A DNA stretch of 64,000 nucleotides from NCBI GenBank assembly GCA_965225945.1, contig CBDDBZ010000038.1:384001-448000 (forward strand), in the 5' to 3' direction. Shown here one piece after another: positions 1-64,000 of this stretch. The number at the start of each line of letters is the position of its first letter. Positions within the stretch are counted from its first letter, which is position 1. A program made the position numbers and the translations under genes. Source of the stretch: Alphaproteobacteria bacterium (GTDB lineage Bacteria; Pseudomonadota; Alphaproteobacteria; GCA-2731375). The notes under the pieces are model-generated. The model ran no database searches, was not told where the DNA came from, and worked only from the letters and a program-made list of their open reading frames with translations.

Positions 1-484
1 GGGATTCGAGGAAGACGTTGTCGCCCCAGTGCTCGTGCAGCAGGGGCGCCTCGCCATCCCGCGCCCGCAACATGTCGTGAACTGCGCCCAGGCTCTCGTA
101 GTCGAAGCCGAGCGAGGCCGCGATGTCTTCCGCCGCCGCCCGAGTGTCGGCGACGCACATGGCCACCAGCTCGCCGACCAGGCGAACCTTCTCGCGCGCC
201 AGCACCGGCTGTTCGGAGACCTTGAAGCCGGGCAGCGCCGAGACCGCTCTGATCGGCTTCACCTCGGCGAGGTCGGCAGCGGTGAAGACGTTTTCTGAAT
301 GTTCGGGCGGCACGCGGACGCCCAGTATTCGGGCATGCGCCACGGATGAGCGAAGGAAGGCGACCTCGCGTAGCCCTGGCGGTTTGATGTCGGCGACGAA
401 CTGGCCCCGGCCGCGCAAGTGCCGGTCGTCCTCCTTGCGGGGCAGTCGCGCGCCGACGCCCTGGCCGTCCCCGCCGCCGGCCAT
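1..484 (-). CDS. Xanthine dehydrogenase/CoxL-family molybdopterin-binding subunit, N-terminal part (runs off window start)
   Basis: Manual translation from ATG 484: MAGGGDGQGVGARLPRKEDDRHLRGRGQFVADI...FLRSSVAHARI...KVRLVGELVAMCVA, a typical Mo-hydroxylase large-subunit N-terminus. Confidence 0.85.
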   Translation of the reverse strand, partial: MAGGGDGQGVGARLPRKEDDRHLRGRGQFVADIKPPGLREVAFLRSSVAHARILGVRVPPEHSENVFTAADLAEVKPIRAVSALPGFKVSEQPVLAREKVRLVGELVAMCVADTRAAAEDIAASLGFDYESLGAVHDMLRARDGEAPLLHEHWGDNVFLES

Positions 485-486
485 TC

Positions 487-1755
487 TCAGGCCGCCATCG
501 GCAGCGGCAGGATCGGCGCGTCGGCATCGAAGCGTTCGCCGGCGCGCAGGCAGAAGGCGGGCGTCAGCATCCGCTCGGCGGTCACGCATCCGCCGGCGTT
601 GTCCTTCAGGATCCAGCGGCCGCGGTCGTCGTTCAGCACCGAGACGTCGGCGAGGGCGCCCGGGGCGAGCGTGCCGATTTCGCCCTCCAGCGCGAGCAGT
701 TCGGCACAATTCGTGCTCACCATCGCCACGATATCGGGCAACCCCACGCCGAGGGCCAGCAGCTCGGTCATGGCGAAGGTCAGGTTGAACTTCTCGGCAC
801 CGGCGATTATGTGCTCTTCGTCCGAATGCGCCTCGGGCGCGCCGGGGGGCGGCGGCACCTCGGTGTTGTAGCCGTGCAAGTTGGCGCCCAGCGTGTCGGG
901 CAGAATGTCCGCGTCCAGCACCCGTTTGGCGATCTCGAGGCTGAAGTGCGAGCCGTGTCCGACGTCGGTCTTGACACCCTTGGCCAGCGCCACGGCCAGC
1001 GCTGGATGGAGCTTGCCGTCCAGGTCGGTGAAACCGCCCGGATGGCGCGTGAAGGGATGCGCCAGCACGTCGCCCGGATCCAGCAGCTCGACGACGGCGG
1101 GCAGAATGGCGTCGACGTCCCAGACCTCGCTCGGCCTCTCCGGCGTCGGCCAAAGCTGGCCGAAATGGAGGTAGAGCGGGAGCTCGAGGTCGTGGCTGAT
1201 CCGCTTCGACAGGCGGATCACCTCGATCCCCCAGCGCTGGAAGCCGCCGATCTCGGCATGTGCCTTGATGCCCTTCACCAGGTCGCGATTGGCCTCCGCC
1301 ACCCGCACGGTCTGCTCGACGTCGACGCCGCTGGGTCCGTAGAGATCGGGGTAGTAATGGCCTTCCAGGCCGCCGACCACATAGGCCGAGATGAAGGCGA
1401 GGACGCGGCTTCGGGCCGGCTCGGCGATAAAATGGCGAAAGCCGGGAAAGGTCATGCAGCTCGGTCCGCCCTGATCGACCACGGTCGTAACGCCGGAATG
1501 CACGCCCACCATGTCGGCCTCGAGGCCGAAGCGGCCGCTGACATGGCGGTAGACGTGGGCATGGCTGTCGATCATTCCCGGAATGACCAGCTTGCCCCGA
1601 ACGTCGACGACCTCGCCCGCGCCATCGCTCGCGATGGTCTCGGCCACCCGGGCGATACGCCCGTCGGCGACGGCGACGTCCATCACGCGATCGAGGCCGC
1701 TGGCCGGGTCGATCACATGCCCGCCCTCGAGCAAGAGTTGAATTTCCGCCGTCAT
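487..1755 (-). CDS. Amidohydrolase/deacetylase family metallohydrolase (dihydroorotase-like)
   Basis: Probable start MTAEIQLLLEGGHVIDP within the 739-aa ORF; PGMIDSHAH, GVTTVVDQG, GIKAHAE and DVGHGSHF motifs. Confidence 0.85.
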   Translation of the reverse strand: MTAEIQLLLEGGHVIDPASGLDRVMDVAVADGRIARVAETIASDGAGEVVDVRGKLVIPGMIDSHAHVYRHVSGRFGLEADMVGVHSGVTTVVDQGGPSCMTFPGFRHFIAEPARSRVLAFISAYVVGGLEGHYYPDLYGPSGVDVEQTVRVAEANRDLVKGIKAHAEIGGFQRWGIEVIRLSKRISHDLELPLYLHFGQLWPTPERPSEVWDVDAILPAVVELLDPGDVLAHPFTRHPGGFTDLDGKLHPALAVALAKGVKTDVGHGSHFSLEIAKRVLDADILPDTLGANLHGYNTEVPPPPGAPEAHSDEEHIIAGAEKFNLTFAMTELLALGVGLPDIVAMVSTNCAELLALEGEIGTLAPGALADVSVLNDDRGRWILKDNAGGCVTAERMLTPAFCLRAGERFDADAPILPLPMAA

Positions 1756-1898
1756 CTCATTTCTCCCGCGTCCGAAGTGTCGATGCGATCGGCCGTCGTG
1801 CCCATGGCTGACGCCGGCCGAGATCCTTGCATGATGTCGCCAAAGCGGCCGCGCCAGAAGAGATTTTTCGCACGCTCCGGTTCCCTTCGCCGCGAGGC

Positions 1899-3239
1899 TC
1901 AGGCCGCCAGCACCGCCTCGAAGGCTCGAGCGATCGCGAACAACGCCTCGTCCCCGCCGTGCTTTCCCGTCAGCATCAAGCCGACCGGTGCCGCGCCCGG
2001 CGCGTGGACGGGGAGCGAGATCGAACAGAGATCGAGGAAATTGGCGAGGCTGGGATTGCGCAGCATCGCCAGATTGATCCGGGCGTAGTCCGCGTCGTCC
2101 TCGAGTTCGGCCAGCCTCGGCGCGATCATCGGCACCGTCGGACAGGCCAGCACGTCGAGGGCCGCCGTCGCCTCGGCGATGGCCTCGCTCATCTCTCGGC
2201 GCGCGATCAGCAGGTCGATATAGTCCGCCGCCAATTGTTCCTCGCCCCTGGCGATGCGGCTGGCGACGCGGGGGTCGTAAGCCGCGGCCTCGCGCGCCAG
2301 ATGATCGCGGTGGACATGATAGGCCTCCGCCGCCGCCAGGCCGCCCTTGGCGTTGATTGCGGGCAGTCGGTCGAGCTCGGGCAAGGCGACGTCCTCGATC
2401 CGGGCGCCCGCCGCGCTCAGCCTCGCCAGCGCGCGAGCAAAATCCCGGGCGACGGCCGCGTCCCAATCTTCCGTCACGTAGTTGGCAATGACCCCGACCC
2501 GCACGCCGCCGGCCGCCCTCTCGGCCACGACGTCGGCGCCGGACCCTGAAATGATGCCGTCGACGGCGGCGACGCAGCCGACCGAAGGCGCGAGCGAGCC
2601 GATCGAATCGAGACTGAAGGAGAGCGGCGTGACGCCCTCCAGCGGCACCCGCTTCGCCGTGGGCTTGTAGCCGGTCAGCCCGCAGAGCGCGGTGGGAATG
2701 CGGCACGACCCGCCGGTGTCGGTGCCCATGCCGGCGGCGGCCATGCCGTCGGTCACCGAGATCGCGGCGCCCGAGGACGAGCCGCCCGGGATTCGGGCCC
2801 CCTCCCGGTCATGGGGGTTCAGCGGCGTGCCGTGGTGGGGGTTCAAGCCGACGCCGGAATAGGCGAACTCCGTCATGTTGGTGCGACCGACGAAGACGAA
2901 GCCGGCGGCGCGCAGGCGGGCGACGACCGGGCAATCGCGTTCCGCCGGCGGATTGTCGCGAAAGATCCGCGAGCCCGCCCCGGTGACCTCGCCTTCCATG
3001 TCGAAGAGATCCTTGATCGAGATCGGAATGCCGTGCCAGCGCGAGCGGGCGCGGCCCTCGGCCCGGGCGGAATCGGCTTGGTCCGCCGCCGCCCGCGCCG
3101 CGTCGGCCCGAAGGGCCACGAACACCCGTTTCCCCTCGCCGCGCGGATCCTCGGCTGCCGCCAAGCAGCGCTCCACCAGCTCGCGGCTCGTGACCCGGCC
3201 GGCGCCCAGGTCGTCGGATAGTTCTCGCAGCGTCTGCAT
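1899..3239 (-). CDS. Amidase signature family protein
   Basis: ISIKDLFD, GRTNMTEFA, PGGSSSG and GTDTGGSCRIP motifs; start MQTLREL. Confidence 0.92.
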   Translation of the reverse strand: MQTLRELSDDLGAGRVTSRELVERCLAAAEDPRGEGKRVFVALRADAARAAADQADSARAEGRARSRWHGIPISIKDLFDMEGEVTGAGSRIFRDNPPAERDCPVVARLRAAGFVFVGRTNMTEFAYSGVGLNPHHGTPLNPHDREGARIPGGSSSGAAISVTDGMAAAGMGTDTGGSCRIPTALCGLTGYKPTAKRVPLEGVTPLSFSLDSIGSLAPSVGCVAAVDGIISGSGADVVAERAAGGVRVGVIANYVTEDWDAAVARDFARALARLSAAGARIEDVALPELDRLPAINAKGGLAAAEAYHVHRDHLAREAAAYDPRVASRIARGEEQLAADYIDLLIARREMSEAIAEATAALDVLACPTVPMIAPRLAELEDDADYARINLAMLRNPSLANFLDLCSISLPVHAPGAAPVGLMLTGKHGGDEALFAIARAFEAVLAA

Positions 3240-3385
3240 ACTCTCGCCCGTCGTCGCTCGTCCAGGCGCGAGTATACCGGGCCCGATGGCCCACCGCGCG
3301 CGCGATTGCGCGCCGGGCGGCGAAGCTGCCATGATGGCCAGGACGGGTGGTGGCGGCCCGGAGGCAGGGGAGGAGAAGTCTCGGC

Positions 3386-4063
3386 ATGGAACTTTCGGAC
3401 CAGACGGCGCGCGAATTCTACCAAGACATCAAGGCCAATCCGAACCGGGCCCGCTTCGGTTTCGGGCGCAAGGCCGCGATCGTCAATGTCGACCTGCAGA
3501 AGGCCTATACCTGCGTCGAGGAATTCAAGACCGCTTACGAAACCGATTCCCATCAGCTCGACTACGTCAACCAGATCTCCAACGCGGCGCGCGAGAAGCA
3601 CCTGCCGGTGGTCTGGACGCGGGTCGGCTACGGTGAGAACGCCGAGGACTGCGGCGTTTGGGGCACCCGCACCGACACCCCCGATTCGCTTCAGAACATC
3701 AAAATCGGCGCCCGCCGGCACGAATTCGACGACCGCCTTGAGATCGAGGAGGCGCACGATCTGGTCTACACCAAGCGCATGCCGTCGGCCTTCTTCGAGA
3801 CATCCCTGGCCTCGTTCCTGGTCTTCCATCGCGTCGACACGGTGATCGTCACCGGCGGCTCGACGTCTGGATGCGTGCGGGCGACCGTGGTCGACAGCCT
3901 GGCGCACGGCTACCGCACGATCGTTCCCGAGGAGTGCGTCGCCGACAAGCACGAGATCCCGCACTTCGCCAACCTGGCGGACATGATGCTGAAATATGCC
4001 GATGTCGTGCCGGTCGCCGACGTGATCGACTACCTGGCCGACTACCGGCCCTCCAACGCGTGA
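3386..4063 (+). CDS. Isochorismatase/cysteine hydrolase family (maleamate/N-carbamoylsarcosine amidase-like)
   Basis: NVDLQKAY, KRMPSAFF and TGGSTSGCVRAT motifs (Asp-Lys-Cys triad). Confidence 0.9.
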   Translation: MELSDQTAREFYQDIKANPNRARFGFGRKAAIVNVDLQKAYTCVEEFKTAYETDSHQLDYVNQISNAAREKHLPVVWTRVGYGENAEDCGVWGTRTDTPDSLQNIKIGARRHEFDDRLEIEEAHDLVYTKRMPSAFFETSLASFLVFHRVDTVIVTGGSTSGCVRATVVDSLAHGYRTIVPEECVADKHEIPHFANLADMMLKYADVVPVADVIDYLADYRPSNA

Positions 4064-4983
4064 GGCGGCCCGTGCGGCGGGATCCCGGGCTCTACGACTA
4101 CACGGCGGAGAACGATCGGCCGATCGTGCGCTGGCCGAACGGCGCGCGCGTCGCCTTCTGGGTGGCGCCCAACCTGGAATTCTACGAGTTCGAGCCTCCC
4201 GACAGCCCGCTCCGCAAGCCGTGGCCCCGCCCGGTGCCCGACGTCTTGGCCTATTCGCATCGCGATTACGGCAACCGCGTCGGCCACTGGCGCATGATGG
4301 AGGTCATGGACCGTTGCGGCGTGCGTGGCAGCGTCTCGCTGAACGTCGCCGTGTGCGAGCATCACCCCGAGATCGTCGAGGCCATGGTGAAACGCGATTG
4401 GGAGTTGATGAGCCACGGCATCTACAACACCCGCTACACCTACGCCATGAGCGAGGCCCAGGAGCGGGAGATGATCGAGGACGTCATCCGGACCATCGCC
4501 GAGCATTCCGGCCAACGGGTGGCCGGCTGGCTGTCGCCGGCCCTGACCAACACCGAGCGCACCATGGAGCTGTTGGCGGAATACGGCATCAAGTACACCT
4601 GCGACCTGTTCCATGACGACCAGCCGCAGCCGGTGCGGACGACGCGCGGCCGGCTGATCAGCGTGCCCTATTCGCTGGAGATGAACGACACGGTGGTGTT
4701 GCTCTTCAACGCCGGTTCGCCCCGCTACTACGCCGAGATTCTGAAACGCCAGTTCGACCAGCTCTACGAGGAAGGGGCGGAGAACGGCAAGGTGATGTGC
4801 ATCCCGCTCCACCCCTTCCTGATCGGACAGCCGCATCGCATCGGTCCCTTCGCCGAGGCGCTGGAATACATCACCGGGCACGACGAGGTCTGGATCACCA
4901 CCGGGCGGGAAATCGCCGAGTGGTATGACGCGCATTACTACGACGCGGCCCTCGCCTTCGCGCGCGCCCGTGGGGGGGCGTGA
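4060..4983 (+). CDS. Polysaccharide deacetylase/PuuE-like hydrolase 1
   Basis: WPNGARVAFWV, RDYGNRVG, ELMSHG, GWLSP, IPLHPFLIGQP; GTG start overlaps the upstream TGA. Confidence 0.88.
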   Translation: MRRPVRRDPGLYDYTAENDRPIVRWPNGARVAFWVAPNLEFYEFEPPDSPLRKPWPRPVPDVLAYSHRDYGNRVGHWRMMEVMDRCGVRGSVSLNVAVCEHHPEIVEAMVKRDWELMSHGIYNTRYTYAMSEAQEREMIEDVIRTIAEHSGQRVAGWLSPALTNTERTMELLAEYGIKYTCDLFHDDQPQPVRTTRGRLISVPYSLEMNDTVVLLFNAGSPRYYAEILKRQFDQLYEEGAENGKVMCIPLHPFLIGQPHRIGPFAEALEYITGHDEVWITTGREIAEWYDAHYYDAALAFARARGGA

Positions 4984-5927
4984 CGATCATGGATCTGCCC
5001 GCGGACTATCTGCGCTATCCCCGCCGGATGCGCGGCATGGACCATGACCGCTACGACTGGTCGATCCTGCCGCGCCGCGACCCGGTCGTCTGGCCGGGCG
5101 GCGCCCGGCTGGCGCTTTGGGTGGTGGTGGCGCTGGAATGGTTCCCGCTCGATATGACGGGAAAACCGTTTCTGCTGCCGGGCGGTTTCACCCGGCCCTA
5201 TCCCGACTATTGGAACTACACGACCCGCGACTATGGCAACCGGATCGGCATTTTCAGGGTGATGCGGGTGCTCGACGACCTCGCCATCCCAGCCTCGGCG
5301 GCAATGAACTCGGCCTTGGCGGAGCGCCATCCGAGCCTGGTCGAGGAGATCGTCCGGCGGAAATGGGAGATCATCGCCCACGGCGTCGACATGAGCCGGC
5401 CGCTCCATGGCGCCATGGATGGAGCCGAGGAAGCGGCGCTGGTGGAAGAATCGGTGACGGTGTTGCGCCGCCTCTCCGGCCAGCCAGTCAACGGCTGGCT
5501 GTCGCCGGGCCGCTCGGAATCGCTGGACACGCCCGACATCGTCGCACGCCACGCCATCAGGTACCTTTGCGATTGGGCCAACGACGACATGCCCTACGCC
5601 ATGCGGACGGCGGCGGGCCGGCTCCACGCCATGCCGCACGGCCACGAGCTGGACGATCACCTGATTCTGGTCCGCGACCACCACGGAGAGGACTCGTTCT
5701 GCCGCCAGATCGTCGATCAATTCGATGCTCTCTACCGGGAGGCGGAGTCCGACGGCGGGCGCATCCTGGCGATCAGCCTGCATCCCTGGGTGATCGGCCA
5801 GGCGTTCCGCATCGCCTCGCTGCGCGCGGCGCTGGAGCACGTCATGGCGCACGACGGCGTGTGGGCGGCGACGGGGACGGAAATACTGGACGCCTTCGAG
5901 GCGCGGGGCGCGACCCGGGAGACGTAG
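4980..5927 (+). CDS. Polysaccharide deacetylase/PuuE-like hydrolase 2
   Basis: WPGGARLALWV, RDYGNRIG, EIIAHG, GWLSPG, ISLHPWVIGQ; paralog of the preceding gene. Confidence 0.88.
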   Translation: MTIMDLPADYLRYPRRMRGMDHDRYDWSILPRRDPVVWPGGARLALWVVVALEWFPLDMTGKPFLLPGGFTRPYPDYWNYTTRDYGNRIGIFRVMRVLDDLAIPASAAMNSALAERHPSLVEEIVRRKWEIIAHGVDMSRPLHGAMDGAEEAALVEESVTVLRRLSGQPVNGWLSPGRSESLDTPDIVARHAIRYLCDWANDDMPYAMRTAAGRLHAMPHGHELDDHLILVRDHHGEDSFCRQIVDQFDALYREAESDGGRILAISLHPWVIGQAFRIASLRAALEHVMAHDGVWAATGTEILDAFEARGATRET

Positions 5928-6039
5928 AAGCGAGGCGCGGGCACGGAGACTGGGTTCCGGCCGGTCGCGGAGACCATCATCTAGGACGCCGAGGTCGCCA
6001 TGCAGGCGGCGCTTCAGGGCCGAGGCGTGGCGCGCGGCG

Positions 6040-6217
6040 TGGCACCCACCACCGGCTGGGCGATGAAGGCGATGACGCTCGCCTCGCCCAACGCCTCGAT
6101 CTTGGTCTCCAGCTCGTCGGCGACGCGCAGGCCGTGGGCCACCTCGCTCTCGCCGGCCTGCTTGAAGCGGTAGGGAAAGCGGGCTGAGATGTGGTGCGCC
6201 GCAATCAACAGCGGCTC
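6040..6217 (-). pseudogene. Internal fragment of a class III aminotransferase
   Basis: EPLLIAAHHISARFPYRFKQAGESEVAHGLRVADELETKIEALGEASVIAFIAQPVVGAT resembles the AFIAEPVVGAT region; no N- or C-terminal remainder. Confidence 0.7.
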
Positions 6218-6307
6218 GTCGGTGCAATTCATTTTTTTGGAAAGCTCTTCGCCTCGCGCTAGCTGCGAGTTTAGAATGCCTCGTGGTCCACCTAGTAGGA
6301 GGCGCGA

Positions 6308-7468
6308 TTGGGCATCCGCGATGTCCATCTGGCCATCGTCATGTTGGCGATCGTCGGATCGGCGGCTGTCTTGGCCTCGCCGTGCTGGGCAGAACAAGAC
6401 GCCGACCCGGTTCGTCGAGTTCAGGAACGTCTGATCGGAGCTGGATATAGGCCGGGTCCGACGGGTGACGTTATGCAGCCTCGGACAGGTAAAGACCTAT
6501 GTGCCCTCCAAAGTAAGGAGGGTATGCCGCCGCACGGCAATGTCGACGTTTGGACAAAGCGGTACCTCGTCGTCGCGGCGCGATCCGCGTCAAGGGCCTG
6601 GCCTACCCCAGGTTCGGGTGAAGTGTCACTGGCATTGCGACGGATACAGCAGCAGTTGGCACTGTTGGGCCATGATCCGGGACCGGCCAACGGCATGTTG
6701 GGCCTCAAGACGCGTAGTGCGATCCGACGCTTCCAAGAGAGTCAAGGCTTGCCGCCGACAGGTGAGCCGGACGATTTGACGAGGGCCGCCCTGGCTTCCA
6801 AAGCGGGCAAGGCATCGTCGCGTAGGGTAGGTGCCGCGTCGGGAGAAGTGTCGATTTGGACATACCAGGCGCAGAAGAAGCTGAAGTCGCTTGGCTACGA
6901 TCCGGGAGCGATCAACGGTGTCATGTCTCGGAAGACACGAGCAGCGCTGATCAGGTTCCAAGAAGTTTCAGGCCTCAAGTCGTCCGGTGACATCGATTCG
7001 GCGACGAGAGCGGCGCTGGACGGGGCGGAACCGATCGCGCTGCCGCTTTCCACTGGCGGAGCCGAAGGACAGGTCGCAAGGATGCCGACCGACGATGCCG
7101 CCCCCGTCGACGTCGCGGCGACGCCGCCCGGGTCTGCCGTGCCGTCGATCACGCCGGATGCGACAACGGCGTCGTCGGTGGCGGTTTCGCCAGCACCGAC
7201 GACATCGGGGCGGGCGGTTCAATCGTCAGGCGAACGCGCCGCGCCTGGTTCCGAGTCGAGTGGTGACGAGGGCGGCGGTGGTGGCGCGGCGATCTGGTTG
7301 TTGTTGGGCGTTGGTGCGCTCCTGCTGTGGTTTTATCGCCGGCGTCGAAAGCGGCGTCGCGCCACGGCCCCGCGAGTAACGAGGTCTAAACCCGAATCCC
7401 TTGCCCGAACCTCCGAGCCCACGGCGACCAACGCGAAATCCACAACCTGCGCGCCGGCGCCAGAGTAA
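6308..7468 (+). CDS. Signal peptide + 3 peptidoglycan-binding domains + linker + TM helix; probable N-terminal half of a frameshifted SngA-like gene
   Basis: AGGAGG at 6297-6302 before TTG; three Q..L...GY/HxPG...G....T..A...FQ...GL...G..D..T repeats (first degenerate); AIWLLLGVGALLLWFY followed by RRRRKRRR. Confidence 0.85.
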   Translation: MGIRDVHLAIVMLAIVGSAAVLASPCWAEQDADPVRRVQERLIGAGYRPGPTGDVMQPRTGKDLCALQSKEGMPPHGNVDVWTKRYLVVAARSASRAWPTPGSGEVSLALRRIQQQLALLGHDPGPANGMLGLKTRSAIRRFQESQGLPPTGEPDDLTRAALASKAGKASSRRVGAASGEVSIWTYQAQKKLKSLGYDPGAINGVMSRKTRAALIRFQEVSGLKSSGDIDSATRAALDGAEPIALPLSTGGAEGQVARMPTDDAAPVDVAATPPGSAVPSITPDATTASSVAVSPAPTTSGRAVQSSGERAAPGSESSGDEGGGGGAAIWLLLGVGALLLWFYRRRRKRRRATAPRVTRSKPESLARTSEPTATNAKSTTCAPAPE

Positions 7469-7550
7469 CGAGGTCTAAACCCGAATCCCTTGCCCGAACC
7501 TCCGAGCCCACGGCGACCAACGCGAAATCCACAACCTGCGCGCCGGCGCC
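7374..7550 (+). repeat. Exact 88-bp tandem duplication, period 89 bp (7374-7461 and 7463-7550)
   Basis: gagtaacgaggtctaaacccgaatcc...gcgccggcgcc occurs twice, separated by one A. Confidence 0.97.
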
Positions 7551-7590
7551 TCGGGGGGATCTCTGGGTTCCTGCGGGAAAATCCGCCAAA

Positions 7591-9555
7591 GTGGCCGGAC
7601 TCCAGATCGGTGGCATGGTCTACGTCGGTCGCGGCTTGGATACGGACCGCCTGGCTCGGGTCGAAAACTGCTTGATCGACCCTTCGCTCCCCGTCGCCAA
7701 GGGGCAGGCAGATAGTGGCGGTGAGTACATGCCGTACTGGCCCAGCTATTCGGACATCTCCCCGTCTTCGAGACTTGCATATCTCCAGTGGCTCGCCTCG
7801 GGGCGTTCGTCTCCAGACGTCTCTATCGGCTATGTCTTTCTCTACTTCTATGGGTTGGAACGTCGCCTACTGCTAGACCGGCCGAGCGAGGACGAATGCC
7901 GCGCGTTGATAGCCGAAGTTGAAAGGCTGCGCGGGATCTATGGGAGCAGTCGATCATTCAAACGCTATTCCGAGGCGTTGTTGGGCGCTGCGGAGGTGCT
8001 CAGACCCGAGGGCGCGATCACCAGGCCGAATTCCGAAGCGCTATTGAACCGCACGGACTGGGAACCGCCGTTATCGTTACTTCTCGATCTGGGCAAAACG
8101 ATCCTCTCGGGTCGACCCTTGGACGGTCAACAGCTCTTTTGCTGGTGGCTCGCCGACCCCGACACGCGCTTCCGTACACCGGCCCGCCGTGCCTTCCAGG
8201 GATTCGAAATGCTTTTTCAATCGCGGTTCGCGCGGGAACATCCGAATGGGCTGTCTATTAAAACGCCAAAGTCGCGATTGAAGCACGTCTATCGATCGGC
8301 CAGCGGTTCGTTCGAGAGGAATTTCGCGGATGAACTGAACTGGTGCTCCGACGTATCTCGGCTAAAGAAGCCGCTGAAAACGGCGGCCGAGATCGCCGAA
8401 ACCTGCATGAACGACCTCGACTCATATAGCCGTTATCTCGGCCGCAAACCGGAGGGCCGCGACACCATAGAGGCGCACGCATTGTTGCCCGCCGAACTTG
8501 CCGCCATGCTGCCGAACACGGAATTGCAGGCGCTCCGGGCCTGGGTCGATCGATGTATAGCGGATGCCGACGGTCTGGTCCGCGTCGAGCAGGTGCTGGA
8601 GCGATTGGAAGGGGAACAACCGCTAAAGGTCGGCAAAAGGTCGTTGGTCGGCGCGGCGGATGTGCTCGCGCGTGTCGGAATTGGCTTGGCGCCCGATCCG
8701 CGGTTCGCGATTCGGGCGCCTAAGCTCGGCGAACCGGTCGTTCTCTTCGAGCTGCCCGAGGAAACGACGACGTTGGAGGACGTCGGTCCGGGTTACGCGA
8801 GCGCGGTGCTCTCACTCGCCCTCGGTACGTATATCGCGCATGCGGACGGCATCGTCTCGGAAATCGAGCGGGAGCGTCTCGCGGCACAGATCGACCGTAT
8901 GGAGATTCTGTCGAAGGGCGAGCGGGCGAGGCTGCACGCGAATCTGCAATGGATGATAGCGGTACCGCCGACCTTGGCGCCGGTACGCAAGCGACTGTCC
9001 AGACTGCCCGAAGAGCAGAAGCACGAACTCGGTCGCATCGCCATCGCCATCGCCGGCGCCGACGGGGTGGTCGATCCGGCCGAGGTCGATGCGTTGCTCA
9101 AGCTGTACCGCGTCATGGGACTGCCGCAAGACGAGATCTTTGGCGACCTGCACGCGATGGCTTCGGCCCCCGCCGAAGAGCCGGTGACGGTTCTGAAATC
9201 CTCGGGACATTCGTCTGGCTATGCGATTCCCGAACCGAAGGGGACGGGGGGCCCGGGACCAACGGGAACGGTGCAGCTCGACCTGGCTCTCGTCCAGAAG
9301 ACCATGGAAGATACGAACCTGGTCTCGGCCGTGCTGTCCGAGGTTTTCGTAGCCGACATACTGGAAGAGGAATCGGAACAGGAGGCCGACGACGGCGACG
9401 CGGAAGCGACGAAACTCGATGGTCTCGACGCTTCTCACAGGGCACTCCTCGAAGAGCTGCTGACCCGGACGTCGTGGAACGCGATCGACTTCGCCAAGCT
9501 GGCCGGACATTTCGGATTGATGAGCGGACGGTGGAACGCTCGACTTCGACGCTGA
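7591..9555 (+). CDS. sngA: TerB_N/TerB/TerB_C domain protein (Shango SngA-like), C-terminal part
   Basis: GGMVYVG, LIDPSLPV, YWPSYSDISP, YLQWLASGR, IGYVFLYFYGLERR (TerB_N); IAHADG..SEIE and AGADGVVDPAE (TerB); upstream of ATPase and helicase. Confidence 0.85.
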   Translation: MAGLQIGGMVYVGRGLDTDRLARVENCLIDPSLPVAKGQADSGGEYMPYWPSYSDISPSSRLAYLQWLASGRSSPDVSIGYVFLYFYGLERRLLLDRPSEDECRALIAEVERLRGIYGSSRSFKRYSEALLGAAEVLRPEGAITRPNSEALLNRTDWEPPLSLLLDLGKTILSGRPLDGQQLFCWWLADPDTRFRTPARRAFQGFEMLFQSRFAREHPNGLSIKTPKSRLKHVYRSASGSFERNFADELNWCSDVSRLKKPLKTAAEIAETCMNDLDSYSRYLGRKPEGRDTIEAHALLPAELAAMLPNTELQALRAWVDRCIADADGLVRVEQVLERLEGEQPLKVGKRSLVGAADVLARVGIGLAPDPRFAIRAPKLGEPVVLFELPEETTTLEDVGPGYASAVLSLALGTYIAHADGIVSEIERERLAAQIDRMEILSKGERARLHANLQWMIAVPPTLAPVRKRLSRLPEEQKHELGRIAIAIAGADGVVDPAEVDALLKLYRVMGLPQDEIFGDLHAMASAPAEEPVTVLKSSGHSSGYAIPEPKGTGGPGPTGTVQLDLALVQKTMEDTNLVSAVLSEVFVADILEEESEQEADDGDAEATKLDGLDASHRALLEELLTRTSWNAIDFAKLAGHFGLMSGRWNARLRR

Positions 9556-9673
9556 ACGACGGTGCGCTGGGCCTTCGAGACCTTTGACGAGCCGCTGTTG
9601 GAGGAAGACGACGAGTTGACGGTCAGCACCGCGATCGTCGAGTTCCTGACATACCCGACGAGGAGGGAACCAG

Positions 9674-19702: not shown

Positions 19703-21142
19703 ATGAGCGTGGAGCGGCGGCAAGGCGGTGTTTATCAACTGGACCTTTTTGACGAGGCCCTGATGAAGACGCTGCGCCCCGAGGCCTCCGGTGACGGCGG
19801 AACCGGAACTGGACCCTGCGAGGAGCCACAAGCGGTCACGGCGTTGGAACAGCAACGAGCCTTGACGCAAGACCTGATGGAACGGGTGGTGAGTTCAGCC
19901 AACCTGAGCCAAGCCTACAGGCGGGTGAAGGCGAATAAGGGGTCGGCGGGGGTGGATGGGATGACCATCCTAGACCTACGGCCCTGGCTCGCCGATCACA
20001 AGGATACGCTGGTGGCGCAGTTGGCCCGAGGCGGTTATCGGCCACAACCGGTGAAGGGGGTCTCGATTCCCAAGCCGGGGGGCGGGATGCGGCAATTGGG
20101 CATCCCGACGGTGCTGGACCGTCTGGTTCAGCAAGCCATCCTGCAAGTCCTTCAGCCAATTCTCGATCCGGCTTTCTCGGGTTCGAGTTTTGGCTTCCGT
20201 CCGGGACGGAGCGCCCACGATGCTCTGGCCCAAGCAGGCAAATACGTCGCCGAAGGCCACGGGATCGTGGTCGACCTGGATTTGGAGACGTTCTTCGACC
20301 GGGTCAAGCACGACATTCTGATGTCCCGACTGGCTGGGCGCATTGGCGACAAGCGCCTGCTGCGCATCATCCGGCGTTTCCTGCAAGCGGGGATGATGCA
20401 AGCCGGCGTCTGCATCCGGCGCCATGAGGGTACGCCGCAAGGCGGCCCGCTGTCGCCGCTGCTGGCCAATCTTCTACTGGACGACCTGGACCAGATGCTG
20501 GAGGCGCGGGGCCATCGCTTCTGCCGTTACGCCGACGATGTGAACATCTATGTTCGCAGCCAGGCGGCGGGCGAACGGGTGATGGCCTCGGTGGCCAAAT
20601 TCCTCCAAGGCAGGTTGCATCTTCAGATCAACCAGGAGAAAAGTGCCGTCGCTCCGGTCTGGGAACGCAGGTTCCTCGGCCACCGACTTTTGCCGGATGG
20701 ATCGCTCGGCATTGCGCCCCAAAGCCTGCGGCGGGCGAAGCAACGGGTTCGCGAAATCACCCGGCGCAACCGGGGCGTCAGCCTCGCGCGCATGGTCGGC
20801 GAGCTGAACAGCTTCCTCGCCGGTTGGGTGACGTATTTCCGCCATGCCCGTTGCGGGAGACAACTACGGCGTCTCGACGGATGGATCCGCCGAAAACTGC
20901 GCTGTGTCCGGCTCAAGCAATGCAAGCGCACCAAGGCGCAAGCGGATTTTCTGCGAAGCCTTGGGGTGCCCGAATGGCGGGCATGGATCTTGGCTCTCTC
21001 CGGCAAGGGCTGGTGGCGCAAGTCCCTCAGCCCCCAAGCCACCGAGGCCATGACCCTGGCTTGGTTCGACGGCCAGGGGCTCATCCCCCTAGCCGACAGG
21101 TTCCGAGCGTTGCAACTAACCGGAAACCGCCATGGTACGTAG
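19703..21142 (+). CDS. ltrA: Group II intron reverse transcriptase/maturase, no endonuclease domain
   Basis: NKGSAGVDG, RQLGIPTVLDRLVQQA, GFRPGRSAH, GTPQGGPLSP, RYADD, GWVTYF (X domain). Confidence 0.95.
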   Translation: MSVERRQGGVYQLDLFDEALMKTLRPEASGDGGTGTGPCEEPQAVTALEQQRALTQDLMERVVSSANLSQAYRRVKANKGSAGVDGMTILDLRPWLADHKDTLVAQLARGGYRPQPVKGVSIPKPGGGMRQLGIPTVLDRLVQQAILQVLQPILDPAFSGSSFGFRPGRSAHDALAQAGKYVAEGHGIVVDLDLETFFDRVKHDILMSRLAGRIGDKRLLRIIRRFLQAGMMQAGVCIRRHEGTPQGGPLSPLLANLLLDDLDQMLEARGHRFCRYADDVNIYVRSQAAGERVMASVAKFLQGRLHLQINQEKSAVAPVWERRFLGHRLLPDGSLGIAPQSLRRAKQRVREITRRNRGVSLARMVGELNSFLAGWVTYFRHARCGRQLRRLDGWIRRKLRCVRLKQCKRTKAQADFLRSLGVPEWRAWILALSGKGWWRKSLSPQATEAMTLAWFDGQGLIPLADRFRALQLTGNRHGT

Positions 21143-22221
21143 TGTACCGACTCTAACGCCTGTCGCCCACGAGCGACTTTTTCGAGTATGGCGGTGGCGG
21201 AAGCGGTCCATACGAAGGGTTTTGGATCGGCATTGTGGTGCTCGAGGTATTCCTGAATGGCTGTTTCGAGTTCGGCGACGCTCTTGAACACGCCGCAACG
21301 GATTTGATCGCTGGTGATCAGGCCGAAGAAGCGTTCGACCTGGCTGAGCCAGGAGGCGGATGTCGGAGTGAAGTGCATATGGAAGCGAGGATGTTTTGCC
21401 AACCACGCCTTGACCTTGGGATGCTTGTGGGTGGCGTAGTTGTCGGCGATCAGATGCAGGTCGAGCTTCTTGGGCGTCTCGGCGTCGATACGGCGCAGGA
21501 ATTTCAGCCATTCCTGATGGCGGTGCCGCTTCATGCAGTGGCCGATGACCTTGCCGGTGGCGACGTCGAGCGCGGCGAACAATGTCGTCGTGCCGTGGCG
21601 CTTGTAGTCATGCGTCATGGTGCCGGCTCGGCCCTTCTTGATCGGCAAGCCGGGCTGTGTGCGGTCGAGCGCCTGGATCTGGCTCTTCTCGTCGACCGAG
21701 AGAACCAGCGCCTTGTCCGGCGGATCGAGATAGAGACCGACGATATCGCGCACCTTCTCGACGAAGTGCTCGTCATTCGACAGCTTGAAGGTCTTCACCA
21801 GGTGCGGCTTGAGGCCGTGCGCCTTCCAGATCCGCTGCACGCTGGTGTAGCTGAGGCCGACGGCACGGGCCATCTTGCGGATGCTCCAATGCGTCGCCGC
21901 CTCCGGCGTCTCGTGCAAGGTCTTATGCACAACCCGCTCGATCACCTCGGCGCTCAGCGGCGGCTTGCGTCCCGGTCGCGTCGCATCGCGGCGCAGTCCG
22001 GCGATGCCTTTGGCAAGGTAGCGCTCCTGCCAGCGCCACACCGTCACCTTACTTTTGCCGACCAACCGGACGATCGTCATCGTGCCGATCCCGTCAGCCG
22101 ACAGCAACACGATCCGTGCCCGCCAAACCAGCTTCTGCGGCGTGTTCCGCCCAGAAACCAACCCTTCCAGCGTCGCCCGCTCCGCGGGAGACAGCCAGAT
22201 GCATGCCAATGTCTTCGTCAT
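20623..22221 (-). CDS. IS630 transposase copy 2; lacks a stop at the IS end and reads 172 aa into antisense RT sequence
   Basis: First 360 aa match copy 1 except three substitutions; ends CAC-TAC instead of CAC-TAG. Confidence 0.85.
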   Translation of the reverse strand: MTKTLACIWLSPAERATLEGLVSGRNTPQKLVWRARIVLLSADGIGTMTIVRLVGKSKVTVWRWQERYLAKGIAGLRRDATRPGRKPPLSAEVIERVVHKTLHETPEAATHWSIRKMARAVGLSYTSVQRIWKAHGLKPHLVKTFKLSNDEHFVEKVRDIVGLYLDPPDKALVLSVDEKSQIQALDRTQPGLPIKKGRAGTMTHDYKRHGTTTLFAALDVATGKVIGHCMKRHRHQEWLKFLRRIDAETPKKLDLHLIADNYATHKHPKVKAWLAKHPRFHMHFTPTSASWLSQVERFFGLITSDQIRCGVFKSVAELETAIQEYLEHHNADPKPFVWTASATAILEKVARGRQALESVHYVPWRFPVSCNARNLSARGMSPWPSNQARVMASVAWGLRDLRHQPLPERAKIHARHSGTPRLRRKSACALVRLHCLSRTQRSFRRIHPSRRRSCLPQRAWRKYVTQPARKLFSSPTMRARLTPRLRRVISRTRCFARRRLWGAMPSDPSGKSRWPRNLRSQTGATALFSWLI

Positions 22222-22278
22222 TCCCCCAGAATCGCAGAACGCAAGCCCTTTGGGAAACTTTTGTTAGGATCGGAACAG
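21142..22278 (-). mobile_element. IS630 family element, copy 2 (1137 bp, inverted, inside intron domain V)
   Basis: Near-identical to copy 1; TA at 21140-41 and 22279-80. Confidence 0.93.
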
Positions 22279-22408
22279 TAGAACGTATGCCCGGTGGTGT
22301 GGGAGGCGGGAACCGCGAGGAACCCGCCTACCCGATTTCGGCCGGACTCGTCCGGGGCCGCCGATTGCGGCACACTGTCGCCGATCGCCGTTTTCCGAGG
22401 AGAGTCCG

Positions 22409-22897
22409 ATGGACCGACTATTGCCCCTGGCGGAGCAAATCGCGACGCGTCTGAAGGCGCGGGAAGAGACGGTCGCGGTCGCCGAATCCTCGACCGGCGG
22501 CTTGGTCTCGGCGGCGCTGCTGGCGCTTCCCGGCGCGTCGGCCTATTTCCGCGGCGGCGGCGTGATCTATACCGCCCGGGCACGGTGGAGCCTGCTCGAC
22601 GTCACCGCCGAGGACATGGCGGTGGTCGAGCGCGCCTCGACCGAGCCCTATGCCCGGCTGCTGGCGGCCCGGGTCAAGCACAAGCTGGGTTCGACCTGGG
22701 CCCTGGGCGAGACCGGCGCCACGGGGCCGACCGGCAATCGCTACGGCGACGCGCCGGGCCACACCTGCCTCGCGGTCGACGGGCCGGCGAGCTTCTCTCG
22801 AACCCTGGAGACCGGATCGGACGACCGGGCCGAGAACATGCGCCGCTTTGCGCTAGCCTTGCTGGAAGGCTTTCTCGAATGCCTGGATCGCGCCTAG
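22409..22897 (+). CDS. CinA C-terminal/PncC family protein
   Basis: TVAVAESSTGGLVSAAL, PGASAYF.GG, ETGATGPTG. Confidence 0.88.
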   Translation: MDRLLPLAEQIATRLKAREETVAVAESSTGGLVSAALLALPGASAYFRGGGVIYTARARWSLLDVTAEDMAVVERASTEPYARLLAARVKHKLGSTWALGETGATGPTGNRYGDAPGHTCLAVDGPASFSRTLETGSDDRAENMRRFALALLEGFLECLDRA

Positions 22898-23769
22898 GGG
22901 CGGTGGAGGTTCTACCCTCGGGCGATGCCTGCAGCGCCGAAATTCGCGGCGTCGACCTCACGCGGCCGTTGGACGAAGCCACGGCGGCGGCGATCTTGCG
23001 GGCCCTGGTCGCCCACGGCATGGTGGTGTTTCGCGATCAATCGGTCTCGCCGGCGCGACAGGTCGAGCTGACGGCGCTGCTGGGCGAGGTCGACCTCTAC
23101 AGCCTCTCGGAATATTGTCTTGGCGAGCAACCCGAGGTGTTGCTGGTCTCCAACATCCAGGAGGACGGGCGCAACATCGGTCTGGCGGATGCTGGCGCCA
23201 CCTGGCACACCGATTCCTCCTATTTGGCGATTCCGCCCTTCGCGACCCTGCTGCACGCGATCGAGGTGCCGGTCGCGGCCGACGGCCGGGTCCTGGGCGA
23301 TACCCTTTTCACCAGTGCCGCGGCCGCTTACGACGCACTCGACCTGGCGACCAAGGAACGGTTGGAGCATCTGTACGCCGTCCATTCCTCCACGGCCAAG
23401 CATGCCGCGCGGGCCCGCCTCGGCCGTTCCGACCGCAATCCGCCCAAGGCCGAGGAGGCGGCCCGCCTGGCCCCCGTCGCCCACCCGGTGGTGCGCCGCC
23501 ATCCCATATCGGGCCGGCCGGCACTCTACGTTACCGCCGGCGAATGCATCGCCATTCCGGGGATCGACGAGATGGAGGCCTCGGCGTTGATCGACCGGCT
23601 GACGCAACGGATCATCGACCCGATGTTCCACCATCGCCACCAGTGGGAAGCGGGCGATTTCGTCATTTGGGACAACTGCCAGCTACAGCATCTGGCGATC
23701 AAGGACTATGACCTGCCGCTCCGTCGCCTGATGCACCGCACCCAGGTCGAAGGCACGAAGCCGATCTGA
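22879..23769 (+). CDS. TauD/TfdA family 2-oxoglutarate-dependent dioxygenase
   Basis: AEIRGVDL, WHTDSSY, GDTLF, HPVVRRHP, WDNCQLQH. Confidence 0.9.
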   Translation: MPGSRLGAVEVLPSGDACSAEIRGVDLTRPLDEATAAAILRALVAHGMVVFRDQSVSPARQVELTALLGEVDLYSLSEYCLGEQPEVLLVSNIQEDGRNIGLADAGATWHTDSSYLAIPPFATLLHAIEVPVAADGRVLGDTLFTSAAAAYDALDLATKERLEHLYAVHSSTAKHAARARLGRSDRNPPKAEEAARLAPVAHPVVRRHPISGRPALYVTAGECIAIPGIDEMEASALIDRLTQRIIDPMFHHRHQWEAGDFVIWDNCQLQHLAIKDYDLPLRRLMHRTQVEGTKPI

Positions 23770-24012
23770 GGCGCGGGCGTGGCGACGAATAACCCGTTGA
23801 GCCGGGGGAGCTGCGCAGCCGGGACTTATGTCGATGGGTGGAAGCGGTCTGCGTCTGCTTCCTCTTCTCCGACCCCGGTCCGTCTCCCGGGGGGCCTCCA
23901 CCGGGACTTGTGAGGCACCGCTTATACTGCCAAATTGCCGGCGCGCGGCAGGAGCGCGAGTTCCCCGCCGACGCGATAAGCCACGGTACACGATCGGCAC
24001 GGAGACGGGGCG

Positions 24013-25029
24013 GTGGCGGAGGTCCGAAGCCAAGTCACGAGCGGCAATCAGCCGCTGCTCGAGGTCCGCAACCTCAAGGTCGAGTTTCCGACCCGGCGCG
24101 GCGCCCTGGTCGCCGTCGACGATATCTCCTTCCACATCCAGCCGGGCGAGGTCCTGGGCGTGGTCGGCGAATCCGGCGCCGGCAAGTCGCTGACGGGGGC
24201 CGCGATAATCGGCCTGCTGGAGCCGCCGGGGCGGATCGGCGGCGGCGAGATTCTACTGGAGGGCCAGCGCCTCGACACCCTGTCCTACCAGGAAATTCGG
24301 CGGATCCGGGGCCGGCGCATCGGCGCAATCTTCCAGGATCCGTTGACCAGCCTCAATCCGCTCTACACCATCGCCCGCCAGCTCGTGGAGACGATCCGGA
24401 CCCACCTTCCGCTTTCCGAGTAGGCGGCCCGCCGCCGCGCGATCGAGCTGTTGCAAGAGGTCGGCATCCCCAGTGCCGAGGAGCGGATCGACCACTACCC
24501 GCACCAGTTCTCGGGCGGCATGCGCCAGCGGGTGGTGATCGCGCTGGCGCTCTGCGCCGAGCCGCGCCTGGTGATCGCCGACGAACCGACGACGGCGCTC
24601 GACGTCTCGATCCAGGCGCAGATCATCTCTCTGCTGAAACGACTGTGCAAGGAGCACGGCACGGCGGTGATGCTGGTGACCCACGACATGGGCGTGATCG
24701 CCGAGACCGCCGACCGCGTCGCCGTGATGTACGCCGGCCGCATCGCCGAGGTCGGCCCGGTGCAAGAGGTGGTGCGGCGCGGTAAGCATCCCTACACCCA
24801 CGGCCTCATGGGCTCGATCCCCCACGTCGGCCAGGAAGTCGACGAGCTGACCCAGATCGACGGAGCGATGCCCCGGCTCGACGCGATACCGACCGGCTGC
24901 GCCTTCCATCCCCGCTGCGAACGCCGCTTCGATCGTTGCACCCGCGAGCGGCCCGACCTGATTCGGATCGAGGGGGCCGAGGTCGCCTGCCACCTCTACG
25001 ATTCGGCCGGACGGGAGGCTGCCGAATGA
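24013..25029 (+). pseudogene. Peptide ABC transporter ATPase (DppD/OppD-like) with in-frame TAG at 24421-23
   Basis: GESGAGKS, FQDPLTSLNP...HLPLSE*AARRRAIELL...[20 protein letters not shown], all in one frame. Confidence 0.88.
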
Positions 25030-26051
25030 GCGAGAGCGCCCGGACGATGGCCGAGGCCACGGCGCCACTGGTCGACGTCGAGGGGCTGGTGCGCCACTTC
25101 GACGTCTCGCCGCCGCTGCTGAATCGGGTGATCGAGGGCAAGGGGCGCTGTGTGGTGAAGGCGGTGGACGGCATCGATTTCCGCATCGGCCGGGGCGAAA
25201 CCTTCAGCCTCGTGGGCGAGTCGGGTTGCGGCAAGTCGACCGTGGCCCGGCTCGTCGTCGGGCTCTACCAGCCGACGTCGGGCGCCATCCGCTATGACGG
25301 GGTGGAGGTCGCCGGCCGGGCCCACGCCCGGGACCGCCGGCGCATGCAGCCCCGCATGCAGATGATCTTCCAGGACCCCTATGCCTCGCTCAATCCACGC
25401 TGGCGGGTCGCCCGCATCGTCGCCGAGCCGATCCACGCCCGCCGCCTCGTCTCCGGCAAACGCGAGGTCGCGGCGCGGGTCGGCGAACTGCTGCGCCAAG
25501 TGGGGCTCTCGCCGGCCGACGGCGAGAAGTAGCCGCACGAGTTCTCGGGCGGCCAGCGGCAGCGGATCTCGATCGCTCGCGCGCTCGCGGGCGCGCCCGA
25601 ATTCCTGGTCTGCGACGAGCCGACCTCGGCCCTCGACGTTTCGGTGCAGGCGCAGATCCTAAACCTGATGAAGAACTTGCAAGCCGAGCTGGGCCTCACC
25701 TACCTCTTCATCAGCCACGATTTGGCGGTGGTCTATCACGTCTCCACAGTGGTCGGCGTGATGTACCTCGGCCGGCTGGTGGAGTGGGCCGAGACCAAGA
25801 CGCTCTTCTCCGCCCCGCGCCACCCCTATACCCGGATGCTGCTCGACGCTATTCCCGACCTGGAGATGACCGGCCGGTGGCGGACCCCGGTGGCGGGCGA
25901 GGTGCCGAGCCCGATCAACCCGCCACCCGGCTGCCCCTTCCACCCCCGCTGTCCCCACGCCGAGGACCGCTGCCGATCCGAGCCCCCCCGCGCGCGGCCC
26001 GCCGGCGACAGCCAAGTCGCCTGCCACGCGGTGGAGGAAGGGCGGATCTGA
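25026..26051 (+). pseudogene. Peptide ABC transporter ATPase (DppF/OppF-like) with in-frame TAG at 25530-32
   Basis: GESGCGKST...[15 protein letters not shown]...DEPTSALD; TAG replaces the Tyr of the YPHEFSGG motif. Confidence 0.88.
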
Positions 26052-26246
26052 ACCAGCCGCCATGAATGGCGCCTTCCCGGCCGCTCCGAGCGGCTGTCCC
26101 AAAAAGGTGCGTTCCGGCCGGGAAACGTCGATCGTCGGACCTGGTCACGCCGGGGTTCAGGCGACGTCGCGGGCCACCTCGTCGGCGGAGGCGCGGCGGT
26201 CGTGGCGCGGCGAATGGCCGTAGGCCACGCGGTCCCGACCGTCTGT

Positions 26247-26441
26247 TTAGAACCGCTTCGACAACCCAGCGGCCTTAAGAATACCGTTGGCGGTATGGCG
26301 GGATTTTATCTTGCCGTCGACGGTGATGTTTCGGTTGGTGATAGGGCTCCGCTAGATGTCGTGGTCGCCTTTACCGTGGCGGACGAAGTAGCAGCCGTTC
26401 TCGCGTAGTAACTTGCGAACCTCCGGCGCTCAATCACTCAT
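26247..26441 (-). pseudogene. hicA: HicA family toxin with two nonsense codons
   Basis: MSD*APEVRKLLRENGCYFVRHGKGDHDI*RSPITNRNITVDGKIKSRHTANGILKAAGLSKRF; GKGDH motif; TGA at 26430-32, TAG at 26352-54. Confidence 0.85.
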
Positions 26442-26683
26442 CGGTCGCGTAGGCGGATCGTCGAAAATTGGTGCGACATCAGCACCATCGGAATCTCCGA
26501 CAGGGCGTCGTATTCGCTCTCCTGGCCCGCCAGGAGATCCGGGATCATGTTTTCGAGTTTGGCCTGAAGTTCGGGGAGGGTTTCCGCCTCGGTGACGAGG
26601 CCGGGAAGGTCGCTGCTCTCGGCCACCCAGACTTCGGCTTCGCCATCCCATTTGGCATGGACAATGATCGCGGCGTTGCGCAT
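26438..26683 (-). CDS. DUF1902/HicB-like antitoxin
   Basis: WDGEAEVWVAESSDLPGLVTEAETLPEL...IPDLL; overlaps the HicA start by 4 bp. Confidence 0.85.
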   Translation of the reverse strand: MRNAAIIVHAKWDGEAEVWVAESSDLPGLVTEAETLPELQAKLENMIPDLLAGQESEYDALSEIPMVLMSHQFSTIRLRDR

Positions 26684-26776
26684 GACGACAGTCCCCTTGG
26701 GCGCCCTGACCGGCTGTCCCAATTAGGTGCGATCAGGTCGGGAAATGTCAATCGTCGGACCTGGCCACGCCGGGGT

Positions 26777-27784
26777 TCAGGCGACGTCGCGGGCCACCTC
26801 GTCGGCGGAGGCGCGGCGGTCGTGGCGCGGCGAATGGCCGTAGGCCGCGCGGTAGAGCTGGCTGAAATAGGTCGGCGAAGAAAAGCCGCAGGCGAAGGCG
26901 ATTTCGGCGATGCGGAGGTTCGTCTGCTCCACCAAGCGCCGCGCCGTCTTCAGCCGGATGCTCATGTAATAGTGCCCGAGCGTGGTGCCGAGATGGCGGC
27001 GGAACAATCGTTCCAACTGGCGTTTGGAGAGGCCGACCGCCAACGCCAGTTCCGGCGGGCGAAGCGGCACTTCGACGTTGGAATCCATCAGCGCCACGCA
27101 TTTCACCAGCTTCGGATGGACCGAGCCGAGCCGGTTCGCCAAGGCCATCCGCTGCGGTTCGGTCGGCGCGCGCACCCGCTCCAAGACGAAGACATCGGAA
27201 ATCTCGGCCGCCAGATCCCAACCGTGCTCCTCGGCGATCAAGGCGAGCGTCATGTCGAGCCCCGCCGTCCCGCCGGCGGCCGAGAAGCGCTTGCCCTCCA
27301 ACTGATAGAGATCGGTGGTGGCCTCGATCTCGGGAAACGCCTCCAGAAAATCGGGCAGGATCTCCCAGTGCATGGTGCATTGGTGGCCCTGCATCAGGCC
27401 CGCCCGCGCCAGTACGAAGGCGCCGGTACAGAGCCCGCCGAGCTTCGCGCCGTGTCGCGCCAGGCGGCGGAGCCAGGCGAAGACCGCCGGCTCCCAGTAA
27501 GGCGCCGGTTCGAACGGACCGATCACCATCACGGTGTCGTAGGGACCGGCGTCCCGGATCGATCGGTCCGCGGCTTGCGCCATGCCGTTGCTGGCCTCGA
27601 CCGGATTGCCGTCGACGCTCACCACCTCCCAACCATAGAGCGGTCGCTCGCGCAGCCTGTTCGAAGCGCGCAAGGCCTCGATCGCCGAGACGAAGGCCAG
27701 CATGGAAAACGTCGGTGCCAGGAAAAAGCCTACCCGCCGCTCGGTCTCGCCGGCGAAGACTCCATGCCGCTCTGCCGCCGTCAT
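26777..27784 (-). CDS. GlxA family AraC regulator (DJ-1/PfpI + HTH)
   Basis: FSMLAFVSAIEALRASN, LCTGAFVLARAGL, HWE, SKRQLERLF, IAFACGFSS. Confidence 0.92.
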   Translation of the reverse strand: MTAAERHGVFAGETERRVGFFLAPTFSMLAFVSAIEALRASNRLRERPLYGWEVVSVDGNPVEASNGMAQAADRSIRDAGPYDTVMVIGPFEPAPYWEPAVFAWLRRLARHGAKLGGLCTGAFVLARAGLMQGHQCTMHWEILPDFLEAFPEIEATTDLYQLEGKRFSAAGGTAGLDMTLALIAEEHGWDLAAEISDVFVLERVRAPTEPQRMALANRLGSVHPKLVKCVALMDSNVEVPLRPPELALAVGLSKRQLERLFRRHLGTTLGHYYMSIRLKTARRLVEQTNLRIAEIAFACGFSSPTYFSQLYRAAYGHSPRHDRRASADEVARDVA

Positions 27785-27927
27785 GTCGCCACCCACCTGT
27801 CGACAGTCTCCGGGACAACCGATTTCGGCAAGTCCGAATCGCGTGCTACAGGCGACGCTATCCCGCTTCAACGGCCCGCGCCAGTCAAATTTACGGCGTC
27901 GAATAGGGGCGCCGCCATGGCGCGGTC

Positions 27928-28614
27928 TCAGCGCCGTCGATACTGCGCGTTGCCGAACAGATTGGACCAACTCTCCTTGGTGAAGGTGCCCGCCTTGTCT
28001 TCCAGCCTGGCCATGTCGCGGGCCACGGCGGGGCGCGCGGAAACCTGGTCGAACCAGCGCCGGGCGTTGGGGAAGTCGTCCAGGTTCTGGCCCTGCCGGG
28101 CGTGCAGGCGGCACCAGGGGAAGATCGCCATGTCGGCGATGGAATACTCACCCGCGACGAACTCATGGTCGGCCAAGCGGCGGTCGAGCACGCCGTAGAG
28201 CCTTCCTGCCTCCTTGGTGTAGCGATTCATGGCGTATTCGATGCGATCGGGCGCATATTTGTTGAAGTGATGCGCCTGGCCCAGCATCGGCCCGAAGCCG
28301 CCCATCTGCCAGAACAGCCATTCGAGCGTCGTCAGGCGGGCCCGGGCCTCGCTCGGCAGGAAGCGTCCGGTCTTCTCCGCCAGGTAGAGCAGGATCATGC
28401 CGGATTCGAAGACGCTGATCGACTTGCCGTCGGGCCCGTCGGAATCGACGATCGCCGGGATCTTGTTGTTGGGGCTGATGGCGAGAAATTCCGGCGTGAA
28501 CTGGTCGCCCTTGCCGATGTCGAGGAAATGCTCGCGGTATTCGAGGCCGCATTCCTCCACCATGATGTGGATCTTCTGGCCGTTCGGCGTCGCCGCCGTG
28601 TAGAGGTCGATCAT
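27928..28614 (-). CDS. Glutathione S-transferase, YfcG-like
   Basis: TPNGQK, ISPNNKIPAIVD, FESG, GPMLGQAHHF. Confidence 0.92.
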   Translation of the reverse strand: MIDLYTAATPNGQKIHIMVEECGLEYREHFLDIGKGDQFTPEFLAISPNNKIPAIVDSDGPDGKSISVFESGMILLYLAEKTGRFLPSEARARLTTLEWLFWQMGGFGPMLGQAHHFNKYAPDRIEYAMNRYTKEAGRLYGVLDRRLADHEFVAGEYSIADMAIFPWCRLHARQGQNLDDFPNARRWFDQVSARPAVARDMARLEDKAGTFTKESWSNLFGNAQYRRR

Positions 28615-29774
28615 CCATCTCTTCCTTTCGTCTCTCGGCCGGCGAGAAAGGCCTTGAAGCGCCGCGCCACCTCCGGCGGCTTCACGGTGGGCCGGCCGAG
28701 CTTGGCGCGCGAGCCGGGTTGCACACGGACGTGCAGCAGGTGCGGCCCCGGCGTGGCCAAGGCCTCGGCGAGCGCCGCCTCGACGTCGCCCGCGTCGTCG
28801 ATCCGCGCCGCGCAGGCGTAGCCGCAGGCGATTGCCGCGGCGGCGAAGTCGACGCCCGGCGAGACGGTCGGCTGCCCGCCGGTCGAATCGTGGACGCCGT
28901 TGTCGAGCACCATGTGCACCAGGTTGGCCGGCGCCTCGGCGCCGATGGTGGCGAGCGTGCCGAGCTTCATCAGCATCGCGCCGTCACCGTCCAATACCAG
29001 CACCGGACCCTCGACGTTGCCGGCGACGCCGAGGCCCATGCCCGCCGCGCAGCCCATGGAGCCGACCTGATAGAGATGCTGCTCCCGGTCGGCGAGGGTG
29101 AAGAGTTCGCGTCCGCATTTTCCCGTCGTCGCGACGATTCCGACCTCGGGGCCGACGGTGGCCAGCACCCGCTCCAGCACCTCGATGCGTTTCGCCAAGG
29201 GGCGGCCGCCGCGCCGCAGGTCCCGCGCCCTGCCCGAGGGCGGCGGCGGGGCCGGCGTCGGGTCGAGGCCGCTATCTTCGACGCTGCCCTTGGCCATGAC
29301 GAAGGCGAAGGGCAGCTGGTCCGCCGCCATCCACGCGTACGCCTCGTCGAGTGCGGCCTCGATCTCGTCCGCGCTTGAGGGGAAGCTCCGGCGGCCGACC
29401 CGAATGGTGTCCAGCAGCGCGCCGGTGACCTCGCCCATAAGCTCGTGCTGCGGCTCGTCGCCGAGCCCCGGCTCGCCTCGCCAGGTGACGATCATCAGGG
29501 TCGGAATCCGGAACGGGTGGTTCAGGGAGGTCAGCGGATTGATTGCGTTGCCTAGCCCAGAGTTCTGGCACATGACCGTGGTCTCGCGGCCGGCCAGCCA
29601 GGCCCCAGCGGCGATCGCCACCGCCTCGCCCTCGCTTGCCGCGCCGACATAGCGGGTGGCGCCGTCGCCGATCACCCGGTTGATCATCGGCGTCAGGAAG
29701 GAGCAGGGGACGCCGGTGTAGAAATCGAGTCCGCGCCGGCCCGCGGCCGCCAGATATTCACCCGCCCGTATCAT
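28611..29774 (-). CDS. aepY: Phosphonopyruvate (or sulfopyruvate) decarboxylase, TPP-dependent
   Basis: FYTGVPCS, QNSGLGNAINPLTSL, DEPQHELMG, GSMG, DGDG...DNGVHDSTGGQ. Confidence 0.85.
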   Translation of the reverse strand: MIRAGEYLAAAGRRGLDFYTGVPCSFLTPMINRVIGDGATRYVGAASEGEAVAIAAGAWLAGRETTVMCQNSGLGNAINPLTSLNHPFRIPTLMIVTWRGEPGLGDEPQHELMGEVTGALLDTIRVGRRSFPSSADEIEAALDEAYAWMAADQLPFAFVMAKGSVEDSGLDPTPAPPPPSGRARDLRRGGRPLAKRIEVLERVLATVGPEVGIVATTGKCGRELFTLADREQHLYQVGSMGCAAGMGLGVAGNVEGPVLVLDGDGAMLMKLGTLATIGAEAPANLVHMVLDNGVHDSTGGQPTVSPGVDFAAAAIACGYACAARIDDAGDVEAALAEALATPGPHLLHVRVQPGSRAKLGRPTVKPPEVARRFKAFLAGRETKGRDG

Positions 29775-29901
29775 CCATCCCCACTCCCCGATCGCGCCCA
29801 GCGCCGCGCGCTTCCGCTTTATGCTAGCTTGGCGCCGGCTCGACAAGCCGTGGCCTTTCTGTTCAGTCGTCGTTCAGGTGAACCGATATAGAACTGCGCG
29901 C

Positions 29902-30252
29902 ATGAGACGAATGACGCTTCCGATCTGGCTGCTGCTCGCCCTGGTGCTCGCCGGCACGCAGCTCGCCTCCCTCGCCCAGGCTCAGCGTGGCTATTGGAAC
30001 CCGGGGGGTGGCAGCGGCACGCGGGGCGGCGACGAGGCCAGGGAGGCCGGCCGTTGCGGGGGCGCCATCGGCCTGGAGGCGGTGCTGCGCCGGGTGCGCC
30101 AGCGCTATCCCGGCCGCTTGCTCGACGCCGCTATGTCTTGCGGCCGGCGCGGCCCGATCTACATCCTGAAGATGCGTGGTTCCGACAATCGCATTCGAGT
30201 GATCCGGGCCGATGCCACCAACGGCCGCATCCTCTCCCAGAGCCGGCGCTGA
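29902..30252 (+). CDS. PepSY-domain secreted protein
   Basis: Signal peptide; YPGRLLDA...ADATNGRIL; precedes a two-component pair. Confidence 0.75.
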   Translation: MRRMTLPIWLLLALVLAGTQLASLAQAQRGYWNPGGGSGTRGGDEAREAGRCGGAIGLEAVLRRVRQRYPGRLLDAAMSCGRRGPIYILKMRGSDNRIRVIRADATNGRILSQSRR

Positions 30253-30271
30253 GGCGCGGGGGAGCCGGGGC

Positions 30272-30943
30272 ATGCGCCTGCTGGTCGTCGAGGATGATCC
30301 CGATCTCGCCCGTCAGCTTTCCGAGGCCCTGGGCGAGGCCGGCTACGTCGTCGACACGGCGCACGACGGCGAGGAAGGCCACTTCCTCGGCGACACCGAG
30401 CCCTATGACGCCGTCATCCTCGACCTCGGTCTGCCGACGCTCGACGGCTTGAGCGTGCTGGAACGCTGGCGCGAGGCCGGGCGCGACATGCCGGTCCTGG
30501 TGCTGACGGCGCGCGACCGGTGGCGGGAAAAGGTGGCCGGAATCGATGCCGGCGCCGACGACTACGTCGCCAAGCCGTTTCACATGGAGGAGGTGCTGGC
30601 GCGCATCCGCGCGCTGGTGCGCCGCGCCGCCGGCCTCGCCAGCAACGAGCTCGTCTGCGGGCCGCTCCAGATCGACACCCGGGGCGCCAAGGCCAGCATC
30701 GACGGCCGCTCGCTCTCGCTCACCGCGCTGGAATACCGCCTGCTCGCCTATCTCGCCCATCATCAGGGGCGCGTGGTCTCGCGGACGGAATTGATCGAAC
30801 ATCTCTACGACCAGAACTTCGATCGCGATTCGAACACCATCGAGGTCTTCGTCGGCCGGCTGCGCAAGAAGCTCGGGGTCGATCTGATCCATACCGCGCG
30901 CGGCCTCGGCTATAGGCTGTCCGAGCCGGAGGATGCGGACTAG
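30272..30943 (+). CDS. OmpR/PhoP (FeuP-like) response regulator
   Basis: LLVVEDD, ILDLGLP, GADDYVAKPF, SNTIEVFVGRLRKK. Confidence 0.93.
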   Translation: MRLLVVEDDPDLARQLSEALGEAGYVVDTAHDGEEGHFLGDTEPYDAVILDLGLPTLDGLSVLERWREAGRDMPVLVLTARDRWREKVAGIDAGADDYVAKPFHMEEVLARIRALVRRAAGLASNELVCGPLQIDTRGAKASIDGRSLSLTALEYRLLAYLAHHQGRVVSRTELIEHLYDQNFDRDSNTIEVFVGRLRKKLGVDLIHTARGLGYRLSEPEDAD

Positions 30944-32276
30944 CTCCCTCGCCTTCCGCCTGATCGCCGGCGCGGCGGTGTGGAGCATCGCCGCGCTCGT
31001 GATCGGCGGCGTCACCCTCTCCATGGTCTTCCGCGATCATGTCGAGCGGAGCCTCGACGGCCGCCTCGCCGTGCTGATCGACGGCCTGGCGGCCGGGGTC
31101 GAGATCGGCCCGGAAGGCCGCCCGGTCCTGCTCCGAGGGTTGGCCGAGACGCTGTTCGAGACGCCCTATTCCGGCTGGTATTGGCAAATCGGCGGGGCCG
31201 GGCCGAATAGGCTCAGGTCTCGCTCGCTCTGGGATCAGAGCTTGAACCCGGGGCCGGCGGTGAAACGCGAGGAGGGCTTGAGCCTTCATCTCGCGCGGGG
31301 CCCGGAGGACCAGTCGCTCCGGGTCGCCCGGCGCGAGATTCTGCTGCCGGAGGCCAGCGCGCCCCTCACCTTCGACGTCGCCGCCGACCTCGCCGACAAC
31401 CGGCGCGAGATCGAACGCTTCGATTCCGTGGTGCTCTGGGCCTTGGGCGTGATGGGCGTCGGCTTGGTGGTGGCGATGGTGATCCAGGTGCGCTTCGGAC
31501 TGAGGCCGCTCAGGCGCATCCGTCGTGCCCTGGTGCGCATCCGCGCCGGCCGCGAAAGCCGCCTCGACGACCACTTCCCGCGCGAGATCGCGCCCCTGGC
31601 GCGCGAGATCAACACGCTGCTCGACCACAACGCCGAGGTGGTGACGCGGGCTCGAACCCATGTCGGCAACCTCGCGCACGCCTTGAAGACTCCCTTGAGC
31701 GTGCTCGGCAACGAGGCAAGCGGCGAGGCCGGCCCGCTCGCCGAACAGGTGGGGCGGCAGACGGCGTTGATGCGCCGCCAGGTCGACCACCATCTGATGC
31801 GCGCCCGCGCCGCCGCCACCGCCGAAGTGCTGGGCGCCCGGACCGCCCTCGCGCCCGTGGCCGGCGACCTGGTCCGCGCGATCGAGCGCCTGCATCGTGC
31901 TTCCGAGATCCGGATCACGCTCGATTGCGCTTCCGATCTGGCCTTTCGCGGCGAGGCGCAGGATCTCGAGGAGATGATCGGCAATCTCCTGGAGAACGCC
32001 GCCAAATGGGCCGCCCACGAGATTCGCCTGAGCGCCCGGGCCGAGGCGGCGGTACTGGAAATCGACATCGACGACGACGGCCCCGGGCTCGAGGCCCACG
32101 CGATGGAGCAGGTCATGGCGCGGGGCGAACGGCTCGACGAATCGGTCTCCGGCTCCGGCCTGGGCCTTGCCATCGTCCGCGACCTGGCGGAGCTCTACGG
32201 CGGCGCCATCCGGTTGGAGCGTTCGGCGCTCGGCGGCCTCGGCGCGCGCCTTAGGCTGCCGGCGGTCGAGAACTGA
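30933..32276 (+). CDS. Sensor histidine kinase (PhoQ/FeuQ-like)
   Basis: Two TM helices, HAMP, LAHALKTPL, NLLENAAKW, DDDGPG, GSGLGLAI. Confidence 0.93.
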   Translation: MRTSSLAFRLIAGAAVWSIAALVIGGVTLSMVFRDHVERSLDGRLAVLIDGLAAGVEIGPEGRPVLLRGLAETLFETPYSGWYWQIGGAGPNRLRSRSLWDQSLNPGPAVKREEGLSLHLARGPEDQSLRVARREILLPEASAPLTFDVAADLADNRREIERFDSVVLWALGVMGVGLVVAMVIQVRFGLRPLRRIRRALVRIRAGRESRLDDHFPREIAPLAREINTLLDHNAEVVTRARTHVGNLAHALKTPLSVLGNEASGEAGPLAEQVGRQTALMRRQVDHHLMRARAAATAEVLGARTALAPVAGDLVRAIERLHRASEIRITLDCASDLAFRGEAQDLEEMIGNLLENAAKWAAHEIRLSARAEAAVLEIDIDDDGPGLEAHAMEQVMARGERLDESVSGSGLGLAIVRDLAELYGGAIRLERSALGGLGARLRLPAVEN

Positions 32277-32304
32277 CGCTCGTTCGGCTATTCTGCGCCA
32301 CGAC

Positions 32305-33057
32305 ATGAGGGACGGCGAAAACCACGCGCGGGACACGGTCTCGTTCGGCTTCGCCGAGGTCGCGGCCTCGGAGAAGACCGGCTTGGTGCGCGGCGTCTTC
32401 GATTCCGTCGCCGCGCGTTACGATCTTATGAACGACGCGATGTCGCTCGGCGCCCACAGAATTTGGAAGCGGGCCCTGATCGACTGGCTGCGGCCCCGGA
32501 GCGAGACTCGGCTGCTCGATCTCGCCGGCGGTACCGGCGACGTGGCCAGACGGTTCCTCGCGGCCGGCGGCGGCGAGGTCGTGGTGGCGGATATCAACGA
32601 AGCGATGCTCGCTGCCGGGCGAAAGCGAGGCCGAGGTGCCGGCGACCGGCTTCGCCGGGTCGCGAGCGACGCCGAGCGTCTGCCCTTCGCGGATCATGCC
32701 TTCGATGCCGTGACCATCGCCTTCGGCATCCGCAACTGCACGGATATCTCCACCGTGCTCGAGGAGGCCCGCCGAGTGCTCCGCCCGGGAGGGCGCTTTC
32801 TCTGCCTGGAGTTCTCCCGCGTGGCGCTGCCGGGGTTGGAGCGGCTCTACGACGCTTACTCGTTCCGCGTCGTTCCCCGGATGGGCGCGCTGCTGACCGG
32901 GGACCCTGAGGCCTATGTCTATCTCGTCGAGAGTATCCGCCGCTTCCCCGACCAGCGCCGCTTCGTCGCCATGATCGAGGATGCGGGCCTCGCCCGCGTC
33001 GAATACCGCGACCTTTCGGGCGGCATCGTCGCCATGCATTCCGCCTGGAAAATCTGA
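32305..33057 (+). CDS. ubiE: UbiE/MenG C-methyltransferase
   Basis: VFDSVAARYDLMNDAMSLG, DLAGGTGD, YLVESIRRFP. Confidence 0.92.
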   Translation: MRDGENHARDTVSFGFAEVAASEKTGLVRGVFDSVAARYDLMNDAMSLGAHRIWKRALIDWLRPRSETRLLDLAGGTGDVARRFLAAGGGEVVVADINEAMLAAGRKRGRGAGDRLRRVASDAERLPFADHAFDAVTIAFGIRNCTDISTVLEEARRVLRPGGRFLCLEFSRVALPGLERLYDAYSFRVVPRMGALLTGDPEAYVYLVESIRRFPDQRRFVAMIEDAGLARVEYRDLSGGIVAMHSAWKI

Positions 33058-33118
33058 CAGCGCGAACGCTGCCCGTTTCGACTAAACTCCGCCCTCGAAA
33101 CAGAGGCGGGAGGACGCG

Positions 33119-33466
33119 GTGAAAATCTATCGTGGCAAGCGCGACGGCGACGGGACCGAGGTCACGGTCGACGGCGAACCCCTGAATTCGCGCCGCGACC
33201 TCAGGGACCTTCACGCCGAGAGCTTCGAATGGGGCTACCAGGGCAGCGGGCCACAACAACTCGCCTTCGCCATCCTGGTCGAACACATGGGCCCGGAGGG
33301 CGCGTTGGAGAACTATCGCCGCTTCACCGCCGACGTCATCGCCGAGATCGGGGGCGCCGAATGGCGCTTGACCGAGCAGGAAATCGCCGATCGATTGAGC
33401 CACGAAATCGTCAACGTGCCGATGGACCTGGAGACGCTGATGAAGAAAGTCCGGGGCGAGATCTGA
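33119..33466 (+). CDS. DUF6166-like hypothetical protein
   Basis: FEWGYQGSGPQQLAFAIL motif. Confidence 0.65.
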   Translation: MKIYRGKRDGDGTEVTVDGEPLNSRRDLRDLHAESFEWGYQGSGPQQLAFAILVEHMGPEGALENYRRFTADVIAEIGGAEWRLTEQEIADRLSHEIVNVPMDLETLMKKVRGEI

Positions 33467-33482
33467 GAGGGGCGAGAGCGAC

Positions 33483-35117
33483 GTGGCGCCGAGCACGTTC
33501 GGCGGCCTGATCGCCGCCCAGGCCGCCACCCGGGGGGCTGCGGTGGCGGTGCACTACGAGGGCCGCACCATCAGCTTCGCCGAGCTCGACGACATGGCGC
33601 GCCGGGCGGCGGCGGCGCTCCGCGCTTTCAGCATCGGCGAGGGCGACCGGGTGGCGCTCTGGCTGCCGAATTCGCCGGCCTATCTCGCGCTCTGGATCGG
33701 AATAGCCCGGCTCGGCGCCATCACCGTGGCGATCAACACGCGCTTTCGCGGCGTCGAGGTGGCGGACATTCTGGAACGCTCCGGCGCACGGGTCCTCGCC
33801 ATGTGGCCTGCCTTCCGGGCGATCGACTTTCTCTCGATCCTGGGCGAGATCGACCCGGCGGCGCTCGACCGGCTGGAGCGGTTGATCATTTACGACGAAG
33901 GCGAGACCGCGCCCGAGGTGCCGCGCGCCCTCGCCGCGCTGCCGCGCCATGGCTTCGCCGAGTTGATGCGGAGCGCGCCGCTGATGGTCGACGAGGCGCG
34001 ACCGGAGATGGGCGTCAACATCTTCACCACCTCCGGCACCACGGCCGAGCCCAAGCTGGTGCTGCACGACCACCGGGGCCTGACCCGCCACGCCATCGAA
34101 GTCGCGCGCGGCTTCGGCTACGCGGGCGCCGAGGGCGCGATGCTGGCGGTGATGCCGCTTTGTGGCGTCTTCGGCTTCAACATGGCGACGGCCAGCCTCG
34201 CCGCCGGGATTCCGATGGTGTTATTGAACGCCTTCGACGCGGAGCGGGCGGTGGATCTGATGCGCCGCCACGACGTCCGCCACATGCATGGCACCGACGA
34301 TATGATCGACGCCATCCTGCGGGCCTGTCCGCACGACGGCCTGCTGGAACGAATCGAAGGCGTCGGCTTCGCCATATTCAACGCCGAGCTGGCGGACATC
34401 GTCGAGCGCTCGGAGGCGCGCGGCCTGCGGCTGGTCGGGCTTTATGGCATGAGCGAGGTGCAGGCGCTGTTCGCGCGCCAGGATCCGGCGGCGCCGATGC
34501 CGGAACGCCGGCTCGGCGGTGGCTACCTGACCTCGCCCGAGGCGCGCGCCCGGGCCCGCGATCCCGCCAGCGGCGAAGTGTTGCCGCATGGCCGACAAGG
34601 CGAGCTGGAGCTGGCGGGGCCGAGCCTGATGGCGGGCTACTTCGCCGATTGCGAGGCGACGGCCCGGGCGGTGACCGAGGACGGCTTCATGCGCACCGGC
34701 GATCTTGGCTACACCACCGCCGACAATCATTTCGTCTACGTTTCGCGAATCGGCGACGTGCTGCGGCTCGGCGGCTTCCTGGTGTCGCCGGCGGAGATCG
34801 AGAGCCATCTACGGAGCCATCATAGCGTCGCGGGCGCGCAGGTCGTGGGCGCCGACACCGGGCGCGGCATCCGCCCGGTCGGCTTCGTCATGGTCGAGCC
34901 CGGCGCGGGGTTCGACGAGGCGGCGCTGATCGAACATTGCCGGGCCGCTCTGGCGCGCTTCAAGGTGCCGATCCGGATCGCGGCTCTCGAGGCGTTCCCG
35001 ACCACCAAGAGCGCCAACGGCTTCAAGATCCAACGGGTCCGGCTGCGTGACATGGCAGGCGAGCTGGTGGCCGAGGGGGCGCGGGCGCCGAGTGGCCCCT
35101 CGAGGCGGTTGGTATGA
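33483..35117 (+). CDS. AMP-binding acyl-CoA ligase
   Basis: FTTSGTTAEPK, LYGMSE, MRTGDLG, FKVP. Confidence 0.9.
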   Translation: MAPSTFGGLIAAQAATRGAAVAVHYEGRTISFAELDDMARRAAAALRAFSIGEGDRVALWLPNSPAYLALWIGIARLGAITVAINTRFRGVEVADILERSGARVLAMWPAFRAIDFLSILGEIDPAALDRLERLIIYDEGETAPEVPRALAALPRHGFAELMRSAPLMVDEARPEMGVNIFTTSGTTAEPKLVLHDHRGLTRHAIEVARGFGYAGAEGAMLAVMPLCGVFGFNMATASLAAGIPMVLLNAFDAERAVDLMRRHDVRHMHGTDDMIDAILRACPHDGLLERIEGVGFAIFNAELADIVERSEARGLRLVGLYGMSEVQALFARQDPAAPMPERRLGGGYLTSPEARARARDPASGEVLPHGRQGELELAGPSLMAGYFADCEATARAVTEDGFMRTGDLGYTTADNHFVYVSRIGDVLRLGGFLVSPAEIESHLRSHHSVAGAQVVGADTGRGIRPVGFVMVEPGAGFDEAALIEHCRAALARFKVPIRIAALEAFPTTKSANGFKIQRVRLRDMAGELVAEGARAPSGPSRRLV

Positions 35118-35151
35118 TACCGATCGTGCCGGCGGACACCGGGGCGGAGGC

Positions 35152-35895
35152 ATGACGTTGCCGCGGCGACGCGCCGTCCTCGTCGGCGCGCTCGGGGCCG
35201 GGGTGGCGCTGATCGGGGCGCGCGAGCCGCTGGCTCGGCTCGGCCGTGCCCGGCCGTTGAACGACGCCGATCTCCTGCGTTTCGTCGAACTGATGGCGCT
35301 GAGCCGCGAGGGCGGTAACGGTGTCCGCCGCCCGGGCTGGGTCCGGCGCTGGACCCGAGGGATCGAGGTCGGTCTCGCGGGCGAGGGCTGGAAGGCGCAT
35401 CTCGACGAGCTCGACGGCATGCTCGCGACGCTCGGACGCTGGACCGGGCTTCCCGTCGCCCGCCGATCGCCGGATGGCCGGCGGCGCGGATACCTGACCA
35501 TCCGCCTCCTTGCGCATGGCGAGGTGGCGGCCCACCACGGTGCCGGCGGAGCGGTCTGTTCCACTTGGACCTTCGGCGACGGCGGTCGCCTGCACACCGC
35601 GCACATGGACGTCAGCGACCGCTTCACCGACTGTTTGGCGCACGAGTTCATGCACGTGCTCGGGATCGACAACCATTGGAGCGGGCCCGATGCCTCGACC
35701 GATATTCCCAGCGTACTGGCGCCGCGCGGCGGCCGCGGGCGCACGATCCAGTTCTCCGACTGGGACGAGATGGCGATCCGCCTGCTCTACCACCCCGACA
35801 TCCGGCCGGGCATGAGCCGGGACCAGGCGCTATCGGCCATGAAGCGTTTACTTGTGGCGAACGCCGTCGCCCGGCCGTTGGGCCGGCCCACCTGA
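35152..35895 (+). CDS. DUF2927-like exported protein with zinc-metallopeptidase motif
   Basis: Tat-like RRRAVL signal; HEFMHVLGIDNH; IRLLYHPDIRPGM. Confidence 0.65.
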   Translation: MTLPRRRAVLVGALGAGVALIGAREPLARLGRARPLNDADLLRFVELMALSREGGNGVRRPGWVRRWTRGIEVGLAGEGWKAHLDELDGMLATLGRWTGLPVARRSPDGRRRGYLTIRLLAHGEVAAHHGAGGAVCSTWTFGDGGRLHTAHMDVSDRFTDCLAHEFMHVLGIDNHWSGPDASTDIPSVLAPRGGRGRTIQFSDWDEMAIRLLYHPDIRPGMSRDQALSAMKRLLVANAVARPLGRPT

Positions 35896-35931
35896 GGGTG
35901 GTCGGCGCCGAATACGACCGTCCGCGTGCGG

Positions 35932-36854
35932 TCAGGCGCGAATGGCGTGGATGCGATAGAAGCCGAGGTCGCCGGCCTCGAGCGCCGCCAGGCGGCGGGC
36001 CCAGAACTCGATCTCGCGCATCACCCAGGCGCGAAGCTCGGGCGACACCTCCCGTTCCTCGGCGCCGTCCAGGAAGTCGCGCAGCGCGCGGCGCGCCAGT
36101 CCGGCGTAGTCTTCGACCTTGTCTTCGGCGATGCGGACGTCGAGATTCAACCCCTCGAGTCGCGCGATCAGGTCCTCGAGGGTGCCCGGCGCCTCGGCCG
36201 TCGCCTCGCGGGCGACCCAGGCCTCGATCTCCGGCCCGGCCGCGCCCTCCGCCGTCAGCGCGAAGTCGGTCAGCACCATCTCGCCCGTCGGCTTCAGCAC
36301 CCGGTCCATTCGCGCCAACACTTCGCCCTTGTCCGGGAAGCCCTGCAGTCCGCTGAACGAGAGCACCACGTCGCACGACTGGTCGCGAACCCCGACGTCC
36401 CCGAGATCGCCGGCCCTGACCGCCGCCTTCTTGGCGAGACCGGCCTTCGTGGAGTGCTCGGCGGCGGCGGCGGCCAGCACCGGGTCGGGCTCCACCGCCT
36501 GGACCCAGGCGCCGGTGATCCGCGCGACGGCGCGAGCCGAGGCGCCGATGCCGGCGGGGAATTCCAGCACGCTCATCTTATCGTTCATGCCGAGAGGACG
36601 GATCATTTCGTCGATGAAATCGATGCCGATCGGATCGATCTGGCCATCACCGAAGATCAGCTCGGCGGCATGGAGCCGTTCCGGTGCCCAGCTGTGATCT
36701 CGGGGGGCGGGCGCGCGTCGGTGGTCGGGGGCGCCGCGACGGCGTCTCGATCGACCGGGCTTTTGGCGATCTCATAGCCGTCCCACCAAGCCCGGAAGCG
36801 CGTGCGCAGCAGTGGCTTGGTGGGTGCGGCGGTCTTGGTCTTGGCCAGGGCCAT
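35932..36854 (-). pseudogene. SAM-dependent methyltransferase, frameshifted at about 36690-36775
   Basis: N-terminal MALAK...RAWWDGYE is in one frame; WAPERLHAAELIFGDGQIDP...VLEF.AGIG...RVLKPTG is in another; C runs lie at the junction. Confidence 0.7.
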
Positions 36855-36974
36855 GGTATCTTTCCGGATGGCGGGTAGCCTATGATCCTCACCAGGATGC
36901 GCCCAAAAGCCTTAATCTCTAGTAAAGCACGACGCGCCATCCCACTGACCAGCCCCTTCGACGGAGCCGCGTGA

Positions 36975-37546
36975 ATGACCCCCAAATTCGTCGTCCTCGC
37001 CGCCGTCCTCGCCACGGCGCTCGGACTTCTCCAGCCGGCGCCCGGGCGGCCGAGCAGGAAGAGCAGACCTTCGACCAGAACGAGATCCTGAGGGAAGCCG
37101 GAAACGTCCTCGGCGGCACTACCAAGGCTCTGGCCGACATTGTCGAGAAGGTCTTCGCCGAGCACGGCCGGCCCAACGCCTATATCGCCGGCGAGGAGAT
37201 CAGCGGCGCCATCGGCGTCGGCCTGCGCTATGGCAACGGGCGGCTCAGGCGCAAGGGCGGCGGCTCCCGCAAGGTCTATTGGCAGGGACCCTCGATCGGC
37301 TTCGATTTCGGCGCCAACGCCTCCAAGGTCTTCACCCTGATTTATCACCTCGGGAGCGATTCGGCGCTGTTCCAGCGCTATCCGGGCGTCGAGGGCAGCT
37401 TCTATTTCGTCGCCGGTCTCGGCCTCAACTACCAGCAGAGCGGCGAGGTGATTCTGGCGCCGATCCGCACCGGGGTGGGCCTGCGCGCCGGCGCCAACGT
37501 CGGCTACTTGCACTACGGCCGCAAGCACTCCTGGCTGCCGTTCTGA
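36975..37546 (+). CDS. EipA/DUF1134 envelope protein; signal peptide apparently frameshifted near 37040
   Basis: PNAYIAGEE, GLRYG.G, YWQGPSIGFDFG, PIRTGVGLRAGAN; ATG 36975 gives MTPKFVVLAAVLATALGLL in a different frame. Confidence 0.8.
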
Positions 37547-37555
37547 AGCGGACCC

Positions 37556-39055
37556 TCAAGCCGGGCGCGTCTTCGGCATCCGCACCAAGAGCAGCAGCGG
37601 GAGCGCCGCGAAGCCGGTGAAGGCGATCAGGTAGAAGGCGTTGATGTAGCCAATCATCGTCGCTTGGCGCGCCGTCTCGCCGCTGATCGCAGCCAGCCCT
37701 TCGACGCTGGTGATATCCCAGGCGCCGACCACCCAGGAATAGCGCAAGCTTTCCTTGAAGGGGCTCAACTGCTCGACCAGGGTCGCGTAGTTGGCCTGCG
37801 ACGAGCGGATCACCAGGGCGACGCAGATCGAGATGTAGATGCTGGCGCCGATGTTCCGCAAAAGGTGGAAGATCGCCGTGCCCTCCGGCAAATAGCGCGG
37901 GTTCAAGGTCGCGAAGGTGATCACCGTCAGCGGCACCCAGGTCATGCCGACGCCGAAGCCCTGCAAGGTGCTGGTCCAGGCGACGTCGAAGATGGTGAGG
38001 TTGATGTCGAGTTGCGCCACCGCCAGGCTGGAGAGGCCTTGCGCGCCGAAGCCGACGGCGAGCGCCAGTCTGGGATCGAAGCGGGTCAGATAGACGGCGA
38101 GGAAGAAGCTCAACAAGTTGCCCATGCCGCGCGTCGCCAGCAGCCAGCCGATCACCGAGTCGGGAAAGCCCCTGAGGTCCTGCAACAACACCGGAAACAG
38201 CACCATCGGCGTGAAGTTGAGCATCCCGAAGACGAAGACCATCGCCATGCCGATGGCGAAGTTGCGATCGAGCAGGAGGCGGGGATTGAGGAACGGCTTG
38301 TCGGATGACAGGCTGTGCAGGGCGAAGAGGTAGAAGGCGATCACCGCGATCGCGCCCTCGAGCAGGATTTCGGCCGATTCGAACCAGTCCAGCCGCCCGC
38401 CGCGATCGAGCATCATCTGAAACGCGGTGATCGCGACGGCGAGAGTGAGGAAGCCGGTCCAATCGAGGCGGCTCACCCGGTCGTTCTTGCTCTCCCGGAT
38501 CGTCAGCACGGCGCCGATATAGGCCAGCGCGCCGACCGGGCCGAGCATGTAGAAGACCCAACGCCAGCTCGACGCCTCGGCGACATAGCCACCGACCGTC
38601 GGCCCGATGATCGGCCCGATGACGACGCCGACGCCCCAGAGCGCGGTTACCAAGGCGTGCTGTCGGCGGGGAAAGGTGTCGAGGATGATCGCCTGACTCA
38701 AGGGCACCAGCGGCGCGCCGAACAGGCCCTGCGCCACCCGATAGACCACCAGGACCTCCAGGTTGGGCGCCGTGCCGCAGGCGATCGAGGCGAGGGTGAA
38801 GCCGAGGATCGACCCGAGCATCAGGCGTCGACGGCCGAAGCGGCCGGTGAGCCAGCCGGTCATCGGCGTCGCCACCGCCGTCGCCACCAGGTTGAAGGTG
38901 ACCACCCAGGCGATCTGATCCTGCGTCGCCGAGAGCGAGCCCTGCATCTGCGGCAGCACGACGTTGGCGATCGTCACCGTCGTGGCATAGAGCATGGTGG
39001 CGCCCGATGCCGTGATCAGGATCGCGATGCGGCGAAAGGCGCTGCTCTCTTCCAC
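37556..39055 (-). CDS. DHA2 family MFS efflux permease (EmrB-like)
   Basis: TIANVVLPQMQGSL, GWLTGRFGRRR, GPIIGPTVGG, WRWVFY; many TM helices. Confidence 0.92.
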   Translation of the reverse strand: MEESSAFRRIAILITASGATMLYATTVTIANVVLPQMQGSLSATQDQIAWVVTFNLVATAVATPMTGWLTGRFGRRRLMLGSILGFTLASIACGTAPNLEVLVVYRVAQGLFGAPLVPLSQAIILDTFPRRQHALVTALWGVGVVIGPIIGPTVGGYVAEASSWRWVFYMLGPVGALAYIGAVLTIRESKNDRVSRLDWTGFLTLAVAITAFQMMLDRGGRLDWFESAEILLEGAIAVIAFYLFALHSLSSDKPFLNPRLLLDRNFAIGMAMVFVFGMLNFTPMVLFPVLLQDLRGFPDSVIGWLLATRGMGNLLSFFLAVYLTRFDPRLALAVGFGAQGLSSLAVAQLDINLTIFDVAWTSTLQGFGVGMTWVPLTVITFATLNPRYLPEGTAIFHLLRNIGASIYISICVALVIRSSQANYATLVEQLSPFKESLRYSWVVGAWDITSVEGLAAISGETARQATMIGYINAFYLIAFTGFAALPLLLLVRMPKTRPA

Positions 39056-39260
39056 GCTGGCGACTGGCTCCCACCGGGCGATCCCGGGCGCCCGGAAGGG
39101 CCAATCTAGCCGCTTCCCACCGCGCTGTATCGCCTTGCCGCCCCCGGGGCCGCCGCCTTGCCGCCGCCGGGCGATTCCGTGGATGGGGATAATGCGTTAG
39201 GATTTCGGCGGCGGGAGACGGCTATCCTCGGGGCGGCGCGGAAAGTATGGCCGAATTGGC

Positions 39261-42002
39261 ATGACCGAATTGGTTGACTTCACAGCCCCGCCACGCCGTT
39301 CCGCCGTCTTCGTCATCGGCGCTTCCGTTCTCTTGATCTCGATCCTCGCCATCGTCGGCTTCCGGGGCGCGGTCAGATCGGTCGGCAACACCGAGATCGT
39401 GACGCTCGAGGTCGTCGGCCGCGACGGCGCGGCCCCGCCCGCCGCGCAACTGTCGATCGCGCCGGCGGTAAACATGGCGCGGGTGGATCGGGCGAGCGCC
39501 ACGGGTAGATGGCGGCTCGAGGCGATCCCCGTCGGCGGTCTCGTGCTGCATCTGACGGAGGGCTGGCGCGAGAGCCTGGACCATGTGCGGATCGCCGTCG
39601 GCGACGTCTCGCGGCGCTACGACGCGGCGGCCGTGGCGCGCGAGTGGCCCCGTGTCGAGCCGTCGAGTGTCGAGAGGTCGGGCGAAGCCGGGCTCGAGGC
39701 GCGAGCACCCCCGCCCGACGATTTCCCGACCAAGGTGCTGCCGGGCTTCGGCGTCGAGGCGCTCAATTGGGCCGGGACCGGCCCGATGCTCGCCAGGGCC
39801 TTCACCCCGGCGCTCGTGGTGGCGCTGCTCCTTGCCTGGCTCGCCGTCAGGACCCTGGGCGCGGACCGGGCGACGAGAGGAATTGGCGCCTGGCTGATCG
39901 CGGCACGCCCCCCGGCCCCCGCCCAGGGTCCGGCGGCGCCAGCCACCTCCTGGCTCGCCCTCGGACTCGGCGTCGTGGTCTCCGGCTTCGCGTTGCTGGA
40001 GATGGCGGAGCCCTACTATTTCGTCGAGGACGACAACTTCACTCAGTTTCTGGGGCCCATCCTGCACGGCTGCCGGGTGCTCGACGAAGGTGGCTGGCCC
40101 GACTACAACCCCTATCAGCTCATGGGCGTGCCGCTCGCCAACGTCGGCATCTACGGGCTCACCTATCCCGCGATGTGGCTCGCCTGCGCCGTGGCCGGCG
40201 ACGGTCTCGGCCTGCCGACCGCGACCCTGGAGGTCTATGCGGCCATGCATCTGGCGGCGGGCTATCTCGCCTGCTTCGTTCTCGGCCGTCGCCTCGGACT
40301 GGTGGCGCCGCTGGCCATGGCGTTCGGCGTCTCCTTCGCGCTCTCGGGCTATTTCCTGATCGCCGGACGGTCCTGGTACTACATGCTGCCGGTGGCGACT
40401 TGGTTGCCGCTCCTGGTGCTCTCGGCGGTCGTGCTCCGGAGCAGCCCGCGACCGGGCCGTTGGGCCTTCTGGAGCGGCCTCGCGATCGGTCTGTTCTTTC
40501 ACGCCGGCAATGCCCAGATGTGGTGCTATGGCGTGATCGCCTGGGGCGCGGTGCTGGGAATCGACTGGTTCGGCGGCCGGCTGAACTGGCGCCGCCTGCT
40601 CTGGGCCGCCGCCGCGCTCGCCTTCGGCCTCGCCGTCGCGGCCCCGCTGCTGGTGCCGCAGCTCATGTTCCTCTCCGGTATCGATCGTTATGCGGCCGAG
40701 GGCAACGGCATCTGGAACATGCTGGCGGCCCTGTTCCTGCCCTATCCGCTGGTCGCGGCGGAACACCCCAACGGCTGGGGCGCGGAATTCGGCGGCCGGA
40801 TGACACAAATGGCTTATTCCGGCACGGTCCTGACGCTCGCCGGCGGCGTGGCGGTGATAGCGGTCATCACCGCCTGGCTCCGCTTCCGCCTCGATCGGGA
40901 CTGCCTGATCCGCCATCGCTGGGCGCTGCTGGCGTTGCTGGCGCTCGTGGTCGCCTTGGGCGATGCCGGCCTCGCCTGGTCGGCGCTGGCCAAGCTGCCC
41001 TTCTTCGGCTACTTCACCCACCCCTTCAAGCTGCTGCCGTACGTGGTCCTGTTCCTGAACCTGGCCGGAGCGCTGATCCTGGGCGAGCTGCTTCGCCGGC
41101 GCCCCGTCCTGCTGGCCGGCCTCTCCCTCGCGGTGGCATTGCTGATGCTCTATAACGCGGCCATCGCGCGGGCGAGTTTCCTCTCCTTTCCGGATCCGCC
41201 CTATCCGGCTCCGAGTCGCGCGATGGCCGATACGCTGGGCGCGGGCGGAAGCAAGCTCGGAGCCCGAATCGTCGTCGAGAGCTATTTTCGCGATCCCCGT
41301 GTCGCCGACGTCCTAGGCCGCAACATCGCGACCGCGCATGGCGTCATGGCGATCGGCGGCTACGGATCGATGACCGCCTTCGGCCACGAATACGCGACGC
41401 TCGAGCGCGCCGTCATCGAGCGTCCGATCGCCGCGCGCCGCGCCTATGGTGTCCGCTGGTTGGTCCGTCAAAATCCGACCCGAGCCGAGGTCGGACGCGC
41501 CGCCGGCTATTGGGGCGAATACTTCATGTGGAAGTTTACCCATCCCCTCCGGGCCGAGGTCTCGGGCGTGGCCCCGGTGGTGACAGCCAAAAGAGCGCAA
41601 GTTCTGGACCTGGGTCCGGCCGACCCGGTGGCCTTCCCGCTCGGCCGGCCGGATCGCCCCCTGGTGGCGCGACTGATTCGGGGCAAGGTCGAGGTGGAGT
41701 TGCCACCGTCGACCGCGGCCGGCGAAATCGTGTTGAATTTCTTGGCTAGGCCGCGTCTGGTCCCGCGTCTCGACGGCGAGACGCTGGAGGCACGGGCCGA
41801 CGAATGGGGCCGGATCGTCGCCCGGGTGCCGGCGGGCGGCGGCCTGTTGCGGTTGGACTACGACGCCGGCTGGATCAGAGGCGGCGTTTTGAGCCTCGTG
41901 CTGGCGATCAACGCGCTCGCCCTCGCCCTCGTCGCCTTCATGGCCGAGCTCTGGTGGAGCGGACGGTTCCGTGCCCCGGTTCCCGACGAGATGCAACCAT
42001 GA
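39261..42002 (+). CDS. Large polytopic membrane protein, YfhO/GT-C glycosyltransferase-like
   Basis: More than 10 hydrophobic helices; EDDN acidic loop, YNPYQLMGVPL; periplasmic C-terminal region and terminal TM; operon with sugar genes and GtrA. Confidence 0.65.
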   Translation: MTELVDFTAPPRRSAVFVIGASVLLISILAIVGFRGAVRSVGNTEIVTLEVVGRDGAAPPAAQLSIAPAVNMARVDRASATGRWRLEAIPVGGLVLHLTEGWRESLDHVRIAVGDVSRRYDAAAVAREWPRVEPSSVERSGEAGLEARAPPPDDFPTKVLPGFGVEALNWAGTGPMLARAFTPALVVALLLAWLAVRTLGADRATRGIGAWLIAARPPAPAQGPAAPATSWLALGLGVVVSGFALLEMAEPYYFVEDDNFTQFLGPILHGCRVLDEGGWPDYNPYQLMGVPLANVGIYGLTYPAMWLACAVAGDGLGLPTATLEVYAAMHLAAGYLACFVLGRRLGLVAPLAMAFGVSFALSGYFLIAGRSWYYMLPVATWLPLLVLSAVVLRSSPRPGRWAFWSGLAIGLFFHAGNAQMWCYGVIAWGAVLGIDWFGGRLNWRRLLWAAAALAFGLAVAAPLLVPQLMFLSGIDRYAAEGNGIWNMLAALFLPYPLVAAEHPNGWGAEFGGRMTQMAYSGTVLTLAGGVAVIAVITAWLRFRLDRDCLIRHRWALLALLALVVALGDAGLAWSALAKLPFFGYFTHPFKLLPYVVLFLNLAGALILGELLRRRPVLLAGLSLAVALLMLYNAAIARASFLSFPDPPYPAPSRAMADTLGAGGSKLGARIVVESYFRDPRVADVLGRNIATAHGVMAIGGYGSMTAFGHEYATLERAVIERPIAARRAYGVRWLVRQNPTRAEVGRAAGYWGEYFMWKFTHPLRAEVSGVAPVVTAKRAQVLDLGPADPVAFPLGRPDRPLVARLIRGKVEVELPPSTAAGEIVLNFLARPRLVPRLDGETLEARADEWGRIVARVPAGGGLLRLDYDAGWIRGGVLSLVLAINALALALVAFMAELWWSGRFRAPVPDEMQP

Positions 42003-43042
42003 GCGCGCGGCCCGCCGAGCTGGCGGCGCTCGCCCAATTCTCCGCCGAGCTCGGCGCGAACGTCGACTTGGTGCAGGGCGGCGGGGGCAACAGCTCGCTC
42101 GAGGCCGACGGTCGGCTCTGGATCAAGGCGTCGGGCATGTGGCTCGCCCAGGCCAGCGAGCGGGAGATCTTCATGCCCGTCGATCTGGCGCGCCTGCGGG
42201 CCAACATCGCGGCCGACGAGGCCGAGCCGACCGACGGTGCCTATGATGCCACTGGCGGCCTCCGCCCCTCGATCGAGACCACGCTGCATGCCCTGATGTC
42301 GGCGCCGGTGGTGCTGCACACCCATTCTGTCAACGCCATCGCCTGGGCCACGCGACGGGACGGCGCCGACGCCCTGGCACCCCTGCTCGAGGGGATCGAT
42401 TGGCTCTGGGTCGAGTACGAGCGGCCCGGTCTGCCGCTGACCCGCGCCGTGCGCCAGGGCCTGGAGATGCGCCCCCGCGCCCGCGTGCTGGTGCTGCGCA
42501 ACCACGGTCTCGTGGTCTCCGGCGATACGGTCGAGGAGACCCGGCGCTTGAACGCCGAGGTCGAGCGGCGCTTGGCGATCCCTCCGCGCGCCGCGCCCCC
42601 GACCGATCTCGCCCGGCTGGATATCGAAGCCGCCCGGGACGGCTGGCGGCTTCCCGGGGACCCCCTGGTGCATGCCATCGCCTCCGAGGCCGGCGCGCTA
42701 CGAATCGCGCGCCTGGGGCCGCTCTATCCCGACCATGTGGTGTTTCTCGACGGTGCCCTCCCGGTTTTGGAGCGGACAGATGACTTGGCCGGCCTCGTCG
42801 CCCGCCATCGTCGAGACTGGGGCCGGTCCCCCGCCTATGTGGCTCTGCCGGGCGCCGGCGTCCTGGTCGCCGCCGATATCTCGCCGGGGGCGGAGGAGAT
42901 GCTCCGCTGTCTCGCGGGGGTGGTGCTCAGGATCGCGCCCGAGTGGCCGATCGAGGCCTTGTCGCCGCCGGCGGTGGCGGCTTTGGTGAATTGGGAAGCG
43001 GAGCATTTTCGCCGCGCCCTCGACAAACCCCGGGCGGACTGA
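41999..43042 (+). CDS. Class II aldolase/adducin family protein
   Basis: QGGGGNSS, IKASG, RPSIETTLH, LHTH, LRNHG, YPDH. Confidence 0.88.
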   Translation: MSARPAELAALAQFSAELGANVDLVQGGGGNSSLEADGRLWIKASGMWLAQASEREIFMPVDLARLRANIAADEAEPTDGAYDATGGLRPSIETTLHALMSAPVVLHTHSVNAIAWATRRDGADALAPLLEGIDWLWVEYERPGLPLTRAVRQGLEMRPRARVLVLRNHGLVVSGDTVEETRRLNAEVERRLAIPPRAAPPTDLARLDIEAARDGWRLPGDPLVHAIASEAGALRIARLGPLYPDHVVFLDGALPVLERTDDLAGLVARHRRDWGRSPAYVALPGAGVLVAADISPGAEEMLRCLAGVVLRIAPEWPIEALSPPAVAALVNWEAEHFRRALDKPRAD

Positions 43043-43067
43043 CGGGCAGGGATCGGAAACGGGGAGC

Positions 43068-44726
43068 ATGCAAATCGTCGTGCCGATGTCGGGTTACGGA
43101 GAGCGCTTCCGCCGCGCCGGATACACCCTGCCCAAGCCACTCATCGAGGTCGAAGGGAAGCCGATCATCCAGCACGTCGTCGAGCTCTTCCCCGGCGCCG
43201 AGGCCATCGTCTTCGTCTGCAATCGCGAGCATCTGGAGACGCCCGAGTTCGAGCTGGCGGCGACATTGAAGCGGATCGCGCCCGAGGGACGGATCGCGGC
43301 GATCGAGCCGCACCGTCTGGGCCCGGTACATGCGGTGTTGATGGCGCTCGACCAAATCGACTCCGACCGGCCGGTGATCGTCAACTATTGCGACTTCACC
43401 TGTTACTGGGACTTCGCCGATTTTCGCCGCTTCGCCGCCGAGACCGGGGCCGAGGGGATCATCCCCTGCTATCGGGGCTTTCACCCGCACATGGTGGGCT
43501 CCACCAACTACGCCTATGTCCGCGAAACCGACGGCTGGATCGAGGATATCCAGGAAAAGCAGCCGTTCACGGCAACGCCGATGGCCGAATACGCCTCCAG
43601 CGGGACCTACCATTTCGCCTCCGGCGCCCTGCTGCGCGAGGCTTTCGAGCGTGCCGTGAGCGAGGGACATGGGCTGGGCGGCGAATTCTACGCGAGCCTC
43701 GCCTACAAACCGCTGCTGGCCGATGGCCGCGCCATCGCGGTCTACGAGCTGCAGCACTTCATGCAGTGGGGGACGCCCCGGGATCTGGCGGAGTATCGCG
43801 CCTGGTCGGCGGCCTTCCGCCGCCTCGGGCAGCCTGAGCCCGCGCCGCCGGCGCGCCACGCCGGTGCCGTGCTGCTGCCGATGGCGGGGCTCGGGAGTCG
43901 CTTTCGAGACGCGGGGTGGGAAACGCCGAAGCCGCTGATCCCGGTCTCCGGCGCGGCCATGGCGCTCCGCGCCGCCGCCGCGCTGCCGGAGGCCGAACGC
44001 CGGGTGGTGGTCCTGCGCCAGGATCTGGTGGGGCGGGAGCAAGTTCGGGCGGCGCTCGAGGTGGCGGCGCCGACCCGTTTCGTGGTCCTGGATGGGCCCA
44101 CCGACGGGCAGGCCCGGAGCTGCGTCCTGGCGCTGGACGAGGTCGCGCCGGACGCCGCGCTCACCATCGGCGCCTGCGATACCGGCGCGCTCTATGACGG
44201 CGCAGGGCTGCAGGTCTTGCTCGACGACGAGGACATCGATCTGGTGGTCTGGGTCGCCCGCGGCCATCCGCCCGCGGTCTGCCGGCCGGAGATGTACGGC
44301 TGGGTCGAGACCGACGAGGGGGGCCGCGTGCTCGCCGTCTCGGTCAAGCGGCCACTGGGGGATCCGGCGCGCGATGCCGTCATCATCGGGACCTTCAGCT
44401 TCCGCCGCGCCGCCGACTTCGCCCGCGCGGCGGCACGCTTGTTCGAGCGCGGCGCCACCGTCAACGGGGAATACTACGTCGACAGCTGCATCGAGGACGC
44501 CATCGCCCTCGAACTCGAGGTCCGCGTTTTCGAGATCGACCACTATCTCTGTTGGGGAACGCCGAACGAGCTCGCCGCCTTCGAATACTGGCAGTCGTGC
44601 TTCCACAAGTGGCCGAGCCACCCCTACAGGCTCGAGGCCGATCCGATGATCGCGCCCGAGGCGGCGCGAGCCCTCGCCGCGCGCTACCGCGCCGCACCGC
44701 CGCCGCGCCCGGGCCGGCGACTGTGA
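43068..44726 (+). CDS. Tandem double nucleotidyltransferase (two NTP_transferase-like domains)
   Basis: PMSGYGERF...PKPLI and PMAGLGSRF...PKPLI; two GE(F/Y)Y and WGTP motifs. Confidence 0.88.
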
Positions 44727-45103
44727 GCACCCTTCGCCAGGCCCGCCGCTTCCTCGTCGTCGGCACCACCACGGTCCTGGTCGACCTGGCGAGCTACAGC
44801 TTCTGTCTCTGGCTGGGCGTGGGAATCGACCCGGCGAAGGGGATCGGCTTCGTCGTCGGCACCATTTTCGCCTATGTGGCCAACCGGCTCTGGACCTTCT
44901 CGGCCCGGGGCGGGGCGGATCGGGTGTTCCGTTTCGCCGCGCTCTATCTCTCGACCCTGGTGGTGAACGTCGCCGTCAACGCCGGCATGGTCTGGCTGGG
45001 GGGAACCGCCAAGCCGGCGCTGGCCGCCGCCTTCGTGGTCGCCACCGGGCTCTCGGCCTGTCTGAATTTCCTTGGCATGAAGTTCCTCGTCTTCCGCGCC
45101 TGA
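44723..45103 (+). CDS. GtrA family flippase
   Basis: [22 protein letters not shown]; four TM helices. Confidence 0.88.
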
Positions 45104-45228
45104 AGCGGGGCGGTGCGTCGAGGTCTTCCATTTCGACGAGCGCTGTCCCGCCGGCAAAATCATTGCCTTTTCCGCGTCCGCGCAGCATAGTGCCGGAAGC
45201 ACGTGACCGCCGAAGGAGGGCCGGGTCC

Positions 45229-45699
45229 GTGAAATCCATCCTCAGCTTGACGCTCAACGGACGGTCGCGCGACGACCTGGTCGCCGACAACCTGTTGCTG
45301 GTCGACTACCTGCGCGAGGTCGCCGGCCTCACCGGCACCAAGATCGGCTGCGACGGCGGCGAGTGCGGGGCCTGCACCGTGCTGGTCGACGGCCGGCCGC
45401 GCCATTCCTGCCTGACGCTCGCGGCCCAGCTCCGGGGCCGGGCGGTGGAGACCATCGAGGCGCTGGCGAGCAACGGGCGGATGAGCGCGCTGCAACGCGG
45501 CTTCCACGAGAAGTTGGGCGCGCAGTGCGGTTTCTGCACGCCCGGCATGATCATGGCCGCCGAGGGCCTGCTGAGGCGCAATCCCGATCCGAGCGAGGCG
45601 GAGATCGAGGCCGGCCTCGCCGCCAACATTTGCCGCTGCACCGGCTACGTGAAGATCATCGAGGCGGTTCGCCAGGCGGCCGAGGAGGCGCGCGCATGA
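45229..45699 (+). CDS. hcrC: 4-hydroxybenzoyl-CoA reductase gamma subunit (2Fe-2S)
   Basis: [39 protein letters not shown]; AAGGAGG before GTG. Confidence 0.85.
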
Positions 45700-48035
45700 G
45701 CCTCGCCGAGAGCCGCGTGGAGACGCCGGCGATCGGCGTGCCGCAGCCCCTGATCGACGGGCCGCAGAAGGTCATGGGTCGGGCACTTTATTCCGCCGAC
45801 TTCCAGGCCGCCGGCATGGCCGTCGGCCGGGTCCTCCGCAGCCCGCATGCCCATGCCCGCATCGTCTCGCTCGACACCTCGGCGGCCGAAGCGATGGAAG
45901 GTGTCGCGGCCGTGGTCACCGGGGCCGACGTCGCCGCCAGCTATGGTGTGCTGCCGATCGCGATGAACGAATTCGCGCTGGCCCGCGACCGGGTGCGCTA
46001 CGCCGGCGAGCCGGTGGCGGCGGTGGCCGCCGTCGACGTCGCCACGGCGCAAGCGGCGCTTCGCCGGATCCGGGTCGCCTACGAGGTGCTGCCGGCCTAT
46101 ATCCGCGCCGCCGACGCAGTGGCCGACGGCGCGGCGGCGCTGCACGACGATAAGCCCGACAACGTCGAGCGGCGGGTCGATTTCGAGCTCGGCGACGTCG
46201 AGGCCGGCTTCGCCGCAGCCGAGCTCGTGCTGGAGCGGGAATATTTCAACGCCGAGGTCTGCCAGGTGCAGATGGAGCCGCACGCGACCTTCGCCGAATA
46301 CGACGGCGAGCGCGAGGATTTGACGGTCCACACCTGCACCCAGGTACCCTATTACGTGCACCTGATGCTGGCCCGCACGCTGGAAATGGAGAAATCGCGG
46401 ATCCGCGTGATCAAGCCGCACATCGGCGGCGGCTTCGGCTGCCGGACCGAGACCTTGAACGTCGAGCTGATCGCCGCCCTCCTGGCGCGCAAGGCCGGCG
46501 GCGCGGTCAAGCTGCTCTCCAGCCGGGAAGAGACCTTCATCACCCATCGCGGCCGCCCGGAGACCACGACCCGGATGAAGCTGGGGCTGGCCAAGGACGG
46601 GCGGATCACCGCCGTCGATTGCGAGACGATCCAACGCGGCGGGGCTTACAGCGGCTACGGCATCGTCACCATCCTCTATGCCGGCTCGATGCTCTACGGC
46701 CTTTACGATATCGAGGCGGTGCGCTATCTCGGCCTCCGCGTTCTGACCAACACACCGCCTTGCGGCGCCTTCCGCGGCCACGGCACGGTCAACACCCGCT
46801 TCGCCTTCGAAAGCCTGCTGGACGAAGTGGCTGACGGCCTCGGCCTCGACCCCTTCGCCGTCCGCCGGGCGAACTTGCTCAGCCCGCCCACCATGACCAC
46901 CAACGACCTGCTGGTGAACAGCTACGGGCTGCCTGAGTGCCTGGACCGGGTCGAGGCGGCGAGCGGCTGGCGGGAACGCAAGGGCGCGCTCGGGCCGGGC
47001 CGGGGGCTCGGCATGGCCTGTTCGCATTACGTCTCCGGCGCCTCCAAGCCGAAGCACTGGACGGGCGAGCCGCATGCGACGGTGAACCTGAAGCTGGACT
47101 TCGACGGCTCGGTGACGCTGCTGACCGGCGCCGCGGAAATCGGCCAAGGCTCCTCCACCGTGCTGGCGCAATGCGCGGCCGAGACGCTGGGCGTCGACAT
47201 CTCGCGGATCCGCGTCGTCGCTTGCGACAGCCAGGTGACGCCCAAGGACAACGGCTCCTATTCCTCCCGCGTCACCTACATGGTCGGCAACGCCACGATC
47301 CAAGCGGCGGAAAACCTGAAGGCGCTGCTGGTCGAGGCCGCGGCGGCCAAGCTGGAGGCCAGGCCGGAGGAGATCGAATGCTCCGGCGAGACTTTCCGCC
47401 GCGGCAGCCAGGACCAGGGCCTCGAGTTCGACGAGGTGGTGGCCGCCGCGCTCGAGGGCACGGGCACCATCACCGTCAAGGGGACCTACGAGACGCTGCC
47501 GGAATCCTGGGGCGGGCGGAAATATCGCGGCGCCGCGATCGGCGGCACCATGGCCTTCTCCTATGCGGCCCAGGTGGTCGAGGTCGCGGTCGATGCGGAG
47601 ACCGGGGAGATCGAGGTGGTCCGGGTCTGGGTCGCGCACGACTGCGGCAAGGCGTTGAACCCGCTGGCCGTCGAGGGCCAGGTCCAGGGCTCGGTCTGGA
47701 TGGGCCTCGGCCAGGCGATGACGGAGGAGACCCGCTTCCACGAGGGCCTGGCGATCACCGCCAACATGCTGGACTACCGGGTGCCGACCATCCTCGATTC
47801 GCCACCGATCGAGGTCGCCATCGTCGAGGCGGCGGACCCCCACGGCCCGTTCGGCGCCAAGGAGGCGGGGGAGGGCTCGCTCGCCGGCTTCCTGCCGGCC
47901 CTGACGGCGGCGGTGGCCGACGCCATCGGCGTCCGCGCCCCCGATTTGCCGCTGACCCCGGAACGGCTGCTGGAGCTGATCGAGAAGGCCCCCAAGCGCC
48001 GAGGTTCCGCGAGATCCGTTCGAGTGCAATCGTGA
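45696..48035 (+). CDS. hcrA: 4-hydroxybenzoyl-CoA reductase alpha subunit (Mo)
   Basis: [46 protein letters not shown] and GAKEAGEG match the HcrA/HbaC sequence as recalled. Confidence 0.85.
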
Positions 48036-48090
48036 TAAACGTCGTGGTCGACGACGCATCGATTCTCGATCCGAAGGGGAAAGTGAGCGC

Positions 48091-48849
48091 ATGACCGAGC
48101 CGATCCGCGTCTTCTGGCGCCCGGGGTGAACCAGTTGCCTGCGCGCGAAAGAGTTTCTTTCGTCCCGAGGTGTCGATTACGAGAGCATGAACGTCCAGGA
48201 CGATCCGGCGGCGATGGCGGCCTTGCGCGCCCTCGGCGCCCGGAGCGTGCCGGTGGTCTCCAGAGGTGATCGCTTCGTCTTCGCCCAATTGCTGAACGAG
48301 GTCACCGAGTTCCTCGAGATCGAGGCGGCGGCGGGGCCGGAACTCTCCGCCGCGACGCTGGCCGAACGGCTGGACCTGGTGCTGGAAACGGCGGCGCGGC
48401 TGATCGGCCAGTTTCCCGAGGCGCGCTTGGGCGACAAGCTGCTGAACCGCGACCGCACTTACCGCGTGCTCTGCCATCACGTCTTCCGCATAACCGAAGC
48501 CTTCCTGGAGACCATGGCCGGCGCGCCGCTGACCCACGAGATGCTGACCGCCGAGCCCGGCCCGGAGGTCGAAGGCGTCGCCGACATCACCGGCTACGGC
48601 GCAGGCGTGCAGGCCCGGCAGCAAGCCTGGTGGGAGGCGTGCGAGGACCGCGAGGGACGCCGGCCGGTCGAGACCTATTTCGGCCGCCAGACGATGCACG
48701 AGGTGCTGGAGCGCACCACCTGGCACACGGCGCAGCACGTCCGCCAACTGGCAATGGCGCTGGAGATGATGGCGATCGAAGCCGACCGCCCGCTGGATGG
48801 CGAGGCGCTGGCGGGCCTGCCCTTGCCGGAAGCCGTCTGGGACGGCTGA
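48091..48849 (+). CDS. Probable selenoprotein: UxxC glutaredoxin fused to a DinB-like domain (Sec TGA at 48127-29)
   Basis: MTEPIRVFWRPG-U-TSCLRAKEFLSSRGVDYESMNV...RSVPVV is in frame with the 220-aa ORF; purine-rich RBS; His motifs LCHH and WHTAQH. Confidence 0.85.
48137..48171 (+). promoter_or_regulatory. Bacterial SECIS-like hairpin
   Basis: Stem gcgaaaga/tctttcgt with GUU loop starting 23 nt after the UGA; lower stem gcct/aggt. Confidence 0.7.
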
Positions 48850-48899
48850 ACCAACGGTACAAGACGGCGCCGGTGCCCCTCACCAGCCACGCCCACCAT

Positions 48900-48939
48900 A
48901 TTCGTCTTCATTCGGCCTCATTCGGCCTCATTCGTCTTC
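48900..48939. repeat. Four 10-bp tandem units
   Basis: attcgtcttc attcggcctc attcggcctc attcgtcttc. Confidence 0.8.
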
Positions 48940-49119
48940 CGAAGCCCTCGACGCCGCGTGACCCGATCTCCACGGGCTCGCCGCCTGGCCATGAGCGGGA
49001 CGGGGGCGAAGAGGTGAACGCGCTAACTGAACAATGATCATAAAATGACCACATTGTCGCCAAACCGCGGGCATGAATCGAATCGCAGAATCGTCGAAAT
49101 CGCACGAGGGGTGGACACC

Positions 49120-49587
49120 ATGAACCTAGCCAAACCCGATTTCGGATTATCGATCGCCATGATGGGCGCCCTGTCGCTGGGCATTCTGCCGTTGGCGGCG
49201 AGCCCTGGCGGCGCCCGGGCGGACAGCTTGGCGAGGGCCTCGAACACCTCGCTCGGCGGTTCCCTGCAAATCGTCGAGGGATCGTTGACCGCGCTTGGCG
49301 GCAGCGCCCAGATCGCCGGCGCCAGCGTCGTCCTGGTCGTCGATTCGGTCCAGGTCGTGGGCGAGAGCGTCATCGTCGTCCTCGAGGTAACGGCGGAGGC
49401 CAGCCGCGTGATCCTTCAGGGCACGTTCGATGTCGTGCACCTTTCCACCATGGCTGTCGGCGAGACCATTACGGCCCTGCTGACGACGGTGGGCTACGTT
49501 CTCTTCAAGGGCGGTCGTCCGATCGCCTTCGTCCCGGCCGAGAAGGGCCGACATTTGGCCCACAGCAGCGTCTTCGGGAGGCAGTGA
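49120..49587 (+). CDS. Exported hypothetical protein, partner of the DUF2145 gene
   Basis: Signal peptide ending ARA; GYVL...GRPIAFVP; stop overlaps the next start. Confidence 0.65.
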   Translation: MNLAKPDFGLSIAMMGALSLGILPLAASPGGARADSLARASNTSLGGSLQIVEGSLTALGGSAQIAGASVVLVVDSVQVVGESVIVVLEVTAEASRVILQGTFDVVHLSTMAVGETITALLTTVGYVLFKGGRPIAFVPAEKGRHLAHSSVFGRQ

Positions 49588-50471
49588 TGCGAGCCGGGGC
49601 CGCGGCGCTTCTCGCCGCCACCCTCGTTGCGGGGTTTCTGACCACCGGCCAGGCGGCGCGGGCCGGCGGTAGCTGCGCCGAATATGAGATCTCCGGCGCG
49701 GAGATGGTCCGCCGGGTCGATTGGGCGGCACGGATCGCCGAGCAATTGGAGGCGCTGAACCCCGAGCTCGCCCTGATCGCGCGGATCGGCAGCGACGTCG
49801 GCGAATACGGCCTGCATTACACCCATGTCGGCTTCGTCTGGCGCGACCATCCCAAGGGCCGCTGGGGACTGGTCCACGTCTTGCGGGCCTGTGCGAAGAG
49901 GAGGTCCGAGATCTTCGATCAGGGACTCTTGAACTTCCTCCTGGACGACCCCTTCGCCCTCGACGTCCTGATCCTGGAGCCGACGCCCGAATTGCAGCGG
50001 GCGATCGCGGGCCGGCTGGCCTCGAACGACGCTCGTGACTTCCACGGCCGGCGCTACAGCACCATCGCCTATCCCTTCACCACCCGCTATCAGAACTCCA
50101 ACCAATGGCTGCTGGAGCTTCTGGCCGCGGCCCAAGGCGACCTCGCGGGCGAGCGGGTCGACGATCGGGGTCAGGCCCAAAAGATCCTCGCCCGCCATGG
50201 CTACCACGGCAGCGTGCTGCGCATTCCCCCCCTAAAACGGATGCTGGCGAGGTTCGTCCGCGCCGATATGGCCTTCGACGATCATCCCCGCGAGGCCGCC
50301 TGGAGGGGCGAATTCGAGACCATCACCGTGGCCTCCATCCGGCGCGATCTCGCCCTGAACGCGCTGCTGAGCGGCGAGACCGAACTGCGCTACCCGAGGC
50401 CGCACGATTTCGAGCGACAGCGGCCTCGGCGACGCGTGGAGGTGGCCGAGACGGAGGCCGAGCATCCTTGA
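49587..50471 (+). CDS. DUF2145 family exported protein
   Basis: ARAGGSC, IARIGSD...YGLHYTHVGF, YSTIAYPFTTRYQNSNQW, FDDHP. Confidence 0.8.
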   Translation: MRAGAAALLAATLVAGFLTTGQAARAGGSCAEYEISGAEMVRRVDWAARIAEQLEALNPELALIARIGSDVGEYGLHYTHVGFVWRDHPKGRWGLVHVLRACAKRRSEIFDQGLLNFLLDDPFALDVLILEPTPELQRAIAGRLASNDARDFHGRRYSTIAYPFTTRYQNSNQWLLELLAAAQGDLAGERVDDRGQAQKILARHGYHGSVLRIPPLKRMLARFVRADMAFDDHPREAAWRGEFETITVASIRRDLALNALLSGETELRYPRPHDFERQRPRRRVEVAETEAEHP

Positions 50472-50486
50472 ATTTTCCCCTTGGTG

Positions 50487-50732
50487 TCAGGAGTGATCGT
50501 GCGGCTCGTGATCCTCCGTCTCGGGGTCGATCAGGCGGTGGATGTGGACGATAAAGTAGCGGGTGTGCGCCTCGTCGATCGTCGATCGGGCCTTGCCCTG
50601 CCAGGCCGCGTGGGCCTCGGCGTAGTTCGGATAGATGCCGACGATGTCGAGGCCCCGGGTGTCGACGAATTCGTGCCCGCTCGGGTCCTCCAACTCGCCG
50701 CCGAACACCAGATGCAACAACTGCTTGGTCAT
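50487..50732 (-). CDS. DUF4170 protein
   Basis: QLLHLVFGGEL, DIVGIYPNYAEA..AW, RYFIVHIHRL. Confidence 0.85.
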   Translation of the reverse strand: MTKQLLHLVFGGELEDPSGHEFVDTRGLDIVGIYPNYAEAHAAWQGKARSTIDEAHTRYFIVHIHRLIDPETEDHEPHDHS

Positions 50733-50768
50733 GCCATGGCTCCTCGTCGCAGGGGGGAGACGACCACT

Positions 50769-51055
50769 CTAGTGAATAGAATCCAACATATGGTACCCCT
50801 ACGACGGTTTCCCGAGTTCGTCCGGAAAGGCGCCTGGTGCGCCGTGATGCGGGCGCATCACAAGCGCCGGGCAACGCGTCCGGCGGGCTCGGGAAGCCGC
50901 CCTTCGGGTCCCATATCCTGGCTTCTCCCAAATCCTGGCTTCTCGGGGCGTCGGGCACCCTTGACGATGTGCCGGCATCGCCGGCGGGCGCCCTCCTGGC
51001 GAGAAACCAGGATATGGGATCGTAGGGGTACCCTATGTTGGATTCTATCCACTAG
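50769..51055. mobile_element. MITE-like element, 287 bp, 36-bp terminal inverted repeats ending in CTAG
   Basis: ctagtgaatagaatccaacatatggtacccctacga vs tcgtaggggtaccctatgttggattctatccactag (34/36); no credible ORF. Confidence 0.75.
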
Positions 51056-51095
51056 GCCCAAACCCGTGACCAAGGCGTCAACCGATGGCGCCCCC

Positions 51096-51851
51096 TCACC
51101 GGCCCTGGAAGCGAGGCGCGCGCTTCTCGAGGCGCGCGGCGATGCCTTCCCTGGTGTCCTCGCTCTGGTTGGTCTCCAGCACCAGGGCGTCGAGGTCGGC
51201 GTGCTGGATATCGTCGCGGAATTCCATCTCCCGGACCAGAATTCGCTTCATCGTCCGCATCGAAAGGGGCGCGTTCCTGGTCAGCCGCTCGATCAATTGG
51301 CCGGCGCGGGCCTCCAGCTCGTCCTCCGGGGCCACGGCGTGGATGATCCCCTTCTCGTGCATCCAGGCCGCCGGCACCGGGTCGCCGATCAGCAGGAATT
51401 CCCGCGTCGCCACCGGCCCCGCCACCTCCAGCAGCTTCTTCGCCAGGAACCAGTTGAGCGCCAGGCCGATCCGCGCCAGTGGCATGGCGAAGCGGGCGCT
51501 TGTCGCGGCGACGACGAAATCGCAATGCAGCGCCAGCTCGTTGCCGCCGGCGATCGCATCGCCTTGCACCACCGCGACGACGGGCAGCGGATAGGTCTCG
51601 AGCGCGCGCAGCATGGCCTCGATCGGGCTCGCCTTGCCTAGCCGCTCGCGCCGCTCGGTCAGATCGAGGCCGGAACAGAACACCGTGCCCTCGCCCCTGA
51701 GCACGCACACCCGCTCCGCCGCCGGCGGCTCGGCCGAGAAGGCCTCGCGCATGTCGTCCAGCATGCCCTGGGTGAGGGCGTTGCGCTTCTCGGGCCGCGC
51801 CATGGTCACGGTGCGGACGGGGCCCGCGCTCTCCACCTTGATCAACGACAT
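51096..51851 (-). CDS. Enoyl-CoA hydratase/isomerase family
   Basis: RPEKRNAL, FCSGLDL, AIAGGNELALHCD. Confidence 0.9.
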   Translation of the reverse strand: MSLIKVESAGPVRTVTMARPEKRNALTQGMLDDMREAFSAEPPAAERVCVLRGEGTVFCSGLDLTERRERLGKASPIEAMLRALETYPLPVVAVVQGDAIAGGNELALHCDFVVAATSARFAMPLARIGLALNWFLAKKLLEVAGPVATREFLLIGDPVPAAWMHEKGIIHAVAPEDELEARAGQLIERLTRNAPLSMRTMKRILVREMEFRDDIQHADLDALVLETNQSEDTREGIAARLEKRAPRFQGR

Positions 51852-52056
51852 ATCCAGCCTCACTCGCCTGTTGTCTCGCCGCGCGGAGTGTAGCTTTGTG
51901 AGCCGGAGCGGGCCAAGCCGTCCGGTGAGCTGGGGAGGGGGAAATAGCTGGGCCGCCCGGCATGGATCCAGGCGGCCCCGCTTCACGCCATTGGGAGGGA
52001 GAGGTCGTGACGCTCGCTTGGTCCCGGCGCGGCGGCCGGGATGATGTTCTATCGCC

Positions 52057-52521
52057 TCAGGCGGCGGTCTTGCGCTTCGGCTTGGCCGCGTCCTGGGCCG
52101 TGTCGGTCTTGACGACCGCCTGGAACTCGGTCACGCCTTCGAGGAAGCGCGCGTTCATCAGCTCCAGCAGCTCAGCCCCGGACTTGGCCGTGAGATCGGC
52201 GATCTCGCGGGCGTGCGCGACCTGGGTCTCGACCGCCTTGCGGGTGATCTCGACTTGCGCTTGGGCGCTCTCCTCCGGCGTCGCCGCCTGCAGCACCTCG
52301 CGGGTCGCCTCGGTCACGTCCTCGAAGCCCCGGCGCAGGATCTCCGCCTGCATCGTGGCGATCGCCTGGAAGGCCTCGCCGGCCTTGCGGCCCGCGACCG
52401 CCACCGCCTCGACATTGCGCCGGTGCGCCACCTGCATGGCCTCGTGGTCGAAAGCCACCGGCTGGAAGACCTTGGCGAATTTGGCCGGATCGAACTCGGC
52501 GAAGGGAGAGTTGGTATACAT
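52057..52521 (-). CDS. phaP: Phasin
   Basis: FDHEAMQVAHRRNVEAV...QAEILR, helical Ala-rich sequence; PhaR-type boxes upstream. Confidence 0.8.
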   Translation of the reverse strand: MYTNSPFAEFDPAKFAKVFQPVAFDHEAMQVAHRRNVEAVAVAGRKAGEAFQAIATMQAEILRRGFEDVTEATREVLQAATPEESAQAQVEITRKAVETQVAHAREIADLTAKSGAELLELMNARFLEGVTEFQAVVKTDTAQDAAKPKRKTAA

Positions 52522-52577
52522 CTGTTCGGCTCCTCGGCTCAGCCCCCGGTGCCGGATCGGCTCTCGCGGGCGAAATG

Positions 52578-52654
52578 TTGCAGTGCAATAAACGCACACC
52601 TTATTTATTGCATCGCCGAAGAAAGTCAAGAGGAAAATTGTGCAGTGCACAATT
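52578..52654. promoter_or_regulatory. PhaR-type operator boxes
   Basis: ttgcagtgcaa (52578-88) and aattgtgcagtgcacaatt (52636-54) in AT-rich DNA upstream of the phasin. Confidence 0.65.
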
Positions 52655-52668
52655 CTTTTTTCAGGCCT

Positions 52669-53355
52669 TCACTCCGCACGCCCTGACGGCGGCTCGGGCG
52701 GCGGCTCGGGCGGCGGCTCGGGCGGCGGCTCGGCCGCGCCTCGATGCCGCCCACCGGTGAGCCAGCGGGCGATGGCATCGGCCCGCCCCAGCCCCTTGTC
52801 GAGGGCCGACATGGTCTTGCCCTGATCCTCGCTGTCGTCGTCGAGCCAGGCACGCAGCGCGCCCATGTAGACCAGGCCCAGGCCCTCGACCTGGATCGCC
52901 CTGAGCGGCCCCCAACTCGGCAGCCGCGCCGCCTCCAGCATCCAGACCAGGCTGCCGCGCCGGGGGCCGCGCGCGAAACAGGTGGCGAACGCCGGATCGC
53001 GCCGCATCTCGGCGACGACCGCGGCGATTCCCTTCTTCTGCGCCGCCATGGCGTCGAAGCGGCGCATCATGACGTCGAACAGGCGATCGCGCGCCGGCTC
53101 GTCGGCGATTGCCTTGTCCGTGCCGTCCAGCACGATCTCGTCGATCCGCCTGACGTAGGCGGCGAGCACCGCGAATTTGGAGGGCGCGTGGCGTCGCGCC
53201 TGGCTGAGCGGCACGCCGGCTTCGGTGGCGATGTCGGCGAGCGTGGTGTCGCGCCAGCCTTGCACGGCGGCGAGCGAGAGGGCCGCCTCGGCGAGCCGGG
53301 TCTGGATCTCGTTCGGGTCCCGGGGCCGTGCCCGCGAGCGCTTCGCCGTCGCCAT
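52669..53355 (-). CDS. TetR-like protein with C-terminal (EPPP)n tail
   Basis: LAAVQGWRDTTLADIATEAGV HTH; RDRLFDVMMRRFDAM; WLDDDSEDQGKTMSALD. Confidence 0.8.
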   Translation of the reverse strand: MATAKRSRARPRDPNEIQTRLAEAALSLAAVQGWRDTTLADIATEAGVPLSQARRHAPSKFAVLAAYVRRIDEIVLDGTDKAIADEPARDRLFDVMMRRFDAMAAQKKGIAAVVAEMRRDPAFATCFARGPRRGSLVWMLEAARLPSWGPLRAIQVEGLGLVYMGALRAWLDDDSEDQGKTMSALDKGLGRADAIARWLTGGRHRGAAEPPPEPPPEPPPEPPSGRAE

Positions 53356-53522
53356 GCCCTGCCTCCCTGGAGCATCCAAATCATAACGAATTCTCTCCTT
53401 TCGCGGAATGGCCCGGCCGAACAATCTGGTCTAGCGATAGAACGTCGAATTCGGCGCGACGCTGCAGGGCGCGCGAGGCGATCGGCGACGACCAAATTGT
53501 CTCGCCCACGACGCGCCTTCGC

Positions 53523-53663
53523 CTAGAGCAATATCCGAACGGATTGAACCGGTTCGGTTCAATCCGTTCGGGTAAAATTGCTCTATTCTCCAAGTTGGTA
53601 GAGCAGCTTTATCCGCCAGTTGGATCGCCGAAGGCGATTCCAACTGGACGGATGCTGCTCTAG
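53523..53663. repeat. CTAGAGCA...TGCTCTAG double-hairpin intergenic element (RIME/Bru-RS-like)
   Basis: Hairpins ccgaacggattgaacc/ggttcaatccgttcgg and ccagttgga/tccaactgg, each framed by tagagca...tgctcta. Confidence 0.75.
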
Positions 53664-53739
53664 CATCGAGGCGGGCGGCACGGCGTTCCGGCCCGGGCCA
53701 CGCGTGATAGGGTCCGGCGGCACGAGGGGCGCGAATGCC

Positions 53740-54974
53740 ATGCGGATCGGCATCATCGGGGGCAGTATCGGCGGCTTGGCGGCGGCGCGTGAACTGCGAC
53801 GGCTCGGCGCCGAGGTCCGCGTCTTCGAGCGCTCGCCCGGCGTGCTGCGCGACCGGGGCGCCGGCATCGGCCTCGACGCGCCGACGCTCAGCTATCTGCT
53901 GGCGAACGGCCTCCTGGACGGCATTTGGAGAAGACGCGCCACGCCTTCCTCGCCGGCGACGACCGCATCCTCTGGTCGGCGCCCGGCGCCATGGCGGCGA
54001 CCTGCTGGGACGTTCTCTACCGGGGTTTCCGGCGCGAGCTACCGGATCATTGCTACGCCGGCGGCGTCGCCTTGAGGGCGCTGGAAACCGACGACGCGGG
54101 GGCGACGGCGTTGCTGTCGGACGGCCGGCGCGAGCGCTTCGATCTGCTGGTCTGCGCCGACGGCGTGGATTCCCGCGCCCGCCAAATTCTGCACCCCGAA
54201 ATGGCGCCCGCGTTCGCCGGCTATGTCGCGGTGCGCGGCCTGATCGACGAGGCGGCGCTGCCGGGCGATGTCCGGGGCGAGATCCGGGAGCTCTACGTCG
54301 ACGCCCTGGTCCGCTATCTGGTCCCGGGCGGCCACGTCATCTTGTACATGGTTCCGGGCCCCGATCCCGCCGCCGGCGGCTTGGCCCCGGGTGGGCGGCG
54401 GCTCAACTGGGTCTGGTATGTCAACCTATCGCCGGCGGAGCTGGAGGCGGCGCTCACCGATCGGGACGGGCGCCGGCGGCGGCTCTCGGTACTGCCGGGG
54501 ATGATGGCGCCGGTTGCCTGGGCGGGTTTCCTGGCGCGGGGCCGAGAGCTCTTCACCGGCGCCTTCGCCGCGGTCATGGAGGCGACGGCAAGGCCTTTTC
54601 AGCAGGCGATCTATTCTTTCATGGCGCCGCGCCTCGTGGACCGACGGCTGGCGCTGATCGGCGATGCGGCGCATCTCTGCCGCCCGCACGTCGGCTCCGG
54701 CTCCAGCCTTGCGATCGCCGACGCGGTGGCGCTCGGCGAGGCGGTGGCGGCGCATGGCGAGGACGTGTCGGCGGCGCTCGCCGCCTTCGAGGCCGAACGT
54801 CTGGCGACGGTCGCGGCCATGGTCGAGCTCTCGGTCCGGATGGGCGAGGCGCATCAAGGCCGGGAGGTCGACTGGTCGCGCATGACGACGGCGCGGGTCG
54901 AGGCCTGGTGGGCGGCGATGATGGCGGGCGGAGGGATCTATTTCGACGCCCGCGCGGGCGAGGAGGGGCAATGA
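53740..54974 (+). pseudogene. FAD-dependent monooxygenase (2,6-dihydroxypyridine hydroxylase-like), frameshift near 53925
   Basis: IIGGSIGGL and RGAGI in one frame; CADGVDS, YVAVRG, RLNWVWY, LIGDAAH.CRPH in another. Confidence 0.8.
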
Positions 54975-55205
54975 AGCTCGATGGCATGAGCGCGACGGGC
55001 CCGTTTTGGCGGCTGGCATGGCGAACTTCCGGTTTGCCTTTTGTCGTCCGAGGGAATATGTCTGCCGCATCAGCGCCTTTGAGATACGCGGCGTATCGGG
55101 CTTCGTCACGCCGACCTAGTCGTCATACTCCTCGCAACTCTGTTGGCTGAGAACCGGCGAGGCATGTCGCGCCGTCGGTCGACACCAAATTGAAGGATAT
55201 GACGT

Positions 55206-55415
55206 ATGACGAACGGGACCGTGAAGTGGTTCGATGCCTCGAGGGGCTTCGGCTTCATCACCCCAGACGAGGGCGGCAAGGACGCCTTCGTGCACATTTC
55301 GGCGCTCGAGCGCTCCGGCATCACCGGCCTCGACGAGGGCCAGAAGGTCGAGTACGAATTGCAGCCCGGCCGCGACGGCAAGTCCGCGGCGGAAAATCTG
55401 CGCCTGGTGGAGTGA
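55206..55415 (+). CDS. cspA: Cold-shock protein
   Basis: GTVKWFD..RGFGFI, DAFVHISA. Confidence 0.95.
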   Translation: MTNGTVKWFDASRGFGFITPDEGGKDAFVHISALERSGITGLDEGQKVEYELQPGRDGKSAAENLRLVE

Positions 55416-55483
55416 GCGGGCCCGGGAACGCGAGAAAGGGCCCACCTCGCGCGGGCGCTATGATCTCGGACCCTTCGAACTGA

Positions 55484-55526
55484 GCCGTGAAAGGAGGGGC
55501 CGTGAAAGGAGGGGCCGTGAAAGGAG
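55484..55526 (+). repeat. Three tandem 15-bp units, each containing a Shine-Dalgarno motif
   Basis: gccgtgaaaggaggg x2 + gccgtgaaaggag. Confidence 0.92.
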
Positions 55527-55532
55527 AACGCC

Positions 55533-55742
55533 ATCGTTACCGTATTCGTCCGTGACAACAACGTCGACCAGGCGCTCCGCGCCTTGAAGAAGAAGATGCA
55601 GCGGGAAGGATTGTTCCGCGAGATGAAGCGACGTCGACACTACGAAAAACCCTCGGAACGTCGCGCCCGCGAAACCGCAGATGCCGCCCGTCGGTTCCGC
55701 AAGCTGCAGCGCAAGCGGGCCCAGCGGGAAGGCCTGATCTGA
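55533..55742 (+). CDS. rpsU: 30S ribosomal protein S21 with apparent ATC start (absent from ORF track)
   Basis: [42 protein letters not shown]... Confidence 0.92.
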
Positions 55743-56005
55743 TACTGGCCGCGCCGGCGGCAAATTCTCTCGCCGATCCGATTCCCTAGCGCGGTTGGGG
55801 CGAGAGGCCGAGGAGTCGTGGATAGGTCCGACGGCTCGCCGATGGCCACATACCCACCAAGATCAATCGAGCCCGCGGCCCTTGCTACCGGTCGCTCCCC
55901 CGGGACGGATCGAGCCTGCGCGGACGGACCGTCCTCGCGCGTGCCCATGAGCGTTCTTTTTCCATGCTACCCTCGAGGCAAATCTCGATGGGGAGCCCCC
56001 CGATC

Positions 56006-56425
56006 ATGCGGGACGGTTGGCGCAAGGCGGCGATCGCGGGTGATCACCGTGTCATGGCGGACCTCCTCGCGGCGGGCACGTCCATCGACGCGCTCGACCG
56101 CTACGGGCAGACGGCGCTGATGCTGGCCGCGATGCATGGCCGGGACGAGGTGGTGGCGCTGCTGCTGGAGCACGGGGCCGATCCCGACGTCACGGCGAAA
56201 TATGGATTGAGCGCCCTGATGCTCGCCGTGGTGAACCATCACGATCGTATCGCCCACTGGCTCGTAGACGCCGGCGCGGACACGAGCCTCAGGGCCACCG
56301 GCGCCCCCGGCTTCGCCGGCATGACGGCCCGGGACCTCGCCGAGGATCGCGGCCTCGAGGCGCTCGTCGCCCACATCGAGCGTGCATCGAGGGAAGGGCG
56401 GACCACCGCGGACGAAATCGGCTGA
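56006..56425 (+). CDS. Ankyrin repeat protein
   Basis: GQTALMLAAMHG...LLEHGAD and GLSALMLAV...DAGAD repeats; start uncertain. Confidence 0.88.
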   Translation: MRDGWRKAAIAGDHRVMADLLAAGTSIDALDRYGQTALMLAAMHGRDEVVALLLEHGADPDVTAKYGLSALMLAVVNHHDRIAHWLVDAGADTSLRATGAPGFAGMTARDLAEDRGLEALVAHIERASREGRTTADEIG

Positions 56426-56562
56426 CCCTCGCCCCTGGCGCCGCCGCCTCGATCGCCGGCCCGGCGGCGGGCTTTGCGCGGCGGCCCGGATCGATTAGCG
56501 TTTTGCTTCGGGCGTCATCCCGCCGGGGACGAGTCCCAGCCCCGGCGACACGAGAATGATGG

Positions 56563-58167
56563 ATGGGAGAGATGGGGAGCCAGACTTACGACTACATCGT
56601 GGTCGGGGCCGGATCGGCCGGATCCGTCCTCGCCAACCGTTTGAGCGCCAGCGGCCGCCATCGGGTTCTGCTGCTGGAGGCGGGCCGCGCGAGCCATCCT
56701 TGGTCGCGCGTGCCCATCGGCTTCGCCCGGCTGATCGACAATCCCAAGGCCAACTGGTGCTACGAATCCGAGCCGGAGGAGAACACCGGCGGGCGCCGCA
56801 TTCCGGTGCCGCGCGGCCGACTGCTCGGCGGCTCCAGCTCGATCAACGGCATGGTCTTCGTGCGCGGCCAGGCCCAGGACTTCGACACCTGGGCACAGCT
56901 CGGCAATCGCGGCTGGAGCTACCGCGACGTCCTGCCGTTCTTCAAGTCCATGGAGAGCTATACCGGCGGCGACGACGCGTTCCGGGGCCGCGACGGGCCG
57001 CTCGAGGTCTCGGACCTGGACGAGACGGGGCCGCTCTACGATTCGTTGTTGGCGGCGGCCGGCGAAATCGGCATCGAGCGCAACCCAGATTACAACGGCG
57101 CCCGCCAGGACGGCATTTCCATGACCCAGGCGACGATCCGCAACGGGCGGCGGATGAGCACGGCCTATTGCTATCTGCAGCCGGCCCGCGCGCGCTCGAA
57201 CCTGGAGATCCAGACCTGCGCGCTCACCCGCTCGCTGCTGCTTGACGGCACGCGCTGCCTCGGCGTCGCCTATTCGCTCGGCGGCGAGACGCGACAGGCT
57301 CGCGCGAGGGGCGAGGTGATCGTCAGCGCCGGCTCGATCAATTCCCCCCAATTGCTGGAGCTCTCCGGCATCGGTCAGCCGGAACGCCTGGCCGCGCTCG
57401 GGATCGAGACCTTGCACGCGCTTGGAGGCGTCGGGGAAAATCTGCGCGACCACTACGCGCCGCGCATGCTCTGGCGGATCACGGCGGCCGGCGTCACTTA
57501 TAACGACAAGGGCCGGGGGCTCGGTCTCGTCGGCCAGGCCTTGCGCTATGCCTTCACAGGCAAGGGGCTGCTGGGCCTGCCGGCCGCGCCCATCCGGGCC
57601 TACGTCCGCACCCGCGAGGGCTTGGACTCGCCCGACGTCGGCGTCTCGGTGATCCCCTTCCTCGCGACCGACGGCTACCGCCTGGCGCGCGAGCGGGGCA
57701 TCACCGTGATCTGCCACCCGCTCCGGCCGGAGAGCACGGGCAGCATCCACGTCGCAAGCGCCGATCCCGGGACGCCGCCGGCGATCCGCTTCAACTTCCT
57801 CGCCTCCGAAATCGACCGCGCGACGACGGTCGGCGGCATGCGCATTGCGCGGCGATGGATCAACGCCGCCGCCATGGACGGCCTTCGGGGCGAGGAGCTG
57901 GCGCCCGGCGCATCGTTGGAGTCCGACCAGGAGCTGATCGATTGGGTCAAGGAGAACGCGGAGACCACCTATCACCCGATCGGCACCTGCAAGATGGGCT
58001 CCGACCCGATGGCGGTGGTCGACGAGCGGCTCCGGGTGCACGGGCTCCAGGGTCTCAGGGTGGCGGATGCCTCGATCATGCCGACGCTGACCTCGGGCAA
58101 CACCAACGCGCCCTCGATCATGATCGGCGAAAAAGCCGCCAGCATGGTGCTGGAAGAGGCCGCCTGA
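56563..58167 (+). CDS. GMC oxidoreductase (choline dehydrogenase-like)
   Basis: GAGSAG, LGGSSSINGM, GENLRDH, YHPIGTCKMG, GNTNAP. Confidence 0.93.
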   Translation: MGEMGSQTYDYIVVGAGSAGSVLANRLSASGRHRVLLLEAGRASHPWSRVPIGFARLIDNPKANWCYESEPEENTGGRRIPVPRGRLLGGSSSINGMVFVRGQAQDFDTWAQLGNRGWSYRDVLPFFKSMESYTGGDDAFRGRDGPLEVSDLDETGPLYDSLLAAAGEIGIERNPDYNGARQDGISMTQATIRNGRRMSTAYCYLQPARARSNLEIQTCALTRSLLLDGTRCLGVAYSLGGETRQARARGEVIVSAGSINSPQLLELSGIGQPERLAALGIETLHALGGVGENLRDHYAPRMLWRITAAGVTYNDKGRGLGLVGQALRYAFTGKGLLGLPAAPIRAYVRTREGLDSPDVGVSVIPFLATDGYRLARERGITVICHPLRPESTGSIHVASADPGTPPAIRFNFLASEIDRATTVGGMRIARRWINAAAMDGLRGEELAPGASLESDQELIDWVKENAETTYHPIGTCKMGSDPMAVVDERLRVHGLQGLRVADASIMPTLTSGNTNAPSIMIGEKAASMVLEEAA

Positions 58168-58258
58168 GGCCGCCCGGCCGGCGCCGACAATACGCTGGCC
58201 GACATGGCCCTTGTTGCGATAAGCTTGGCCCGAAGCACCACTAGAGGAGGATCGAGCC

Positions 58259-58750
58259 ATGGCGAGCAAGGGCAAGGCGATCGTCGTGCAGCCGGATGCC
58301 GGCGAGAGCTATTGGCAACCGGTGCCGGCCAACGGCTATGCCGAGGTCAAGATCGGCCGTCGCGATCTCGGCGACGGGCGCTTCGCGACCGGCGTCCAGG
58401 TCATCGCGCCCGGGTCCCATATCCGCGCCCACAGCCACGAGGCCAACGAGGAGATCCTGTTCTTCTTCGAGGGCGAGGGCCGGGTCGAGGTGGACGGCGA
58501 CAGCCATCCGGTGCGGCCGGGCACCACGGTCTTCGCGGGCCACTTGGTGGAGCACAAGATCATCAACGAGAGCGAGCGGCCGCTGAAGATGATGTGGGTG
58601 TTGATGCCGGGCGGCCTGGAGGACTTCTTCCAGGCGATCGGCCGGCCGAAGGCGCCGGGCGAGGCGGCGCCGGAACCCTTCGCCAGGCCGGAGAACGTCG
58701 CCGAGATCGAGCGCGCCACCGTCTTCGCCACCGCCGACCAGGAAGCGTAG
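58259..58750 (+). CDS. Cupin domain protein
   Basis: HSHEANEE...G...H cupin motif; AGAGGAGG RBS. Confidence 0.88.
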   Translation: MASKGKAIVVQPDAGESYWQPVPANGYAEVKIGRRDLGDGRFATGVQVIAPGSHIRAHSHEANEEILFFFEGEGRVEVDGDSHPVRPGTTVFAGHLVEHKIINESERPLKMMWVLMPGGLEDFFQAIGRPKAPGEAAPEPFARPENVAEIERATVFATADQEA

Positions 58751-58793
58751 CGCGAAGCCAGGAAGTCTTTAGGCGGGGGAGCCTCGCGAGGAT

Positions 58794-59025
58794 TCAGGGC
58801 GCGATGACGATCTTGCCCATGACCTCGCGGTCCTCGATTCCGCGGATGCCCTCCGCCGCCTCCTCCAGCGGCAGGACGCGATCGATCTCCGGCTCCAAGT
58901 GGCCGTCGCGCACCAACTCCAGCAGCCGGGTCAGGTCTTCCCGTCGCCAGCCGTTCGAGCCCTTGATGTCCAGCTCGTAAGTCCAGATGTAGCGGATGTC
59001 GGTCTTCGGGTCGTAGCCGGCGGTG
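58794..59025 (-). pseudogene. C-terminal remnant of a zinc-binding/MDR dehydrogenase
   Basis: TAGYDPKTDIRYIWTYELDIKGSNGW...IDRVLPLEEA...GKIVIAP with no N-terminal domain. Confidence 0.75.
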
Positions 59026-59077
59026 GACGACAATTGCCCGCATGTTGCACCTCGAGTGGTGTGAAGGGAGAAGGCGA

Positions 59078-60643
59078 TCAGACGCCGTCGGGACCGACGT
59101 CGGCGACGGCGCGGGCGATGAGCGAGGCCCGATCGATCTTGTTGGTGGCGGCGAGCGGCAGGTGGTCGACCAGGAAGACGCGCCTGGGGTGTTGGTAGGC
59201 GGGACCATCGCGGAGCGCGTGGGCCTTGACGGCGGCCTCGTCGAGGCCCGCGCCCGCGCGTGGCACGACGAAGGCGACCGGCTTCTGGCCCTTGATCTCG
59301 TCCGCTACCGGCACGACGCAGGCCTGGTCGATATCCGGGTGGCGCTCCAGCAGCGCCTCGACGTCGCCCGGATAGACGTTCTCGCCGCCGCAGTTGAACA
59401 TGTCATCCGCCCGGCCGACGAAGGTGTAGAAGCCGTCGGCGTCGCGCGACATGACGTCGCCGGTGTCGTACCAGCCGTCCGCCGTCATCCGCTCCGCCGT
59501 CTTTTCGGCCAGGTTGTGATAGCCCGGCATTATCGCCGGCGTGTTCATCTGCAACACGCCCTGGTCCCTCTTCCGGCCCTGGTCGTCGACCAGGCGAATG
59601 CCGATCCCCGGCACCGGATGGCCGATGGCGATGTCGGGCCGGGCCAGGCCGTCGGGGTGCGGGCCGAAGACCCCTGCGCCCGCCTCCGTCGTGCCATAGG
59701 CGTTGGCGATCAAGGCGCCCGGGAAGATCCGCTTCACCTGGTCCATCAGCTTCTGGGTCACCGGCGAGGAGCCGGTCATGACGATTTCCACGCTCGAGAG
59801 GTCAGCCGTCTCCAGCAGCGCCCGCTCGCGCGCGACCAGCGCCAGCATGGTCGGCACCGAGGTCAGGAAGCTGCAGCCATGGTCCTCGATCGCACGGATG
59901 TAGGCGGGTGCGGTGAACGCCGGCAGCAACACCAGGCTCGCGTGGTTGGCGAAGGCGATCTTGGTCGAGATCAGCGCGTTCATGTGATAGAGGGGTGCGG
60001 CCACGAGAAACCGATGCGGGGCGCAGTCGGGGTCGACCTTGCGCCGCGTCTCGATCACCCAAAGCTGTCCGGCATGGCTCAGCGGCACGCCCTTGGGCCG
60101 ACCCGACGAGCCCGAGGTGTAGAGAAACATGGCGATCTCGCCCGTCGCCGGTTCCACCGTCTCGAAGGGGCCGGGATCGAGGAAGGCGTCGAACCCGTCA
60201 GGCCCGTCGTCGCCGAAGATAATCGTCGCCACGTCGTCGGGGCACTCGGCGCGGCGATCGGAATCGGCCAGGATCAACCGCGCCTCGCAGTCGTGCAGGA
60301 TGAATTGCACGGTCTCGGGGGCGAAGCGCCAGCTCACCGGGACGGCGACCAGGCCGGCCATCATGGCGCCGAAGTAGCTGGTGGCGAATTCGGCCCGGTT
60401 GGCGGAGAGGATCGCCACCCGCTCGCCGCGCGCGAGGCCGCGCGCCCGGAGCCCGCGCGCGACCGCGCGGGCCTCCGCCCGCACCTCGGCGTGGCTCATC
60501 CTCCGGGGCCGGGCGGGATCGAGCAGATCGATCAGCGCCGGCGCCGCCATGTCGCGCCCCGGGGGCCAAAGATCGCCGAGATTCGTGGGCACCGCTTCTC
60601 CCGAGTTCGTGTCCTTCCACGGGGGACCATCATGCGACGCCAT
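59078..60643 (-). CDS. Class I adenylate-forming enzyme (acyl-CoA ligase)
   Basis: LYTSGSSGRPKG, AYGTTE, YDTGD, GENVYP; start uncertain. Confidence 0.9.
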   Translation of the reverse strand: MASHDGPPWKDTNSGEAVPTNLGDLWPPGRDMAAPALIDLLDPARPRRMSHAEVRAEARAVARGLRARGLARGERVAILSANRAEFATSYFGAMMAGLVAVPVSWRFAPETVQFILHDCEARLILADSDRRAECPDDVATIIFGDDGPDGFDAFLDPGPFETVEPATGEIAMFLYTSGSSGRPKGVPLSHAGQLWVIETRRKVDPDCAPHRFLVAAPLYHMNALISTKIAFANHASLVLLPAFTAPAYIRAIEDHGCSFLTSVPTMLALVARERALLETADLSSVEIVMTGSSPVTQKLMDQVKRIFPGALIANAYGTTEAGAGVFGPHPDGLARPDIAIGHPVPGIGIRLVDDQGRKRDQGVLQMNTPAIMPGYHNLAEKTAERMTADGWYDTGDVMSRDADGFYTFVGRADDMFNCGGENVYPGDVEALLERHPDIDQACVVPVADEIKGQKPVAFVVPRAGAGLDEAAVKAHALRDGPAYQHPRRVFLVDHLPLAATNKIDRASLIARAVADVGPDGV

Positions 60644-60708
60644 GGGCGAGACCCGCAACCGGTTCCCGGGAACTCGGTTCCCGGCGCGCCGGCGGCTAGG
60701 TGCCTCCG

Positions 60709-61641
60709 ATGCGCCCGCTCGCCCGCCTGAACGAGCTAACGAACCGCTTCCTCGACAGCGACATCTGGTTCAGCTTTACCCGGTCCAAGGTGACGATGAC
60801 GGCGGCGGCGGTGACCGTTCTGCTGTTGGCCTCGGCCATCCTGGCGCCGCTGCTATCGCTGCAGAATCCCTTCGATCCGGCGAGCCTCGACCTGCTCGAC
60901 GCCTTCAGCCCGCCGATCTGGCACGAGGACGGCGTCTGGCAGTATCCGCTCGGCACCGACAATCAGGGCCGCGACATGTATTCGGCGATCCTCTACGGCA
61001 GCCGGGCCTCGCTCTTGGTCGGCTTCGCCAGCGTCGGGCTGGCGATGATCCTGGGCGTCGGCCTCGGCCTCCTCTCGGGCTATCTCGGCGGTGCCCTCGA
61101 CGCCGTGATCATGCGGGTCGCCGACGTGCAGATCAGATTCCCGGCGATCCTGATCGCCCTGCTGATCGACGGCGTGATGCGCGCCGTCCTGCCGAAGGAC
61201 CAGCACGATCAGTTGGCGCTTTACGTCCTGGTGCTGGCGATCGGGCTCTCGCAATGGGTCCAGTTCGCCCGCACCGTGCGCGGCTCCACCATGGTCGAGC
61301 GCAACAAGGAATACGTCCAGGCCGCCCGTGTGATCGGCATGCCGCCGGTGCTGATCATGCTGCGCCACGTGCTGCCGAACGTCATGGGACCGGTGTTGGT
61401 GATCGCCACCATCGGGCTCGCGGTGGCGATCTTGACCGAGGCCACGCTCTCCTTCCTGGGCGTCGGCGTGCCGCCCACGGAACCATCGCTCGGCACCTTG
61501 ATCCGGATCGGCAACGATTTTCTCTTCTCCGGCGAATGGTGGATCGTGATCTTTCCGGGGCTGACCTTGGCTACCCTGGTATTGGCGGTGAACCTGCTGG
61601 GCGACTGGCTGCGCGACGCCCTCAACCCGAAGCTTCGTTAG
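60709..61641 (+). CDS. Peptide ABC transporter permease (DppC/OppC-like)
   Basis: PLGTDNQGRD, EYVQAARVIG, HVLPN, EATLSFLG, NLLGDWLRDALNPK. Confidence 0.92.
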   Translation: MRPLARLNELTNRFLDSDIWFSFTRSKVTMTAAAVTVLLLASAILAPLLSLQNPFDPASLDLLDAFSPPIWHEDGVWQYPLGTDNQGRDMYSAILYGSRASLLVGFASVGLAMILGVGLGLLSGYLGGALDAVIMRVADVQIRFPAILIALLIDGVMRAVLPKDQHDQLALYVLVLAIGLSQWVQFARTVRGSTMVERNKEYVQAARVIGMPPVLIMLRHVLPNVMGPVLVIATIGLAVAILTEATLSFLGVGVPPTEPSLGTLIRIGNDFLFSGEWWIVIFPGLTLATLVLAVNLLGDWLRDALNPKLR

Positions 61642-61759
61642 CCGCGCTATTGCGGGGGTAATGCCACATTTCGCGCGCCCAACCGCAACCTTGCCAAGGC
61701 TGGGTGCTTTCTCCGACAATGCGACCCGACCGCCGCCGCCGCGGAAGAGGTGACACGCC

Positions 61760-62629
61760 ATGGCGATGACCCAAGGGCACGACCAGCGCTTCGAGATCCG
61801 TCCGCTCGGCCGCACCTTCGGTGCCGAGATCCACGCCATCCAGCTCGCCCGCGACGTCGACGACGCGCTGTTCGAGGCGATCCATGCCGCCTTCCTCGAG
61901 CACCAGTTGCTGCTGTTCCGCGACCAGGATCTGCCGCCGGCCGACCAAGTCGCCTTCGCCCGGCGCTTCGGCGAGGTGCAGATCCACGTGATGAACCAGT
62001 ATCATACCGGCGACCACCCAGAACTCTACACCCTCACCAACCTGGCCGCGGACGGCAATCCCTCGGGCACCCATCCCGACAGGGGCACGCTCCATTGGCA
62101 CACCGACAATTCCTGGTCCAAGGTCACCGGCCAGGCGACGATGCTCTATGTCGAGGTGGCGCCCGAGGAAGGCGGCGGCACCGGCTGGGCCGACATGTAT
62201 TGCGCGCACGACGCCATGAGCGCGGCCGAGCGGGCCGAGTTCGCCTCGATCCGCGCGGTTCACGACCTGAATTTCTCCCGCACCCGCCGGCACCCCGAGG
62301 ATCCGATGACCGACGGGCAGCGCCGCCTGAAGCCGCCGGTCGACCATCCGATCGTCCGCACCCACGGCGAGACCGGGCGCAAATGCATCTTTCTGGGCGA
62401 TCATGCCTCGCACATTCTCGGCCGGCCGATGCCTGAGGGGCGGGAGATGGTGGCGGCGCTGAACCGCCGGATCGTCGAATTCGACAATATCTATCACCAC
62501 ACCTGGCGGGCGGGAGATTTCGCCGTCTGGGACAACCGTTGCCTGCTGCACAGGGCGGACGAATACGACGCCAAGACCCAGCGCCGGGTGATCCGCCGCT
62601 GCACGATTTTGGGCCAGGTGCCGGAATGA
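61760..62629 (+). CDS. TauD/TfdA family dioxygenase
   Basis: WHTDNSW, HPIVRTH, WDNRCLLHRA. Confidence 0.9.
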   Translation: MAMTQGHDQRFEIRPLGRTFGAEIHAIQLARDVDDALFEAIHAAFLEHQLLLFRDQDLPPADQVAFARRFGEVQIHVMNQYHTGDHPELYTLTNLAADGNPSGTHPDRGTLHWHTDNSWSKVTGQATMLYVEVAPEEGGGTGWADMYCAHDAMSAAERAEFASIRAVHDLNFSRTRRHPEDPMTDGQRRLKPPVDHPIVRTHGETGRKCIFLGDHASHILGRPMPEGREMVAALNRRIVEFDNIYHHTWRAGDFAVWDNRCLLHRADEYDAKTQRRVIRRCTILGQVPE

Positions 62630-62675
62630 GCGGGGACGGCGGGCGCGGCGCCGGCTGAGACGAGGGAGGGACCCA

Positions 62676-62903
62676 ATGGCCGAGATCACGGTGGAATTCG
62701 TGGCGCTCATGGCACGGACCTGGCACGGCATCGAACTCGACGGAAACGCGGCGGACGGCATCGCCCGCATGCTGCGGCCGATGGAGGCGGCGGCCGAAAG
62801 CGCCGCGGCGGATCTGGATTTCGAATCCGAGCCGGCCGACTTCACCCGGCTGCTCGACGAACTAGCCGACGGAGGGGCGAACGAGGGGGCGGGCGAGGGA
62901 TGA
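62676..62903 (+). CDS. Small acidic protein coupled to the amidase (GatC/AtzG-like?)
   Basis: 75 aa, LDFESEPADF motif, GGGAGGG RBS, ATGA overlap with the amidase. Confidence 0.6.
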   Translation: MAEITVEFVALMARTWHGIELDGNAADGIARMLRPMEAAAESAAADLDFESEPADFTRLLDELADGGANEGAGEG

Positions 62904-64000
62904 GCGAGGCGTTTCGCGGCTGGACGCTGGTCGAGACGGCGGCGCGGGTGGCCGCCCGCGAGGTCTCGGGCGAGGAGGTGGCGCGGGCCGCGATCGCCCG
63001 GGCGGAGGCGGCACAACCGGCGCTCAACGCCTTCATCCATCTGGAGGCCGAGGCGGCACTTCGCCAGGCCCGCGCGGTCGATGCGGCGATTCGGCGGGGC
63101 GAGGCGGCGGGGCCGCTCGCCGGCGCGCCGCTGGCGCACAAGGACATGTACTACCGAGCAGGCCGGCTCTCGACCGCCGGCTCGGCGATCCGGCGCGACT
63201 TCGTGCCCTCGACCACGGCGAGCGTGCTGACACGGCTGGATCGCGCCGGCGCGCTCGACCTCGGCGGCCTCAACATGAGCGAGTTCGCGGTCGGGCCGAC
63301 CGGCCACAACCGGCATTACGGCGATTGCCACAATCCCTGGAACCTCGAGCACGCGCCGGGCGGCTCCTCCTCCGGCTCCGGCGCCAGCGTGGCGGCGGGC
63401 GTGCTGGGGGGCGCGCTCGGCTCCGACACCGGCGGCTCGATCCGCATCCCCTCCGCCATGTCCGGCGTCGTCGGCCTGAAGCCGACCCAGACCCGGGTCT
63501 CCCGGCACGGCATTCTGCCGCTCTCGTTCTCCTTCGATTGCGTCGGCCCGCTGACCCGCACCGTGCGCGACGCGGCCCGCATCCTCTCGGTGATCGCCGG
63601 GCGCGACGCCGCCGATTCCACCTCCAGCACGCGCCCCGTCCCCGATTACGAGGCAGGCCTCGACGGGCCGGTGGGCGAGCTGCGGCTGGGCGTGCCGACG
63701 AGCTACTATTACGACGGCTTGACGGCGGAAGTGGCCGGCGCGGTCGCCGCGGCTCGGGCCGTCTTCGCCGATCTCGGCGTGGCCGCGCGCGAGGTCGAGG
63801 TGCCGAGCCACGAGGAGATGAACCTGATCTGGCCGATCGCGCTCTCGGCCGAGGCGGCGACGATCCATCGCCGCTGGCTGCGCGAGCGTCCGGGCGACTA
63901 TCAGCCGCAGGTCCGCCGGCGGATCGAGGTGGGGCTCTATCAGCCGGCGACCCGATATATCGAGGTGATCACGCTCAGGCAGCGCTTCACCCGCGACTTC
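62900..64000 (+). CDS. Amidase signature family protein (runs off window end)
   Basis: Manual translation: LAHKDMY, LNMSEFA, PGGSSSGS, GSDTGGSIRIP. Confidence 0.9.
   Translation, partial: MSEAFRGWTLVETAARVAAREVSGEEVARAAIARAEAAQPALNAFIHLEAEAALRQARAVDAAIRRGEAAGPLAGAPLAHKDMYYRAGRLSTAGSAIRRDFVPSTTASVLTRLDRAGALDLGGLNMSEFAVGPTGHNRHYGDCHNPWNLEHAPGGSSSGSGASVAAGVLGGALGSDTGGSIRIPSAMSGVVGLKPTQTRVSRHGILPLSFSFDCVGPLTRTVRDAARILSVIAGRDAADSTSSTRPVPDYEAGLDGPVGELRLGVPTSYYYDGLTAEVAGAVAAARAVFADLGVAAREVEVPSHEEMNLIWPIALSAEAATIHRRWLRERPGDYQPQVRRRIEVGLYQPATRYIEVITLRQRFTRDF

Follow-up and report, generated by a model that had tools for sequence, protein, structure and literature searches.

A gene at positions 48091-48849 on the forward strand of the analysed window, a stretch of 64,000 nucleotides from an alphaproteobacterial assembly, is very probably a genuine and intact selenoprotein gene, in which an in-frame UGA is recoded with the help of a downstream hairpin and whose product joins a glutaredoxin-like domain to a DinB domain. 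The features on which this reading is based are the following.

48073..48080, + strand: putative Shine-Dalgarno sequence GAAGGGGA, purine-rich and 10 nt 5' of the ATG, as read from the sequence
48091..48849, + strand: full coding sequence of the Grx(UxxC)-DinB protein, 252 residues plus a TGA stop at 48847-48849; full-length homologs share this start region
48100..48321, + strand: NrdH/glutaredoxin-like domain, approximately residues 4-77, with U13-x-x-C16 and the cis-proline P54 (PF00462 and fold matches)
48127..48129, + strand: TGA read as selenocysteine U13, first position of U-T-S-C, aligned with the first cysteine of CTSC in the Cys-form homologs
48145..48163, + strand: SECIS-like hairpin, 8-bp stem with an outer G-U pair, loop GUU at 48153-48155 (folding, position and conservation)
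48187..48849, + strand: 220-residue open reading frame from M33, lacking the redox site (gene calling with translation table 11)
48334..48807, + strand: DinB/YfiT-like four-helix bundle, approximately residues 82-239 (fold matches)
48478..48480, + strand: codon of H130, first histidine of the putative metal triad, invariant in 52/52 aligned family members
48724..48738, + strand: codons of H212-T-A-Q-H216, carrying the second and third histidine of the putative triad; H212, Q215 and H216 are invariant in 52/52

According to our preferred reading, the ribosome would initiate at the ATG at 48091, and the UGA at 48127 would be recoded by SelB and Sec-tRNA(Sec) with insertion of selenocysteine, aided by the hairpin at 48145-48163, which would present its G-U loop 23 nt past the UGA. 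The predicted product is an NrdH/glutaredoxin-like redoxin (U13-T-S-C16) followed by a four-helix bundle of the DinB/YfiT type carrying H130, H212 and H216.

Reading frame and public annotation

The original prediction of an ATG at 48091, a TGA at codon 13 and a frame of 252 residues was borne out when the sequence was read. The protein starts with MTEPIRVFWRPG-U-TSCLRAKEFL after the ATG at 48091-48093, and the open reading frame contains no further stop between the TGA at codon 13 and position 48847. The motifs that had been named are likewise in place, SVPVV at residues 52-56, LCHH at 127-130 and WHTAQH at 211-216. It had also been proposed that standard gene callers truncate the gene, and this is indeed the case: calling with table 11 yields the 220-residue form from M33, and the six closest database proteins (79-96% identity) are each 220 residues long and each begin at M33.

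The surroundings of the gene offer little orientation. Genes for 2Fe-2S and molybdopterin subunits, with which it may be co-transcribed, lie upstream. When open reading frames of at least 100 residues within 3.5 kb of each of 100 homologous loci were clustered, no cluster occurred in more than 14 loci, with many spurious high-GC frames among them, and neither genus mate has the window's own neighbour genes next to the gene. Because there is no conserved neighbour cluster and the own neighbours are absent in the genus mates, the gene context gives no clue to function. A scan of 47700-49200 for promoters and terminators found neither.

Selenocysteine and cysteine at the same codon

The placement of the TGA at the first cysteine of a CxxC motif, as originally claimed, is supported by the homologs, since aligned Cys forms carry CTSC (within FWQPGCTSCL) at this site and selenocysteine and cysteine interchange across the family. 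When homologs were checked for a cysteine codon or TGA at codon 13, 54 of 100 loci had TGA, 44 TGC and 2 TGT. All 100 carry (I/V)(R/K)VFW(Q/R)P(G/H/A) immediately 5' of this codon and (T/S)SCL 3' of it, and a methionine about 12 codons 5' of the Sec/Cys codon is kept in both forms. Among 61 related genomes, every one of the 29 full-length matches has exactly one in-frame TGA. Since TGA occupies the identical codon in 54 of the loci and a cysteine codon stands there in the remaining 46, we regard it as meaningful beyond chance.

The Cys-form proteins, most of them from Burkholderiales metagenome-assembled genomes and labelled as 'glutaredoxin domain-containing protein', 'DinB family protein' or 'NrdH-redoxin', share the two-domain architecture, a length of about 250-260 residues and 52-60% identity over 98-100% of the query, as well as the invariant residues, which are common to both forms. 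They differ in having TGC or TGT instead of the selenocysteine codon and in mostly lacking the downstream hairpins. In a quick tree of the family the deep forks were not resolved; we therefore make no claim as to whether selenocysteine or cysteine is ancestral.

Hairpins downstream of the UGA

Bacterial SECIS elements typically lie 16-37 nt past the UGA and carry a G in the apical loop. A SECIS-type hairpin with a G-first loop at 23 nt, as had been predicted, was found at 48145-48163. It is formed by the strands GCGAAAGA and UCUUUCGU around the loop GUU, with 23 nt intervening between the TGA and the loop G at 48153. Alignment columns 20-38 (48146-48164) are invariant, synonymous sites included, in all 19 loci of this proximal-hairpin class; in the identical columns of the Cys forms, 32.6% of the cells are paired. 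Rare codons spell the hairpin, among them AAA for Lys (14%), TTT for Phe (11.5%) and CTT for Leu (6%); the GC3 of the gene is 0.87. The codon string AAA GAG UUU CUU UCG occurs in 19 Sec forms versus none of 46 Cys forms. Since its sequence never varies, the proximal hairpin has no covariation of its own. A sister class of Sec forms has a different, more distal hairpin. Here, 93.5% of the cells are paired, 4 of the 8 pairs show compensatory changes, and none of 500 shuffles matched the observed values; the same columns are paired in 43.2% of the cells in Cys forms. A rule formulated after the data had been seen (at least 6 bp, G among the first two loop positions, 16-40 nt past the UGA) holds for 51 of 51 distinct Sec forms versus 6 of 46 Cys forms.

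Folding energy did not contribute to this picture. The 81-nt stretch folds no better than its shuffles (z = +1.01; 164 of 200 shuffles equal or better), and Sec forms, at a mean of -14.4 kcal/mol (n=49), are no different from Cys forms, at a mean of -14.9 kcal/mol (n=46). The hairpin is thus supported by position and conservation, not by energy. An Rfam scan of 47900-49100 (E <= 10) returned three chance-level matches, none of them SECIS-like.

The glutaredoxin domain

That the N-terminal part is a glutaredoxin domain with a cis-proline, as originally suggested, is well supported. PF00462 matches residues 6-63 with 49.6 bits, above the cut-off of 22.9 (E 4.5e-13), and S52 and P54 of the S52-V-P54 motif are invariant in 52 of 52 aligned family members. 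The AF2 model (pLDDT 94.6, pTM 0.90) places U13-T-S-C16 directly N-terminal of a helix at 14-25, and residues 2-78 of the model match thioredoxin folds, namely BC3987 (Z 13.1), cGrx1 (Z 11.8) and NrdH (Z 10.9), at an rmsd of 1.7-2.3 over 75 residues. In a sequence-profile search against the PDB, matches were confined to this domain; cGrx1 (PDB 7C10), which we take to be the selenoprotein glutaredoxin of Clostridium oremlandii, matched with E 7.9e-11. The best NCBIfam matches, at most a hint as to the reductant, are of the YruB and NrdH types, and none of them reaches its cut-off. None of the NCBIfam families of Grx-like selenoproteins reached its cut-off either: the best, Uxx-star NF041212, scored 39.1 bits against 66, and NF041114, NF041211, NF047338 and NF045501 (HUGP/GUXX-star) scored 21-27.5 bits against cut-offs of 72-325.

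The protein shares with stand-alone Sec glutaredoxins the thioredoxin/glutaredoxin fold, selenocysteine as the first residue of UxxC and a bacterial SECIS just past the UGA. In contrast to those single-domain proteins of about 80-90 residues, it has an additional DinB domain of 160 residues and the motif U-T-S-C.

The DinB/YfiT-like domain

The claim of a C-terminal domain of DinB/YfiT fold with histidine motifs agrees with fold matches of up to Z 15.5 and with the invariance of H130, H212 and H216. The best match was DR0053 (6iz2; Z 15.5, rmsd 2.6 over 144/144 residues, model range 83-236); eight DinB entries reached Z of at least 13, and Foldseek gave a TMt of 0.82 for the domain. PF12867 (DinB_2) remained below its cut-off for the sequence itself (20.7 bits versus 24.8), and many Cys-form homologs carry a precomputed PF12867. 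Judging from the His...HxxxH spacing, H130, H212 and H216 are presumably the counterparts of the YfiT metal ligands. The four-helix bundle and the His...HxxxH pattern are shared with YfiT of B. subtilis (1RXQ; Z 12.9), BstA of S. aureus (5WK0; Z 9.8), the Zn-containing mycothiol S-transferase of M. tuberculosis (8F5V; Z 11.6) and the mycothiol-dependent maleylpyruvate isomerase (MDMPI, 2NSG; Z 13.4). However, these four enzymes use a free low-molecular-weight thiol, contain neither a redoxin domain nor selenocysteine, and are only 12-16% identical to the domain.

Canonical glutathione S-transferases (GSTs) and proteins of the E. coli Grx2 type resemble the protein in their design, in which a domain of redoxin fold precedes a helical one for the substrate, a likeness by analogy rather than by membership. 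Foldseek lists many GSTs because this design is common to both. Membership in the GST family was considered and rejected: TM values were 0.27-0.35 at an rmsd of 10-15 Å, Pfam gave no GST match, and the C-terminal domain is a DinB bundle and not GST_C.

Selenocysteine machinery and alternative readings

The search of the genome for selA, selB, selC and selD, originally suggested as a check, gave a divided answer: selC and selD are present, while selA and selB were not found in the assembly. The tRNA-Sec scored 71.3 bits and has the anticodon TCA (ARAGORN), and SelD, which is joined to Pyr_redox_2 in an Ndh-SelD fusion, reached 290.1 bits where the cut-off is 125. No selU was found in the genome, so the retention of SelD is not attributable to it. 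In the assembly, which is 96.55% complete and comprises 39 contigs, neither selA nor selB gave a match, and the sole PF03841 match (37.9 bits) belongs to a SelA-like paralogue, which in relatives accompanies the true SelA. Within the taxonomic family of the organism, selB occurs in 31 of 32 and selA in 30 of 32 genomes, and selB scores above its cut-off in 29 of 30 other genomes that have the TGA gene. A genus mate carries a block of about 7.5 kb consisting of a molybdopterin oxidoreductase, selA and selB; this block has no counterpart in the own assembly, where its flanks map inside contigs C24 and C39 and not at contig ends.

When metagenome contigs were mapped to the selA-selB locus of the genus mate, 30 of 30 bins were covered in 4 of 4 runs at 80% likeness; these contigs are metagenomic and derive from many organisms, and neither their depth nor their cover is assignable to this organism. 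The window itself is present in these four runs, which contain contigs over the genus mate's selA (X9, 496 nt, 83% alike) and selB (X6, 810 nt, 85% alike), as well as contigs X1 and X2 over its upstream oxidoreductase (85-86% alike); contigs over those flanks that are part of the assembly show a similar likeness (84%). The lack of selA and selB probably reflects an assembly gap. The assembly further contains at least 11 other TGA-interrupted genes that match known (seleno)protein families. All 12 further TGA-interrupted open reading frames that were examined gave matches at E <= 1e-5 to families in which Sec members are known, five of them above curated cut-offs; they comprise UGSC proteins (six), SelW/T/H, AhpD-related proteins with CFYUT (two), PrdB-like proteins (two) and a Prx-like protein.

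The absence of selA and selB raises the question of whether the gene has been stranded in a lineage that lately lost both, so that the TGA terminates translation and the locus is a pseudogene in the making or yields only the 220-residue DinB fragment. Such a loss would fit the high completeness of the assembly, the position of the flanks of the missing block inside contigs and the fact that no Sec-type formate dehydrogenase was found. However, we consider it improbable: tRNA-Sec and SelD are intact in the absence of selU, the other TGA-interrupted genes are intact as well, and the 12 N-terminal codons, the TGA and the hairpin have not decayed, with a 19-nt hairpin core common to all three genus members. 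The contigs resembling selA, selB and the oxidoreductase in the runs that contain the window, although not assignable to the organism, give a hint in the same direction.

It is more improbable still that the TGA is an ordinary stop, with the M33 frame as the real gene and the upstream glutaredoxin-like stretch as a dead remnant, even though gene calling and the six closest database records take exactly this form. The 12 codons before and the 19 codons after the TGA are conserved at the protein level across loci with only 43-60% overall identity, and the TGA is retained in 54 loci. The three genus members alone have M33, its place being taken by isoleucine or valine in other Sec forms, and truncation at this point would take strand 1 and the active site from a domain that AF2 folds at pLDDT >90. 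Synonymous-site conservation and covariation 3' of the TGA are, moreover, confined to Sec forms. Finally, the TGA might be read as tryptophan, cysteine or serine through an altered code or near-cognate suppression, as the lack of selA and selB and the functional Cys forms elsewhere could suggest; this we hold to be extremely improbable. TGA is not globally reassigned, because it also terminates the gene itself (48847-48849) and the upstream gene (48033-48035). In addition, a dedicated tRNA-Sec and SelD are encoded in the genome, recoding of the SelB type requires just such hairpins as follow the UGA specifically in Sec forms, and selA and selB are present in relatives that have the gene.

Relation to described selenoproteins

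An inventory published in 2026 (PMC13188914) includes a stand-alone, experimentally verified 'Glutaredoxin (Grx), PF00462, UxxC', and its table of 119 selenoprotein families has no DinB entry or fusion. The term DinB does not occur in the main texts of PMC13188914, PMC12013277 or PMC13326102, and searches of the literature on selenoproteins or selenocysteine together with DinB, YfiT or DUF664, or on DinB-glutaredoxin fusions, yielded no description of the family. The GOS paper (PMC2398784) lists a 'Grx-like, pfam00462, UxxC' group of 42 Sec sequences; its section on fusions and the legend of its Figure S1 name no fusion of glutaredoxin and DinB. Short GOS reads of the present family could have been counted among that Grx-like set. 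For the Cys-form proteins we met no reported function in the literature. Apparently, the Grx-DinB selenoprotein is thus an uncatalogued addition to the prokaryotic selenoproteome.

Proposed function and implications

The attached redoxin, with its interchange of selenocysteine and cysteine, suggests that the chemistry of this DinB fusion is thiol/selenol redox or transfer. The original prediction of a 'thiol transferase or isomerase' was drawn from the fold relatives, and by analogy our own best guess, a tentative one, is a metal-dependent thiol/selenol transferase or reductase. The chemistry of these DinB/YfiT-superfamily transferases and isomerases employs a thiol nucleophile (PMC4360819). 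The DinB domain would bind a divalent metal together with a substrate that is electrophilic or reacts with thiols, in the manner of the S-transferases for bacillithiol and mycothiol and of the mycothiol-dependent maleylpyruvate isomerase. The redoxin tethered to it might provide the nucleophile or the resolving pair (the selenolate of U13 and C16), replacing or partnering a low-molecular-weight thiol, and its re-reduction would then fall to thioredoxin reductase or glutathione. Selenium would render the nucleophile more reactive and over-oxidation harder. A bolder version, which we consider rather unlikely, is that the tethered selenolate serves as the built-in 'cofactor' of the DinB domain, with U13 reaching onto or beside the metal of the histidine triad as nucleophile or fourth ligand and taking the place of free mycothiol, bacillithiol or glutathione. 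If true, this would be a self-contained selenium-metal enzyme and would tie selenocysteine for the first time to the DinB superfamily, which is large and mostly uncharacterised. For most DinB proteins the substrate is not known, and the abundant Cys forms are convenient material for biochemistry.

A second unusual point of the family is that the SECIS element has changed place within the coding sequence with the Sec codon remaining constant; two alternative SECIS positions for a single Sec codon in one family amount to a natural experiment on SECIS placement. For annotation, the consequence is that the records of the closest relatives in the searched protein collection are missing residues 1-32 together with the catalytic site, turning a Grx-DinB enzyme into an unnamed DinB-only fragment of 220 residues, and this mis-annotation touches many alphaproteobacterial genomes and some Burkholderiales. 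The DNA of the organism was found in sponge and marine-sediment metagenomes, part of the window also occurs in metatranscriptome runs (X17 and X18), and with at least 12 TGA-interrupted genes of (seleno)protein families in its genome, selenium supply may matter to its ecology.

The reading frame and its annotation

Reading of the window bore out the proposed start at ATG 48091 with TGA as codon 13 (48127-48129), and the frame stays open from this codon to a second TGA at 48847-48849, yielding the expected 252 residues with read-through. The gene and its surroundings comprise the following features:

45163-45699, same strand as the candidate gene: 2Fe-2S subunit gene, xanthine-dehydrogenase/aldehyde-oxidase type
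45363-48035, same strand: xanthine-dehydrogenase-family molybdopterin-binding subunit gene, ending 55 nt 5' of the candidate gene
10 nt 5' of ATG 48091, + strand: purine-rich GAAGGGGA, read from the window sequence
48145-48163, + strand: SECIS-like hairpin of 8 bp, GCGAAAGA-GUU-UCUUUCGU, loop G 23 nt after the UGA
48900-48934: tandem repeat, 10-nt unit ATTCGGCCTC, 3.5 copies, 92% matches, some 50 nt beyond the stop of the candidate gene

The 2Fe-2S gene precedes the molybdopterin subunit gene in a two-gene unit (45163-48035), the pairing of which with the candidate gene is not conserved in relatives of the same genus (genus mates). The molybdopterin subunit gene also terminates in TGA, so this codon serves the genome as a regular stop. 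The tandem repeat has ATTCGTCTTC on either side, and no terminator-like site was found at 48900-48934. The segment 45000-51000 occurs, whole or in part, in 20 public runs from 9 studies, including some labeled as sponge and marine sediment metagenomes; four of these are RNA runs, in which 6-39% of the sampled words of the segment are present.

Gene calling returns only a 220-residue ORF starting at M33 (48187-48849), the truncation that had been foreseen for standard gene callers. A protein database search with the full product gave 1978 relatives (threshold E <= 1e-5). Of the best 120, the six nearest (79-96% identity) are all nameless and of the 220-residue truncated form, the full-length relatives are at most 60% identical to the product, and the 13 full-length relatives that were aligned are all Cys forms with the motif FWQPGCTSCL.

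Homologs with TGA or a cysteine codon

Searching 61 related genomes in all six frames yielded 29 full-length matches with 43-100% identity, all 29 of which contain exactly one in-frame TGA, and a scan of a species-representative genome collection added 80 further loci. At the CxxC position, 100 homologous loci have TGA (54), TGC (44) or TGT (2), so that both codon types anticipated for homologs at codon 13 occur. The peptide preceding this codon, (I/V)(R/K)VFW(Q/R)P(G/H/A), is conserved across the loci, as is a methionine about 12 codons upstream. Since this conservation would otherwise make no sense, it strongly indicates that translation passes through the TGA. In a quick tree, one large clade of Cys forms (41 rows, mostly labeled Burkholderiales, support 100) and a second, small alphaproteobacterial one are found, the remainder being Sec forms; the deep branches are unresolved.

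Two positions of the SECIS hairpin

A hairpin with a G-first loop had been noticed 23 nt downstream of the TGA and is present at 48145-48163 with the loop GUU. The folding energy around it is not distinct from that of shuffled sequences (z = +1.01), and the mean folding energies of Sec and Cys forms are equal. Thus, it is not energy that singles out this hairpin but synonymous-site conservation, rare codons and the occurrence of a second solution in other Sec forms. Within the 19 distinct loci sharing a hairpin like that of the window (the proximal class), a run of 19 adjacent columns is fully conserved between variable flanks (mean column identity 84%). The codon string AAA GAG UUU CUU UCG occurs in 19 Sec forms; it is absent from all 46 Cys forms, although K-E-F-L is encoded there as well. 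The hairpin codons are rare in this 66%-GC genome, AAA, TTT and CTT accounting for 14%, 11.5% and 6% of the codons for their respective amino acids, and the GC3 of the gene is 0.87.

In the other Sec forms, the hairpin lies about 14 nt further on, as UCGGUCC-GUG-GGAUCGA or a variant with a CGUGC loop. Across 31 sequences, this distal hairpin shows 93.5% pairing, and four of its eight pairs have undergone compensatory changes (e.g., U-A in 23 versus C-G in 8); none of 500 shuffles attained these values. When the partner was displaced by 1-3 columns as a control, pairing was 16-59%, and the same columns in Cys forms are 43.2% paired. The proximal structure, in turn, is 32.6% paired in Cys forms and 59.3% in Sec forms of the distal class. 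By a rule written after the data were seen (at least 6 bp, a G at loop position 1 or 2, a distance of 16-40 nt from the UGA), a hairpin is present in 51 of 51 Sec forms versus 6 of 46 Cys forms. Every loop of these Sec-form hairpins contains G-U, the SelB contact. One Sec codon is thus accompanied by two SECIS solutions, with the loop starting 23 nt or about 37 nt after the UGA (alignments A3 and A5; loci L022-L133); on the quick tree, a single change suffices for the distal group, and two are needed for the proximal one.

Domain structure and possible function

The predicted fusion of a glutaredoxin to a DinB-like domain was recovered by fold and, for the glutaredoxin part, by profile. Pfam Glutaredoxin matches residues 6-63 with 49.6 bits (cut-off 22.9), and DinB_2 matches residues 129-220 below threshold (20.7 bits, cut-off 24.8). 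NCBIfam returned only Grx-like models, all under cut-off, with the YruB and NrdH types best; none of its catalogued Grx-like selenoprotein models exceeded its cut-off for the product. An AlphaFold2 model based on 52 family members (pLDDT 94.6, pTM 0.90) fits NrdH-/Grx-type redoxins at residues 2-78 (BC3987, Z 13.1; cGrx1, Z 11.8; NrdH, Z 10.9) and the DinB/YfiT fold at residues 82-239, where DR0053 scores best (Z 15.5), in agreement with Foldseek. Similar in fold to the latter part are mycothiol-dependent maleylpyruvate isomerase (Z 13.4), YfiT (Z 12.9), the Zn-containing mycothiol S-transferase of M. tuberculosis (Z 11.6), the N-domains of EgtB, SenA and OvsA (Z 10-11) and BstA (Z 9.8). Glutathione S-transferases appear in the Foldseek list solely through a common redoxin-then-helices layout (TM about 0.3), and membership in this group was rejected. 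Invariant in the 52-sequence alignment are C/U13, T14, S15, C16, S52, P54, H130, H212, Q215 and H216, which include residues of the proposed cis-Pro and His motifs. Alignment and model together show that a redoxin domain with Sec/Cys-x-x-Cys shares a single chain with a domain of DinB fold, whose His and subsequent HxxxH are invariant, and the two domains are confidently predicted to be packed together.

According to the review PMC4360819, members of the DinB family, YfiT/BstA and Mst among them, join bacillithiol or mycothiol to electrophiles. By analogy, the DinB domain would bind metal and substrate, while the tethered U13/C16 pair might act as nucleophile or resolving center and be recycled by a cellular reductase. 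The gene neighborhoods around family loci are not conserved and therefore give no clue to the substrate.

Probable selenocysteine decoding in the host genome

The assembly harboring the gene (6.27 Mb, 39 contigs, 96.55% complete, 5.58% contaminated) contains only part of the machinery implied by a Sec codon (selA/selB/selC/selD): a tRNA-Sec (71.3 bits, anticodon TCA) and SelD (290 bits) were identified, and selA and selB were not found in the 39 contigs. The two genes that are present adjoin each other:

L010:1387-3756 (-) and L014:1497-1592 (-), together contig C30:101320-103873: SelD fusion, directly 3' of the tRNA-Sec gene

This SelD is fused to a pyridine-nucleotide-disulfide oxidoreductase domain (N-terminal Pyr_redox_2, residues 61-366; AIRS/AIRS_C, 485-779) and has Cys, not Sec, in its active-site loop; it corresponds to the Ndh-SelD form described as common in marine microbes in the available text of the GOS study (PMC2398784). 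Neither selU nor a Sec-type formate dehydrogenase was found in the assembly. The lone PF03841 match was rejected as SelA, being a SelA-like paralog that occurs in relatives alongside the true SelA. These relatives have selA and selB next to each other; within the same taxonomic family, selB exceeds its cut-off in 31 and selA in 30 of 32 genomes, both genus mates included, and selB is present in 29 of the 30 further genomes that carry the TGA gene, the exception being 77% complete.

The absent selA-selB block is the main evidence against a Sec reading. In a genus mate, about 7.5 kb comprise a molybdopterin oxidoreductase, selA and selB, the 908-residue oxidoreductase (genus mate G001, L136:7709-10435; no in-frame stop) lying directly 5' of selA-selB. 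No counterpart of this block exists in the assembly, where the sequences flanking it fall in the interior of two contigs, C24 and C39. A recent loss of selA/selB in this lineage is nevertheless quite improbable, as the genome retains a dozen intact selenoprotein genes as well as tRNA-Sec and SelD without selU. Of the 61 ORFs picked out by a scan for UxxC/CxxU motifs around in-frame TGAs (with coding-like GC3), 12 were chosen by eye, about 29 are copies of one ORF and the other 20 were left aside. All 12 chosen ORFs (at least 11 further genes; L146-L157) align through the TGA with families in which Sec members are known, namely UGSC (six), SelW/T/H, AhpD-related CFYUT (two), PrdB-like (two) and Prx-like, five of them above curated cut-offs. 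The organism almost certainly still decodes Sec.

The missing genes thus in all likelihood reflect a gap in assembly or binning. A repeat of about 1.03 kb, present in more than 60 copies (96-98% identical; one just outside the window at C38:474386-475420) and also in the genus mate (L134:16310-17355), makes such a gap plausible; this repeat is likely to be an insertion sequence and one of the reasons why the assembly is fragmented. Four runs from four studies in which the window occurs also have contigs covering the oxidoreductase, selA and selB of the genus mate, with a likeness of 85-86%, 83% and 85%, respectively; for contigs on those flanks that are present in the assembly, the likeness is similar (84%). 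Since these runs are metagenomes, this is only a hint.

Two side observations came from the scan for in-frame TGAs. The UGSC genes L146 and L148 run on into some 400 additional C-terminal residues; these two may correspond to the UGSC/Unknown_1 fusion to which the legend of Figure S1 in PMC2398784 refers. The short ORF with an in-frame TGA ('CSAULLV'), recurring about 29 times in the genome, was taken to sit on a repeat and dismissed as an artifact.

A probable Grx-DinB selenoprotein family

Table 1 of the 2026 inventory (PMC13188914) comprises 119 families, including 'Glutaredoxin (Grx) PF00462 UxxC' and several Grx-like ones, and has no DinB fusion among them. The term 'DinB' does not occur in the available text, supplements aside, of the inventory, deep-Sep and BSepDB papers (PMC13188914, PMC12013277, PMC13326102), our literature search found no paper linking selenoproteins with DinB-type proteins, and no NCBIfam model covers the family. 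It could be that the 'Grx-like' class of the GOS study (PMC2398784, supplements aside) includes short reads of this family. We consider it highly probable that the gene is a genuine Sec-decoded member of a widespread and apparently uncatalogued Grx-DinB family. This is a new selenoprotein family of a familiar kind, a UxxC redoxin. Added interest comes from its connection with the DinB superfamily, from the existence of two alternative positions for the SECIS and from the truncated database records of the closest relatives.
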